A stretch of 64,000 bases of DNA. Source: Trichoplax sp. H2 (lineage: Eukaryota). Position 1 is the stretch's first letter. The number at the start of each line of letters is the position of its first letter. The stretch is taken from positions 186,001-250,000 of the forward strand of contig NOWV01000001.1 of NCBI GenBank assembly GCA_003344405.1, read 5' to 3'. The notes below the pieces were generated by a model. The model was not told the DNA's origin and did no database searches. It saw only the letters and a program-made list of their open reading frames with translations. Below are positions 1 to 64,000 of this stretch, piece after piece. Position numbers and translations under genes: made by a program.

Positions 1-2162
1 TAAGGATAAGAAATACCAATTTTATGCGATCTGCTCTGTCCGCTCTTTGCAGCATTAATGTAGTAAAATGTTAGATTAATACTTAGCACTGTGCGATTCA
101 ACTGAGATAATACTACGTAATTATTATCTAATCTATCTACAAACCTATCTATATGTATTTGATAAAAGAAATTTGGGGTGTATCATGATAAATAACGTAG
201 AAGTTGATATCAAGTTAGAATTAATCAAATTCGTGATGGGTCTAGCATAACTATAGCATTGCTAATTGACTTTTAATGGAAAAATTTTACGATTTGTAAG
301 AAATTCAATTCTTCCTAGCCCTTTGTATGCAGTGCTATAGAAAGGTGATCTCACTACTTTTATTATTGAATTTATGGAAATAAGTGGTGTTGACAGTTAT
401 TGCATAAAGGTGGTTAAGGCAAATTGTGTAAATGTAGTTATGATACATTACACATAATTATAATACGTATATCGTAAAGGCTATGCGTACTTCTATTTAG
501 TTCTTATTTTTGCCGATAAACTATTTTATAAGTAGCTGATTAATACTTGCAGATGGTTTCTTGCAGCTAATTTAATTCTTATCAAGCGCTATATCAGTAC
601 AGAAATGCTGCATATTTTAACCTCTGATAATGTTTGACAATCACATTAGGAGTAAATATTCTAATTTTTCCATCCAGCTCAAAGCTATGCGTTCGGAGTG
701 GGTTATTAGATCAATGTTGATGCAACTGATTGGCAGTTATCCCACTACAATATTTTAATTAGAATCGTGTTGCATTATTTTCTGCTTAAAAGTTCAGCAT
801 GGTATGCTACAATAACTTAAAAATTATTCATGGCAGTATTCATAGTGTGTACAGTGGGTGCTGGTACTAAGTACGTCTCTAGACCACAAAATAACAGTTT
901 ATCATGCAGTAATCGACTCAGTCTGTTTCATTCTAGTCGCATAATTGTATTCTATGTTCCTTTTTTAGCAGTGTAACTAGCATTTGCCAACGCACAGTAT
1001 AGTATAATGAAATCGATATTATAGATAACATATTAAATTAATATTTAAATTCAACTGAATTGTCAGGAATTGCTCATTGATTCACAGAGGAGGAAAAATC
1101 TTTTAATGAAAAGATTTCATTTAAGATAATAAACATATCCTGGTGACTAAAATAATCAATCGATCGCGGGATAGAAAAATTTAAAATATTTATCGGCATG
1201 TTTACATTTAATTATAGTAAAAATATCCGACGTTAAATTCTAATGTAGCTTGAGATAATGCCCTTAAAATTTTCATTAACTGATGTAATCATCGACATGC
1301 AATATATAAATAATAATAAAATACTGTAGTACAGCCTCAAAATTACATTCCTATACGATAATAAATCTACCTCATACATAGATATTTCTACTACATTTAT
1401 TACGCTAAGATTAGCTAACTATTTTAGGTTTGTTTATGAGTCAGTGATAAATTATACAGTAAAGTAAAAAGTGTCAATATATTACGCGAAGTCTAACGAG
1501 CGAGGGATCGACTAGTAATTTGGAACAATTGCATCATTTATCGTATCGGCCATTAGTAATTGAATGATCTTGTATCTACGATATTTATGTCGTACAAGGT
1601 GCCGGTATCCTCACTCAGGATTTTAATATTCGCTGATTAACTCAACTTTCGAGCATAAACTAAATTTAATAACCAATTCTCCTTATCAGTGAGTAGATCC
1701 AGCAATAGTTATTGGTGTTGAACCATATCTTTATTAGGGATTAAATACAGCGATAATCTGTTGTTAACACCATAATATTACTTTGTTATACGTGTACATG
1801 AACATGCATATGATTTCATTACCTAATGTCAAGTATTGTAAGATACGTTATCCATATTAATAGCAGTTTAAGCAGACTACAGTGGTATGAATACCTTTTT
1901 TTAAAACTACATTGTAGCCAGCTCTACGTAGTTGCAGTTTTTTTTTACCTCGTATTACAACTTAGAATGATATATATGGCAACTTTTATAACTACTGTAA
2001 TTAGTTAATTTGGAAGAGGAATGCTCTCATACTAAGTGTTAGATATCTAATATACCTGACTGTAAATATTAACGGCATAAATGTGTGCATATGTAACGTA
2101 TACAGGGGAAAAGAGTAGAGTACAATCAAAGTGTGAGCTATATTGTCCTAGTATCGATGATA

Positions 2163-2236
2163 TAAACTGTAACCATCAATTATGCATTTTGCCAACATCA
2201 AATGGAATTCAAATGCACAACTTCATTAGCAGTTTA
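2163..2236 (-). promoter_or_regulatory. SECIS element (type 2-like) in the 3' UTR of copy A
   Basis: Minus strand reads UAAACUG-cua-AUGAA-GUUGUGCAUUUG-AA-uuCCA-uuugaugu-UGG-CAAAAUGCAUAAU-UGAU-gguua-CAGUUUA. It has helix I, an AUGA/GA core, an ~11-12 bp helix II, apical AA and a mini-stem. Confidence 0.88.
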
Positions 2237-2313
2237 GTATTATCAGCACTTGGACATTTTAAGCTTTAGATAGCTATAACTAAGTTTTACCAGTTAATGC
2301 GGTCCTCCTTTGA

Positions 2314-5300
2314 TTAATGTTGAGTGAAATTAATGTTTGCTACGTTTGCTACAGTAAGCAATTTGTTTATCGGGGTGTGATCAAACGTTCCGATATCAGT
2401 ATGGAAGTATTTCAAGATATTACCTGAAAATAGTAGAAGGCAGGAAAGTAAATATCTACTTTTCAAGATTATAGAACTTTGATAATTAATTGATTTTAAA
2501 AACAAGAGTATTCTTAAAATTATGTTCGGATAATTAGAAATAATCTTTGAATAGAAAAGAGATTTATCGTATTTCAATAAATTCATAAAGCAATACTTAC
2601 CAGGTCCGACTACAAGTTGTCCACCTTGCTGCGTAACTTTACCTTGAAATCTCATCGATTTAATACCTCTCCATATCGACTTGGCTAGGCCTGATAATTC
2701 AGATGATTTGATATGTTCTGACCCTATTTCAAAGATTTTTATTTTTCAATTTTATGACCCATATCGAGTTACTCAAGGGCTACTAGCTACAAATTAATTG
2801 TTTGCTTTGCAATGTCATTACTTGGTGCTGCATGTGCAAGGGTTGTTGCCATGCCTAATTTTGAATAGATGGTCCTCTGTGGATCGCAGTACATATCATG
2901 GTTATAGCCAGTTTCCTGACGAAATTTCTAGTTATTCAAAAGAAGGGCCATAACGGATTATTTAATTTGAGCAGTTTTCGAATTACAAATATGAGTTATA
3001 TTTGTAGCATAGTAGGGAAATTATTTAAGAGGACGTTATTGGCTGGTCACCTTGATAAAGTTAGGCTTTCCACACCCAATTACTATAAGTCGAACGTTGG
3101 CTTCCTATAAAATTATTCAACAGTAATGATAGTAGCATAAATTAACCTTAAGAAAAGCGTAAGACCTCTTAGAATACTTATATACACAGCAAGATTTTAA
3201 TCGAAGAATTATATTCTAGAATGCAAGAATGAGCAACTAGTTTTTGAAAATATACTCATCAGGACTCCTTCTGCATAATATTATAACCTAAGCTTCTTGC
3301 GTTGAATTAATCGACTATGGAATCAAAACATTCGATACTCGTACACAATGATTATATTTCCGCATAGCATTTAAGGTAGTGATAAATTTAATATTAATAT
3401 GATAACTGATAGCTAGGGTATTTTATCGTTTCTCTCACTGGATATTATGGTAATTTATACTTATAAATACTGAATTTTTAACAATCTTTATCATTTACTA
3501 TCTTCATTAAATTGATTTATAGCTCACTAAGAGCATAATATACATTAGTAAATTTCTGTAGATAAAAATTTTGTGGATATATAATCTTAAGAAAATATAT
3601 AGAATATTTTGATGTGAGAGCTTGCATCATTCCACCACGAACTGAGTTATCCTGTATTGGTTTTACTAACCGCTAAAGATTCTTGCGGTATTTTGGCCAA
3701 ATCTATCCATAAAGTAGAAAGAAATGAAAATAAGATTTCAATATTATGATAATTACTGCACAACGTTTGTAAATAGTTTCGACCATTATGTACGATAATA
3801 ACAATTCATGAATATTTGATATCCATAATTCTTTAATAGTAATTAAAATACTTTGATAATGATTTTTGTACAGTAAGTACTCGATATTGATTACAGCTAA
3901 TTTAAAATTTTAACGTTGTAATGATTGCCATTTTAAAAAACAAATCAAAAGAAGTTGGATAGGAAATGCCCTGTTATTATTATATAGTATATAGGATCAA
4001 AAATTAATTAAGAGTGAAAGAAAATGTACAATAAATTATTAGCTAGATTCACACTTTAATTCATTTAATAGCATGTACGGTGTGCGCTAACTTAGAATTG
4101 TCATAGTATCAAAATATTACTCTAATCAATAAATTAATTTATGTCACCAACAATTTAATACATCTATATATACCCTACTACAAATAAATCTGCAACAGCA
4201 TATTAAAAGAGTATGCAGTAGGTTGAATTAACTCGTCCTAATTACGGACTATATATTCATAAGAACTTATTTACAAGGTTATTTATAGGGAGTACGGAAA
4301 GGTTAGAAAAATAATTTAGTTTAGATTCGTGCTATCTCATAGATTTACCTTCGACATATTCTTTACATACGTATCAGAGGAAATGCTTTCCACGATATTT
4401 GTGTTCATAAAGGAGTATAAATTATAAGAATTCTATCAATTTTTAGGATAGTTAAAGAATAATAACTAAACGAAAGTTTTAAATTAGCACAGTAAGATTA
4501 ATCCGCTGCTTTAAAATATATAGTGTGTCGTTAATTTACATTACTTTATAGAGTAATACTAATACTAAGAATAAGGTCATTACAGGACACTGTATTAGAC
4601 ATTTATGTCTAGAATGTTCTGATAAATATTGATTTGATTTTTGACGTAGCTTACGTGCTTATCATATTTTGTTCTTAAAAGATGTCATATAAGGAAAGGG
4701 ATGTAGTTAGTACCGTAAAATGTGATTCTATAGTGGTATAATTATAGAAGCTATCCGAAAGTGATCAAAACTGTATTTGAAATCGTAAAGAAGTCTAACT
4801 TCTACAGTAATAATTAATATGTTGCGCATAAGCCTTGTGCTTAGTCTTACAGTTCTAAACTAGAGATTACTATACAGATACTACTGCCAGCAGAAGTTAA
4901 ACTTAATGATAAAAATTCTTGACGGATATCATCGTCACGAAGTCAGTGGATCACGAAAGTTGATAGACGAGGAACTACAAAAAAATTAAGGCTGATACAG
5001 TATTTCCAATGCAATTTACATTCTATCGGAAGTTAATAGTGTATCCTATAATACCCCTAATCAGGCAAATATCGGTAATATTATCGGTATAGAGAATAGA
5101 ATTATCTTCAAACTTGGCGTATTCTTGTCTATCGTAAATAAATAGCGTATTCTACTGTACCTAATCAAGCAAATATCGATATACAGAACAGGGTTGTCTT
5201 CAGACTTGATATATTTTTGTCAAACTAAGTGAACTGGTTATGCCTTTAAGATTATAAATTTTAATTAGTATAATTGTCTCATCTGCAAGATTTGAAGCCT

Positions 5301-5938
5301 CAAGTGTTAGACTCATTGTCTATTTGCTGAAAGTAAACATTTTATCATTTTATAACTACCCTAGTTAATAATTATGATCGGCCAATGCTACAGATTATAT
5401 GCTTATTAATGGGGCAATTATTATTTTATTTTTCGGAAATTAGTGGTGTTCGCTAGACTCTATATATGATCTACGTATAGTGTATCTTTAACGGTTTAAA
5501 TCACGTCTGACGTTTATTTTAGACTAGAGAGAAGTGTAGAACCAGTTTACCAGCATCGTCACTGTCTACTTTAGTAGTAAGATACTAGATAGTGTATAAT
5601 GTATGACATAAAACAGAGTGCAAAATAGTTATATTGGATAAAATGGTATTTCGTGTTTCCTTTCAAAATTCAATTAGAGCGTATAGATAAGCAATCGTAA
5701 TTTCATATCTTTGTATAGGATGTCTAAAGAAAGATTAAAGCAACATTTAACTATCTTAAGAGTGTAATAAACGTACACGAACGAAAACGATGATGCTTAA
5801 CTGATCCCTATAAAGATCTCCAAATTTTAGAGTAGCACCATTTTCGTCAAACACTGGTAATCCATCAATTTTGGACCATTCGAGTTGTTTCTCGTCTGTC
5901 ACCTCAGCGGAAATTTGATTGGTGTCGACTCCTGCCAT
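2314..5938 (-). CDS. PRXL2C: AhpC/TSA thioredoxin-fold protein, PRXL2C/AAED1-like, selenocysteine-containing (copy A), 7 exons, ~207 aa
   Basis: Exons read manually, all GT-AG and in phase: 5938-5777, 4385-4349, 3702-3671, 3104-3051, 2927-2822, 2723-2601, 2423-2314. The joined protein contains IIVFVR-HFL*YVCKEYVEDLAKIP, NVRLIVIGC, YCDPQRTIYSKLGM, FQGKVTQQGGQLVVGPGN and FDHTPINKLL. These match AAED1/PRXL2C as I recall it (RHFLCYICKEYVEDLAKIP...QQGG..ILGPG). In-frame TGA at 4376-4374. Confidence 0.92.
5056..5221. repeat. Diverged ~100-bp-period tandem duplication in intron 1 of copy A
   Basis: cctaatcaggcaaatatcg...tatcttcaaacttggcgtattcttgtc at ~5056 recurs as cctaatcaagcaaatatcg...tgtcttcagacttgatatatttttgtc at ~5160. 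Confidence 0.6.
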
Positions 5939-7380
5939 TGCGGAAAGGCTGAAAATAGCCACACAATTTGATTTATTAACCTTGGGTCTACTCGTATATT
6001 GGACTGCAACTAATTAACGGATCAGTAATGCTGTCAAGTTGGTCCACTAAAGCTACACTAAACTCGTTTGGGTGCAACAAGTGGGGTGCGGGTACCTTGC
6101 CGACTACTCGTATATTATACGTGTAGTTCCTTGCTCTTTTCGCTTTATAAAATCCTATATGCGTTCAGTATGAGGTTGACAAGGGGCTACTTAAAAACCA
6201 GGAAGCTGAAATTGGCTTACCCGAATAGCTATCAATAGAACACCAACTGCGGGCATTCAGTTATTAACCTATTATGAGAATACAAGCACTAGATTATGCT
6301 CATACTAGAGGATTGTGATACAGTATACACTGTACTATATTTCAAGTTGAGAGATTTAATGCACTATGGACAAGTACGCTGGCCGTGTGGATGGACCATT
6401 GTATTTTTTCTTGGCACTGTATGAGAGATTTTTTCGGTCCTTAATTCCTTTCATAGACACCCTTATATTGGATGATTGCTAGAGGTACTGATTTCATGCT
6501 ATACAAGTAATACAACGGTTTCTTAGCATTCTTGAAAGGTTGTACATGGTAAATATTGCATGCATCTAACCAATTTACAGCTAAGCGCCTGGTTGTTAAA
6601 AAATTTACTCGTGACGTAAATCGTAAACCTACGACGAGATCGAAGGGAATAAAGTGAAAGGTTATCACTGGCTGGTGTGACTACTGTAGGACATAAGCGA
6701 GGGCACGTACTGTAATACAGATGATTGTAGGGAGGGTTTTAAATTACCTTCAGTTAAGCAATTTGTTGTACCCATAACGGGAAGAGGTAGCTAGCGTCTT
6801 TTACCTCAATTAATCGACTGTTAGCGAGAATGCTTAGGAGTGACCAAGGCTGATTTAAAAATTGTTGTTTTCACACATGTCCAAAAACCGGTGCAGTTGG
6901 ATTCACTTTTTACCGTCTAATAACTACTTACGTTTTAATCATTCTTTATTAGGAATTAAATGTAGCGACAAGCTACTGTACTTATGCAAGCTATAATGTT
7001 TTTTTGGCTTTTAAGCACACATAAAACGCAATTTTATTCTTATGCGCGTATATTAGATAATCAATGCAAAGCAATTGTACTAGGATTTTTCCTGACTATA
7101 TTTTAGATATACCACGTAGTGACGTTAATATCCTGTATATCTACATTTCAGCTAGGTCTAGAATGCTACAATTCATTTTTATCATATATTACAATGTAGA
7201 AGTATACAGGTATCAAACTTTATAAACATGGAAATTAAAACACAGAAGGGTACTTCGACTAAATATTAGCGATCTACTCTATTACTGCAAACATTAGTGT
7301 CGTAAATACTATATATTGAACGTATATGAGATGAAAAGTTGACCAAAAGCGCGAGTCATAGTGCCCAAGAATTGATAATA

Positions 7381-7457
7381 TAAACTACAGTAGTCATCGG
7401 TTATACATTTTGCCAATATCAAATGGATTTCAAATGTACAACTTCATTGGTAGTTTA
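7381..7457 (-). promoter_or_regulatory. SECIS element (type 2-like) in the 3' UTR of copy B
   Basis: Minus strand reads UAAACUAC-ca-AUGAA-GUUGUACAUUUG-AAA-uCCA-uuugauau-UGG-CAAAAUGUAUAAC-CGAU-gacuacu-GUAGUUUA. Same architecture and position as in copy A. Confidence 0.9.
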
Positions 7458-7536
7458 TCATTAACAACACCTGAGCGTCCGCTTTAGGCAACAATAATCA
7501 AGTGCTGTAAGAGCAGTAAACTCAGTCTTTGATCGA

Positions 7537-10500
7537 TTAATGTTTTTTAAATTCAACATTTGCTACATCGGCCATACTGAGTAATTTGTTAATTGGGGTG
7601 TGATCAAATGTACCGCCATCAATATGGAGGTATTTCAAAACATTACCTGAAATAGTAGAAAGATCCGCATCATGAACATAGCAATTTGTCAATTTTACTC
7701 TAAGATGATACATGATCGATACTATAGCTCACAATTAAAATTACGGTGGCATAGTTACGAACAATTGTTGAAAGAATTAATACAAATTCAACCTACCAGG
7801 TCCAACTATAAGTTGTCCACCTTGCTGCTTAACATCACCTTGAGAACTCATTGATTTCATAGTTCGCCATAAGGAATTTGCTAAGCCTGATGCAACAGAT
7901 GATCTGACATGTTCTGATCCTATTGTCAAGATCAATTTCTTATTCGTCTATTTTATAACCCATATCTATGCTATTAGGCTACTTAAGGTTTACTGGCTAT
8001 CAATTGATGGTTGACTTTGGTATTTTATTACCTGATGCTCCAGTAGAGAGAGTTCTTATCATGCCTAGTTTGGAATAGACGGTCGTCTGTGGATCGCTGT
8101 ACATATCATGCTGATAGCCAGTTACCTTACGAAAGTTCTAGTTATTGTAGAAAAAATACGTGATAGCTTATCAAATTTGAGCCGTTCGTGAACAATTTGT
8201 ACAAATTGAGTTACAGTATTACAAGAGCATAAGTTTAGAGGTGTTATTGATCAGTCACCTTGATGAAAGTGTGTTTGGCACATCCAATCACAGCAAGTCG
8301 AACGTTGGCTTTCTATAGTAATGATAATATAATCTTTAGAGAAGCGAAGTTTGTTGGAATGTTCATAGGTAGCACAAGGCTTTCATTGGAACAGTAGCTC
8401 ATGGTATGGATGAGGAAGAAGCAACTGTTTTACGTTCCCCACGCTGATTAGTACACACAATACCAATTTACAAGCAATCTTTCGATCAATTGGTGGATAG
8501 TATTATCAAAAACACTTTCGATCTATTTCATGATAATCTACTTGTATCATTCATTTGTGATAAATGTGTTTGTTAGTTAACTAATGACTAGGATAGTTAA
8601 TCATTTTCTCTTATGCAACACTATGATGGTTTATACTTGTAAACACTAAAGTGTTGTATTCATTTAATTATTAGAATACAGGACTCGCGTAATAGACTAG
8701 AAGCAAATTTTGTACCTATCAAATATAGAATTTCAGTCGATACATAATCGTAAGAATAAATCAAAAATATTCTAATCAAGTATTTACACTCTATTGCCAA
8801 TAACTGGATTATGCAATATTAGTTTTACTAACCGCTAAAGATTCTTGCGGTATTTTAGCCAAATCTATTAATAAAAAAGAAGAAATAAAAATGTGATTTT
8901 AAATACCAAGAGAACATTGCAGTGCATTTATGAATACAGTCTTTGCAATCACGTATAATAACTGTTATTGTTGAATACGAGTGTACTGTATATGTTTCTT
9001 CGACGACGTAAAAAATACCATGATTTCTATGCAATCATTGTTCATCATTGATGAAAATTAATTTAAAATTTAATGCTGTAAGAATTGATATTTTTTTAAA
9101 GACAAATTAAAGTTAACTAGGGGAACAAATGTGACGTTCCTTTTCTTATGATAAAGAATTTAAAAAAATGAATTAAGAAGAAGAAAAAATAATACGAATA
9201 TACGTTCAACTGTCAATGAGATCAATCAACAGCTAGACTTCACATTAATGAAATGCTGGTATAATGAATAATTAATGATCGTGATTAGTACTGTGTAACA
9301 TAATTTATAAAACGTTTGCTAAGTTGGGACGATTGTACCATCAGAATATAATTTGAATTAGTACTCATTGTTGTATAAATTAATTAAGCAACGTATCTCA
9401 CAAAAAGTGATGAGTAGACGCCTTATGAAGTTAAAAATGTATGTTTGTGAATGCATCAAGGCGTAATGTGAAAACATCGCAGCAATTACAATTGAGTAAA
9501 GACTAGAAAATGATTCATAATCAGAAAAACAATGATTCCTCTATTTTTATATCATTTCAAGATTTACCTTCGACATATTCTTTGCATATGTATCAGAGGA
9601 AATGCTATCCATGTTTTTTCATAGATATAGTCAAAAAGAAGTATATAGTTATAAAAGAAATTTTCAATCCAAAGTTCTGACATGTACAAAATTACATACA
9701 ACCAAATGAATACTTCAAGTTATTATATTATACTACAATATCTTTCCCATTTATCTTGCAGTACGTATTACAATTAGTTCCATTAACATTGATGTATTTG
9801 GTTTGTCGTTGGTTACATTACTGTACAGCACTTGAAAGGAAAGTACTAAGAATTTAGGAATAGTACAACGAGATAACTACTGTATATTCTTAAAGCTGTT
9901 TGTGCCTGAGGATATCCCGGTAGTGGTTAACCCTAACTGTTGATGGAATTCTTTCTAGGTATCCTCCATGCGTATAAGGTTTCATTATACTGTACCGCAA
10001 TATTATTATTTTATTAATGTACCGTAGAATATAGTGTACGTTGTATGATCGGTCTCTAGGTCAATAAGACTATCAAGGAAAAATATCGTAATTTTGCAGT
10101 GAAGAATTTTGAAAACCACAAGCACTCGTTCAACAATTATAATTCTTTATTAAGCGCCAACATGCTGCTGCACAGTATGCATAGTCCTGTTTTAACGATG
10201 AATGAATCAATCAATACCGTGCACGCCTGTCGTTCTAACCCATGCCTAAAAGTGTACAATAATAAGCTTATGTACACGTAATACTGTACAGTGTACATGA
10301 TATGCCTATTGGGTAGTAAAAGTATTCTTATTTTGGACTGGAAATGGCGATGTTGTCGATGGATGGGCGTACAGTCATGCAATAATGATCAGCAAATGCA
10401 TCGTTGTCTTGTAAAGAAAACAAAGCCGCTTTGTGCTTAATCATCCATCTCTTTTTCACATGATTTACTACGCATACCTACGATATACAGTCCTAATTAT

Positions 10501-10749
10501 TAATATTAAATTACTAGTTTATACTCAAAGAGGCTAAAAACGGCACTACTAATAGAAGGGTGGAAGTTGATCTCGGAATAAACTTACACGAACAAAAACG
10601 ATGATCGTTTTTTGATTCTTGTAAAGATCTCCAAAGTTGAGGGTAGCGCCATTTTCGTCAAATACTTGCAATCCATCCAGATCAGACCATTGCAATTCCT
10701 TCTCGCTCACGACATCAGTAGCTATCTGATTGGTGTCGACATCGGCCAT
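7537..10749 (-). CDS. PRXL2C: AhpC/TSA thioredoxin-fold protein, PRXL2C/AAED1-like, selenocysteine-containing (copy B), 7 exons, ~207 aa
   Basis: Exons 10749-10588, 9604-9568, 8864-8833, 8312-8259, 8137-8032, 7919-7797, 7646-7537. Exon lengths are identical to copy A (162/37/32/54/106/123/110). Motif HFL*YICKEYVEDLAKIP, with in-frame TGA at 9595-9593. Confidence 0.92.
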
Positions 10750-11119
10750 TGCTGAAAATAGCTCAAACTGAGCCCAGTTCGATGTATTCGACTTGAAATA
10801 ATTTCAATTTATCGATTGGATCGCTAACGCTTTACCCAATCGATGTCGTCAAAATAATTTCTTACGCCGGTAGCGGGGCGAGATCTTCAAATGATGAAAA
10901 CTTTGCCAGTATCGCTCAATATGCTAGGTCTTGTATGACAGGGTAGTGTCCAATATAGTAGCCCATGTGTATAGAGTACTGTAACAGGCCATTGCCATTG
11001 GCGTGCAAATGTATGGCTGTGTGGATGTCCAAATTAGTGTCACTCTCAATGGTAACGTCATCTCCATTTTCTTACCGCAATGGATGTTGGGATCATGATG
11101 GAGGTCAATCGAGGTGACC

Positions 11120-11202
11120 TCTGTACTGTACAGTAGGCTACAATACAATACTGTACTGTACTGTACACTGTAGACTGTAGACTGTACACTGTGTACTGTA
11201 GA
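11120..11202. repeat. Low-complexity (ACTGT/ACTGTAG)n-like repeat
   Basis: ctgtactgtactgtacactgtagactgtagactgtacactgtgtactgtag. Confidence 0.7.
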
Positions 11203-11767
11203 CGTCCTACCGCAGATTGATCTTGAGTTCTTTCCTGTTAGTTAGGGATGTTATTGGTCTTCTTTTCTGGGAGTAATCATACTCTGTACACTACTGTACT
11301 GACAGGAAACGACCACAGCGTAAAATCAATGTGCAAGCTTATCATTTTTTTATACCATGCTGCACAAAACCAAGCTAGCAGGCTAATAGCAGCTAATTTA
11401 GACGTCAATCGCAGACAGTATCGTGTACCATTATAGATGTGCGATACACTTGAAATAACCAGTGAAAGAATCAGCCTGTTAATCCCTGTTTATTACACTC
11501 CCTCACAAAATGAACCCTTGCGCATGCCCCGTGGAAGTCAATGGATTTTGCCGGGTGTAATTAAAAGCCTAGCTAGCATTTAAATTGACACTTCTGCCAA
11601 ATTACAGAAGAGCGAAATCTGGACGTGATACAGTGGTTTTCAAGTAAACGGTTATAGAACAAGTTCAACGTCTTGAAAATGAAAGACGTGATACAGTTTT
11701 CAAGTTTACATGGTTTTCAACGTTACTTTTCAAGCGTCAATTTGATAGCTATGCTTTAATCATACCT

Positions 11768-12045
11768 AGAAAATCGATCGACTTGCACAGGGCATGCGCA
11801 TAAGTTCATTTTGTGCAGCAGTGGATTATTAGTAATAGCGAACAAGCGTTTCCTGTCCATGATACAGTATATAGTATACATATACAGTACTGTATATGTC
11901 ATACCCCGAGAAATCGATCGACCTGCACAGGGCATGCGCATAAGTTCATTTTGTGCAGCAGTGGATTATTAGTAATAGCGAACAAGCGTTTCCGGTCCAT
12001 GGTACAGTATATAGTATACATATACTGTACAGTACTGTATGTGTA
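11768..12045 (+). repeat. Near-identical 140-bp tandem duplication
   Basis: aaatcgatcgac(t/c)tgcacagggcatgcgcataagttcattttgtgcagcagtggattattagtaatagcgaacaagcgtttcc occurs at ~11771 and again at ~11911. Confidence 0.95.
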
Positions 12046-12090
12046 TTAGCGTATTGGGTTGAGAATCCTTTCTCTGTGTAGCAGTATCTC

Positions 12091-12111
12091 CCTCTCTCTC
12101 TCTCTCTCTCT
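12091..12111. repeat. (CT)n microsatellite
   Basis: cctctctctctctctctctct. Confidence 0.9.
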
Positions 12112-14011
12112 TTTGTACCTGATAGACTTAGAGTAATAAAGTTCTCTTCTGTGAAACAGCTCTCTCTCGTCTCAGTTTAGAAGTAGAAGTAGACATATCA
12201 TTACACTGATATCCGAAAACAAAAGAAATTGCACTGTACGTCACACTGTACGTCACACTATACGTCAGAGTACGTGGCGCGTATTTCAGTCCGTCAAAAA
12301 CAAATGGCCGAATTTAGAACATCTATTGGACGTTGCGTCAATTCGTCTTGCGCGAGTACTAAAAGTGTGTAAATTAACAAAATTTTGAAATATTGTCGGT
12401 GTGCAATAGTTAACATCTCAGTTGAGAGGGGGTAAGCAATGATTCCAACAACTTTTGCTATTCTCCTATGGTCTACTGTACAGTCATCGGTAGTATCACT
12501 ATAAAAGTCATATCAAGTTTACTAAAATCGTACAAAAAAGAGAGATCTCTTCGCAATTTGATCAGTGTTATAAAAGTCTTTCATTGCACTGCTCTGTCAT
12601 GGACTACAAGTCATACTGGGATACTAATATTAAGATTGAAACTCAAATTTTTCATGTGCTCCACTGTATCTCTATGGCTAGCACATGATGAAAACGTCAA
12701 CTTTTAAAATAATTGCCATAGTTACATGTTTGCACAGGCTAAGATCAATATTGTAATTGAATATTCTCACAGGTGCAGGCAGGGACTACTCAATGACACC
12801 GCATCTAACAGTCCTTGGTGTAGGTAGATATCAATCAGTAATGAAATCAATCCTATTCCGTACGTGAGAAAAGACCTTTAGCACCTCGCTATAGCTGACA
12901 TTGTAGAAATGGCACTTGTGCTGTAGACCATAATAAAAATAATACTCCAGTATTATACAATCATAAATACGTAATTTTATTCTTATGTTATAAACATGAA
13001 AATGACCATGTTACTTGCCTACAATCATCATCAAGTTGTGATGTAAGCTATAAATTATGGATATATACAGTACAGTATATATAGATATACTGTACATACA
13101 CTGCATACCAATAAACATACAGTACAACAATATTGATGGATCATACTGTAATAAAGTACCATATCGATAAATTTGTAGTAGAATATTTATACTCTATCAA
13201 ATATCCAAAACGTACAGTAGAATAATATTGTAGATAAAAATGATTATAGACAGTAGAATAATGATTAAAAGACATCTTGATCGATCTGTTTGAAAAATCA
13301 AAGTAGCATTGGAAACAAAGACCATGTAATTTGCATTGTACAAGCTGTAAATGGACGTATAGTAACTAAAAGTAAACTACGAGCTAATCTAAATATTCCA
13401 TAAATAAAATGCTAAATTTGGTGTCATGTAACAGATTGTGTCCATCCATGGTTACAGCTTGCTGAAATGAATTAGTAATGACAGTTTTCTATCTCTTGAT
13501 GATTATACAACAAATGAATCTAGGCCTTCAATTTGTAACGAAAATACGTATATCTCTAATAATAATTTATATCTTTAGAATAGCACAATAAGAGAATAGC
13601 AACAGCGATAAATCTTCATTTTTTAACCTATCATTCAGAAATGATGAAAAATTTTTGCATTACAGTTACAACACGACGTTTTGATGACACAATTATGATC
13701 GCCGAATGACAAGCCTCAGACTTGGCTGTGTAATGTATGCAAATTATATATTGAATGCACAGTTGGGTGTGTGGATTCGGCTTATACCTTATAAAGAAAG
13801 AGGCCAATCTAATGCAACAAGGATTTAGATTGTTTTTTAACGTTGTTTCCTACGATATTGCATATAAAATATAAACGTATATACTGTATATATATATATA
13901 CATTAGGTGAGTACACCTACATATAGAATATAACCGGATCAACTACATTATTACCCGTAGTTATTTTGCAACGTGATCAATAAACAGTAATAACTATCGT
14001 CTTAACTAATA

Positions 14012-17000
14012 TTACACATAACTATCCGATTCATCATCTGAATCGGTATCATTAAAAGATGGAGTTGTTGCAGCTTTTCCATCCTTCTCTTTTTCAACTG
14101 TTTGCGTGAACGGTACTTTTCCCTTATCCATATATTCACTCCATACTTGTAATATTCTCTCTAAAATGATAATATGCTGTCTAAAATCTTGCGTTAATGA
14201 TTGCAATGGAATAGACCTATTTACTGACTTTGAATCAATACCATTGGTAGTATCTTTACTAGAACACATTAAAACTGGGCCAAAACAGATAGCCAAATTA
14301 TGAAAACTCATTTTATTACTATCCTCGAACTTTCCAACACGAACTAAATGGTCCAAGATGAATGATAATGTTGAACGATTTGGTTCAGGTAATGAGTTCA
14401 TTAAGTTTAAGATAGTCGCGTCGCAATCTTTACTCTCTAAAATACATGGATTATCAAATAAAGTAGGATACAATTCATTGGTTAACAACGGCTCTGGTAA
14501 TTCGCGTAAGTAATCTTTCAAGACACCAGTCAAAACATTAATATCTGGATATCGTTCAATATCACCTAAATTGACCGACATGGCATTAAATTCAAATTCT
14601 GTACGTAAAGTTTGCTTCCTTTTAGCTGATCCACATAAGCGGTATAAGCCAACAGTATCCATGCCACGCTCTTCAATAGCAGCTATACATTTTTGAACAA
14701 TTTGAGGTACTTGATTACCTTCACGTTGTGTTACCGCTGCTAAATCAACACCAAAAACTCCAGCAGTTCGTGCTGATGGGCGCCGCTGGAACGTTGATTC
14801 TTGTCCAACGAAATTAAATTTAGCATAGATGACACCGAAAGGCTTAGTATGTAATGCCATTTGATGATTAGGACCATAAGTATGGATCAATTTAGCAAAG
14901 TTCACATTGCCGCTTACAAACAAGGATTTATTATGTAATCTTGTACTTTTACTATTGCCAACAAAGCACTTAAATGAGACATATTGACAACAATCTAAAT
15001 CAATCTCGAACGATTCATCCCATTCGAATAGAGTGGTGCCACGCTTACTATTAGTTTTAGCTTGAATTTCACCATCTACTTCAATAATGCAATAGACATC
15101 ACGTTGTTTGCAATTATTATTATTACCATTATCACTTGATGTCATATCTTTACCACATAACAGATTGACACTTAAACGACCTGATAATAAGGCTTCTTTA
15201 CCATCCACTGATGGAGGGCTAACCCTTAATTCTTTGGCTTCACTAAAATGAGCAATAAAATCATGATCTAATTCATATTGTGTATAACTTGGACAGCGTT
15301 GCGATTTCTTATTACTTGAGGTTGTATTGCTATTACCAGACATGCCCAGCATACCAGAGACATCCAATATTTGCTTACGTTGCGAGGATTTCGGGCTAGC
15401 AAATAACTTCTTTTTACTATATGTCGATTTTGTCTTTGTCGATGATGGCATATTATCGGATGGCATACTGGATGCTTGGGCTGCAACTAATCCCATGCCA
15501 ACAATAGCTGAGAGCGATTTAGAACGATTACGTTTATTTGAGAACTTTTTCTTCCCTTTACCATTTAATACTGGTGTACCTACTGGTGGAGGGACACCTA
15601 GCAAATCAGTTGTATTTTTAAATCGAAATCTTTTCTTCTCCTTTTTCGCTAGATTAGCACGAGCTATACCAGGCGTTAATGTCATTTTTTTGGTATCTAA
15701 GACAGGCTTATCATTTTGACTATTGGGTATTTCATCATCGTCAGCGCTATAAGACCGTTCTCGTTGATCCGAAGATGGAGGATTTTCGATACTCATCGTT
15801 AAAGGAGATGGTACGCCAATAGGTGACGGGCTTGAGCGATTAGATGGTGGTGTTTCTAATACAGGTGTTGATGCTCCTGAATCAGTACAATCGCTATCGA
15901 TAGCGATGATAGGTAATGTAAGCTGTTTACGGATATTCAATTGCAATGACATTTTTTGAGCCAAGCTATTGGCCATTTTGCTGGAGTCATCTTCGTCTGA
16001 ACTAATCGAAGTATCTGGCCGCACTGAATCATCTGAACTTTGTATTGAACTATTATCAGCTTCAGATTGCGACGAAATAGTCATAACAATATCGTCATGA
16101 TCGCGTTCTGATGTTGATTCTGAGTTTTGTCGAATAACTTGTTGATCCGGTAATGTAGCAGCTGGTAGTATTGGCGATGAATGGCGGCGATCTTCATTAC
16201 ATGGTAGCGATAATAGCGAGTGAGCAATATTCTTGTCGGCTTGATTGATATCATCACCATGTCGACGTTGACTATCCGACTGACGGCTTCTCCAGGTTCG
16301 ATTACTTTTTGGTGATGGTATAGAATCTTGTTGAGTATCTGAATCTTCATGATTGGAATTAGGATAAGAATCGGAATTATAATTATAATTTTCACTGGTT
16401 GAATCGTAGGATTCGGTAGCTGAAAAATACGAACTATCGTTCCCTGTTTGATAAAAGCGAGTGTTAACAGGTGAGATCATTGGAGTACGATTACTAGAGT
16501 GATTTGTGCCACCATAATCGATGATAGAACCTTCATTTAATATTTCTAGCGATGATGGTATACCTTTTCTAGATACAGGGAATTGATCAGAGCTTCGCCG
16601 ATTATTTTTTGTACGCGATGGAGCCAAGAGTTGGTTTGTTGTTGAACGATGATTGGACATGGATTGATGAGAATTATTATGACTTGATAGAAATGGTTGC
16701 TGAGGATCAGAATGCCGATGTCGTTGTTGACGTGGATAATGATTATGATTGCTACCACTGTGATCTAATCCTTTCGATGATGATAATAATTGTTGCTGTT
16801 GATGATAACTTGTGTAGCGATTTGTTTCTAAATGCTGTGGGCGATTGATAAATTCAGTAGGCGAATTACGACATGATGTTGAAACTCGTCGTTTTAGTGT
16901 CAAGGATAATTTAGTTGGATTACGTAGTAAAACAACGACATCATCTAATGTCATGTCAGCAACACTGACATTATTAACATTGAGTAATTCATCGCCAATT

Positions 17001-17479
17001 TGAACTAAATTGTTCACATCGACAACACTACCTAGAGCAATTCTAGATACAAAGATTCCATCCAAACGATCGAATCCATCGCCATTACGGATATAAAAAC
17101 CAATGGATACACCGGGTGTTTTCATTAATTCTACCCTACTAATACTATATGCTCCACTCTCATCGCGGATATGAGTAACCGACGTAATGTTATATGAATG
17201 CTCAGCGGCGCTTTCTTGGCCATTTTCATGCAATCCTGGGTCCGCATGATGAAGTCGATTGATACTGTCATCGCTAATATCACTTGCACGTCTTTGCATA
17301 AATTTTTTAGCAATATTTTTCTTGATCAGTTGACTATATTGCTTTTTAATACCGTTGCTTTTGCGAGGATTAGAAGGGCTATTAACTAAATTAGGATTGT
17401 CTTGCGGCCATATTGCTTGATTATCATAAGTGTAGCCAGCTGGCACCGATTGTTGATTGACAAACTGTTTATCAGACAT
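14012..17479 (-). CDS. syd-1: PDZ-C2-RhoGAP protein, Syd-1/RhoGAP100F/SYDE family, 1155 aa, single coding exon
   Basis: N-terminal PDZ domain (VELMKTPGVSIGFYIRNGDG...GIFVSRIALGS...GDELLNVN). C2 domain (LSGRLSVNLLCG...DVYCIIEVD...FEWDESFEIDL). RhoGAP domain (VFGVDL...IVQKCIAAIEERG...GLYRLCGS...LKDYLRELPEPL...NKMSFHNLAICFGP). This domain order is diagnostic for invertebrate Syd-1. Confidence 0.9.
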   Translation of the reverse strand: MSDKQFVNQQSVPAGYTYDNQAIWPQDNPNLVNSPSNPRKSNGIKKQYSQLIKKNIAKKFMQRRASDISDDSINRLHHADPGLHENGQESAAEHSYNITSVTHIRDESGAYSISRVELMKTPGVSIGFYIRNGDGFDRLDGIFVSRIALGSVVDVNNLVQIGDELLNVNNVSVADMTLDDVVVLLRNPTKLSLTLKRRVSTSCRNSPTEFINRPQHLETNRYTSYHQQQQLLSSSKGLDHSGSNHNHYPRQQRHRHSDPQQPFLSSHNNSHQSMSNHRSTTNQLLAPSRTKNNRRSSDQFPVSRKGIPSSLEILNEGSIIDYGGTNHSSNRTPMISPVNTRFYQTGNDSSYFSATESYDSTSENYNYNSDSYPNSNHEDSDTQQDSIPSPKSNRTWRSRQSDSQRRHGDDINQADKNIAHSLLSLPCNEDRRHSSPILPAATLPDQQVIRQNSESTSERDHDDIVMTISSQSEADNSSIQSSDDSVRPDTSISSDEDDSSKMANSLAQKMSLQLNIRKQLTLPIIAIDSDCTDSGASTPVLETPPSNRSSPSPIGVPSPLTMSIENPPSSDQRERSYSADDDEIPNSQNDKPVLDTKKMTLTPGIARANLAKKEKKRFRFKNTTDLLGVPPPVGTPVLNGKGKKKFSNKRNRSKSLSAIVGMGLVAAQASSMPSDNMPSSTKTKSTYSKKKLFASPKSSQRKQILDVSGMLGMSGNSNTTSSNKKSQRCPSYTQYELDHDFIAHFSEAKELRVSPPSVDGKEALLSGRLSVNLLCGKDMTSSDNGNNNNCKQRDVYCIIEVDGEIQAKTNSKRGTTLFEWDESFEIDLDCCQYVSFKCFVGNSKSTRLHNKSLFVSGNVNFAKLIHTYGPNHQMALHTKPFGVIYAKFNFVGQESTFQRRPSARTAGVFGVDLAAVTQREGNQVPQIVQKCIAAIEERGMDTVGLYRLCGSAKRKQTLRTEFEFNAMSVNLGDIERYPDINVLTGVLKDYLRELPEPLLTNELYPTLFDNPCILESKDCDATILNLMNSLPEPNRSTLSFILDHLVRVGKFEDSNKMSFHNLAICFGPVLMCSSKDTTNGIDSKSVNRSIPLQSLTQDFRQHIIILERILQVWSEYMDKGKVPFTQTVEKEKDGKAATTPSFNDTDSDDESDSYV

Positions 17480-20400
17480 GATGTGATTTCGATTCAGTCT
17501 GCCTTCCTGACGAGTACTATTCTTAGCGATAGCCGATGGTTGAGAGGATATAGTGGATATTCTATCTATCCAACTCTCCGGTCACTCAAATCATTGCTTG
17601 AAATGAATCACTTGCTTTATATTTTTACGGGGTTGAGCTTTTTGACTTGTATTCTGAATATAGATAAATAAATCAATGGATCGATTAAATAAAGTCCGCT
17701 AACAACCTCAATAATATAGATTGAGTTACGTAAATTAAATATCATGGAGTGCTATTTATTCTACTAAAAGCTCGTGATCATAAATCGTTGTAATAAAAAA
17801 TATTCTGGTATATGTATGTAATGTAATTGAGTAAGAAAAAATTGGTATAAAATGAATTAAAAATCTCAGATTCTGTTATTATGTGATAATCTATCTTTAT
17901 CTTAAACGAATGCGAAACTCATATCGAAATTATTTCTTATTACATCTCTGCTTCGCTAAAATACTATTTTCGTAGAATTGAAAATAAAGCGAAAACATCA
18001 AGCCTTTATCATAAGACAACAATGTAATTGAAAAAAGGTTTACTATTATTTCTATCTGTTCCGGTAGAACTTCACAAAGAAATAGGCCTTCAATGTTGGA
18101 TAACGTCGGGAAGATGATGAACAAGATGGAATTTATTAAAAGTAGACAGTGAGGTTCTTTGACGTTATATCAACATAACTGTATGTCGATTAAATTAGAA
18201 TCTATAAATGAACTCGATACGAACGGAATAATTAACCTATAAGACAACAAGAAACTAGTAAGGAAGTTTTCAATCTTAATTAAATGTTCAGCACAGAATG
18301 GACCTATGAATAAATGCTGATAATAACGAAACGGAAATTAACCTTATTTTGTGTATAGTACGATCGCATAATTCTCGACGTACGCGTATTCTCTATTAAT
18401 TAAATCCTCATCATACGTAAAATATAAAGCATTGAAGAAAATGAACGGAAATTAAGTCCAAGTAAATGAGCTGTATATGAAGTAATTTTAATCAAAGTTT
18501 CCATGACATACTGTCTGTATAGGATATAGAATTATTGTTTATAAAAATTGAAGTAAAAATAGATGCATTAATTTTAATTGGGTAGCTAGACATTATTTTC
18601 AAATAATGTTACATTACCCATTGTGCCATAGAGTACTAGTAGCACCTGGATTAAGATGTAGCCAAATTATAAAAGTATAGTTGTTTTAATTCCATGGGTT
18701 TAAATTAAACTATTCAAAGCTATTTACTAGTTAAAGAATCTAATTATAAATATCCTATTCAGGTTGAAATCGTTTTACTTACAAGAGTATTAGCACTAGA
18801 GATCCTAGAGTCTCTAATTATCTTTCTTTTTAGCAATTTATGCCCTAGTTTAGGCATAGTCATAGCATTGTAGTGTAAATGGTGACAGAAAAACTTCCTA
18901 AACTAAAAAGGACTCCTGATCACTATCCTAATGTTTAGCCTATTCTATCGAAGCCAACCAAATTAATAACAGCTGTAGTGTAATTAAAGCAATTCACTGT
19001 ACACCATTACCTAGATTTTATTCAGTATTCAACTTTTTTTTTCCTATTATTCTCTCATTAAATGAAGTGAAACAGACTCTGATCTAGATTTTTTAATCCA
19101 ACTTCTACGGTACTAGACGTTATCACAGGACTATTCATCATATTTAAGATCATACTAATTTTACGTATAGGACATAATCTAAGCTAGCGGGAACCATGAC
19201 CATCAATGATCAATGAGAAATTAAGAAAGAAAATCTCATCAATACTAAACACCCGTAATTCATAAATTTTTGACCTTTATGAAGTCGCATTTTTAATCTG
19301 AATTGCTTAGATAATTTATGAGACCATATGCCCTTTAATTGATCTATCATTTCAAGATTGACTAGAAATGATTACAAGAAACGGGTATATTCATCTATCC
19401 TTTTTTCCCTTTAATTGCGCTATCACTGTCAAGATTATTACAGATACTAACTTGAAAATTCTCCATCGAAAATCTTTAAATTTTGACGCAAAGAGTTATC
19501 GCACTCCTTTACTATGTTTGCACTAAAACTATAAGATTGCAGTCACATCACAATGAAGAATACACCAGCAGCTTTTTAAATTATATTAAAGTTATTTTTT
19601 AGACTGCCTTTAGTGAATTGTATAGCTTGACAGGATAAGCTCTGTACGGAGAAATAACTCAATTAGATTTTTGCTAGCGACAGCGACACTAATTAATGGC
19701 TAACAGCAATAATAACGAGTCTGTATGAAACCGAAAAGCCAGAAAGTTAAAAAAATTGTTATTTTAATCTTTCCTAAATAGTACAATGACTATAGAGTCA
19801 ATGGAGGATTTTCGCTAATGACGACTAATTATTTCTTTCTATTACTTGAAGTAAAGTTTGTCAATAAATGACTTGTATTTGAAGAAGGGCAAATTAAAGT
19901 CATAAAATCATAAAACATCTATTTTAGAGTTATAGTAGCAAAAATATGCGAATTAGCAGCGTTGGAGATGAATTACTGTAGTACAGTCGGAATTAAACAA
20001 AAGCTCTTAACCGCATTTATTTTATGACATAAAAATGGGGTGTTAACTATTTCATGAGTCATAAAATTCTTCAACCAATACATAGTAAGTGAGAATATTC
20101 AAATTGAACTCAACCTACTCACTAATAGGCTAAGATAATATCCGATAGCAGCGATCGAAAGGGAAATTTACTATCATCATGACTTAACAGAATAATATCA
20201 TGTGATAGGCACCATCTTGGTGAAGCTCAATCCTAGGATACTATCAATTTTTACCGGAATTGTCAAGCATTTAACTGTAATTAACTACAGACTATTGCTA
20301 ATTGTATTGATAGAATGTGCTATATTGTACATTCTATTTATATCGATGAAATTCACATTATAAAATAGTAACACAAACCCGATCGATATGGCTACTTTGC

Positions 20401-23400
20401 AGCATTTTCTCAAATGCTCACCGATATAGAAAGTAAGGATTATGCACTAGAATTATCTACGCAAGGTAGAAATCCACGCTGGTAGTGGTTGACTAACGCA
20501 TGGATTTAGTGTCGAAACGGTGATTAACTTAAAAATGTAGTCAATTAAAGAAAAAAATATAGAATAGCTAGATGCAAACCTAGACAGTTCATCATATCTT
20601 AAACTTTACGACCATATTAACAGACTACTTCCTTAATGTTAATGCTTGGATACGTGCTGTCGCTTTTTTGCTGACGAATCAAAATGCGTAATAGCGTATT
20701 TTTGGATTACCATAATTCTATAGTAGGTGACTAGACAGAGAACAATTTTGGATAATATACTATGCACTAGACTATAAGACGATATTCTACTGATATTTAA
20801 CGATATATGTTTCAAAGAGGAAGAAACGGATCCAACTTACAAAAAGTATGATCTGATGGTGTATCCAAGTTGAAGATTTCTTTACCGGAAGGACTAAATC
20901 GTTCGTAGAACACGCAATTAATGAATCGAATGGTCCTTTTTCTACGAGAACAATTTATTGTAAATTTTCAACCTTCAAATTCGGGAGCTTTTAATTAGTG
21001 TAAATAACTTTGAACACTTCACTTTACCTTGACGCGTTGTTAGCGTTAGCTTTAGGCAGTTTTAAATCGTTGTTGTACAACTTTAATCGCCAGTAAGGTG
21101 AAAGTACAATTTATCAAATGAGAACGTGATCAAAAAGATCCAATGATGTATTAATTCGATCTCCTACTTCAAGTCAAGAGTTGGGCAGTTCTTTAATAGA
21201 TAGATTTGAAGAGAATAGAAACAGTGAATAGCTACATTACAACATGGCCTGAAGGAAGAAAATTGACAAACTAGCATTGAACCAATTCTATGCTGGTACT
21301 TATATCTCACTCTTATAGCATAAAATGATGATGGATAGAAATGCTTATCCGCTACTATTTTATACTGGTTGGGGAAGTCCTTAACTTTTATGCTATTTAT
21401 TTTTTAGCTTTTGTCAACAGCTGGAAAGTTATGTCAAACAATACTAGCAAGATGAATAAATCAGATGGCAAATAATAGCATGAGGAAGGTTTACAACACG
21501 GATGCTGAGTCTATAATTGACATCTGCAAACCATTGATTGATCGTTGACATAATCTTTTATTAGCCATAACATTACTAATCAGCATATTCTTCTAATTGG
21601 TTGCTAGGTACCATTCTATGCAAAGCAACTAAGCATCAATAGTTTACTCTATAGCCATCATTATTTTTTACCCTTTATTGATTGATTGTTCCATTATTGA
21701 GGAACGTGATGTTTGTGTAATGGCATCTTGTTGACAAATCTTCACCTTATTTTGTGTTAGCGTTCTTCATAGTTTGCCGGTAATCAATGCAAGAAGAGTA
21801 TAATTAGTTCTAACTTTTGCTAGGCAGTTGACTCATCTCCTTATCATATTATTAATTACAATATTGAGTTGGATAATATCGAATTTGCAATATATTCAAA
21901 TCTTGAAAATAGTTACTTGTAAATGCTATATGACTTCTCTAATGGGCCATGGCCAAAGACCTGAATTCCATCTTAACTAGAGCGTGTAGTAATTAGAAAA
22001 TTAGAGTACAGTAGTCTATTTCTTTTCTAGCATTATTGGCTAAAAAATTACCGTCTAATTAACAGTCTAATAGTATTGCAAGCCTATATCCAACATGATC
22101 AATACGCTTAAAGGCAGCAAGACTATCTACAGAAAGTAAATGATAACAACAAATATTTCTTGCCATCAATTGAATACAACTAATCACGTTTCCAACATGA
22201 TGATAGTGATTGTCTTATACTTCATTTTTGTACATGGATCATGACATATATGTCGGTCAAAGTCCTCCCACATATGTTTTATTTAACATCCGCTAGCGAA
22301 ACAACGATGAGTAGTAGTACTATAAAGGCTAACTGTCGGTATATCTAAGAAGTTGAGTAGAAATCAGCTTGTAAAATTGCTGCTATGTTGACTTTATAAA
22401 GTTAGTGATAATCCTCTTCTAACGTAGTCATTGTTAAATACCGCGATTCATGCTATAAAAAGGTTGGCATCTATTATCGTCTCATTTCAGATAGCTACAT
22501 TTCGTTAGGAAGAGATTTCGTACACCTAAGCTTGCATAATCATTGGTTCAAGCTATCTCTAGATAGTCTATCATGATACAGTGACAGCAATATTATGTTG
22601 TGTTAAAAGTTGAAATTGATCAGCACAATCATTGTAAAGATAGCAGCTGAATAGAAGGTAGTATCAGTGGTAGAAGTAATAGTACATGCAGAAAAAAATG
22701 TATACTATTCGCAGATGCTTTATACCTAGCATAGAATTTATCTATCAGGTTAAGATACGATAGGACTTAGAATAGAAAAACTACGTGGGATAATTGGTTA
22801 ACAATTACAATGATTCAATGTTATCCAAGATTAAAATAAGCTAATACAATATTGATGGTAGGAACAGAATATGATTTAATGAATCGTTCAGCTTGATTAA
22901 TTTTATCATTTCACAACTTCCTACAGAATTTAATAAAGGGATGAGAAAGAATTTTCGTTTGCAGTTGGATGGCATAATGTTGATAATCTACACACAGCAT
23001 GACTGATACAAGTTTTCAAGCCCATTAATTTGCTATTTTATAATTTCTTACAGAGTTTAATGGAAAAAAATTATTTTTTTAAATAAGTTAAAATTTCCCA
23101 GTTTCATCGTAGACTGATAATGTATAAGAATTTTACTCCTGTTATTAATATTCCTCAAATGAAAAATGGAAGCATTCAAAATTTATAGCAATTTTTTCAT
23201 GGTTAAGCTACCCAGTTTTCAACAATAATTGGGCGATTATCCCATCTAACAACTTAAATTAACGCAATAGTTTATTACAGGAAGGTACAATAAGTATTTA
23301 AGACAAATAATTGATTTTAAAAAGTTACATCATATTCTTATATAGCTATGATGTAAGATTGAACTATGTGAGAAACGATAGAAATAACTATTCTATTTTA

Positions 23401-26400
23401 TATAGTCGTTACAAAATTGATGAATCTCTCTTTACCCTCTATAGAATTGAGTATTATTTAAATAACAAATTCTTTCATGACATCAATTAGAAATTAATTA
23501 TTGATTCCTAATAAGCGTAAAATAATGCTAGCAACTTTAATAAAAGGAAATAATGTCATAGCTCCAGATATCCCACCCTATAACTGTCCTATCCTATCAA
23601 TATTTAATCTGGTAAAATTATTTTTTATGGCCTTAATTAATCTCCTTTTATATCTAAAAATTGAGATCATTTCAAGTTTATTCTGAATCGAATTCTTTTT
23701 TGTCAGGACAAACGAGTATAATAAGATATTGTGCGCCATTTTAATCGTCAATCCCGGCAAATGGATAATATCACTATAAGATTTATAATGAAACGTCAAA
23801 ATGACATTTTTTCCATTTAAATAGGAATGATAAGGCTCTCCTAATGATACAGATTGCAATTTAATCACTTAAATTATTTATCAAAGAATGAAGATATGGC
23901 TGCGCCTAAGCTGCCATTTTCTCCATCATTATGAATACGATGATACCATTTTTGGTGCCGTTGTGTCCCACAATTTTAATAATACTGATTGTTTATGTAG
24001 ATACTAAACATCTGTAAGCATCGTCCGCCTGCCTTCAAGTGTATCTGTACTTTGCTGCCACTTGATACGATATTTACCTCTATCGTTATGAACTATTCTA
24101 AGTTTAGAAAAAGAGCTCACTATCGCAAATTTAGTATAGAGCTTGACTTGTTTAAATTCAGACTAAGAGCAATATCTTAAATTTACATAACCTATTAACA
24201 TACTTCTTTTTACCTCATGCAAGACAAATTTGACTATTACTTTCAAAATTTTATTATAGATGACGGAGAATTATTTTAGATTGACAACATGTTTTAACAT
24301 TCATCATAAAAATTAATTTGACGCCAGCCTAAGACAGTATTATATCGATAAAGATGAGCTAAAACTGAACGATAAGTCCACTGATGAAACACTCAATGGA
24401 TTGTTCTGCAAATAATAAATTTCAAGTGTTGTAAAAAATTTGAATATTTACTGTTTTCCTATCATTTAGTCATAATACAGTATTAGCAGAAACGATAATC
24501 ATTATGTTATTTACTTCCTGCATTAAATTTTTTATTAGCCAGGCTAATCGATAGATAATGATCAAATTTATTTTTATTGTAGCTCATTTTACCCTATATC
24601 TTTAATTAAGAGATTAATCTACTTTATGCATGATGGTAGAGAGTCATTACTATCCCTAAATCGTATCAGGTTTTGCTCAACTAATGTATGGATGAATAAA
24701 AAAAATTTGGAGGCAATTTCTTTCAATTCTAAGATTTGCAACAAGCATAAGATAGACGGTAATGACAACAGTTGTTGTTCATCTTGGTGAACAACAACTT
24801 CATTCTTAGTAAGGAATAACTGCATTGGTTGTTATTGAATTTGGTCATAGCGTATTAGCATCATATTTTACAAATGTACTTACAAACTGTTTTATTAGAT
24901 GTTTAAGGACAAAGCCATAAAAGAATTAAGCTGACCAACACCCAATTTATTCGCCTACCATGAATTATGGATACAAGAAACTTGATTATATGATATTATC
25001 GATCTATTCTGTCAATTAATCTGCTCCTGGCTATCAATGACTGATGATGTCACATTAATCCTCTAAATTATGCCACCTTTTATTTATTTCTACCAGTTAT
25101 TGTTGCTATTGCTTAAGATAGACAATACATCATTTTAACAACATGATGTTTTTCTAAATTTTTCTTCTCTTTGGACAATAGCTATTATTCAACATTATCA
25201 GAGTCATAGCTTTTAGCTTCGTCAGATGATTTGTATTAATATATACAGCATAGTCTAAAATGACAAATAAATACTATTCGCGTGTTTTCTAAAAAAATTA
25301 CTTGGATTACATCATGTGCTGTAATAAACACAGGCTTGTTTAATCAAGCCCAATTTCTCCTCTACTATTATTATGAGATATAAAGTGGTAGATGAGATCA
25401 ATAATGGTTGCATGTAAGCATTCAAAGGTGTTACTTGGTAAGATATTGAGCAACTTTAGATGTATTCCAACGTGTAATATTTGAAAATAGTATGAAGGTA
25501 GTAATTAAATCAAGTACAGTAAGAATTGATAGAACGGTACTGTCATTTTATTAGTAAATCTTAGTCGAGGCCGAATGATAATATTATCAAGGGAACTCTA
25601 ATGGTGTCTTAATATTTCTTAAATTCAAATCTTGCGAAGTCTTCATATTTCGAATACTTCCTAAAATATGGATTTTCTACTGCATAAAACTACCACTTAT
25701 ATAGTTTGAATGGAGCAATTTAATATCATCGATGCAACTGGTGCTTTATGGTCTTATTTCGTCATAAAACCTGATAACTTTACATTTTCACTCTTTACAC
25801 TAATTTCAACCTTTACCGCATCTTTTTTTTTACTGTATTGTAAAAGTTATTTCTACATAAAACTGCTGCCTAACATGACTACCACAGTAAATACAGAGAA
25901 ATAGTATAATATTGCAACATGGTCTTTAGGCTGATAATTGCTACATCTAGGTACCATAATGATGGTATTTATATCTTATACGATTAATGACTGAGAAAAC
26001 GGCAGATATCTATTCCTATAACCTCAGTATAAAGTAACAGAACAGAATAACCGATGATATTTTTAAAGTACTTCTTGAAAAATGTTAACTGTTATTCTAT
26101 CTGTAAACAGGGGCACTCGATCTTTATAAAAAAATATGAATCAGCGAAATAATAGAAGCGGTCTTTTTGATGTAGTAGCGAGTCTAAATATCAATTCGGG
26201 TGTTTGGGGTTGATTTTGGTCATAGTACGACTCCTAATGTTTTAAGATTATTACAGATAAGGTCAAAATTTTCACAATGGTCTATTTGAATGATCTAATC
26301 GATATCATAACCTCGTAAGCTGATTGATAAACTGCAATAGCACATATTAGCCTATATGCCGATGGGCATATTTCCGTCATAGATTTCGGATTTAAGCGTA

Positions 26401-28856
26401 TAAACCAGTGTTGTGCGGTTTATCTATAATTTGTTAATGTGGTACATGGTTTATAAATACTTGATATCCACCCTCTAATTTGCCACGTTGGCATTAATCT
26501 CGTTCATACTAATAACATTTTACGATAAGAAATCTATTTCTAGTTATACGATGATAGTAATATCTTGGAAGAAGTCTCAAGATCTGAGTCTAGAGTTGTC
26601 AGATATTCAATCTTGCCTTGTTAGGTAATAAAATATGAAACAGTTACCATATTTTGTGCTATTAAAAGCACCACTCTGTAGCAGCAAAATCAAGATGACC
26701 TCTGTATAGTATAGCATGCAGTATTGCATTTATTTTGGATATTAGTCGGCTTTTTTCCACTCCTACTTTTAAGTCAATATTGATTTCTTTCTTTCCTATC
26801 GATAGCATTACTCATCCCATGTAAATTTATTCCTTCCGTATTTTTTTAATATATCACTTTATAACAAAATAACCACGATAAAATAGCTTTACTTAAAACA
26901 TAAAATACGAAATTTACTCCAGAACAAGCTGAAGCAGAAACGAAATGCTTAGGGTTACTAAATGCATAATTTATGTAATTGGATAATGAAGCAGAATGAG
27001 TTTCTTAAATTAACGAACACATATGCAGTACCAATTTAACTTAACATACGATAAATTTTATACGATGATAATTTTAATTTTTTAGCATATAAGATCGGTA
27101 AGAAAGTAGGTTAGAAATGTTAATATTGATAAACAAATTAAAAACGTTTAAAGATGAAACCGCCACCGCTAATGCATATTTATATTCTGAGCTGGAAGTT
27201 TGACAAAGCTAAGCGCTTTCTTATAGTGGCTAAATCAGCAGATCTATATTTAAATTAATTATGTTGTTATTGTGATGTTGCCTATCTTCTGACATGATTC
27301 AAATGTCAATCATTTCAATCGCCTTTCTTGCTAAATGAATTTTATAATCTCATTCAGCTTAAAATAAACTTTGATGCTTGTGCCTACATAAATAGAGTAA
27401 TTGGCTAACATGTAAGATGAAGCATAATGATTACCGTAAGTATTGTATGCATAAGATGATTAACTCTCTAGACAGATTCCTTATATTCCTCATTATAAAA
27501 TTAAATCTAATAAATCCCATTACATAAAAAGCGATTAGATTAAGACTAAACTTTAAATATGTTAATAGCTAGAGACTGGAGCAGAATGAGCGTATTGATT
27601 AGTAAGCTAAACAGGATAGACGAACTCAAAGTAGACATCCCTCGAATTACACAAGCATTCTAAAATACCTTCAATTCTCACACTGCATTCTTCTGATTCA
27701 TTATCTAGACCATATGTGCACACTTTAAGTCCAGCATAAAAGATTTTAAACGATATAGCGATACAAACTATGATCTCTAATATGCGAAATAAAGAGGATT
27801 CTTGAACTGAAGAGTAGATAATTACCGCACTAAAAGATAATAGCGACCTCTTTAAATTGATAGCTGATTTCGAGTTTATAATTTCGTTTTAGTTTATGGA
27901 TCTTATTCAATTAGGAGCTACTTCAACTGTTTAGTTTTTATCTCAGAATTGATGATTTAACACCAATAAATCCACAAATGTTGCCCGCTTCTAATAATCG
28001 TAGTATAATCGAAAGATAATCCTAGACAGATAAGTGAACGATCATCTGAAAGATGATAATGGCAAAATACGTCTATAGGATCTAACAATGGATTATAAAC
28101 TTACAACTTTCGAGTATTTTGAAACATTTAATGATATACATGCAATAAATTATTAATTGCATTTTATTTTATGGCATTTCTATTAATTATATTAAGGCAA
28201 TTAGGTTAACAAATATAAAAATTCACCGTTATAAAATGTAATACATAATTAATTCTACCAGTTAAAATATAATATACCGTATACCGTATAATTGACAAGT
28301 AGTCTGTGATGAATCGATCATTTTGGTAACCTTGGAAGTATATTACAGTTTAAAGAATGTAGGCATATGGATGATTTCAAAAGTATTTTGTATTTATAGC
28401 AAATGCAATCGGTATCGTTCGCAGAATGTCTGCGAAGAATATATGAGAAATAGTCAAAGAGCTAATAAATCCTGGGATCTAAATGTTTCATTTACATTCA
28501 CAACTACGTAATACAGTATAGAATAAACAAATGCATAAGACCTTGTACCTATGATAAATATTGGATAAATCTAACGGAACAATTGCACTTTACACTATTA
28601 TGATCCTGCCTTATTATACTTATACTCTAAAAAATAGATATACTGGCAGGTCAATCAAGTCCCTAATATTGTGTCAGAAACAAGTTGGGAAATATTGTTA
28701 TTTATGTACAAAGCTCAAGCTTTCTCTATTAGACAGTAAAATATTAGAACGTCAAGATTTGACCTACTGTACGTAATCATAGTTGTTACTATAAAATAGA
28801 TATAGCCTCTAGAATACGAAATTTATTTTTAAACAGCATCAGAGCTTTATTTCATT

Positions 28857-31208
28857 TTAAGAATAATTTGGCCGAGGCTTCGTTCCTGAACGTTTTGTCG
28901 TTAAAGGATTGCCTGCTTCCTTCTTCTTTAGAGCATGATATCGCCAAGCATAGGAAATATGTTCAATCTAAATTAAGACATAATATTATGATTAGTATAA
29001 CAAGAAATAAGTTAAGAAATACATACCATAGTTTAACACTTTCATTGAAAAAGACTATAGTTTAATCTGCTGTTGTTCATCAAGCAATTCCTTACCGGTA
29101 TTAAACGATCCGCTTTATTATCAGCTTCTACTACGGTTAGTTCTTCTGGAGTCAGCAATGGCAGTCTTATATGTTTGATTATGCCAAAAGCTACTTCAGA
29201 TACCTTCTTATCCAAGACCACCTAGTAAATGTGTGGTATAAATGAACTAAGATCAAATTTCATTCTTGGACTGTATATGTTATGTTAATCTATAAACGAG
29301 TTAATTACTAACGACTTTATAAGAGCATTGTTTACTATGTCTAATTGTTAGCAGCAAAGCTGACTTACAGAATTAACGGTTGCCCATTCTCGAACAGCTT
29401 TAATAATATCTACTTCATCAATATTCAGATTATTACTTGCAAGAGCCACAGCTAAAGCTTCATCTGACATCTCATGGAATCCTTTGGTCTTGAATACAGC
29501 CTATTTTAAGAATATTTTACTGATTATTGAGTTCAAGATTCATTTTGGGTAGGATTCCTCATTGCTGCATGGTATTAAGGTAGATTCAGGTTGAAAATAC
29601 ATAGCATACAAAAGCTATTATCTTTACAGTATGTAATTACAGTGTACCTTAGTATTGGATTCGATAAAACTTAGGCATTTCTTTTGAAGTTCGGCTTGGC
29701 CATAAGTGACTGCAGACTAAAGCGATATCGTATTTATTATATATTAATATGCTCAATATATACTATAGGTTACTTAATGTAAGCGTAGTCATGTTACCCA
29801 TCCTGTCATTAAGTATAGTATCTGCTTACCTGCATAGTTTCACATGCATTGTCAATAGTGATGGAATCGCTCATGAAATTAACACATATCTAGAATAGAT
29901 TTAATATTATCGATGATATTACATGACAAAGGAAGGCAAATACTATGTCTTACAAGGATTAAGTTTGTCCCGGCTAAGGCTGTACTTACCTTTGCCAAAT
30001 CACGCAAGCCGTATTCAATGGCTGATGCTAATACGTCAACAACCTTTATAAATTGAGTTGCAACGCATTAGTATTAGAAATATAAGGTAGTAAACGTCAC
30101 ATCTACCATTATATTTATAAATAGATACCTAATCATTATAACTATTTTAAAAAATAAGTAAACCTTACAAATATTGTATTTCATTATCTGAATTTAATGC
30201 TTGTATCAACTGTAAGTTTCTTACGTTTTTATCAGTTAAAGAGCAGCAATTGGTATAAATAAACTCTAACACAGCTAAAAAGGAATCAGGTTGTACATCT
30301 GATAGGATGTAAGGAACATCGTTATTTTCAATGGCTACGGAATTATCGTGAAACATGGTATCAAATACGTCACATCTATGAAAAAGCATAACAGATAGCA
30401 GATAATACTTAGATATTTAAGATTTAAAGTACTGTTAAATATGAAAAATTACGATACAGTTTAGTTACGAACAAATTTTAGAACTGAATAAACTATCATA
30501 TTTGTAATAATTTGATAATGAACGATAAAAAGATCAAGTTACCAAGCTTATTGATAAATGGTTTTACCTTGCAGATAAAATGCTTCTATGCGCATATATC
30601 ATTTGTTTGGTATCCCCAACTATAAACTTGATATCACTGTGAAATAATATGAACAAAATTGATTAAATATAAAATTATACAACAAATCCTACACTTAGAA
30701 ATAGAATGCATAAAGCAAGAGATTGGAGTGAATATGCAATTCTAGAATTCCGATGTTAATACATCTGCATATCTTGGAAACTAAGAAAACTTAATGCAAA
30801 CATTACAGAAATTCTATAATTTCATTTACAAAATGATGGAGACAGCAGTAGTTTCTATCGCTAATATGGATATATTATACACTGTACAGTATTTAACTCT
30901 AATTACAGACATGAGCTAGTAACTGAAAGATAAATAATCGAGTAAACTAGCTATCGCCATGATTATGAAATCACGACTAAATATCGTTCTATTTCTATTA
31001 CTAATACTAACATATTTTGGCATTGTGTTATCATGAAATTGTAATTATAATTATCATAGAGCATTAAGTGTTATCAACAATTTATTAAGGATCAGTAGAC
31101 TTACCTATACTCTGACTTATTGACTAGCTTTTTCATTTCGGCTGCAAATCCGATAGGATTGCCGTACAAACCTTCGCCTTTCTGGCTATTTGTATTATTT
31201 TCCGTCAT
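28857..31208 (-). CDS. BTBD19: BTB/POZ-BACK domain protein, BTBD19-like, multi-exon
   Basis: Spliced exons give LYGNPIGFAAEMKKLVNKSEYSDIKFIVG...YAHRSILSARCDVF, then FLAVLEFIYTN, DVLASAIEYGL, a BACK region (EVDIIKAVREWA, IRLPLLTPEEL) and a C-terminus IEHISYAWRYHALKK...GTKPRPNYS*. This resembles BTBD19. Confidence 0.82.
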
Positions 31209-31458
31209 TTTATTAGTCCTACTAGACGAGGTCCTATGTATTTGATAAGCCTTGGAATGAATGTTACTATCACTGTAATTACCAGCAGAGTTAGTAAAAA
31301 TTGTCGTCCTTTCTGGCACTATCAAATCAGATTGATGTATGTAATCAGAAATAGGAGAGATTTAATCAACGCTAAGTTATCTTCTTCGTCTATTAATGCA
31401 AGGACTCCCTAGTAGTATCGTCTGTTGTCTTGACAACATGAGTTCAAGAAACACGCTA

Positions 31459-31472
31459 CCTGTGCGCATGCG
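31459..31472. promoter_or_regulatory. NRF1-like motif (TGCGCATGCG) upstream of the BTBD19-like gene
   Basis: tgtgcgcatgcgg lies ~250 bp upstream of the ATG and matches the palindromic NRF1 consensus. Function is not shown. Confidence 0.35.
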
Positions 31473-31829
31473 GAGTTCTCTAAATAGTCGATGGTTCATT
31501 CTATAGTGGTCAGACAGCTTTATCAAAGCAAGGTCTTCTACTATGAACTATAAGCTATGTTTGAGCGTCCACACTATCGCTGCTGGCTTGAGCTGTACAA
31601 TATTATCATCATTTCAGTGCCATCTTAATTAATGAATTGATTTATAAACTAGTTTTACCATTTGTTATTATTTTCTGCAAATATGCAGTACGGTATAATG
31701 GCATCAATATGGAGAAAAGTAATTCTATAGATAAGAAGCCCAGCTGCACACTCTGAGGTCATCATCATGATACAAAAACATAATCTAAGACGTAGAAACG
31801 AACTACGATGCACAAAGTTTACTCTGGAT

Positions 31830-32327
31830 CCATTTCGAATACTAATATTTTAAAGCTTACCGCCTCTAGAATGAGCAGTACACATCACATGGTATGTAGT
31901 AGCATAGACTACTAGATATATCAAGATGCATCTAGTAAGTCCATGGCAGTAGAGATCCAATCAATGTAGTTATACTAAAATATCAAATGTGTACTGTAAG
32001 TAAGTCTACCAACGAAATCGCAAACTACTGATTTAAATACAGCTACAGCCTCTGGAACGAGCAATACACCTTACTTGATGTGCAGAAGAGATCCGATCGA
32101 TGTAGTTATTCTAAAGTATCATATGTGCACTATAAGTAAAAGTCTATCTACTACTAAGTCGCGAACTACTGATTTGAATAATAATAATATTATGTAGCTT
32201 ACAGCTTCTAGAATGAGCAATACACCTTACTTGGTATGCAGTAGAGATCCAATCGATGTAGTTATACGAAAGCATCAAATGTGTACTATAAGTAAACTCT
32301 ATAGACTAAGTCACGAGCTACTGATAC
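31830..32327 (+). repeat. Degenerate tandem repeat, ~135-155-bp unit, ~3.5 copies, in the divergent intergenic region
   Basis: The blocks gagcaatacaccttacttg, gcagtagagatccaatc(a/g)atgtagttat, atcaaatgtgtact(g/a)taagtaa and ctactgat recur near 31945, 32081 and 32237. Confidence 0.85.
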
Positions 32328-32654
32328 AGTAGCTATTTAGCACGGTGCTATTGTTTACATAAGTAAATGCTAATAGGAGGCGTTGCTCTCACTCTGGTGC
32401 AGGATGCATAAGATTGGATTCAGTTATTGTGCAGCAATTATTTTAATCTCTAGTAAATGGGAAAGTTAAGCAAGCGATCGACGAACTACCTCGAATGCCA
32501 TGATAAAGAATTGAGTATCTCTTAGGAATGGAGAATGATAATGTAGAGGATAGATAAAGTTTGCATACAGCAAAACGCAAGTAGTTATACATTGATTAGT
32601 ACGGCATGACTGCCGCATTGCTAAACGACAATTTGATCGTATAGGATTGCAAAA

Positions 32655-35600
32655 ATGGCTGACAACAGTCAAGATTTGGGAACGGATTTGCCATTATCAT
32701 CTAACGTTGATCAGATATTAATCCATCATTATGTATTAAATTTGGAAATTGATTTTGATAGTCGTATTATCCATGCTTCGGTAATTCTTGTATTGCGAGA
32801 AACTAGCAAATTGAAAGCTCTCAATGTCCCATTACAGAGCATTTCTTTGGATTGTAAAGATATCAAGATTGAATCCGTTTGGGAAATTCATGACTATCCC
32901 ACAACCATTATCGATCACCTATGTTCTCCTATACCGTGCTATCAGCGTCGTCAAATGAACTCAGATCAATTTAATAAGTTATATCGATTGTCGAACGATG
33001 CCAAATTGAAAATACGGCTCAATTATCACATAACAAAATGGTCTATAAATATAATGCCCAAGACAGACTGTGGACACAATTTACATGAAAGACAACCTTG
33101 GCAGCCTCGATGTATTTGCATTAATTATGAAACCAACCCTCAAGGTGGATCATTAACATGGGCTAAGGATCAGAACGAAGGGTAATCTAAATTATCTTAT
33201 ACTAAATACATGTAGAATAGGTCATGCAGACACTCTATTATCGTCATGTATTGTAGAATAGATATCGACAGGGTATAACTGTAAATTAATCCAGTGTTAA
33301 TCCCTAATGTTACGCAAACCTTGGTAGTCCTTGTGTCTTTAGCCAAGGTGCAGCTTTCAACAATAGATCACTTTTTCCATGCCAAGATCATCCTACAATA
33401 ATTGCTACGTGGCAGGCAAGTGTAAAAGTAAAGTCAAACTATACTGTGGTGATGAGTAGCAATAACGTATGGAGTGAACAAGCAGAAGGTTTGTACTCTC
33501 ACTAATATACATACATGTATATTGATTAATTGTCATGATAATAACTTCATTCATACACGTACTTATAATTACTTTATAGATTATACGATGTTTCATCACA
33601 TCATGCTTTTGCCAGTGCCTTGTTCTGTCATCGCTTTAGCTGTTGGTTCGTTTGCATCAAGTTTGATCAAGGTTGTGGACCGGCCAAACATAAACTACAA
33701 TGATCAAGCTCTAAATTCTAAATCGCATCAAAAATACACCCCTGAAAACAATCCAATAATCTGCAGAATTTACTCAGCTCCCATATTAATTGATATTGCA
33801 TATGAGAAACTACTAGACTCAGCTGCTAAATACTTAGTTACTGCACAAACGATGCTACTAAGCTATCCCTTCGATAAGTTAGATATAGTTGTCTTACCGA
33901 GATGTTTTGGATGTCTTGGATTAGCAAGGTATACACTCCAACCATAAACTATTATTTTTACATTAGAATTTTAGATATTACTATATATACATTGTAAGGG
34001 TGCATAACTAAATCTTCTACATTTTAATCCAATCATGGTCAACGTTAATTTACTATGTATTTGAATTTACATAGAGCTTTGTATTTTATATGTTATATTG
34101 TAATTTTGATTAGATGCTCTTATTTCAGTCCTTGCTTGATTATGGTGTCTCCGTCATTGCTTCCTGGTGAAGAATGCCTTAGCTATCGATTAGCTCATGA
34201 AATTTGTCATTTCTGGTTCGGAATTCTTATTGGTCCAACAGATTGGACTGAAGAATGGTTTAGTGAAGGCTTTGCAACATATCTAGAAGACAGAGTTCAT
34301 TGTAAAGCATGTTTGGTGCGTATGACCTATCATATACTCCTACGCGCTCTCTACTTCAATTAGCTTTTATAAGTTGGTTTAAATTTATTAAGTCTGCCAA
34401 CCATGCGGTACGTATAAATACTAACATATTACTACGATTTGGCCCCATGCTATACAAAGATGTCCGAGCAAGATACTTTAAACTATATCGAAATATGTTG
34501 TAATTTGAGATATCGCAGTCTGAAATCTGAACTTGAAAATACGGATTTATCACTTCAAGAATTACGGTAAATGGTTATTACTTGTTAGAGATATACGTAA
34601 CTTCAATTGACTGTGCAGTCATTTAGCAGATGCATAGCGTATGATAATAAACTCTTGATTTCAAAATCTTTAGACCCAAAACAACAATGATGAATGGAAA
34701 AGGTATAGGTATAGAACTAAAGTTCAGTCTAGCGTATCACTTCAAAATGCAATTTGCAATGACGTTAAGATTTATCTATTGGAACCTTTAGATTCCGTAA
34801 CTGGTATCATAAAGAGCGCATTGGAACCTGTTAAATCATTTCTGCAAGTGCATTACCTAAAGGTATAGCAGGAATAATACTATTACTTATCCTATTAATA
34901 ACTCAAATTTTTAATAAAGATATACATTTTTAGAGAGCTTTCAACAAAGTTAATTTCCTCATAGTCATCTAATGTTGTCATCTTTCTAATATTGGCCGTT
35001 CATACGTACACCCTAAGCCAAAGCTTAGGCCCTATCTTACGCTTTTAAAATTCGAGCTCACCTAATACTCCAATTTTTAAGAATCGCTTCATCCGAAAAT
35101 AATTTCAAGTTATTAAAGTTCTTGATTGGTTTTGCTAGGGATATTTTCTACTCTATTATCTGTCAAAAATTGTTGGACATAATCAATTTGATGACTATAT
35201 ACGTTCTTTCGTAAATAAATACTGTTTTCAACATGTTAATTGCAAGGTAATTTATAGAACGTGAACAACTTAATCTGGCAGTTTCTATGGTGTACTAATA
35301 TGGATTGGTTAATGAGTTTTCGATTAATTTATCCTGGTTCTTAATTTTTTATATTTTTTAGGAAGTTTTTGACTATTACTTCGATTTCTTTCCCAAGTTG
35401 AGGTTAACTAATCGTCGCATTACCTGTAATACTAATTTAAAACTAATATGAACATAATGTTATTAACAAAGTTATATTTTAAACTGTACTTTAGAAATCA
35501 GGAAGTTACTATACGTGCTACTATTAAAGAATGGCTAGACAATGCTGGACTTCCAGAAGTAAATTTATTACAATTTAGAACACATACGCTTAAGAACTAT

Positions 35601-36708
35601 ATTTTAGGATTACAAAGTCCTGATTAGGTGAACTACTTTGTTGTAGCAAATAAATCTTCAAAATTTTGAATGTATGGGAAATAAACTTTACTTGCAAGTT
35701 CATAACGAGGTATCTATCTCATAATTATTCTGCATTGTACCTAGAACTGCCGTTAATGCTTACGGATATTTAATTACACAAGAGTTTACAATTGTAAATC
35801 TTTGAAATTTTCAGTATAAAAGGTGGATTAGATTAAATGAATATAACAGACGAAAACCTCGTCGTATCTATCGTGGCAGCCGAAAACGTCGAAAAGCCTT
35901 AGCCGATAACTTACCATCTATAGCCAATGTAAGTAATATATAAAAGCACCTTAATAATTCATAATCATGGAAAGACATAGCTATGTTTCTATTCGAACAA
36001 GATTATTACTAGATTGTAGCAGGACGGATTTCACCGACGTCCACTTCTATAAATTTTAAAAATATTTATAGCTGCCACAATACTAATTTGTTTTTTATAA
36101 TGTCTTTTTTAAAGTTATCAATCAAGCAGATTATCTTGCTTCTTGAAATGCTATTAGAAATTGAGTGTTTAACTATAACGACATTAAAGAAACTTTGCCA
36201 GTATTATCATCTTGAAAATGCAAACCCAGAAGTATCTACTTAATCTCTATTCACTTTTGGTGTTGTTTTTTGCTTTGTAGTACTGATTTTCTTTTATTGT
36301 AATACTAGATTCGTCATAGATGGTGCGAACTAGTCATTAAACATAGGTAAAATCTCTTTTTATAGTCATTTATGTATTAGTTCAAATAGTTTATACACGC
36401 TATATTAACTGCATGTTTCATTTATTAATTATTCTAGATACATCAATGGATACAAAAACATCGAAAACTTGCTAATAGAAGATCAGGTAAGTCAATCTCT
36501 ACGCTTATAACTAAATTTGTTATAACTGTTTGCCAAAGTAAGGCGTTGCAATACTAAATTATTCTTTTAACAGGGCATGGGGATATATTTATATGGAGAA
36601 CTGGTCCTATACGATCTTAAAGATTTAGCCAGTAAAATTTATGTAGGTATACAACACGAAATGGATCGAGATGCTACAGCTATAGTTGCTGAACTCTTAT
36701 CGTCATAA
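32655..36708 (+). CDS. AOPEP: Aminopeptidase O (M1 zinc metallopeptidase), multi-exon
   Basis: N-terminus DLPLSSNVDQILIHHYVLNLEIDF; NNRSLFPCQD; FGCLGLASP in place of GAMEN; zinc motif RLAHEICHFWFG...DWTEEWFSEGFATYLED (HExxH-x18-E at 34196); QVHYLKGYFLL; C-terminus EIRHRWCELVIKH...DQGMGIYLYGEL; stop TAA at 36706-36708. Confidence 0.9.
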
Positions 36709-38657
36709 TTTATTTCTCCTATGTCTGAGAGTACTATCAATATTATATTCGATACATTTAAGAAACGTTAAGATGTATAGTTTAAATTATCATAATATGA
36801 TACTTTATGTCATGCCAATTCTAATAATAAGGAATTTAGGTAATAAATGCTTATGTATACGTTTTGAAAATCGATTAAACTTGGAGTGGTTGCTATAGAA
36901 GCTGATGACATCTCTATATGTGTAACAAAATTTTTAATGTATGCTGTTCATTACATACCGTAACAAAAGATCAAAAGGCATATACTTGATACTTGTTTTT
37001 CAGGAGTGTTGATTTAAAGAAATAGTTTTACTATTTTTGATACTATGCCTGGGTTTGTCTAGACTCAAACAATTAGCCTATGCTGAGTATTTAATAATGC
37101 ATTAAGCTACTGAATTAAATGCAATAGCAGCTGCTCTTAGTTAATTCTCGATAAATACTTATTTTGATACAGTTTGTTTTTTAACCGTAAATATTGGGTA
37201 AGGATTGGTATTCGATAAAAGTTATGCAACGGAGCCTCTGTCTAGAATAATGGGTCTTGTAAGTCGATAGTAGTTTTGCAACAGTATCTATACTGATTGA
37301 TTGGGGATATATAGTAATGGCATTATTTACCACTGATTTTAGACATCAGACTATTGAGTTAGATAGGATATTGATTCGTTCCCTGTTTAAATAATGATCA
37401 CCACTAAATGGTGCTCCACAATATCTATACGTATCTATTGACTACATCACTTTATAGAATATGCTTATACCGATAATGATTTCACGCTAAATGAACTATT
37501 ATTTACTGAGATATTTACATATATTTGAATAGCAGAACTTACTTCAGGATATTTTGTATTTATGCTACTAGCAATATATCACTTCACAATAATTTAAGCT
37601 ATCTTTTTATTAAAGCTATTCATGTAATAGTAACTTGCAAAAAGGCTTATAATATATGAAATATTGACATAAACATCCATATAACTCAATCTAATCGCTT
37701 ATATAAGCTATACATTAATCCACTAGAAACATATGAGAATATTTAGGATATGTAGAAAGTTAACAAACGCGAGATGTTGCTATACCAGTCGTAAACGCCC
37801 ATATTCTAATTTGTCCGAAGCACAGTCAAATTTGGTGCTTCCATTTCCGATATTATAAAGAAGGCAATTTGTACTCCCTATGTGGTCTGTCTACTCCAAA
37901 ACAAAAAGTTATTGTTGTAGTAGTAAGAAAATCGTGGTGGTAGGGGCAATATTATATTCTAGCAGAGTACCGCAGAGACATGGCGACACCACTAATTAAG
38001 AATAACGTCAAAATACTACATATATGTATAGGTGAACTTATATCAGCGTTAAGAATATTTTGATAGAAAATATCAAGAAGTACTGTGAATACAGCCTAGA
38101 TAATGATGTTACAGACTGGCTTTGATTGTATTGATGTTAATTATTTGCTATGGTACGGTACTTAGGCAGGAAAATGTTAAGTAAGTAGGAGAAATAACTC
38201 CACCGGCTAGTCTTAATTGAAAGGAACTTAGTCATAGGTTATAATTGCTGCCCTTCTTTCTCTTGATAATTTAAAGTATAGTGCACTCGAAGTACCACTT
38301 ATTAACTTCTCATTAATCAAGCAAAACATTATGATACAAATATAACGAACTAAAATCAATGTAATCGACTTTCATCCGTTACAATCGCTGTTCTTCTCCT
38401 TTGATAGTTTGAAATTAACATCTGAAAGTACTGCTAACTTATTCGTAACCAATTTCGATCGCTTCCCTTAAAGTTATTATTCAATAAAAAAGCAGATCTA
38501 CCAATATAGTCCTTATAAAGAAACGCTAACGCGACATTGTGTAGTAACAATTAGACCAACTTCATTAACTTTTTAATATCAGCCTTTAATCACTTGGAAT
38601 ATCTACTATAGGTTTACTTTTTAGATCAATTTATACCATAACAACTTGGATTATATC

Positions 38658-41600
38658 ATGATTTCGGATCAAGATTTATGTAAAATTCGCGATCACTACC
38701 CTCCACTCAAAAATGATCTTATTTTACGTGCAGCCCGTGGCCAACATACCGAAGTTATTCCCGTGTGGACGATGAGGCAAGCGGGTCGCTATTTACCTGG
38801 TGAGAATGTTTACGAAGCATGCAATATCGAATACTAACTACTGTTATTATGTGGAGTTCTACGTTGATATCTTCATTAGCTTTTATCGCGTCATGTTTTA
38901 AGATATTTGATAGTTTTTGCTATGCATAGTAGCATAGTAAACATTAGCTTGGATTCTTATTAACAGTTACTTGCCTTATTTGAAGAGATTAATAATATAA
39001 TCTGAAGAAAGAGACTAATCTTTTCCATACCATCGCAGAGTTTAATATTCTATTTATGTTCATAGTACAGGGGAAGATTTAATAAATAGTTGTCACAAAC
39101 GATAATGTATATACGATATAGAGCTAAAACTAAGAATTTTGTCACAAAATCTTGCGATAAAGACTTTTCCATTTATTACTTGGAATAAACATATTCGAAA
39201 TCTTAATATTAACGAATTTTCAGTGATTAGTTAATCATCATCAGCAATGTTTGGTTGATATATATGTAGCCAAATTACTACCGTAACTTATTAAAGGATT
39301 TGATTTCATTACCTTATGATGCTTAATAGCGTTTATTTATTTTGACTAGAGTTTAGAGAAGTCAGGAGTCAAAATGACTTTTTCACTGTTTGTAGAACTC
39401 CATCTTTAGCATGCGAAGTTACTTTACAGGTAAATGGAAAGGGCTTTGCTCTATTTTATGCAACTCCAATCGCGATATAATACATTATGTGCAATGTTAA
39501 AATATTCATCGTGAAATTTCTATAGTAGATTTATGAGAATGTTTATTTACTGTCAATATCTACAGTAGTATTCATTTTAACAAATTGTAGATTCGTAGGT
39601 GCAAGATTATAGAGACTTCATAGTGCATATGTTGAATTAGCACAGAGAAATAAAACATAGCAATCGATCATTGCCGAGTTAATTAAGCAACTATGTAACA
39701 AAATTCCATGGCTTTCTTCCTTTATTAGCCAATCAGGAGATTTAACTTAGATGCTGCTATTATCTTTTCGGACATTCTAGTAGTTCCTCAGGTAATACCA
39801 TTCTATCTTAGTGTAGTATAATAAAGAACTATCATGACATCTATGGCTGTTAGGCTGTTATATGTAGTAATCTCAATATATAGAAAATCCAAATTGATAG
39901 TTTCTCTAATTGATTAAACATAAGTAAATCAGTAATAACAGCCTGATGTTACGTATCTTAGGCTTTAGGGATGAATATTGAAATGATACCTGGCAAAGTA
40001 AGGGAGGCAAAATGTCCTATTTTACTTTCAATTATAATTCGTATAAGTACCGTAATCAGAGTAGTTACATACAATTAATTATTTATACTGTCGTATGCAT
40101 GGATATGTAGGGCCCCGTTTTTACAAGTCCACTCGAATCTCCAGACGATTTAAAGGTTTTTTTATTTTTGATCTATTTCAAGTTTCTATTCTATTAACAG
40201 CAAATTGTTCAGCAAACAAGTTGTAACTTAATATAAACTATAATTTTGAAATATTAAACTATCGTAACTAAATGACATGTGGTATTACTCAATATTTACT
40301 CATATCTTAGGAATTAGATAGGAATATAGACGTGGATGAGAGACTTGGCTATGTCTTTGACGCTATTACATTAACTAGACATAAACTCAAAGGTCAAGTG
40401 CCATTGATTGGATTTGCTGGAGGACCTGTAAGACAACTATATCTACTCTTCTGTCGATATTAATGAGTGATTAGTAATATTTAGATTCATCCTAGTAACA
40501 ATTGCTTGTTTATGTTGTAGTGGACATTAATGGCGTATATGATAGAAGGCGGTGGTAGTTCTACAATGTCTAAGGCAAAAAAGTGGCTATATCGCTATGA
40601 AGAAGCAAGTCATCAGCTCCTTCGCCTTCTAGTCCATGTAATTGTAGAGTATCTTGTTGGCCAAGTCAAGGCTGGAGCGCAGGTAGTACATGATACAATG
40701 ATAATTTTACATTATTTAGTCCAAATTTAAGATGAAAACTTAAATTCCTTCCGTAGCTTCTTCAGGTTTTTGAATCCCATGCCGGAATCCTCGGTCCCGA
40801 TATGTTTAATAAATACTCCCTAACTTATTTGCAGCAAATATGTCAAAAAGTAAAGCACAACTTGGAAGCTGCTAAACTTGAGGTTGTGCCTATGGTATGT
40901 AGTTACTTATTAGGCTTTGACAATACAGATAAAAAATTTAAAAAGTCATAAAGTTCACTATTGCATGTTTCAGATTGTGTTTGCCAAGGGAGCGCATTAT
41001 GCGCTTCATCAGTTATCTAACATTGGTTATGACGTAGTTGGTATGGATTGGACAATTGATCCTGAAGTAGCAAGGTAAAATATAAAATTTATTTTACTAT
41101 AGCAGTAGTCGGATGGAGATATCAAGCATTTTATGACTGCACTGTGTATTTCATATATCGCATAGAACATAAATTTAAAGAATATTTTAGATTATATCAG
41201 ATACTCGAAATTAATTAAAGCCTAAATAAACGGGTATACAAGTACGCCAAGTAATAATAAAGATTACTTTGAGACAGAGATCCAAACAATTCGTTATTTT
41301 TATAATCAAAATTACATTGAAGCTTTTTTGATATAATCAACAGAAATAAAATAGGCCATGAAGTAACAATTCAAGGCAATCTTGATCCATGTACTTTGTA
41401 TGCTAGCAAGGTTAGTTATAATTCCAATTTACTATTTATTGCATATGTTGTATGCAGATAACTATTAAGACATATAGAAGAAACGATATTACGTTTGAAT
41501 AAACTACTTAGCGTCAGTCCGCTGATAAGTTATCAGCGCTGCTAAATTCATATTTCTATTTTACTTTATAGACTGAACTCGAAGAAAAAATACAAAAGAT

Positions 41601-41733
41601 GGTTAAAAAATTTGGCGCTCAACGTTACATTGCTAATTTAGGACATGGAATTTATCCAGACGCTGAACCAGCGCAATTAGATTTTTTTGTAAGAACCGTA
41701 CATGAATATTCCAAAAAACTTACAAACACCTAA
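38658..41733 (+). CDS. UROD: Uroporphyrinogen decarboxylase, copy 1, ~11 exons
   Basis: [81 protein letters not shown] and [11 protein letters not shown] lie on in-phase GT-AG exons. Stop TAA at 41731. Confidence 0.96.
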
Positions 41734-41965
41734 CGCAGAAGTCTAGATTTGTGATTAACTAAGGAGTGGTATTTACAATATAAATTTTGGCCTCGAAGAG
41801 TGTATCTTATCACACTTGTTTATACCTTAAATTAAACAATTGCATTAAAAGGGGAAGCGAACAAATTCGATACATCAATATACTGCATTACATAAAGTTT
41901 CCAGGTTGCAGTATCAACAGTAATATCAATGCTTTTGCTACACGTTTAGGTATGATATAGCAATA

Positions 41966-44409
41966 TTACTCATCACTAGAAATAGTCCTTATTATTTCAA
42001 ATGTGCCGCATTCTTGCTCTGCTTCCCAATCAGTTTGTGATTTACTTAAGTCGATATAATCGTTTTTTTGCACTGGAGAATTCTTTACCTGCGACGAAAT
42101 TTGATTTTAAAAACGGAATATATCCATAATAAGATATCTATAGCTTACTTGAGGCGAATATGAGTTGCATTTATTACATACCATCAATATTGTATCAGAT
42201 GCTTTCCGATCAATTTTGATTAACATTTGCTATAAAAGAAAAGAAAGATGTTAATAATAAAAGAGCTAGGACGCACTAGATATAAGTAATTTACTCACTG
42301 ATTGTATTTGAAGTTTCTTATTTTGCTTTTCAAGTTCTGCCTCCATTGAGTTCAATTGCTTCTTAATCGGATCAGGTAGCTCGATATGGCTATTTCTTTT
42401 TATATTAGTAAGCATCCGTATAGCAATTACAATGCATGCAATCGGAAGTAGTGAGACTACAATAATAACAAAAATGAAAACTATTGCTATTACTGGCTGC
42501 CATAGAGGTGGAATTTTTCCTAGCAGTGGCGAAAATGATTCACCCATCAATTCAATCAAGATTCGAAAGTACTCAAATGTAGATCCCCATATACAAGACC
42601 ACAATGCCTATCGTACAGATAGCAACGATAAAAAAAGAGGCAAATAGAGTTAACTGACGTTATCAAGTATAGTTACAATTATAATTACGGTATATATTAT
42701 CATTAATACAGGAAATCTGATAGATTACTACGCACGTAATAAGCAGAGGTAATATATTTGAGCGTTCGAGAATTGTAGACATTTAATATCATCATGCGGT
42801 GTGTTAACATATAGAAATTATTTAATGAATCTAGAGTAATTACTCAATAAATGACAATTCTAAATATTCCGTTGTAAATACTTGACCTTAGACCAGCAAA
42901 TACAGTAGTTTCGGAATAATTTAATAATAATTTAGATCAACTCTGCTTGCTAAAGTCCTAGGACAGAGCAAGAGTCCTTGAAATGGGATTTGTTATTTTG
43001 TGGACATCATTTATAGCATGTGCACAGTACCATAGAACTAGCAATCATTTTGAAATAAATATTTAAGATGTTTTGACTAAAAGTACCGGTATACTGTAGA
43101 TAGGTAAAGGTAGGGTGATAATAATTTATTAATTACGGGGCAGAATTAGCAGTCGAGAACAATGAGTCATTATGCTGAGCATTTGCAAGAACCTGCTGCA
43201 GAAATATGCTACTGGATTAGGATTTAAAGTAATAACTGTAGAGCAATGTCTAGGTACCAGTACCTTGTTAGGTGTGACATCAAGAAGAGCATCTTTCATT
43301 ACGTATTTCATATTATCGGCGCAGGGATCACTGGAAACGAATAAAAATTCATACATATACTTTCCGATAGTGCCTGCAAAGGATCGTTTTAGCTCTGCTT
43401 CGCGATATCTTCGGCACTTAGTCTCTAGGCGTGAATTCAGTAAACTTTTACCTATAGCTTCTTTATATAATCGTAGCCATTCCCAAGGCCAACTGAGTAT
43501 GAGGCCAAAAACAATAAAGTAAACTACTAATGATATATAATTACCACGACAAAGAAGGAGGATAGTTGAAAATATTGCTGCAAGAACTATCAGCAATACA
43601 ACTTCAGACTTTACGTAAGAGTCAAGCATAAAACCGGAGTCTACATTAACAAATGAGAATGATTGTGGTTGTGTCCTGTCGACGATAATATTCATAATTT
43701 CATCAACACGATCTAGGTTACTGATATCGTCAATTAGCATTTCGAGTGATAGAATTTCCGATGTTTTGATGGAAGCTGATAGTGTAACCTCTTCATTCGT
43801 AGTATTTATTTTTTTAAGAACATTTATTAGGCGTTTAACAAAAGTTTGATAATAATTTGAATGCAAATATTGATTGAGAGCTGCTTGCTTGTTTAGTGGA
43901 TTACGATTACGTGAAGGTGAGTCTATATTTAAATCTGATTTGATGGATTGATCGTCAATAATGTTTAATTTATTATCTAAATGATTAGCATCTGCATGTC
44001 TATTTCCTTCCAGCTTGATTGGTTGATGGTTAGTTGCTTTGAAGTTATTATTTTTAAGATCATTTGAAGTAGAATCCTGTTGCCTATTTCTTGAGATCTT
44101 TGTTGATTGATCGTTGATTGCCTTGACATTATTTTTGACATCATTTTCAGGTGAATCTTTGAGCTCTAAATTTTTGACAGCAACATTTACAAATTTATCT
44201 CCTTTAGCTGTATAATCAGCAATACCATCAAATTCATTATCTAAATTATCCCAAATTGGTTTATTTTTCACCTGTGATTCAACTAATTGCTGATTGATAG
44301 TATCGAAGTCGTTGTCTAATGATGGTACTTTCAATTCATCGTCAGCAATAGATTGTTGAGGCAAGCCACAAATTATAGTGAATAAAAACAATCGATGGAA
44401 TAACATCAT
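41966..44409 (-). CDS. CLCC1: Chloride channel CLIC-like 1 (CLCC1/MCLC)-like ER membrane protein, 4 exons
   Basis: Exons 44409-43264, 42607-42299, 42229-42182, 42088-41966. Signal peptide, lumenal region with FVKRLINVL, two TM segments, WPWEWLRLYKEA, a Cys pair (KC...DPC), LLDVTPNKAL, and MGESFSPLLGKIPPLWQPV followed by a third TM. These match the CLCC1 family pattern as recalled. Confidence 0.78.
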
Positions 44410-45596
44410 TGCTTTGTGTCCAAAAGTTAAATTTGAACAGATAATATAGGTTATCGTCAAGAATTACTACCCTACCGAGATATTCGTACAGATGCAATAC
44501 GCTGTAATAGAATGTTCTATTCGAGCTAGATGCCGCTTTTGAAGTACTACCAGTTTAGCCTAATTGAATAATTCACTGGCGAGGAGTGCTGCTGCAATGA
44601 TATAATCTTCGTGTCAGCAACAACGGATGGTTCTTGTCTTGACTATCTTGTAGAAGATACTATAGGGAGTAAATTTACAGGCCACGAGAGATATCATTAG
44701 CCATAGATAGTCCTGAATGAAGTGATGAATAAAGCTATAACAGGTTATAACAATAATCTATCCGAGATTGCCCTGAATACGCTCTTGATTAATGAATTTT
44801 AATCAATGTTCTTCGAACGCCATTGCCACTCCATCAAGCTGCTTGGGCAAAATGTGTTGATTAGTATGATAGAAAAGTTAGTTTAGTACACGAAACTATA
44901 GACTGTGTGTTAGCATTCTTGCAAAAAAACGTATAGCGATAGTAGAGCATGTTATATATCGTGGGTTTGCGCTATGGAGTATCTCTCTTGCGACACAGTA
45001 CAAACCATTACAGTACAATATACTGTAAAAGGGGCAAGGAATTCACACAGTGACATTAGTTTTGGTAGGATAATGTCAGTTAACAAGGTTGTATCGTATT
45101 TCCGCTGCCACTATAGTCTATGTCATATAAGTCGTAACAATGAATGCGCTGTATCTGTGATGTTTGTTCTACTGGCAAAAACGATGCCACCTTGCTTACA
45201 GTTGAAAGTGGTCGCTACACGTGACATTATTTCAAATCTTTTTTTTTTTGCACTGTAGACTGGCGAGTGAAAGTAGTGTCACCCTTATAACAGTGTATTC
45301 AATACATCTTGCGACATTGCTTTTGTTGCTAAGTACTACAGTATTGAATGTACTAGCGGTAAGGCAGTCCATGATGCAATCATCCAATAGGAAAAAATTT
45401 CAGCCTTTCAAGACTCTTACTAATACCTATCTCAGGATCGGTTGTATGAGTAGTCCTATCGCAGACGCCAAGATGCACCCTAGATCGAAGCTTTTTGACC
45501 ATTTTTACCCCTCGCATCAAGCGGCTACGCGACTGCGTTTTCACAGTTACTTAGACTGGCGTCGAGGTAGGATTGCAAGATTAAAGACAAGGAAAC

Positions 45597-47043
45597 ATGC
45601 TATCGGCTCGCTTAACAAGGCAATTAGTCCGATTTAATGGACGTGTAGTGTTACAACAGAGTAGGAATTATGCTGATGCAGCACCAGCTAGCCAATTGCT
45701 GTTAACATTTGCTTCTCCCAATCAGGTAATCAATTGAACAACGTTTCTTCGCTAGCTCTTTCAATATGGCGGCCTAATCGACTCCGTATGGCGTTATTCA
45801 ACATTCTTATTTCCTTTTCATTAGGCCTTCTATAGCAAACAAAACGTCAAACAAGTTGATGTACCTTCATTTAGTGGTAACTTTGGTATCTTACCTAGTC
45901 ATGTTCCTACTATTGCCGTTATCAAGCCTGGAATTGTAACTGTATATGAAGAAGATGGAACGACTTCCAAGTATTTCGGTAACTTTCTATTAGCAAACAA
46001 TATCGACTCATAAACATACTTGATTTACTGTACTAGATAGAACAGATAGGCAAGATGACATTGCTTACTCACGAAGAATGTAGCGTCTATTTTACCTTTA
46101 TACGGTAGTACTAGTAATTCGATAGACTAAAAGTTAACACAGTACTTAAAAACTGGAGATGGATGGCATTTGTCGGCATAGATTGACTGTATCGGATACT
46201 AGTGGATTACGTAGTACAGATAGACACAAATTTAAATTCGATGTTGTTATCAAATAATAAATTGAATGCGTTTTACTTCTTTTATCCAATATAGCAAGCA
46301 GCGGTAACATTTCCGTCAATGCAGATTCAACTGTTCAAATTCTTGCTGAAGAAGCTTGTCCATTAGATCAGCTAGATGCTCAGGTACAGTAGTATATAGA
46401 CATACACCGGTATAGAATCCTTTTTCAACCTATTTGTGCTTGACGAATTGTGTTAACGTAAAGTATACTGAAATCATGTTGTATTACTGTGTAAACCTAT
46501 TACTGTACTTAGATGCTCAACTACAGTAGTATGCAGACATACACGCGTATACAATCCTTTTTCAACTTGTTTCTACTTAGCTAATTGTTAACATAAAGTA
46601 TACTAAAATCAGATTGTACGTGTATTACGCTATAAACCTATTACTTAAAAATTTCCATTAAGTTAAAACTAATTTCCTTTTTTCATAATGAATATAGAAA
46701 GAGTTAATAGCTTAATAGGATAAATTGTTGATAAAATTGTGACAATATCGTCTAAACTGACTAGGTTTACAAAGTCAATGCTATCACATTTATTACGTCA
46801 GTGTCAGTAAATAGCAGGCCCTTAGGAACGAAGTTCTATCTATAAATATGTCAAGTTGTATCCGACTTTCACCAACAGTCACAATTCTTATCGTTTCTAC
46901 TCTAACATGTGACAATCTAGGCCGCGAGAGAAGGTTTAGAGAAAGCTAACCAACAGGTTACATCGGCATCATCAGATGAAGCTAAAGCAGAAGCGCAAGC
47001 AGCCGCCGAATGCTATGAAGAAATTATCAAGGCTACTAATTAA
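45597..47043 (+). CDS. ATP5F1D: Mitochondrial ATP synthase F1 subunit delta, 4 exons (not in the ORF track)
   Basis: Exons ~45597-45725, 45825-45978, 46295-46383, 46921-47043. Arg-rich presequence MLSARLTRQLVRF..., then LTFASPNQAFY...VKQVDVPSFSGNFGILPSHVPTIAVIKPG...KYFASSGNISVNADSTVQILAEEA...AKAEAQAAAE. Confidence 0.95.
46372..46645 (+). repeat. ~138-bp tandem duplication spanning the exon 3/intron 3 junction of ATP5F1D
   Basis: tagatgctcaggtacagtagtatatagacatacaccggtatagaatcctttttcaac recurs at ~46510 as tagatgctcaactacagtagtatgcagacatacacgcgtatacaatcctttttcaac. Confidence 0.85.
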
Positions 47044-48042
47044 TTAATGTTATCGATGTAAAATTTTGTAATGAAGGCTTACCAAAGTACAAATTTAAGA
47101 TACAATTTTAACGAACATTTAGCTTCAACTTCAATAAATACCTGAAGAATCTCAAAAAGCTTCTATTACAAATTTGTCAATACCAGCGTAATATCATGGG
47201 CTGATATTTTAGCAAGTACAGTAGGTACAGGCATATTTTTGAAGACCAATACTTAGCCATGCTACGCGTGTGTGAATCTGTTTTAATTAGAACTGATCAG
47301 TTACTCATGAAATAATGGAGGTTGCTACTATACGGTCGATCCAATTCATAGCTTCGCCAATTAATCCATAACAGATATTAGAGATACACAATTCTTTCCT
47401 AATTTATATTTTTTGAACTTCATTATCGTTTATATTTACTACAGTACAACTATTCAATAGCGAGAATAGATCACTAACATTAGGAATTTCTTTCTACCCT
47501 CACTGTGAAAATTATCAGCTTGCAGTAGTAGCTGTTAGTTATATTATACATATAGAAATAGCTAGTGTGCTCATACGATTTTCGTAAATTGTTAATCATT
47601 AATTCTTAGGCATTGAAGCTACATTAACTTTTTCAAATTTTATTAATTAATTTAATTGCTTTAAAAGTTGATGGTGAAATTATAAAATATTTCAAGTATA
47701 TCAAAGTATTCAAAATCGCAATATTTACAGTACACCGTGTCCGAATTGGTAGTCACGGTAATGATGCGATCAGTTCACAGAATTGTATAACCATTATCAA
47801 CGCTAACAGATTCTCTTTTTAAAAGCAAAACGCATTTAACAAAATTTCAGTGCGGATTACACGGGTAGATAAATTACTGTATACAGAGGTAACATTGGAA
47901 GATATAGGATGCATATAAAAATGCGATAGCTATTAGTACCGGTATTGTAAAAACATTTGTTACGGCGCTAAATATCAAGAGTAAAAGAACAAAGATCTCT
48001 TGATTTCATATTTTACAAACATTACCAAACCATATTGAGTTT

Positions 48043-51000
48043 TTAGACAGCTGGCGTCTCCATTCCCTTTAACTGCATGAACGCAACTGTAGCCGGCTTC
48101 TTTTTGGAAATATTCTTTATATTGTAAGTGTTACCTATGCAAGATTCAGTATTGAAAAGTTTAAAAATCCTAGTTAAGTCTATATCAAATCACGTAACTC
48201 AAATATCAACATTGAAATATTTATACCGACAATTGCAAACAACTAACCTTCAGGTACAAAAAAGAAACTTCTTTCATTTAATATCGTCTTCTTTCGACCG
48301 ATATCAACTGCTAGCTTTCCTTTTAAGATCACGAAGTACTGTAATAAAAGAAAAAGTAATTCATCATGTAATAACATTTGATCCTAAAGCTGATGCCTAC
48401 TTACTATATACACTATATACTTACCATACGATCTTTTCGAACGAACTGTGTTCCCTTTTCCTTTTCCGGTGCTATTTCTAAAAGGCCAATTGCTCCTCGA
48501 TCATTCGTCCAAACCTTAGCCATCTTCAAAGGATCATTTTCAGTGGCTACCTCACCAGCAGGGTTTTTTAATGTTAGCATCGACTCGGTTGCTACAACAG
48601 CTGTAAATGAAAATATCATACAATCGCCTTAATAAAGGTGAGAATGGAGGGGTATGCCCAGAACCTAAGGCGTTATTCAGTAAACTTCTTTCTGTAATTC
48701 TGTCAGGAAGTACATATAACTCACTTGTAAGCACTTCTTTACTTTGCGAAGAATTAAAAACCACACCCGATGGTGTTGCTGTGGTTTCATAATCGTCTAA
48801 ACTTTCAATCTGAAGAATAAAGGAAAGAGGTTAATTTGACCCATCTCTTAGTATAATAGTGAAAAATATTTAATATTAATATAACAGCAAATGCATTTTT
48901 GAATAGATCACCTCATCTTCGCTGGACTCTGTCTTGATATCACAGTCTATGAAAGAATGAGTTAAAAAAAAGCTGAGACATAATGACAAAATATGACAAA
49001 TTTTAACCTAACAAAAATATTGCTTAAAATAAGGCGAACCATATTCATCGGATAAGACTCCTCCTTCGCCCTTTTTTCTTATTCCAACACCATTATGGCG
49101 TATTTTCTTTGATACATGAGGGCTTATAACTCCTCCAATTTGTAGTCCTGCCAATGGTATAGCATTCGATGAGTTAGCATCAATTGTAACATATTCTAAC
49201 TGAAAATCAGACACATATTTATGCGTACTACCGTACCAGACGTATTAGCTTTATATTGAATCCTTTCGCCACGCCAGTATTCTAACGTGCGTACTCTCTT
49301 GCGATTACTTCTACGAACACCAGGAGTTCTTTCATTTTTAGGTTCGACTAATGCATCGAATGAAAACGTTAGTAATTTTTCACACAGCATAGCAATGAGG
49401 AAAAGGTACAAGGTAATAAATTACTTACTGATTTTTTGAGGCTTTATAAATACTTTTTTGGCTAAATCTAAAAGCAAGGCATCATAAATTGATATTTTAA
49501 CCTACTGCAATACGATACACAAATTAAATTAATATAGTATCTAACCAAATGATTTCTTAGGCCCTGTCGAGATATGAGATGATCGATTAATGTTCTTCTT
49601 ATCTAATTCTGATGATATCACAACAGACTCATTGGTAAATACACTCGAATTAGATAATGGTATGGCAAATTTATGTCGTTTGGCTTTTCTAGTACTATCT
49701 TCTACATCTGGTGAAACTTCCACTGAACATTCCATATTATTTTCTTTCTCTGTAATACAGTATCAGTAATGATATTGATAAGCTCCATATTCAGCAATGT
49801 TTATATATCACGATTTTAGTATCAAATACGTAAATCATCTATCTCAATTCAAACTGTCTCATACAATGCATACCGTCGTCGATATTGTTATCTACGGTAA
49901 TTTCGGCAGTTGCAGCAGGGTGTACAGAAATATTGTTTTCGGCAATGTCCACATTAACAACTTCATCGTGTGTAATGTTGTCGCTAATATGCTCAATTTC
50001 TATACTTTCATTACTATTAACAGGTATTTCGTCTATAACATCGACTTCTTCAGTCATACTTTCGTTACAAGGTCTATCTTCCTCAATTTCTACAATAGGT
50101 GAAGGTGCATCATTTGATAAAGTATTGTTCTTCCCATCCTCGTCACAAGAGGAAAAGCTAATATCATTATAAGTCCTTTAAAAAGGATTAAATAAGAATT
50201 CCATTAGAATCTGCACACAGGTTACATATAATACTACTGTACTTCAACCATAGCATTGAATGATCCATATTAGCGAGTACATCTCTCTGCGTAACTAAAT
50301 TTGAGTAAAATACAGGATTCGGATCTTTTTTCTATTTATTACTAGAACATTGCTACGAAATACTACAGTGCCAATAGGATATAAAGTATGCAGAGATCGT
50401 GTATCATTACTAAATATTAGCTTAAGTAGCTAACCGTAAGCTTGTGAATTTGTCGTTGTCTTCAATTCCTACAGAAATACGTACAGATTGTCAGTAAGTA
50501 CATGTATTAGTTCAAGGTGCATAGTCTTTAGAAATACTATAATTGTACAGTATACAGTAGTTTTACTCAGCTTTAAAAATTAAACTACATTTAACAAATA
50601 GTTATATTTAATAGTTAATTTTAAGTATGAAATGTCTTTATGTACAGCAGTTGTAGAGTGTACACCATATAGTAGCACAGTAAAGAAATAATCGTAAAAA
50701 GATAATAATTTATAAGGCTTACTCTTCATAATATTCGTCGTTTTGGGCGTACTTTGAGCTCTACTATTCTTTTCATTATCGCGAGTAGGAGTAACGGTGA
50801 TATTATCTTCTATGAAATCGATATGGCTGTCACGTAATCCCGGGTCACTTTGATGCTTAGGAGTTGTTGTTAAATCAGGCAGCATTTGAGACTTCAATTT
50901 ACTACTTTTAGGAGTTGCATTGGACAGGACTGAATCGTCTATTGAACTTTCTTGTACTTTATAGCAAAATCGTAAAGAATTAAAAATAGTAAGCGATATA

Positions 51001-53200
51001 CTAAGCTCCAATTCTTCATACATAGACATCAAGGATAAGGAACGATAGAATTGATTAAGAACTAGAGAACTGCTGGTGAGAAATTATGAATCAATCATAC
51101 GTATTATAGAATATTGAATGCATAAGTCACTAGATGTGAATTTTAAATTATGTTCCAGCTGCCTTATTCATACACGTATTATAATGTTAGATTTTAATCA
51201 ACGAAGTAAAGATTTTTTATTACGACATGGCACATACTTGAATCCAAATAATCTTCGAAGAATTCAAAGCCAGCATCATCACGCCGGACTGCTTTTTTCA
51301 GACGTTTGGGTTGAGAGCTGATTAAATTAAGGTTATCATTTACTCAATCTCAATATTATTGTCCATATTCAGAATTCAGTGTATATTAATGCCCAAAAAA
51401 AGTAATTTCGAGCAAATTTCTAGTATGATACTGTGGAAATAAAACACGCATTAACATGATACAGATGAAGAAAACTTACTTAGCATTTAGCAATTTTCGC
51501 AATTTTTCTGGCAATCCTAATGATAAAGGGCCTACATGATCGAAACGTGACTAAAAAATAGTAATATACAAAATTAAGGATTTCTATATATAAAATTCTA
51601 TCTCTAACTTCAACTATGCCAAAGATCTGTAGAATCTATTGTATATTATGGTAAAGGATTACATCGTTTTACTTATTATTGTCAATAAGAATTCTTGATA
51701 TCATTGATATAATAAGACTACAAGGGTTTGATACAGATATTGGGATATAATAATTGTAGATAAAATCTGCTACACAATGCCTTCTAGTGCTCTATCAAAA
51801 AGCCTCTAATGCACGTCCCTGTAATACAGTATTGCAATTTCTTTCCATACAAATAATATATGCATAGTCCAGAGCCTATTATTAGCATCTTTTCAGGTGC
51901 AATCGCAGGTACATCTAAAAGTCCATGGCAGTAGTTATGAACAGCCATAGACTATCTAGTAGCGCATGATAAAGCCTACGACGAATTCGATATTCTAATT
52001 ATTATTCTTATTACGTCATGCCATCAGCAGTGTACGAGTACATGCTCAAGTCTAATGAGGATCAATCGAAATTACCTCATTAATAAACTACAGTATATCT
52101 AATCAATCAGTCAATACGTCAAGTTGTAGTAAGTCTCATAAATGTTACTTTCAGATTAATTTCAATAATTCTATTTTGGAATCTCTATCCAACACTTCAC
52201 TTTAGAGATGGCGAAGGATATTAAGCTTCCGATCAATAGCTATGAGTGACTACTGTAATCAATGAGGGTGATGATAACATCTACATGTCAATCCTTCTGT
52301 AGCAAATCAAGTTCTTAAATTATCGCCGCTATTTTACTACCTGTACGAATACTAGTATATTCTACAGACTGATGTGAATACAGGATGATATAACTATTAA
52401 ATTATCGAAATCTGTCATCAAGAATGGTATATAATCATATTAAAATGATAGTAAACAAATATAAAATATCCTCTTCAAGTTCATTTATTCTATAGTAAAT
52501 ATAGTCAATACAAGGAAAGTGAGGTATAATGATGACGTCGACCAGTGCAGTACGGTACAGTAGCATAGATGATTGCTGAATAGCAAAGAATTCTTGAAGG
52601 GCTCAACGTTACAAAAGAATGATGAAAGACCTCCAGAGTAAATTTGGATAAGTTTGTATCCAATTAATCCCAATCTCTGGAAGAGAAAATCTTCTCTATG
52701 TTACTATTTCTATTTTAAAGTCGTCATTTCTTAAAAGTATCCGGATAGAGAAGTGAGCGGAAGCAGTTTAAGAGCACTGTTGTAACCGACAGGAAAAGTA
52801 CACTACCGTACAGTTACTAAGTTTTGAGCCATGGAGAATACTATCGTCTAAATCTACTTTCTATTTGAAATTGTACTTAGTGCAATGAAAACGAGATATC
52901 ATCGTCAATTTTTCTTATAGATTTAAAATGGAGTTCTTGTTACTGCCTTTACTAAGATATTCAGCTTCAATGAAGGCAAGAGTCATCATCAAATAATTAT
53001 CAACAACAAGTATCTAGGCCTACAATAAGCACTAAGAAATACCATCCACTTGTCCAGCCTCTTATGGTGAAATTCAATTTGCCTCATTTTGATGATAAAT
53101 TAACCATCAAGCACTAGTTGAATTATTCTATTTTTTCTTGCAATCATTTATGTATTCCTCTTACCGGGCGACTACTTTGGCTTCGCTTTTTCTTGGGCAT
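48043..53200 (-). CDS. CENPC: Centromere protein C (CENP-C/Mif2), multi-exon; 5' exon structure uncertain
   Basis: CENP-C motif TPGVRRSNRKRVRTLEYWRGERIQY (~49330-49252). C-terminal cupin-like domain (GLLEIAPEKEKG...YFVILKGKLAVDIG...FFFVPEGNTYNIKN). N-terminal-like motif VRRDDAGFEFFEDYL (51317-51238) and an S/T/acidic disordered middle. The start at 53200 (MPKKKRSQSSRP|gtaag) is tentative. Confidence 0.85.
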
Positions 53201-54484
53201 AGCAATTGAATATTGAAAGTTTAAATGGTAGGAAATAAACTGTTGATTTTTTGAATCAAGGACATGAAGAATGATTTGATCAATCTTGAGACGAGGTGAG
53301 TGTGTATCCGAGTTTGACGCCTTGGTTTAGTCGATTTAGTCTACAGTATTACTATGATCGCAGAGGCTGTTTTCAGCGAACTTTGTACTATAGGACATTT
53401 TGTGACATCCATAGTATTGCATAGTGACCCATCACCCTGTAGCGACAGACTACAGTACGTCACCTGGACTCTCCTACAGTACTGTCGAGTACAGTGCATT
53501 GTACTGGCGTAACCCAGCCATTCAACAATGGACTCCAGTACAAAGTAGTGTAGCCTACAGTATTTTTCAAACGGCTTTTTACCTAACTGTCAAAAGTGGA
53601 GAATGACAATGCAATACAATACAATTGTGAAATTTGAATTCTCTTCGGCGGCGTTTAGTTGGCTGACGTCGCTGGTGGTGGAACACACCATTGCACAAGT
53701 GAAGTCAGCAAATACTGTACAGTCACAGTATGCGCTTCAATCTAGCTGTGAAACAGCGACCAAGCCAATGAATCGAGCGTTAAAAAGGCAAACTACCCAC
53801 ACACACTGAATATTGTAAAGTGTTGTGATTAGTGTTAGAATGCGACTTATGATTACAGTAATTTTCTATTCTACCAAGCAAAATGATCTTCTCAATGATG
53901 AAATGTTGTAATCCTATTGGAGTTGATTTACAGTTCAACTTGTTTATAAACTATACTAGTGTCGTGTAGGCCAAGAATTTGGAAGAGCCGTGCAATTTTG
54001 CCTTTCATCGTTTTCAATTTTGCTTTTTCTTTGTTGGAGAAAAGGGGATATACTGTACTGTAGCTACCAGTATACAGTACTGTAAATTCAATCAGAATTG
54101 CTGCTTTCAAATGGTGCGAAAAATTGGATCTTTTTTGTCTAATGAGTTTGCGTTTGATCCAAACTCAACGCTACACGTAGTAGTTTCAACAATTGCCATC
54201 ATTCACTGTGTTACAAAAATTGCCCATGCCGGCATACGTGTAACACATGATCGTCCGTAGAGATAAAATAAAAAATATCAAGCATTAAAATTTGCTTTTC
54301 ACTTTTTCCCTATACAATACCTTACAAGTACAGCATTATAACTATTATTATTGTACAGCGGTATACTGATCAGGATATCTACTGTATTCAGAGGCTCATT
54401 TTCTGAATGATTGTGATAGAGATGCGAAATTTAGATTGGCCATGCAGTAGCCATTATACGTATATCGATTATAATTAGCAAAGA

Positions 54485-54835
54485 ATTTGCTATCTAATAA
54501 CGAATAAACTATCGCTTTATACGTTTATGTGACACATGAGAGATTAAAATCACATATTATTTCTCATACAATACTGTAAGATTGGTCTATCGACATACAA
54601 TAAAATAGTGAACAACATCAATTGCTATTCAGAATAGTTAATGAATCGACTTTATATTATTTGCTATCTAATAACGAATAAACTATCGCTTTATACGTTT
54701 ATGTGACACATGAGAGATTAAAATCACATATTATTTCTCATACAGTACTGTAAACTTGGTCTATCGACATACAATAAAATAGTGAACAACATCAATTGCT
54801 ATTTAGAATAGTTAATGAATCGGCTTTATACTATT
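54485..54835 (+). repeat. Near-identical 174-bp tandem duplication
   Basis: atttgctatctaataacgaataaactatcgctttatacgtttatgtgacacatgagag... starts at 54485 and again at 54659, with only a few mismatches. Confidence 0.95.
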
Positions 54836-56813
54836 ATATCAATATGATTAAGGTTAATATATAATTAACTGTGAATTTAATCTACAGTCTGTAAATAGAA
54901 CAATAATAATCATGAATCCTTATACGGAATACAGTAGGTTTATTATCGCACAATTCAGTTTAGTCACTATAAATACAACTTGATAAGCCTTTAAATACTA
55001 CAAAACTACGTACAGTACAGTATATATTCTACAAGCAGTAGTGAGAGATTATCCTTCGATGCCTGTTACAAATAATAATAAAAAACGATTTTCATAATGC
55101 TCACATTCATTACTCTACCGTAGCAATATCATCTTAAAAAGACGTATAACCTAAATCCTTGATAATGCTACGATAACGTAACAAAATTTCAATCTAGATA
55201 ATCAACAACTAACGAACCATTTATATCTGAGGCATTTTTATGACAGGATATAAGATTTTCTTAAATGAAATCAGATTAACTTTTAATTATGAATGCTTTT
55301 AGCGCGTTGCTGTGTCCGGTATACTGTACATCTAGGTTTGATATACGCGTAATGAATGTTTTCGATGTAGCAAGCTGCCGATGGTAAAGTGCTTATCTAT
55401 CTATCTGATCATTGTCTTCGATATCTACTACTGGGTCGTTCTTTTAGATATTTAAAGGATTTCCACCAACGCATATACTCGTATATTTTACTCAATGGTG
55501 ATCATTACAGTTTTGTCGATAAGCTATTAATGAAATGCACTTGTTTATTTCCTATAAGAATTCCTTTAGCTTAGGATTTGTTGCTATAAGCAAAATTTGA
55601 TTTATTTACTAAGTTGTCATAATGTTAGTAAATAAAAAATTAACATGAATCATTCATTATACAGTATTAATAAATATCGAACGTAATTGAATCATTTTAA
55701 GGTAGTGCACATGGGCAACAAATGCAAGTTCCAAAGCAGCTGACTACCTAACACTAATGTTTCGAAAGCTTACACAGTACTGTATAGTGTACAGTATGGA
55801 ATTCTACATATTAAACGACTGAATTCGATATCAAGTACAGTGTAAAACCAAACGTCTGCTAATTTGTTTCTATATGAAAGGAATAAATAAAATTTTAGGA
55901 CTGCAATATTCACAGAAAGCATATCATTTTCCCAGTAATTCTAATTATTGTACTATACAATGCAGTCATATTAATACTGCAATAAAGTCTATATTATTAA
56001 CGAGCAAGTTCGCATTGAACAATTTGGCATTCCGATGAAATTACACAGCACGTAAGCATATGCCCTTTAAGTTAGGCATTGCAGTGTACTGTGGACCCGC
56101 GTTAGTAATTCACTATGGACTTTAACGGCAAACCATATAACCTTTGATTGAATGCATATATAAAAAAAGCGTAAAATTGTTAACGTCTACAGTAGTAATC
56201 AAATTTGGAAAGAGTAATGACAATTTGAAATGTAAAAAATGGTTTCATTACTTTTAGTGCAAGTTGTGGATATCATCTTTCTCACAGTGTTAAACTTGTA
56301 ATATAGACCCTGTTATTTCACGAACATTTCGATGTACACTCGCACCGTTCATTCTTAAATGTTTGCTACTTTTAGAGAGTCAGGTAAACACAGAAATTAC
56401 AAATTTATATCAAATTCTTGAATTTCAGCAACTTTGCTCAATGCTATTTTGCCAGTGTGGCAATATAGCTTATACCGATCCACAGTGTACAGTACATACA
56501 GTACAGTAACATAAGGTGCACTATACTGTACTACTGTATACTGTACAGTACTGTAAAAATACGGTACTTGAGATACCCAATGGGATTCTGTCACTACAGC
56601 ATCAGGATTACGTTACTGCACACTGAGTGTAGACAGAGTAACTGCAGCTGTGGAAAGGATTTGAACAAAATTGACACTGTTATTAATAGAGTCTACCAGC
56701 TTATCGTACAGCTAAAACCACATCCAAGTTCAAATCGAATTTATTATTTACTGTAGTGTATAGCTACAATTGATAGAGAACTCTGAATTCTAAGCTTATG
56801 CCATAGAATCGTT

Positions 56814-59800
56814 ATGACTTCTGATACAGAATTATGCAAAGACCGAGATAACTTTCCTCCATTAAAGAATGACCTCATCTTAAGAGCTGCTCGTGGCGAG
56901 TATACAGAAATGATCCCGGTATGGGCAATGAGGCAGGCTGGCCGCTATTTACCAGGTATACATTACATAATAATGAATTTACTGCAATAAAATTGCAAAA
57001 TTACCATCTTGAAATTGACTTTGTGCAGTTGACCAGAGTATAAAATGTCCGGCAAGCTTAAAATATTATACTGTTGACTAGTGAGTGATGTTAAACTTTG
57101 TAAAATTAGAATGAAACGCCGCTGGAACGATTGATGAAATTCAATGAAATCAATTTATTAGTGCGATAATGTCTCTAGTGTAGGCTTTAAAGCAGGATCT
57201 GTTTTTCTTCTGATATCATGTACTGTAGTCTTTCCAGAGCACTTTTAGCCATAAGGTAAAACGGTTTCGTGTGTTGGGGCACAAACTAACTTCCAAATGT
57301 AGATTCTTCATGGGAGCATCACTACTGTACATTCCGGATTTACATGATGTATCATTTTTAAAGGATAATAATCGTATTTTGTCTCATTTTAGAATTTAGG
57401 GAGGTTAGGAGCAAGCATGAATTCTTCACCTTATGTAGAACTCCATCCTTGGCTTGCGAAGTTACACTGCAGGTAGACCCTATTGCTAATTTCATTAGCT
57501 TGCTTACACTTTGGCCATGAGCTACTTATAACAGCATCCCTGGATAATTACGTATAATCGCACCTATAGTTAATAAAGAATCGAAAGTAGCCCAGTTATA
57601 TCGTGCTACACATTCTCTTGAACTCTCTTGCCTATTTACCCTTGAAATGTTAAGTTTGCAGAGAAGAGCTTTTATTAATCATTATGCCATAATGTACAGA
57701 TTAGATATTCAAGATCGTTGTAAACTTGTCTACATGTACTGTAAACTGATCTGACTGTTATCAGGTTGTACTCCCTTCCTACGGTTCAGCTGGAATGCGA
57801 AAGAAGCCAAACACATTTGTGAACTAAACTTACCCAAGGCAAAAAGCACGATATTATGGATAAGTCACCAATGACGGTGAACTACAGGCTGCGGCATAAA
57901 TATTATTTACCAATTACGACGGGCTTTGAATCAAACAAACTTCCTATTTGGTTGTTTGTATTTATAGGCCTCAATTGATCTACGTAAATCTCTCAGTGTC
58001 AAGTTATTACAACTGTAGCCATAGATTGTAAATTGCATATTTTTCTTCAATTATGCAATTAGCTACCATCATTGAAGTACCGCTGTTTATTAAATCCTAT
58101 ACGTGAATATCAGCCGATTAATACTCTACTTTAGCAGACGTGAGATCATCAAAATATTTTGTATGCTAATTGATGCTATAGTATACGCTTACATTATGAA
58201 GTTGACCGACACATCACGGGCCAAAGTTTACCTAGTAGCTCCTTACATAAAGTATTTTAATTTTCGATGACAGTAGTATCTCATCACATAATAATTATGC
58301 ACTTGTGTATCGCTAAAGATACTCATTGTATGAGATATGCTTTCATTTACATAAACATAGACCTAGATATCAAAGATGATCTAATTACTGAGATATAAAA
58401 ATTTTATTAGCCAATTAGACGATTTAATTTGGATGCTTCTATTATCTTTTCGGACATTCTGGTTATACCTCAGGTAATTAATACCTTTAATTTCGTGAAA
58501 TATTATATCACGGTTTAGCTAAAACAAATGATACACCATGTTACATATGATGTATACTACTATAATGAGACCTTAATTAATTAACTTTTTTTCCTTCATT
58601 CAATAATGCAGGCTCTGGGAATGGATGTGGAAATGATTCCAGGCAAGGTGACAAACTAAAAAATAAATTTAAAACTTCAATTATAACAACCTGTGTTTAC
58701 AGTAATTATATAACAAGATTTTCGTTATAATTCTGAGTGCTGTTACATTTTACAGGGTCCTACTTTTATCAGGCCATTAGAGCATCCCAAAGATCTGAAG
58801 GTATCCAAGACAACTGTACTATGGATTAATAACTACTGATTTAATACTGAATTAACTGTAACCGTTGTAATATGTTCTACGCAGGAATTGGAGCACGATG
58901 TTGATGTAGATGATAAGCTTGGCTACGTATATGATGCTATCACGCTAACAAGACATAAACTCGAAGGTCGAGTACCTCTGATTGGATTTGCTGGAGGACC
59001 AGTAAGAAATCTTGTATACTCTACTTGCAATATTTCTATACTCCTACACGAGTGTGTTAAAACAATACCTTATTTATAGTGGACTTTAATGGCATACATG
59101 ATCGAAGGAGGCGGAAGCCAAACCATGTCGAAGGCAAAACAGTGGCTTTATCGATATGAAGATGAAAGTCATCAACTCCTTCGATTGCTTGTCGACATCA
59201 CCGTCAAATTTTTAGTTGGTCAGGTTAAAGCTGGAGCGCAGGTGAAAAATTTAACAAAACTAACATCCGAAGAACTTGTTAGGGAATACTGCATAAATAA
59301 CGCTATCGTTTACCTATCTTTATACTGATTTAAAGTTTCTCTTTATTAAAGCTTCTTCAAGTATTCGAATCCCATGCGGGATACCTTGGGAGAGATTTAT
59401 TTAATAAATATTCTTTGCAGTATTTGCGCGATATCTGTAAAAACGTTAAGAGGGAACTCGTTGATGCTAAAATAGATCCTGTGCCCATGGTATTTCAATT
59501 TTACAAACGCCTGATTGGGTTTGTAGCAATGAAAAGTTAAAATATCTATTTATCAATCTTACAGATTGTATTTGCGCGAGGAGCCCATTATGCCTTACAA
59601 GAATTAGCTAGTACTGATTATGATGTGATTAGTGTCGATTGGACTATTGATCCAAAGGAAGCAAGGTAATTGCACAGTCTATCCGTTCCATAGTACATAT
59701 GTTACTTCATAATGCAGCTAGAGAGGTGCTATATTCTAGTGTCGTCCAACCAGCTACTCGCTATAGTAAATTTTTCGTCTATGATGGGAGAGATTGTTAG

Positions 59801-60302
59801 GGCATAAAATTTCATTTAAAAATCTTTCTACATAATATAATATTGTTATAAGGTAAAAGTGAATTATTGTACTGTATATTTGTCCGCACAGATATCGAGG
59901 TGATGTTTATAGCCAATTAATTATCGGTTAATTTAAATTCAGCATAGTCAATAAGATGCTATCAATCTACAGAGCTAATTGCTATTTCATTTCCAGAAAT
60001 AAAATTGGCGGACAATCGACAATTCAGGGCAACCTTGATCCTTGTGCATTGTATGCTAATAAGGCAAGTAACTTTTAGTGACGTATCTCTGGTAACTCAA
60101 TGGCACAATTGGGATCTAATTCTTCGAATTATCCTTTTAGGTTGAACTAGAAAAGCTCATAGGGAAAATGATAGCAGAGTTTGGTACACAACGCTATATT
60201 GCCAATTTGGGGCACGGCATATATCCAAACGTTGAGCCATCACAGCTGGACTGTTTTGTAGAATGTGTGCATGCATACTCTAAAAATCTTAATGCTACCT
60301 GA
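56814..60302 (+). CDS. UROD: Uroporphyrinogen decarboxylase, copy 2, ~11 exons
   Basis: [72 protein letters not shown] and [11 protein letters not shown]. Intron positions match copy 1. Stop TGA at 60300-60302. Confidence 0.95.
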
Positions 60303-61368
60303 GTTATCGTTTTAATGAATAAAGTTTTTATTTTTTTAATCGTATCCTCCGATACCGGTAGTAATTAAAATTAGATGATTTAAAGACAGGAATACACGTT
60401 CCACTAAGCGTAACTTAATGATAAACAGACCTATACTCATATTATAGAACTTGCGATATGTAACTGAAATTAAGTTCTTATGTCAATGAAAGACGTTGTA
60501 CGATGTATATTCGTTCTGCTTAATGTCAGCTATCTATGCACAATACGAAATAAGAATAACCCATGTTATAATAAATAATAACTATTATACTGTACAGTAA
60601 TTATTAGCATAAATGTAATTTTAGAAATTACTTTGTCTAGTGCATCCATTTTATGTAACGCCACACCATAACTATAAATTACTGTACTGTATTATCGAAT
60701 ATTCGAGGATCTGATCGCAGAGTTCAAGCTTAATAACTACTGGCTTTACTACAGACTGAGTACGGCTAATATGCAGTGTTGTAGACGTAAACGATGTCCA
60801 ACAGCTTATACCGAACTAGATACTGGAGTACAGTATATTACATCGTGACAGTTAGTATGTACTACTAGTACTGTATATTGTCATGGTAAAGTCTAATTTC
60901 GGAAACTTATCTAAGAAGGTGATTAATACTAACATCACCAAGTTCACTCGGGACTACGGACACTCTTTACATCTAAGAATAGTCCTTGGTGCTATACTAT
61001 ACATGCAATGCACTTGTTTAGGATCTCAATTACACTTTTAGTCAAAACATAATACACAATGTATTAAATAATTCGAAACCAGTCTGAAGTTGAGAATATT
61101 TACTTCGTAGATCATAAAGTACTAGAATACGATATACGAGGATTAACGTTAAATGTTGAAGATTCGAATACAACTTCTAAAGTTTATACAGTATTCCGTA
61201 GCAAGTCGATAAGATATCGTAATACAATACTAATATAATCGCAATTACAGTCAATCTTAAATGCTACGTGGCAATCATCTACAGTACTTCGAGCACTGGA
61301 GCAAAGAGAGCACATCTCACAAATAAACAATGTACAAGGTTTCGGATAAATTTTCTTTATAAATTTAT

Positions 61369-61384
61369 GGCTTTTAAAAAAGCC
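61369..61384 (-). promoter_or_regulatory. Replication-dependent histone 3' stem-loop
   Basis: Minus strand reads ccaac-GGCTTT-TTTA-AAAGCC-ataaa: a 6-bp stem with 4-nt loop, ~62 nt after the stop codon. A purine-rich AAAGAAAA (HDE-like) follows ~10 nt downstream. Confidence 0.9.
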
Positions 61385-61446
61385 GTTGGTAGACTCAAAT
61401 GCTAAACATTCGAATTATAGAGTAGTGGATTTAGTAGTCCATGAAT

Positions 61447-61821
61447 TTACTTGCTGCTGGTGTATTTGGTGACAGCTTTGGTACCTTCGCTGACGGCGTG
61501 CTTAGCCAATTCACCGGGCAAGAGAAGACGAACAGCGGTCTGGATTTCCCTGCTGGTAACGGTAGAACGCTTGTTGTATTGAGCCAAGCGGGAAGCTTCA
61601 TTGGCGATACGTTCGAAGATATCTTGAACGAAAGAGTTCATGATGCTCATGGCCTTGCTGGAGATTCCAGTGTCGGGGTGAACTTGTTTCAAAACTTTGT
61701 AGATGTAGATGGAATAGCTTTCCTTTCTTTTCTTTGCACGCTTCTTCTTTTCAGAAGCTGCGGCGGTGGCCTTGGCTTTTCCGGCCTTCTTTTCTCCCTT
61801 CTTGCTAGCTTTGGCAGGCAT
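61447..61821 (-). CDS. H2B: Histone H2B, intronless
   Basis: [90 protein letters not shown]. Confidence 0.99.
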
Positions 61822-61897
61822 GTTTCAAATGAATTACTTGGTGTGTTTATACTTCAATAGTCAAACAGACGAAGATGTGATTGGAAACTGCTCGCTG

Positions 61898-62095
61898 CAG
61901 CTATTTATTACATCCTGGGTGGATCGAGGCTAACCAATCACAGTCTAGATCATTGAAATAGCGGGATCCAGTTAATGCTTGCGATCAGGTCCGCAATTAG
62001 GAATGGCGGGCAAGTTAAATTATTTGATTGGTTAAGCTTTGATCCGGACTTGAGTACAAGATATAGTACTTTGTATCGTATTCACAGTATAAAGT
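61898..62095. promoter_or_regulatory. H2B promoter region with TATA-like and CCAAT boxes
   Basis: TAATAAATAG on the minus strand (~61901-61910), CCAAT at 61934, ATTGG at 62027, and a plus-strand TATAAA at 62088. Confidence 0.45.
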
Positions 62096-64000
62096 ATTGT
62101 AATATTGTCATTCTTGCACTCTATCGTCTACCGTGCAGCATCATGGGCCATCGCCGCAGAGTCAGTACGGGTACAGTCATGATTTATGTTACGGAACTAT
62201 GCATTGGTACCTGTTTCCGAGTAGTGTGGTTTCGAGCAGTCGATATTCAAACAAGAATTTGATAGGAGGAGGATCTTGCACTCCATGATTCCCTTACAAC
62301 AAGCTACAGCCTGAGAGTAGATTTTGTTTCTGCTAACAATCCTTCGGAATGGTAATCACTAGCCAGAATAAACCCTAACAAATAAATCACGGTCTACGAG
62401 TCCAATAGTATTGAACTACTGTATTTTGAAGGTTTCAATGCGCCACAATACTAATTCATTCGCCAAGCTCCTTCCTTTTGCAGCAACCTTGACTAATATA
62501 CTATTACGGTATACAAATTTCTTGACATCAGATCTGCTATGGGGTGCTCGCCTTGAGACGATAAATAAGGCATAACTACAGTACTGTATTTTTGAAAGTG
62601 ATACTTTTCCATGGTACTCTTTAATCTTAATATGATGTGAGTATTGTTCAATAAAAGATTGCATTTAGCAATCGGGCCTCAATTCTTGCATTAATAATAT
62701 TATTACTTTACTGTATGGTTAATAATGTTGAGCTACGATTCATCAACGAAAGCTCCCCCAGTTACAAGTACTGTAGAATCTAGCGTCTATCTGACTATTG
62801 GATTCGCAACACTGTAATTCTTTCTTTACAAATTCTCTATACAGTACTTTATCATCAACCTATTCAGTCAAGTTATCATTCAATTGACAACATAATTTCA
62901 ATATGACTCAATTTATTACATCATTTCTTCATTTATGAAATGCATGGAGAATAGAATAACTAAGTTAGTACAAGTGCTAAAATACTACATATTCATATCA
63001 TCAGATATGAACAGTTTATCTATAAAATAAGGACATCGAAACTTTTCAAAGCTAATGCAACAATAGTACCACTCAGGAGAGTAATAAAGTTCCATGTAGG
63101 CTTCGACAATTTTAATATTTAAACTAGGAGAAATTTATCCCATATATAATAAAAAAAACATGGGAGACACTGTACTGCATACCAGCAGTATAACATGATT
63201 GTACATCATATTTTAACTTAAGAATACGATATGATGTCAGATTGATAACGTCACTTCAATGACAGCAACATAAATAAACTTCTATACCAGTTGGCTTGTA
63301 AACTTATTAAAATTATTGGCAAAATTGAGTACTGTAAAACAAGTTTTATCAGCATAGATTAATTACTTAAAGAGCAAAATAATAACGTAGACGAAAATTT
63401 TCAAAACATTCTGGTATTAACGATAGACAAGTGTTCATAATTAATAATACTGATACTATTATCTCCATTAAATCGGTTTAACTCAATTGAATTAACCAAT
63501 ATCTAATGTAGAAATAGCACTAAAAATGATTAACAATCATTGATCTAAAATTACACATACAGAATCATATAAACACAGAGTGATAATATCAAATTACTTT
63601 ACTATACCGTCACAAGACGAGAACAAAAAATGCCATCCACTAAGTAATTATTTTCCATACTATCAGTTATCATGGCTGTAGAGATAGAATACGGCGTTCT
63701 TACTATCCTGATAGTATATGAATTATTTAATTAAGAGATAGCACAGGGTAGATCGCTAGATATCTGGAAAAGTGTCGATCATTCTACTTTTCAAATCGTA
63801 GCTTTCATACTTATCAATTAATCCGCTGTTGAATAATCAAATTACCATCATATATTTATGAATAAAATATGACTTTGTATGGACCTTTTCTAATTAAGTT
63901 TTTGTATCATACGCTACAAATATTTTAGCAGCATCTTTTAGCCAAAGGATTTTTATACTTGTGAAAGCGACGACGGCGTTGATCTCGTTCTTTTAGTATC

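Follow-up and report, generated by a model that had tools for sequence, protein, structure and literature searches.

Two tandem PRXL2C/AAED1-like genes of Trichoplax sp. H2, each with an in-frame TGA and a SECIS-like hairpin, as probable selenoprotein genes

A preliminary description of a genomic region of Trichoplax sp. H2 had drawn attention to two neighboring PRXL2C-like genes, each of which carries a TGA codon in frame. This raises the question whether the TGA is a nonsense mutation or is read as selenocysteine (Sec), and whether the locus harbors one gene or two. The analysis was performed on a window of 64 kb, i.e., the whole stretch of DNA under study, and it included gene models, RNA contigs, a search for SECIS-like elements, and comparisons with homologous proteins.

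The explanation that accounts best for the results, to which we assign a probability of about 85%, is that the locus contains two separate, expressed, tandemly duplicated placozoan selenoprotein genes of the PRXL2C/AAED1 family (= SELENOU2, Pfam AhpC-TSA_2). It builds on gene structures, splicing, conservation, SECIS shape and homology that were observed at this locus. In each mRNA the 37-nt exon with the UGA at codon 58 is retained, and the decoding of this UGA as Sec would depend on the selenocysteine machinery, which the gene's own SECIS of form 2 (AUGA_AA_GA) in the 3′-UTR would recruit. A thioredoxin fold and a mass of about 23 kDa would be expected of the product. In its UxxC redox center, Sec would take the position that the N-terminal, attacking Cys holds in the CxxC motif of vertebrate PRXL2C. 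Sec insertion at codon 58 and redox activity are inferred.

Gene structures and divergence of the two paralogs

The two PRXL2C-like paralogs are arranged in tandem on the minus strand, copy A upstream and copy B downstream, with the following features:

10749-7537, minus strand: copy A from start codon to stop, 7 exons
10749-10588, 9604-9568, 8864-8833, 8312-8259, 8137-8032, 7919-7797, 7646-7537, minus strand: exons of copy A
9595-9593, minus strand: in-frame TGA of copy A, codon 58, HFL-U-YIC, in exon 9604-9568
5938-2314, minus strand: copy B from start codon to stop, 7 exons
5938-5777, 4385-4349, 3702-3671, 3104-3051, 2927-2822, 2723-2601, 2423-2314, minus strand: exons of copy B
4376-4374, minus strand: in-frame TGA of copy B, codon 58, HFL-U-YVC, in exon 4385-4349

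The coding length is 624 nt in each copy (207 codons and the stop), and all 12 introns of the two genes are of the GT-AG type. The TGA at codon 58, within the 37-nt exon 2, is the only internal stop of each copy, and a UxxC motif is formed in both when this TGA is read as U. Neither a frameshift nor a second internal stop nor a lost splice site was found in copy A or copy B, and no convincing open reading frame was present between the copies (5940-7540). The gene models therefore agree with the earlier claims that both paralogs have the TGA at codon 58 in a 37-nt exon and that the downstream exons are intact and in phase, and the existence of two paralogs, each with an in-frame TGA, was confirmed.

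It had also been predicted that standard gene prediction would mishandle the locus, and indeed the four protein models that are public for these two genes in T. adhaerens and Trichoplax sp. H2 all avoid the TGA exon and are wrong at this point. Bogus exons were inserted in two models, the frame was shifted in one, and the exon was skipped in one. In the public 184-aa model P0003 exon 1 is joined to exon 4 with the reading frame kept. Corrected models would replace public models that are devoid of the catalytic UxxC exon by two predicted Sec-PRXL2C proteins.

A premature TGA 150 codons ahead of the stop resembles a nonsense mutation, and one or both copies could be an expressed pseudogene or a decaying duplicate, in which an inherited nonsense codon would end translation at codon 58 and turn the transcripts into targets of NMD. 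The divergence between the copies makes this quite improbable. The two proteins are identical at 147 of 207 residues (71%), and at 105 of 149 for codons 59-207. The nucleotide differences at codon positions 1, 2, and 3 number 40, 27, and 63, respectively. The dN/dS ratio, which had been proposed as a check of the region downstream of the TGA, was 0.37 for codons 59-207 (bootstrap range 0.23-0.61, dS = 0.47) rather than about 1, and 0.32 for the whole coding sequence; both values rest on two sequences and apply to the pair, since the constraint cannot be assigned to each lineage separately, a limit that favors the decay of one copy. The exons of the two copies are 74-97% identical compared to 49-72% for the introns (aligned pairs), in accordance with the earlier claim of diverged introns. 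The best-conserved parts are exons 2 and 3 with 95% and 97%, respectively, exon 3 differing at only 1 of 32 nt, and the absence of any further lesion in both copies likewise speaks against decay. In one RNA-seq run (X12) copy B has Asp instead of a conserved Gly (G120D), and this non-synonymous variant is a point in favor of decay.

Splicing of the two genes

The splicing was analyzed with RNA contigs that had been assembled from three RNA-seq runs (X10, X12, and X14), and a DNA-like run (X1) served for comparison. Such contigs lose rare isoforms and give no quantities. All six introns of copy A were present as joints in the RNA contigs; introns 3-6 were joined in all three runs, and introns 1 and 2 in one of them (X14). 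For copy B, introns 4-6 were joined in all three runs and intron 1 in two (X10 and X12). No joint of either gene was present in the DNA-like run X1.

Inclusion of the 37-nt exon in RNA had been named as a critical check, and the spliced contigs of both copies were found to include the TGA exon. The joint of exon 1 with the 37-nt exon was present at 4385/5777 for copy B in X10 and X12 and at 9604/10588 for copy A in X14. The joint of the 37-nt exon with exon 3 was present at 8864/9568 for copy A in X14, and in X10 it was represented by loose ends at 4349, 9568, and 8866. For copy B the transition from exon 2 to exon 3 was visible solely as the loose end at 4349 in X10, and the joint of exon 3 with exon 4 had been mapped to the near-identical exon 3 of copy A. 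Taken together, the UGA-bearing exon is part of the mature mRNA of both copies.

A joint between exon 4 of copy B and exon 3 of copy A (3103->8832) was present in all three RNA runs. It could indicate that the locus contains a single selenoprotein gene, the transcript of which consists of exons 1-3 of copy A and exons 4-7 of copy B, the other exons being relics, and precisely this exon chain is found in the published exonerate model of T. adhaerens (PMC3753652 S6). However, exon 3 is nearly the same in both copies, and the X10 contig that ends in exon 2 of copy B (4349) goes on with an exon 3 of the same A-like sequence. Because exon 3 of copy A lies upstream of exon 2 of copy B, a linear transcript cannot join the two, and thus a strain SNP in exon 3 of copy B explains the placement. 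In addition, exons 4-7 of copy A and exons 1-2 of copy B are also spliced in RNA, every exon is intact, and each copy has a SECIS-like hairpin of its own. A single gene is therefore very improbable, and the chimeric A/B transcript was attributed to mapping, exon 3 being near-identical in the two copies. That the joint reflects a real inter-paralog read-through mRNA, which would encode a hybrid selenoprotein, is a bolder reading and a very unlikely one.

A further alternative is that the UGA is decoded as Cys or Trp by near-cognate readthrough, or that a functional isoform skips exons 2 and 3. The junction of exon 1 with exon 4 would be in frame, and model P0003 makes use of it. Nevertheless, none of the joints listed for the three RNA runs skips the TGA exon, with the reservation that rare forms can be absent from contigs, and the exons that would be skipped are those most conserved between the copies. 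This alternative is extremely improbable.

SECIS-like hairpins in the 3′-UTRs

A candidate SECIS element was found downstream of each stop codon:

7458-7380, minus strand: SECIS-like element of copy A, AUGA core 7447-7444
2236-2163, minus strand: SECIS-like element of copy B, AUGA core 2226-2223

Both hairpins fold into a helix I, an internal loop with the AUGA, a helix II, and an apical AA with a mini-stem, which is the shape of the canonical form 2 (AUGA_AA_GA). Helix I and helix II have 9 and 11 bp in copy A and 7 and 12 bp in copy B, and in both copies they are accompanied by the apical AA, a mini-stem of 3 bp, and the 3′ GA. Helix I starts 78 nt (A) and 77 nt (B) past the stop, and the AUGA core lies at 89 and 87 nt. 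The distance along the mRNA from the UGA to the SECIS-shaped element is about 540 nt, which is usual and argues against non-Sec decoding of the UGA. RNA contigs contain the copy A hairpin together with exon 7 in one uninterrupted sequence, and one RNA contig links the copy B hairpin to exons 7-5 in the same way.

A custom scan for the SECIS shape (ATGA, a helix of at least 9-11 bp, AA at 10-13 nt, and 3′ GA) of both strands of the window retrieved exactly these two sites, and 30 dinucleotide shuffles yielded 0.07-0.63 matches per window, depending on the stringency. Between the copies the SECIS core is 84% identical, compared with 63% for the flanking UTR and 49-72% for the introns. In helix II 11 pairs are kept, with one compensatory change from A-U to G-C and one change from G-C to G-U. 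The hairpin that had been described about 80 nt past each stop was thus recovered in both genes, with a compensatory change and as a pair of sites unique in the window. Its retention in both copies is a further argument against a pseudogene.

No SECIS family was retrieved by Rfam cmscan (E <= 10) in the regions 2000-11000, 7380-7540, and 2150-2316, where only weak snoRNA, miRNA, and lncRNA noise appeared; this is a point against the Sec reading and for a pseudogene, and the test is a weak one, as the E-values are multiplied by 4227 families. In gathering mode a histone stem-loop was the sole Rfam match in the whole window, and no tRNA genes were found within it. Unstructured folding of 101-nt pieces of the 3′-UTRs gave z-scores of only -0.9 and -1.0. 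Therefore, thermodynamic stability alone cannot single out the hairpins, and it is the motif geometry together with the conservation that does so.

Protein family and comparison with known selenoproteins

Scripted alignments against fetched homologs were used for full-length comparisons. Both models are 47-53% identical to frog and paddlefish proteins named peroxiredoxin-like 2C over about 176-194 residues, with bit scores of 173-187 against proteins of this name. The copies read FVRHFL-U-Y(I/V)-C-KEYVEDLA, and the context of the redox box in the homologs is FVRHFL-C-xx-C-KEYVEDLA. U58 aligned with the first Cys of the CxxC in 15 of 30 named non-placozoan homologs, including all seven from vertebrates, which bears out the claim that the TGA occupies the vertebrate Cys position. 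The position of the TGA exactly in the catalytic Cys column is another point against a pseudogene. Of 149 representatives, 116 carry Cys at the first position and 104 the full CxxC, 10 have another residue, and the site is uncovered in 23. The other 15 named homologs, all from molluscs, have Asp at the first Cys position, and thus a redox-dead form of the family exists, which lends some plausibility to a non-Sec or exon-skipping form in Trichoplax as well.

A precomputed match to PF13911 (AhpC-TSA_2) is present on all four annotated placozoan models. Exon 5 of the two copies matched PF13911 with E = 2.8e-4 and 9.5e-6, the scores staying under the 27-bit cutoff because the fragments are just 35 aa long, and exons 1, 6, and 7 of both copies (six of the eight exon translations) had no Pfam match. 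A precomputed PF00578 match is found on only some homologs. In typical peroxiredoxins the peroxidatic Cys lies in the motif PxxxT/SxxC. Ahead of U58 the sequence reads IIVFVRHFL, in which neither Pro nor Thr/Ser stands in this register, and the protein is "AhpC-like" by name and not a typical peroxiredoxin. Among solved structures the one closest to the family is PRXL2B (prostamide/prostaglandin F synthase, PDB 9us9), which matched the Lottia homolog with E = 4.9e-8 over residues 16-206, suggesting a thioredoxin-like fold. With 36 bits versus 170-190 bits for PRXL2C proteins it is a distant paralog, and, judged by bit scores and with 9us9 as the sole PRXL2B compared, the closest named relatives appear to be PRXL2C proteins.

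The preliminary description had cautioned that the novelty needed checking, and a Sec-containing SelU2 or "AhpC" of T. adhaerens is indeed already in print (PMC3473315; PMC3753652 S6). A selenoprotein at this locus has been known since 2012-2013, and the addition made here is the two complete genes. The placozoan selenoproteome would grow by one gene, and the locus provides a record of the Sec state in the SELENOU2 branch, where all vertebrates have Cys; the understanding of how selenoproteins work is unchanged. In a 2026 survey (PMC13134290 section 13), every Sec-encoding SELENOU gene of the data set belonged to the SELENOU1 branch, and no literature was found that pairs selenoprotein with AAED1, Trichoplax with SELENOU, or peroxiredoxin-like 2C with selenocysteine. 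The far-reaching version, that placozoans are the only animals known with Sec in PRXL2C/SELENOU2, that the two paralogs are independently functional and sub-functionalised, and that the published gene is a chimera, is unlikely.

The closest known system is the SelU2/AhpC of T. adhaerens, a sister strain or species in which the locus is orthologous. The relevant section and table of Jiang 2012 report a Sec-containing SelU2 with one gene, among 28 selenoproteins that include SPS (PMC3473315 Table 1, section 8). Supplement S6 of Mariotti 2013 (PMC3753652) lists the locus as one "AhpC" selenoprotein, with the Selenoprofiles label "selenocysteine" and a SECISearch3 SECIS of grade A downstream. Its exonerate model, which fuses exons of the two copies, agrees with the locus described here in the exon sizes (37, 32, 54, and 123 nt), in the minus-strand orientation, in its extent of about 8.3 kb, and in the UxxC motif LUYICKEYVEDLA. 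The difference is that one gene is given in these parts of the two publications, whereas two complete genes are present here, each with a TGA exon, a SECIS-like hairpin, and splicing in RNA. Vertebrate PRXL2C/AAED1/SELENOU2 has the AhpC-TSA_2 domain and the motif context (H/N)FLCYTCKEYVED in common with the placozoan genes, and carries Cys where these have TGA. The AphC-like/AhpC selenoproteins of sponges, choanoflagellates, and protists, as far as they are covered in the respective passages of Jiang 2012 and Mariotti 2013, are likewise thioredoxin-fold UxxC proteins with a eukaryotic SECIS, and belong to other lineages than the placozoan genes; the Monosiga AhpC candidate is described there as having been found via a homolog of C9orf21 (= PRXL2C). 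According to the same passages, two sponge AphC-like copies also lie in tandem; the sponge genes have 2 or 5 exons instead of 7, and many of their SECIS elements have a GUGA core in contrast to the AUGA core of both Trichoplax copies.

Gene models of the tandem pair

Both gene models were built from coordinates on the minus-strand sequence 2000-11000, and it was verified that the preliminary description of the two copies, including their coordinates, was correct. The tandem pair of TGA-containing genes is real. Each copy has a coding length of 624 nt (207 codons plus stop), the introns are GT..AG in 12 of 12 cases, and the only internal stop is the TGA at codon 58, written as U (predicted Sec) below:

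10749-7537, minus strand: copy A, seven exons of 162, 37, 32, 54, 106, 123 and 110 nt
9595-9593, minus strand: sole internal stop of copy A, TGA at codon 58, in the 37-nt exon 2 (HFL-U-YIC)
5938-2314, minus strand: copy B, seven exons of 162, 37, 32, 54, 106, 123 and 110 nt
4376-4374, minus strand: sole internal stop of copy B, TGA at codon 58, in the 37-nt exon 2 (HFL-U-YVC)

Two further loci were observed in the window. One 1189-aa open frame at 14012-17581 (minus strand) with PDZ, C2_SYDE and RhoGAP domains looks like a SYDE-like RhoGAP gene with a single long exon. A histone 3′-UTR stem-loop at 61345-61389 (minus strand; 41 bits, above the Rfam gathering score) lies directly downstream of a 125-aa open frame at 61447-61824 (minus strand), so that the open frame probably belongs to a replication-dependent histone gene.

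Transcripts and splicing

Contigs of three runs recorded as RNA (X10, X12, X14) and of a fourth run, X1, were mapped onto the locus. The depth of X1 was even, about 100, across introns and exons, so that this run behaves like DNA; none of the predicted joints of either copy was present in this control. All three RNA runs contained the copy A joints 7643/7794, 7918/8031, 8137/8259 and 8312/8833-8834 as well as the copy B joints 2419/2597, 2722/2821 and 2927/3051. Inclusion of the 37-nt TGA exon, for which a junction check had been proposed, was borne out by the joints 8864/9568 and 9604/10588 of copy A (X14 only) and 4385/5777 of copy B (X10 and X12). In addition, loose ends of X10 contigs at 4349 and 9568 extend into the beginning of exon 3, and one at 8866 into the end of exon 2. 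A joint skipping the TGA exon was not listed in the RNA contigs of X10, X12 and X14, which drop rare isoforms and may have missed a minor one. From exon 7 to the downstream hairpin the 3′-UTR contigs (records 15, 17 and 24) were unbroken.

Unexpectedly, all three RNA runs also contained the joint 3103/8832, which connects exon 4 of copy B to exon 3 of copy A. A hybrid A/B mRNA was rejected, because a linear transcript from copy B exon 2 could not draw on copy A exon 3. The third exons of the two copies are only one base apart, and an X10 contig ending in copy B exon 2 runs on into the same A-like exon 3 letters. Therefore, the joint is read as a mapping effect, i.e., a strain difference in copy B exon 3 combined with placement on the better-matching copy.

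Several other transcript features were observed. In X14 an extra joint (5723-5802, minus strand) starts within exon 1 of copy B, skips 78 nt and lands in intron 1, after which the contig stays intronic to 5442; it probably reflects a minor, unproductive isoform. The sixth intron of copy B (177 nt) has no in-frame stop, and together with exons 6 and 7 it forms a 143-aa open frame (2314-2745, minus strand); despite this open frame it was removed in all three RNA runs. RNA contigs reach about 0.9-1 kb past the stop and SECIS of copy A (6488-7537, minus strand; records 11, 17 and 24). No convincing ORF was found in this region, and the RNA represents a long 3′ UTR or, alternatively, an independent non-coding transcript from between the two genes.

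SECIS-like hairpins and constraint between the copies

As had been claimed, a hairpin was found about 80 nt past each stop:

7458-7380, minus strand: SECIS-like hairpin of copy A, beginning 78 nt after the stop, helix I of 9 bp
2236-2163, minus strand: SECIS-like hairpin of copy B, beginning 77 nt after the stop, helix I of 7 bp

When AUGA was kept unpaired, both elements folded into helix I, an internal loop with AUGA and the 3′ GA, helix II and an apical loop with AA, and the modeled geometry of both is that of a form-2 SECIS. The hairpin core is 84% identical between the copies, compared with 63% for the flanking UTR on both sides. RNAalifold retained an 11-bp helix II and a 3-bp apical mini-stem, with one compensatory A-U/G-C pair and one G-C/G-U change. 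A purpose-made pattern scan for SECIS geometry yielded only these two sites on both strands of the 64 kb window, while shuffled sequence gave 0.07-0.63 hits. As evidence to the contrary, no SECIS family of Rfam was matched at E <= 10 on the 2000-11000 region or on either 3′ UTR, and the unconstrained folding energy of the hairpins was unremarkable (z about -1). For the corresponding T. adhaerens element, downstream of copy B, the published SECISearch3 grade is "A" (PMC3753652). At the apical-loop base 2207 of copy B the window differs from all four runs, whose base equals that of the copy A loop.

The two copies are 79% identical at the nucleotide and 71% at the protein level. The identity is 74-97% for exons, highest for exons 2 (95%) and 3 (97%), and 49-72% for introns over aligned pairs. 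Differences at codon positions 1, 2 and 3 numbered 40, 27 and 63. The Nei-Gojobori dN/dS was 0.32 overall and 0.22 for codons 1-57; past the TGA (codons 59-207), where this analysis had been proposed, it was 0.37 (bootstrap 0.23-0.61), all values referring to the A/B pair, so that constraint is not assignable to either copy separately. In the run contigs, copy B carried G120D at a conserved Gly (window position 2854; X12 only among the RNA runs) and two other, synonymous coding variants, and copy A one synonymous variant.

Both sequence and transcript data support the interpretation as two Sec redox genes, and we infer that Sec would be inserted at codon 58.

Family relationships and published models

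Four proteins were recovered with exon 6 as query: from Trichoplax adhaerens TRIADDRAFT_58025 and 58024, and from Trichoplax sp. H2 two entries named "Thioredoxin-like protein AAED1". Each of them carries PF13911, and the window is accordingly of placozoan origin. Its exon 1 exactly matches the sp. H2 protein, with a single residue different in that of T. adhaerens. The expectation that standard gene predictions would mis-handle the TGA exon was confirmed for all four public models: two have spurious exons instead, one uses another frame, and one lacks exons 2-3. Named relatives are "peroxiredoxin-like 2C" of molluscs and vertebrates, and with the vertebrate proteins the spliced models share 47-53% identity. 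The closest solved structure, PRXL2B, is a distant match.

Among 30 homologs, counted without the four placozoan models, the position of U is Cys in 15, including all seven vertebrate proteins, and Asp in the remaining 15, which are exclusively mollusc proteins. Among 149 library representatives, 116 have Cys at this first position (104 with full CxxC), the site is not covered by 23, and 10 carry a different residue. Eleven of the 15 Asp-type mollusc homologs (the type including P0007, P0009, P0012, P0013, P0016, P0019-P0023, P0025 and P0027) have DxxT and no Cys at all; the Asp-type proteins seem to form redox-dead lineages or paralogs within the family. Several representatives start only a few residues downstream of the CxxC column (P0042, P0061, P0068, P0084 and P0132), and these could be fragments, or Sec forms elsewhere with gene calls beginning past the UGA.

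PRXL2C corresponds to SELENOU2, and within the data set of one survey Sec was present in SELENOU1 only (PMC13134290). A Sec-containing SelU2 has been reported from Trichoplax adhaerens (PMC3473315). According to PMC3753652, AhpC selenoproteins have a UXXC motif in protists and basal metazoans, and a CXXC motif is found in vertebrates. Other literature searches yielded nothing further. Findings of this kind are already known, and this locus has been published; the present analysis adds that it contains two genes, both complete and spliced separately, and that each has a SECIS of its own. Hence neither the public protein models nor the published single-gene model is correct in detail. The latter, the Selenoprofiles "AhpC" model of T. 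adhaerens, is labelled "selenocysteine" in the supplement of PMC3753652 and has exons of 78, 37, 32, 54, 109, 123 and 98 nt; exons 1-3 of this model align to residues of copy A and exons 4-7 to residues of copy B. It therefore represents one fused gene, in contrast to the two complete genes found here.
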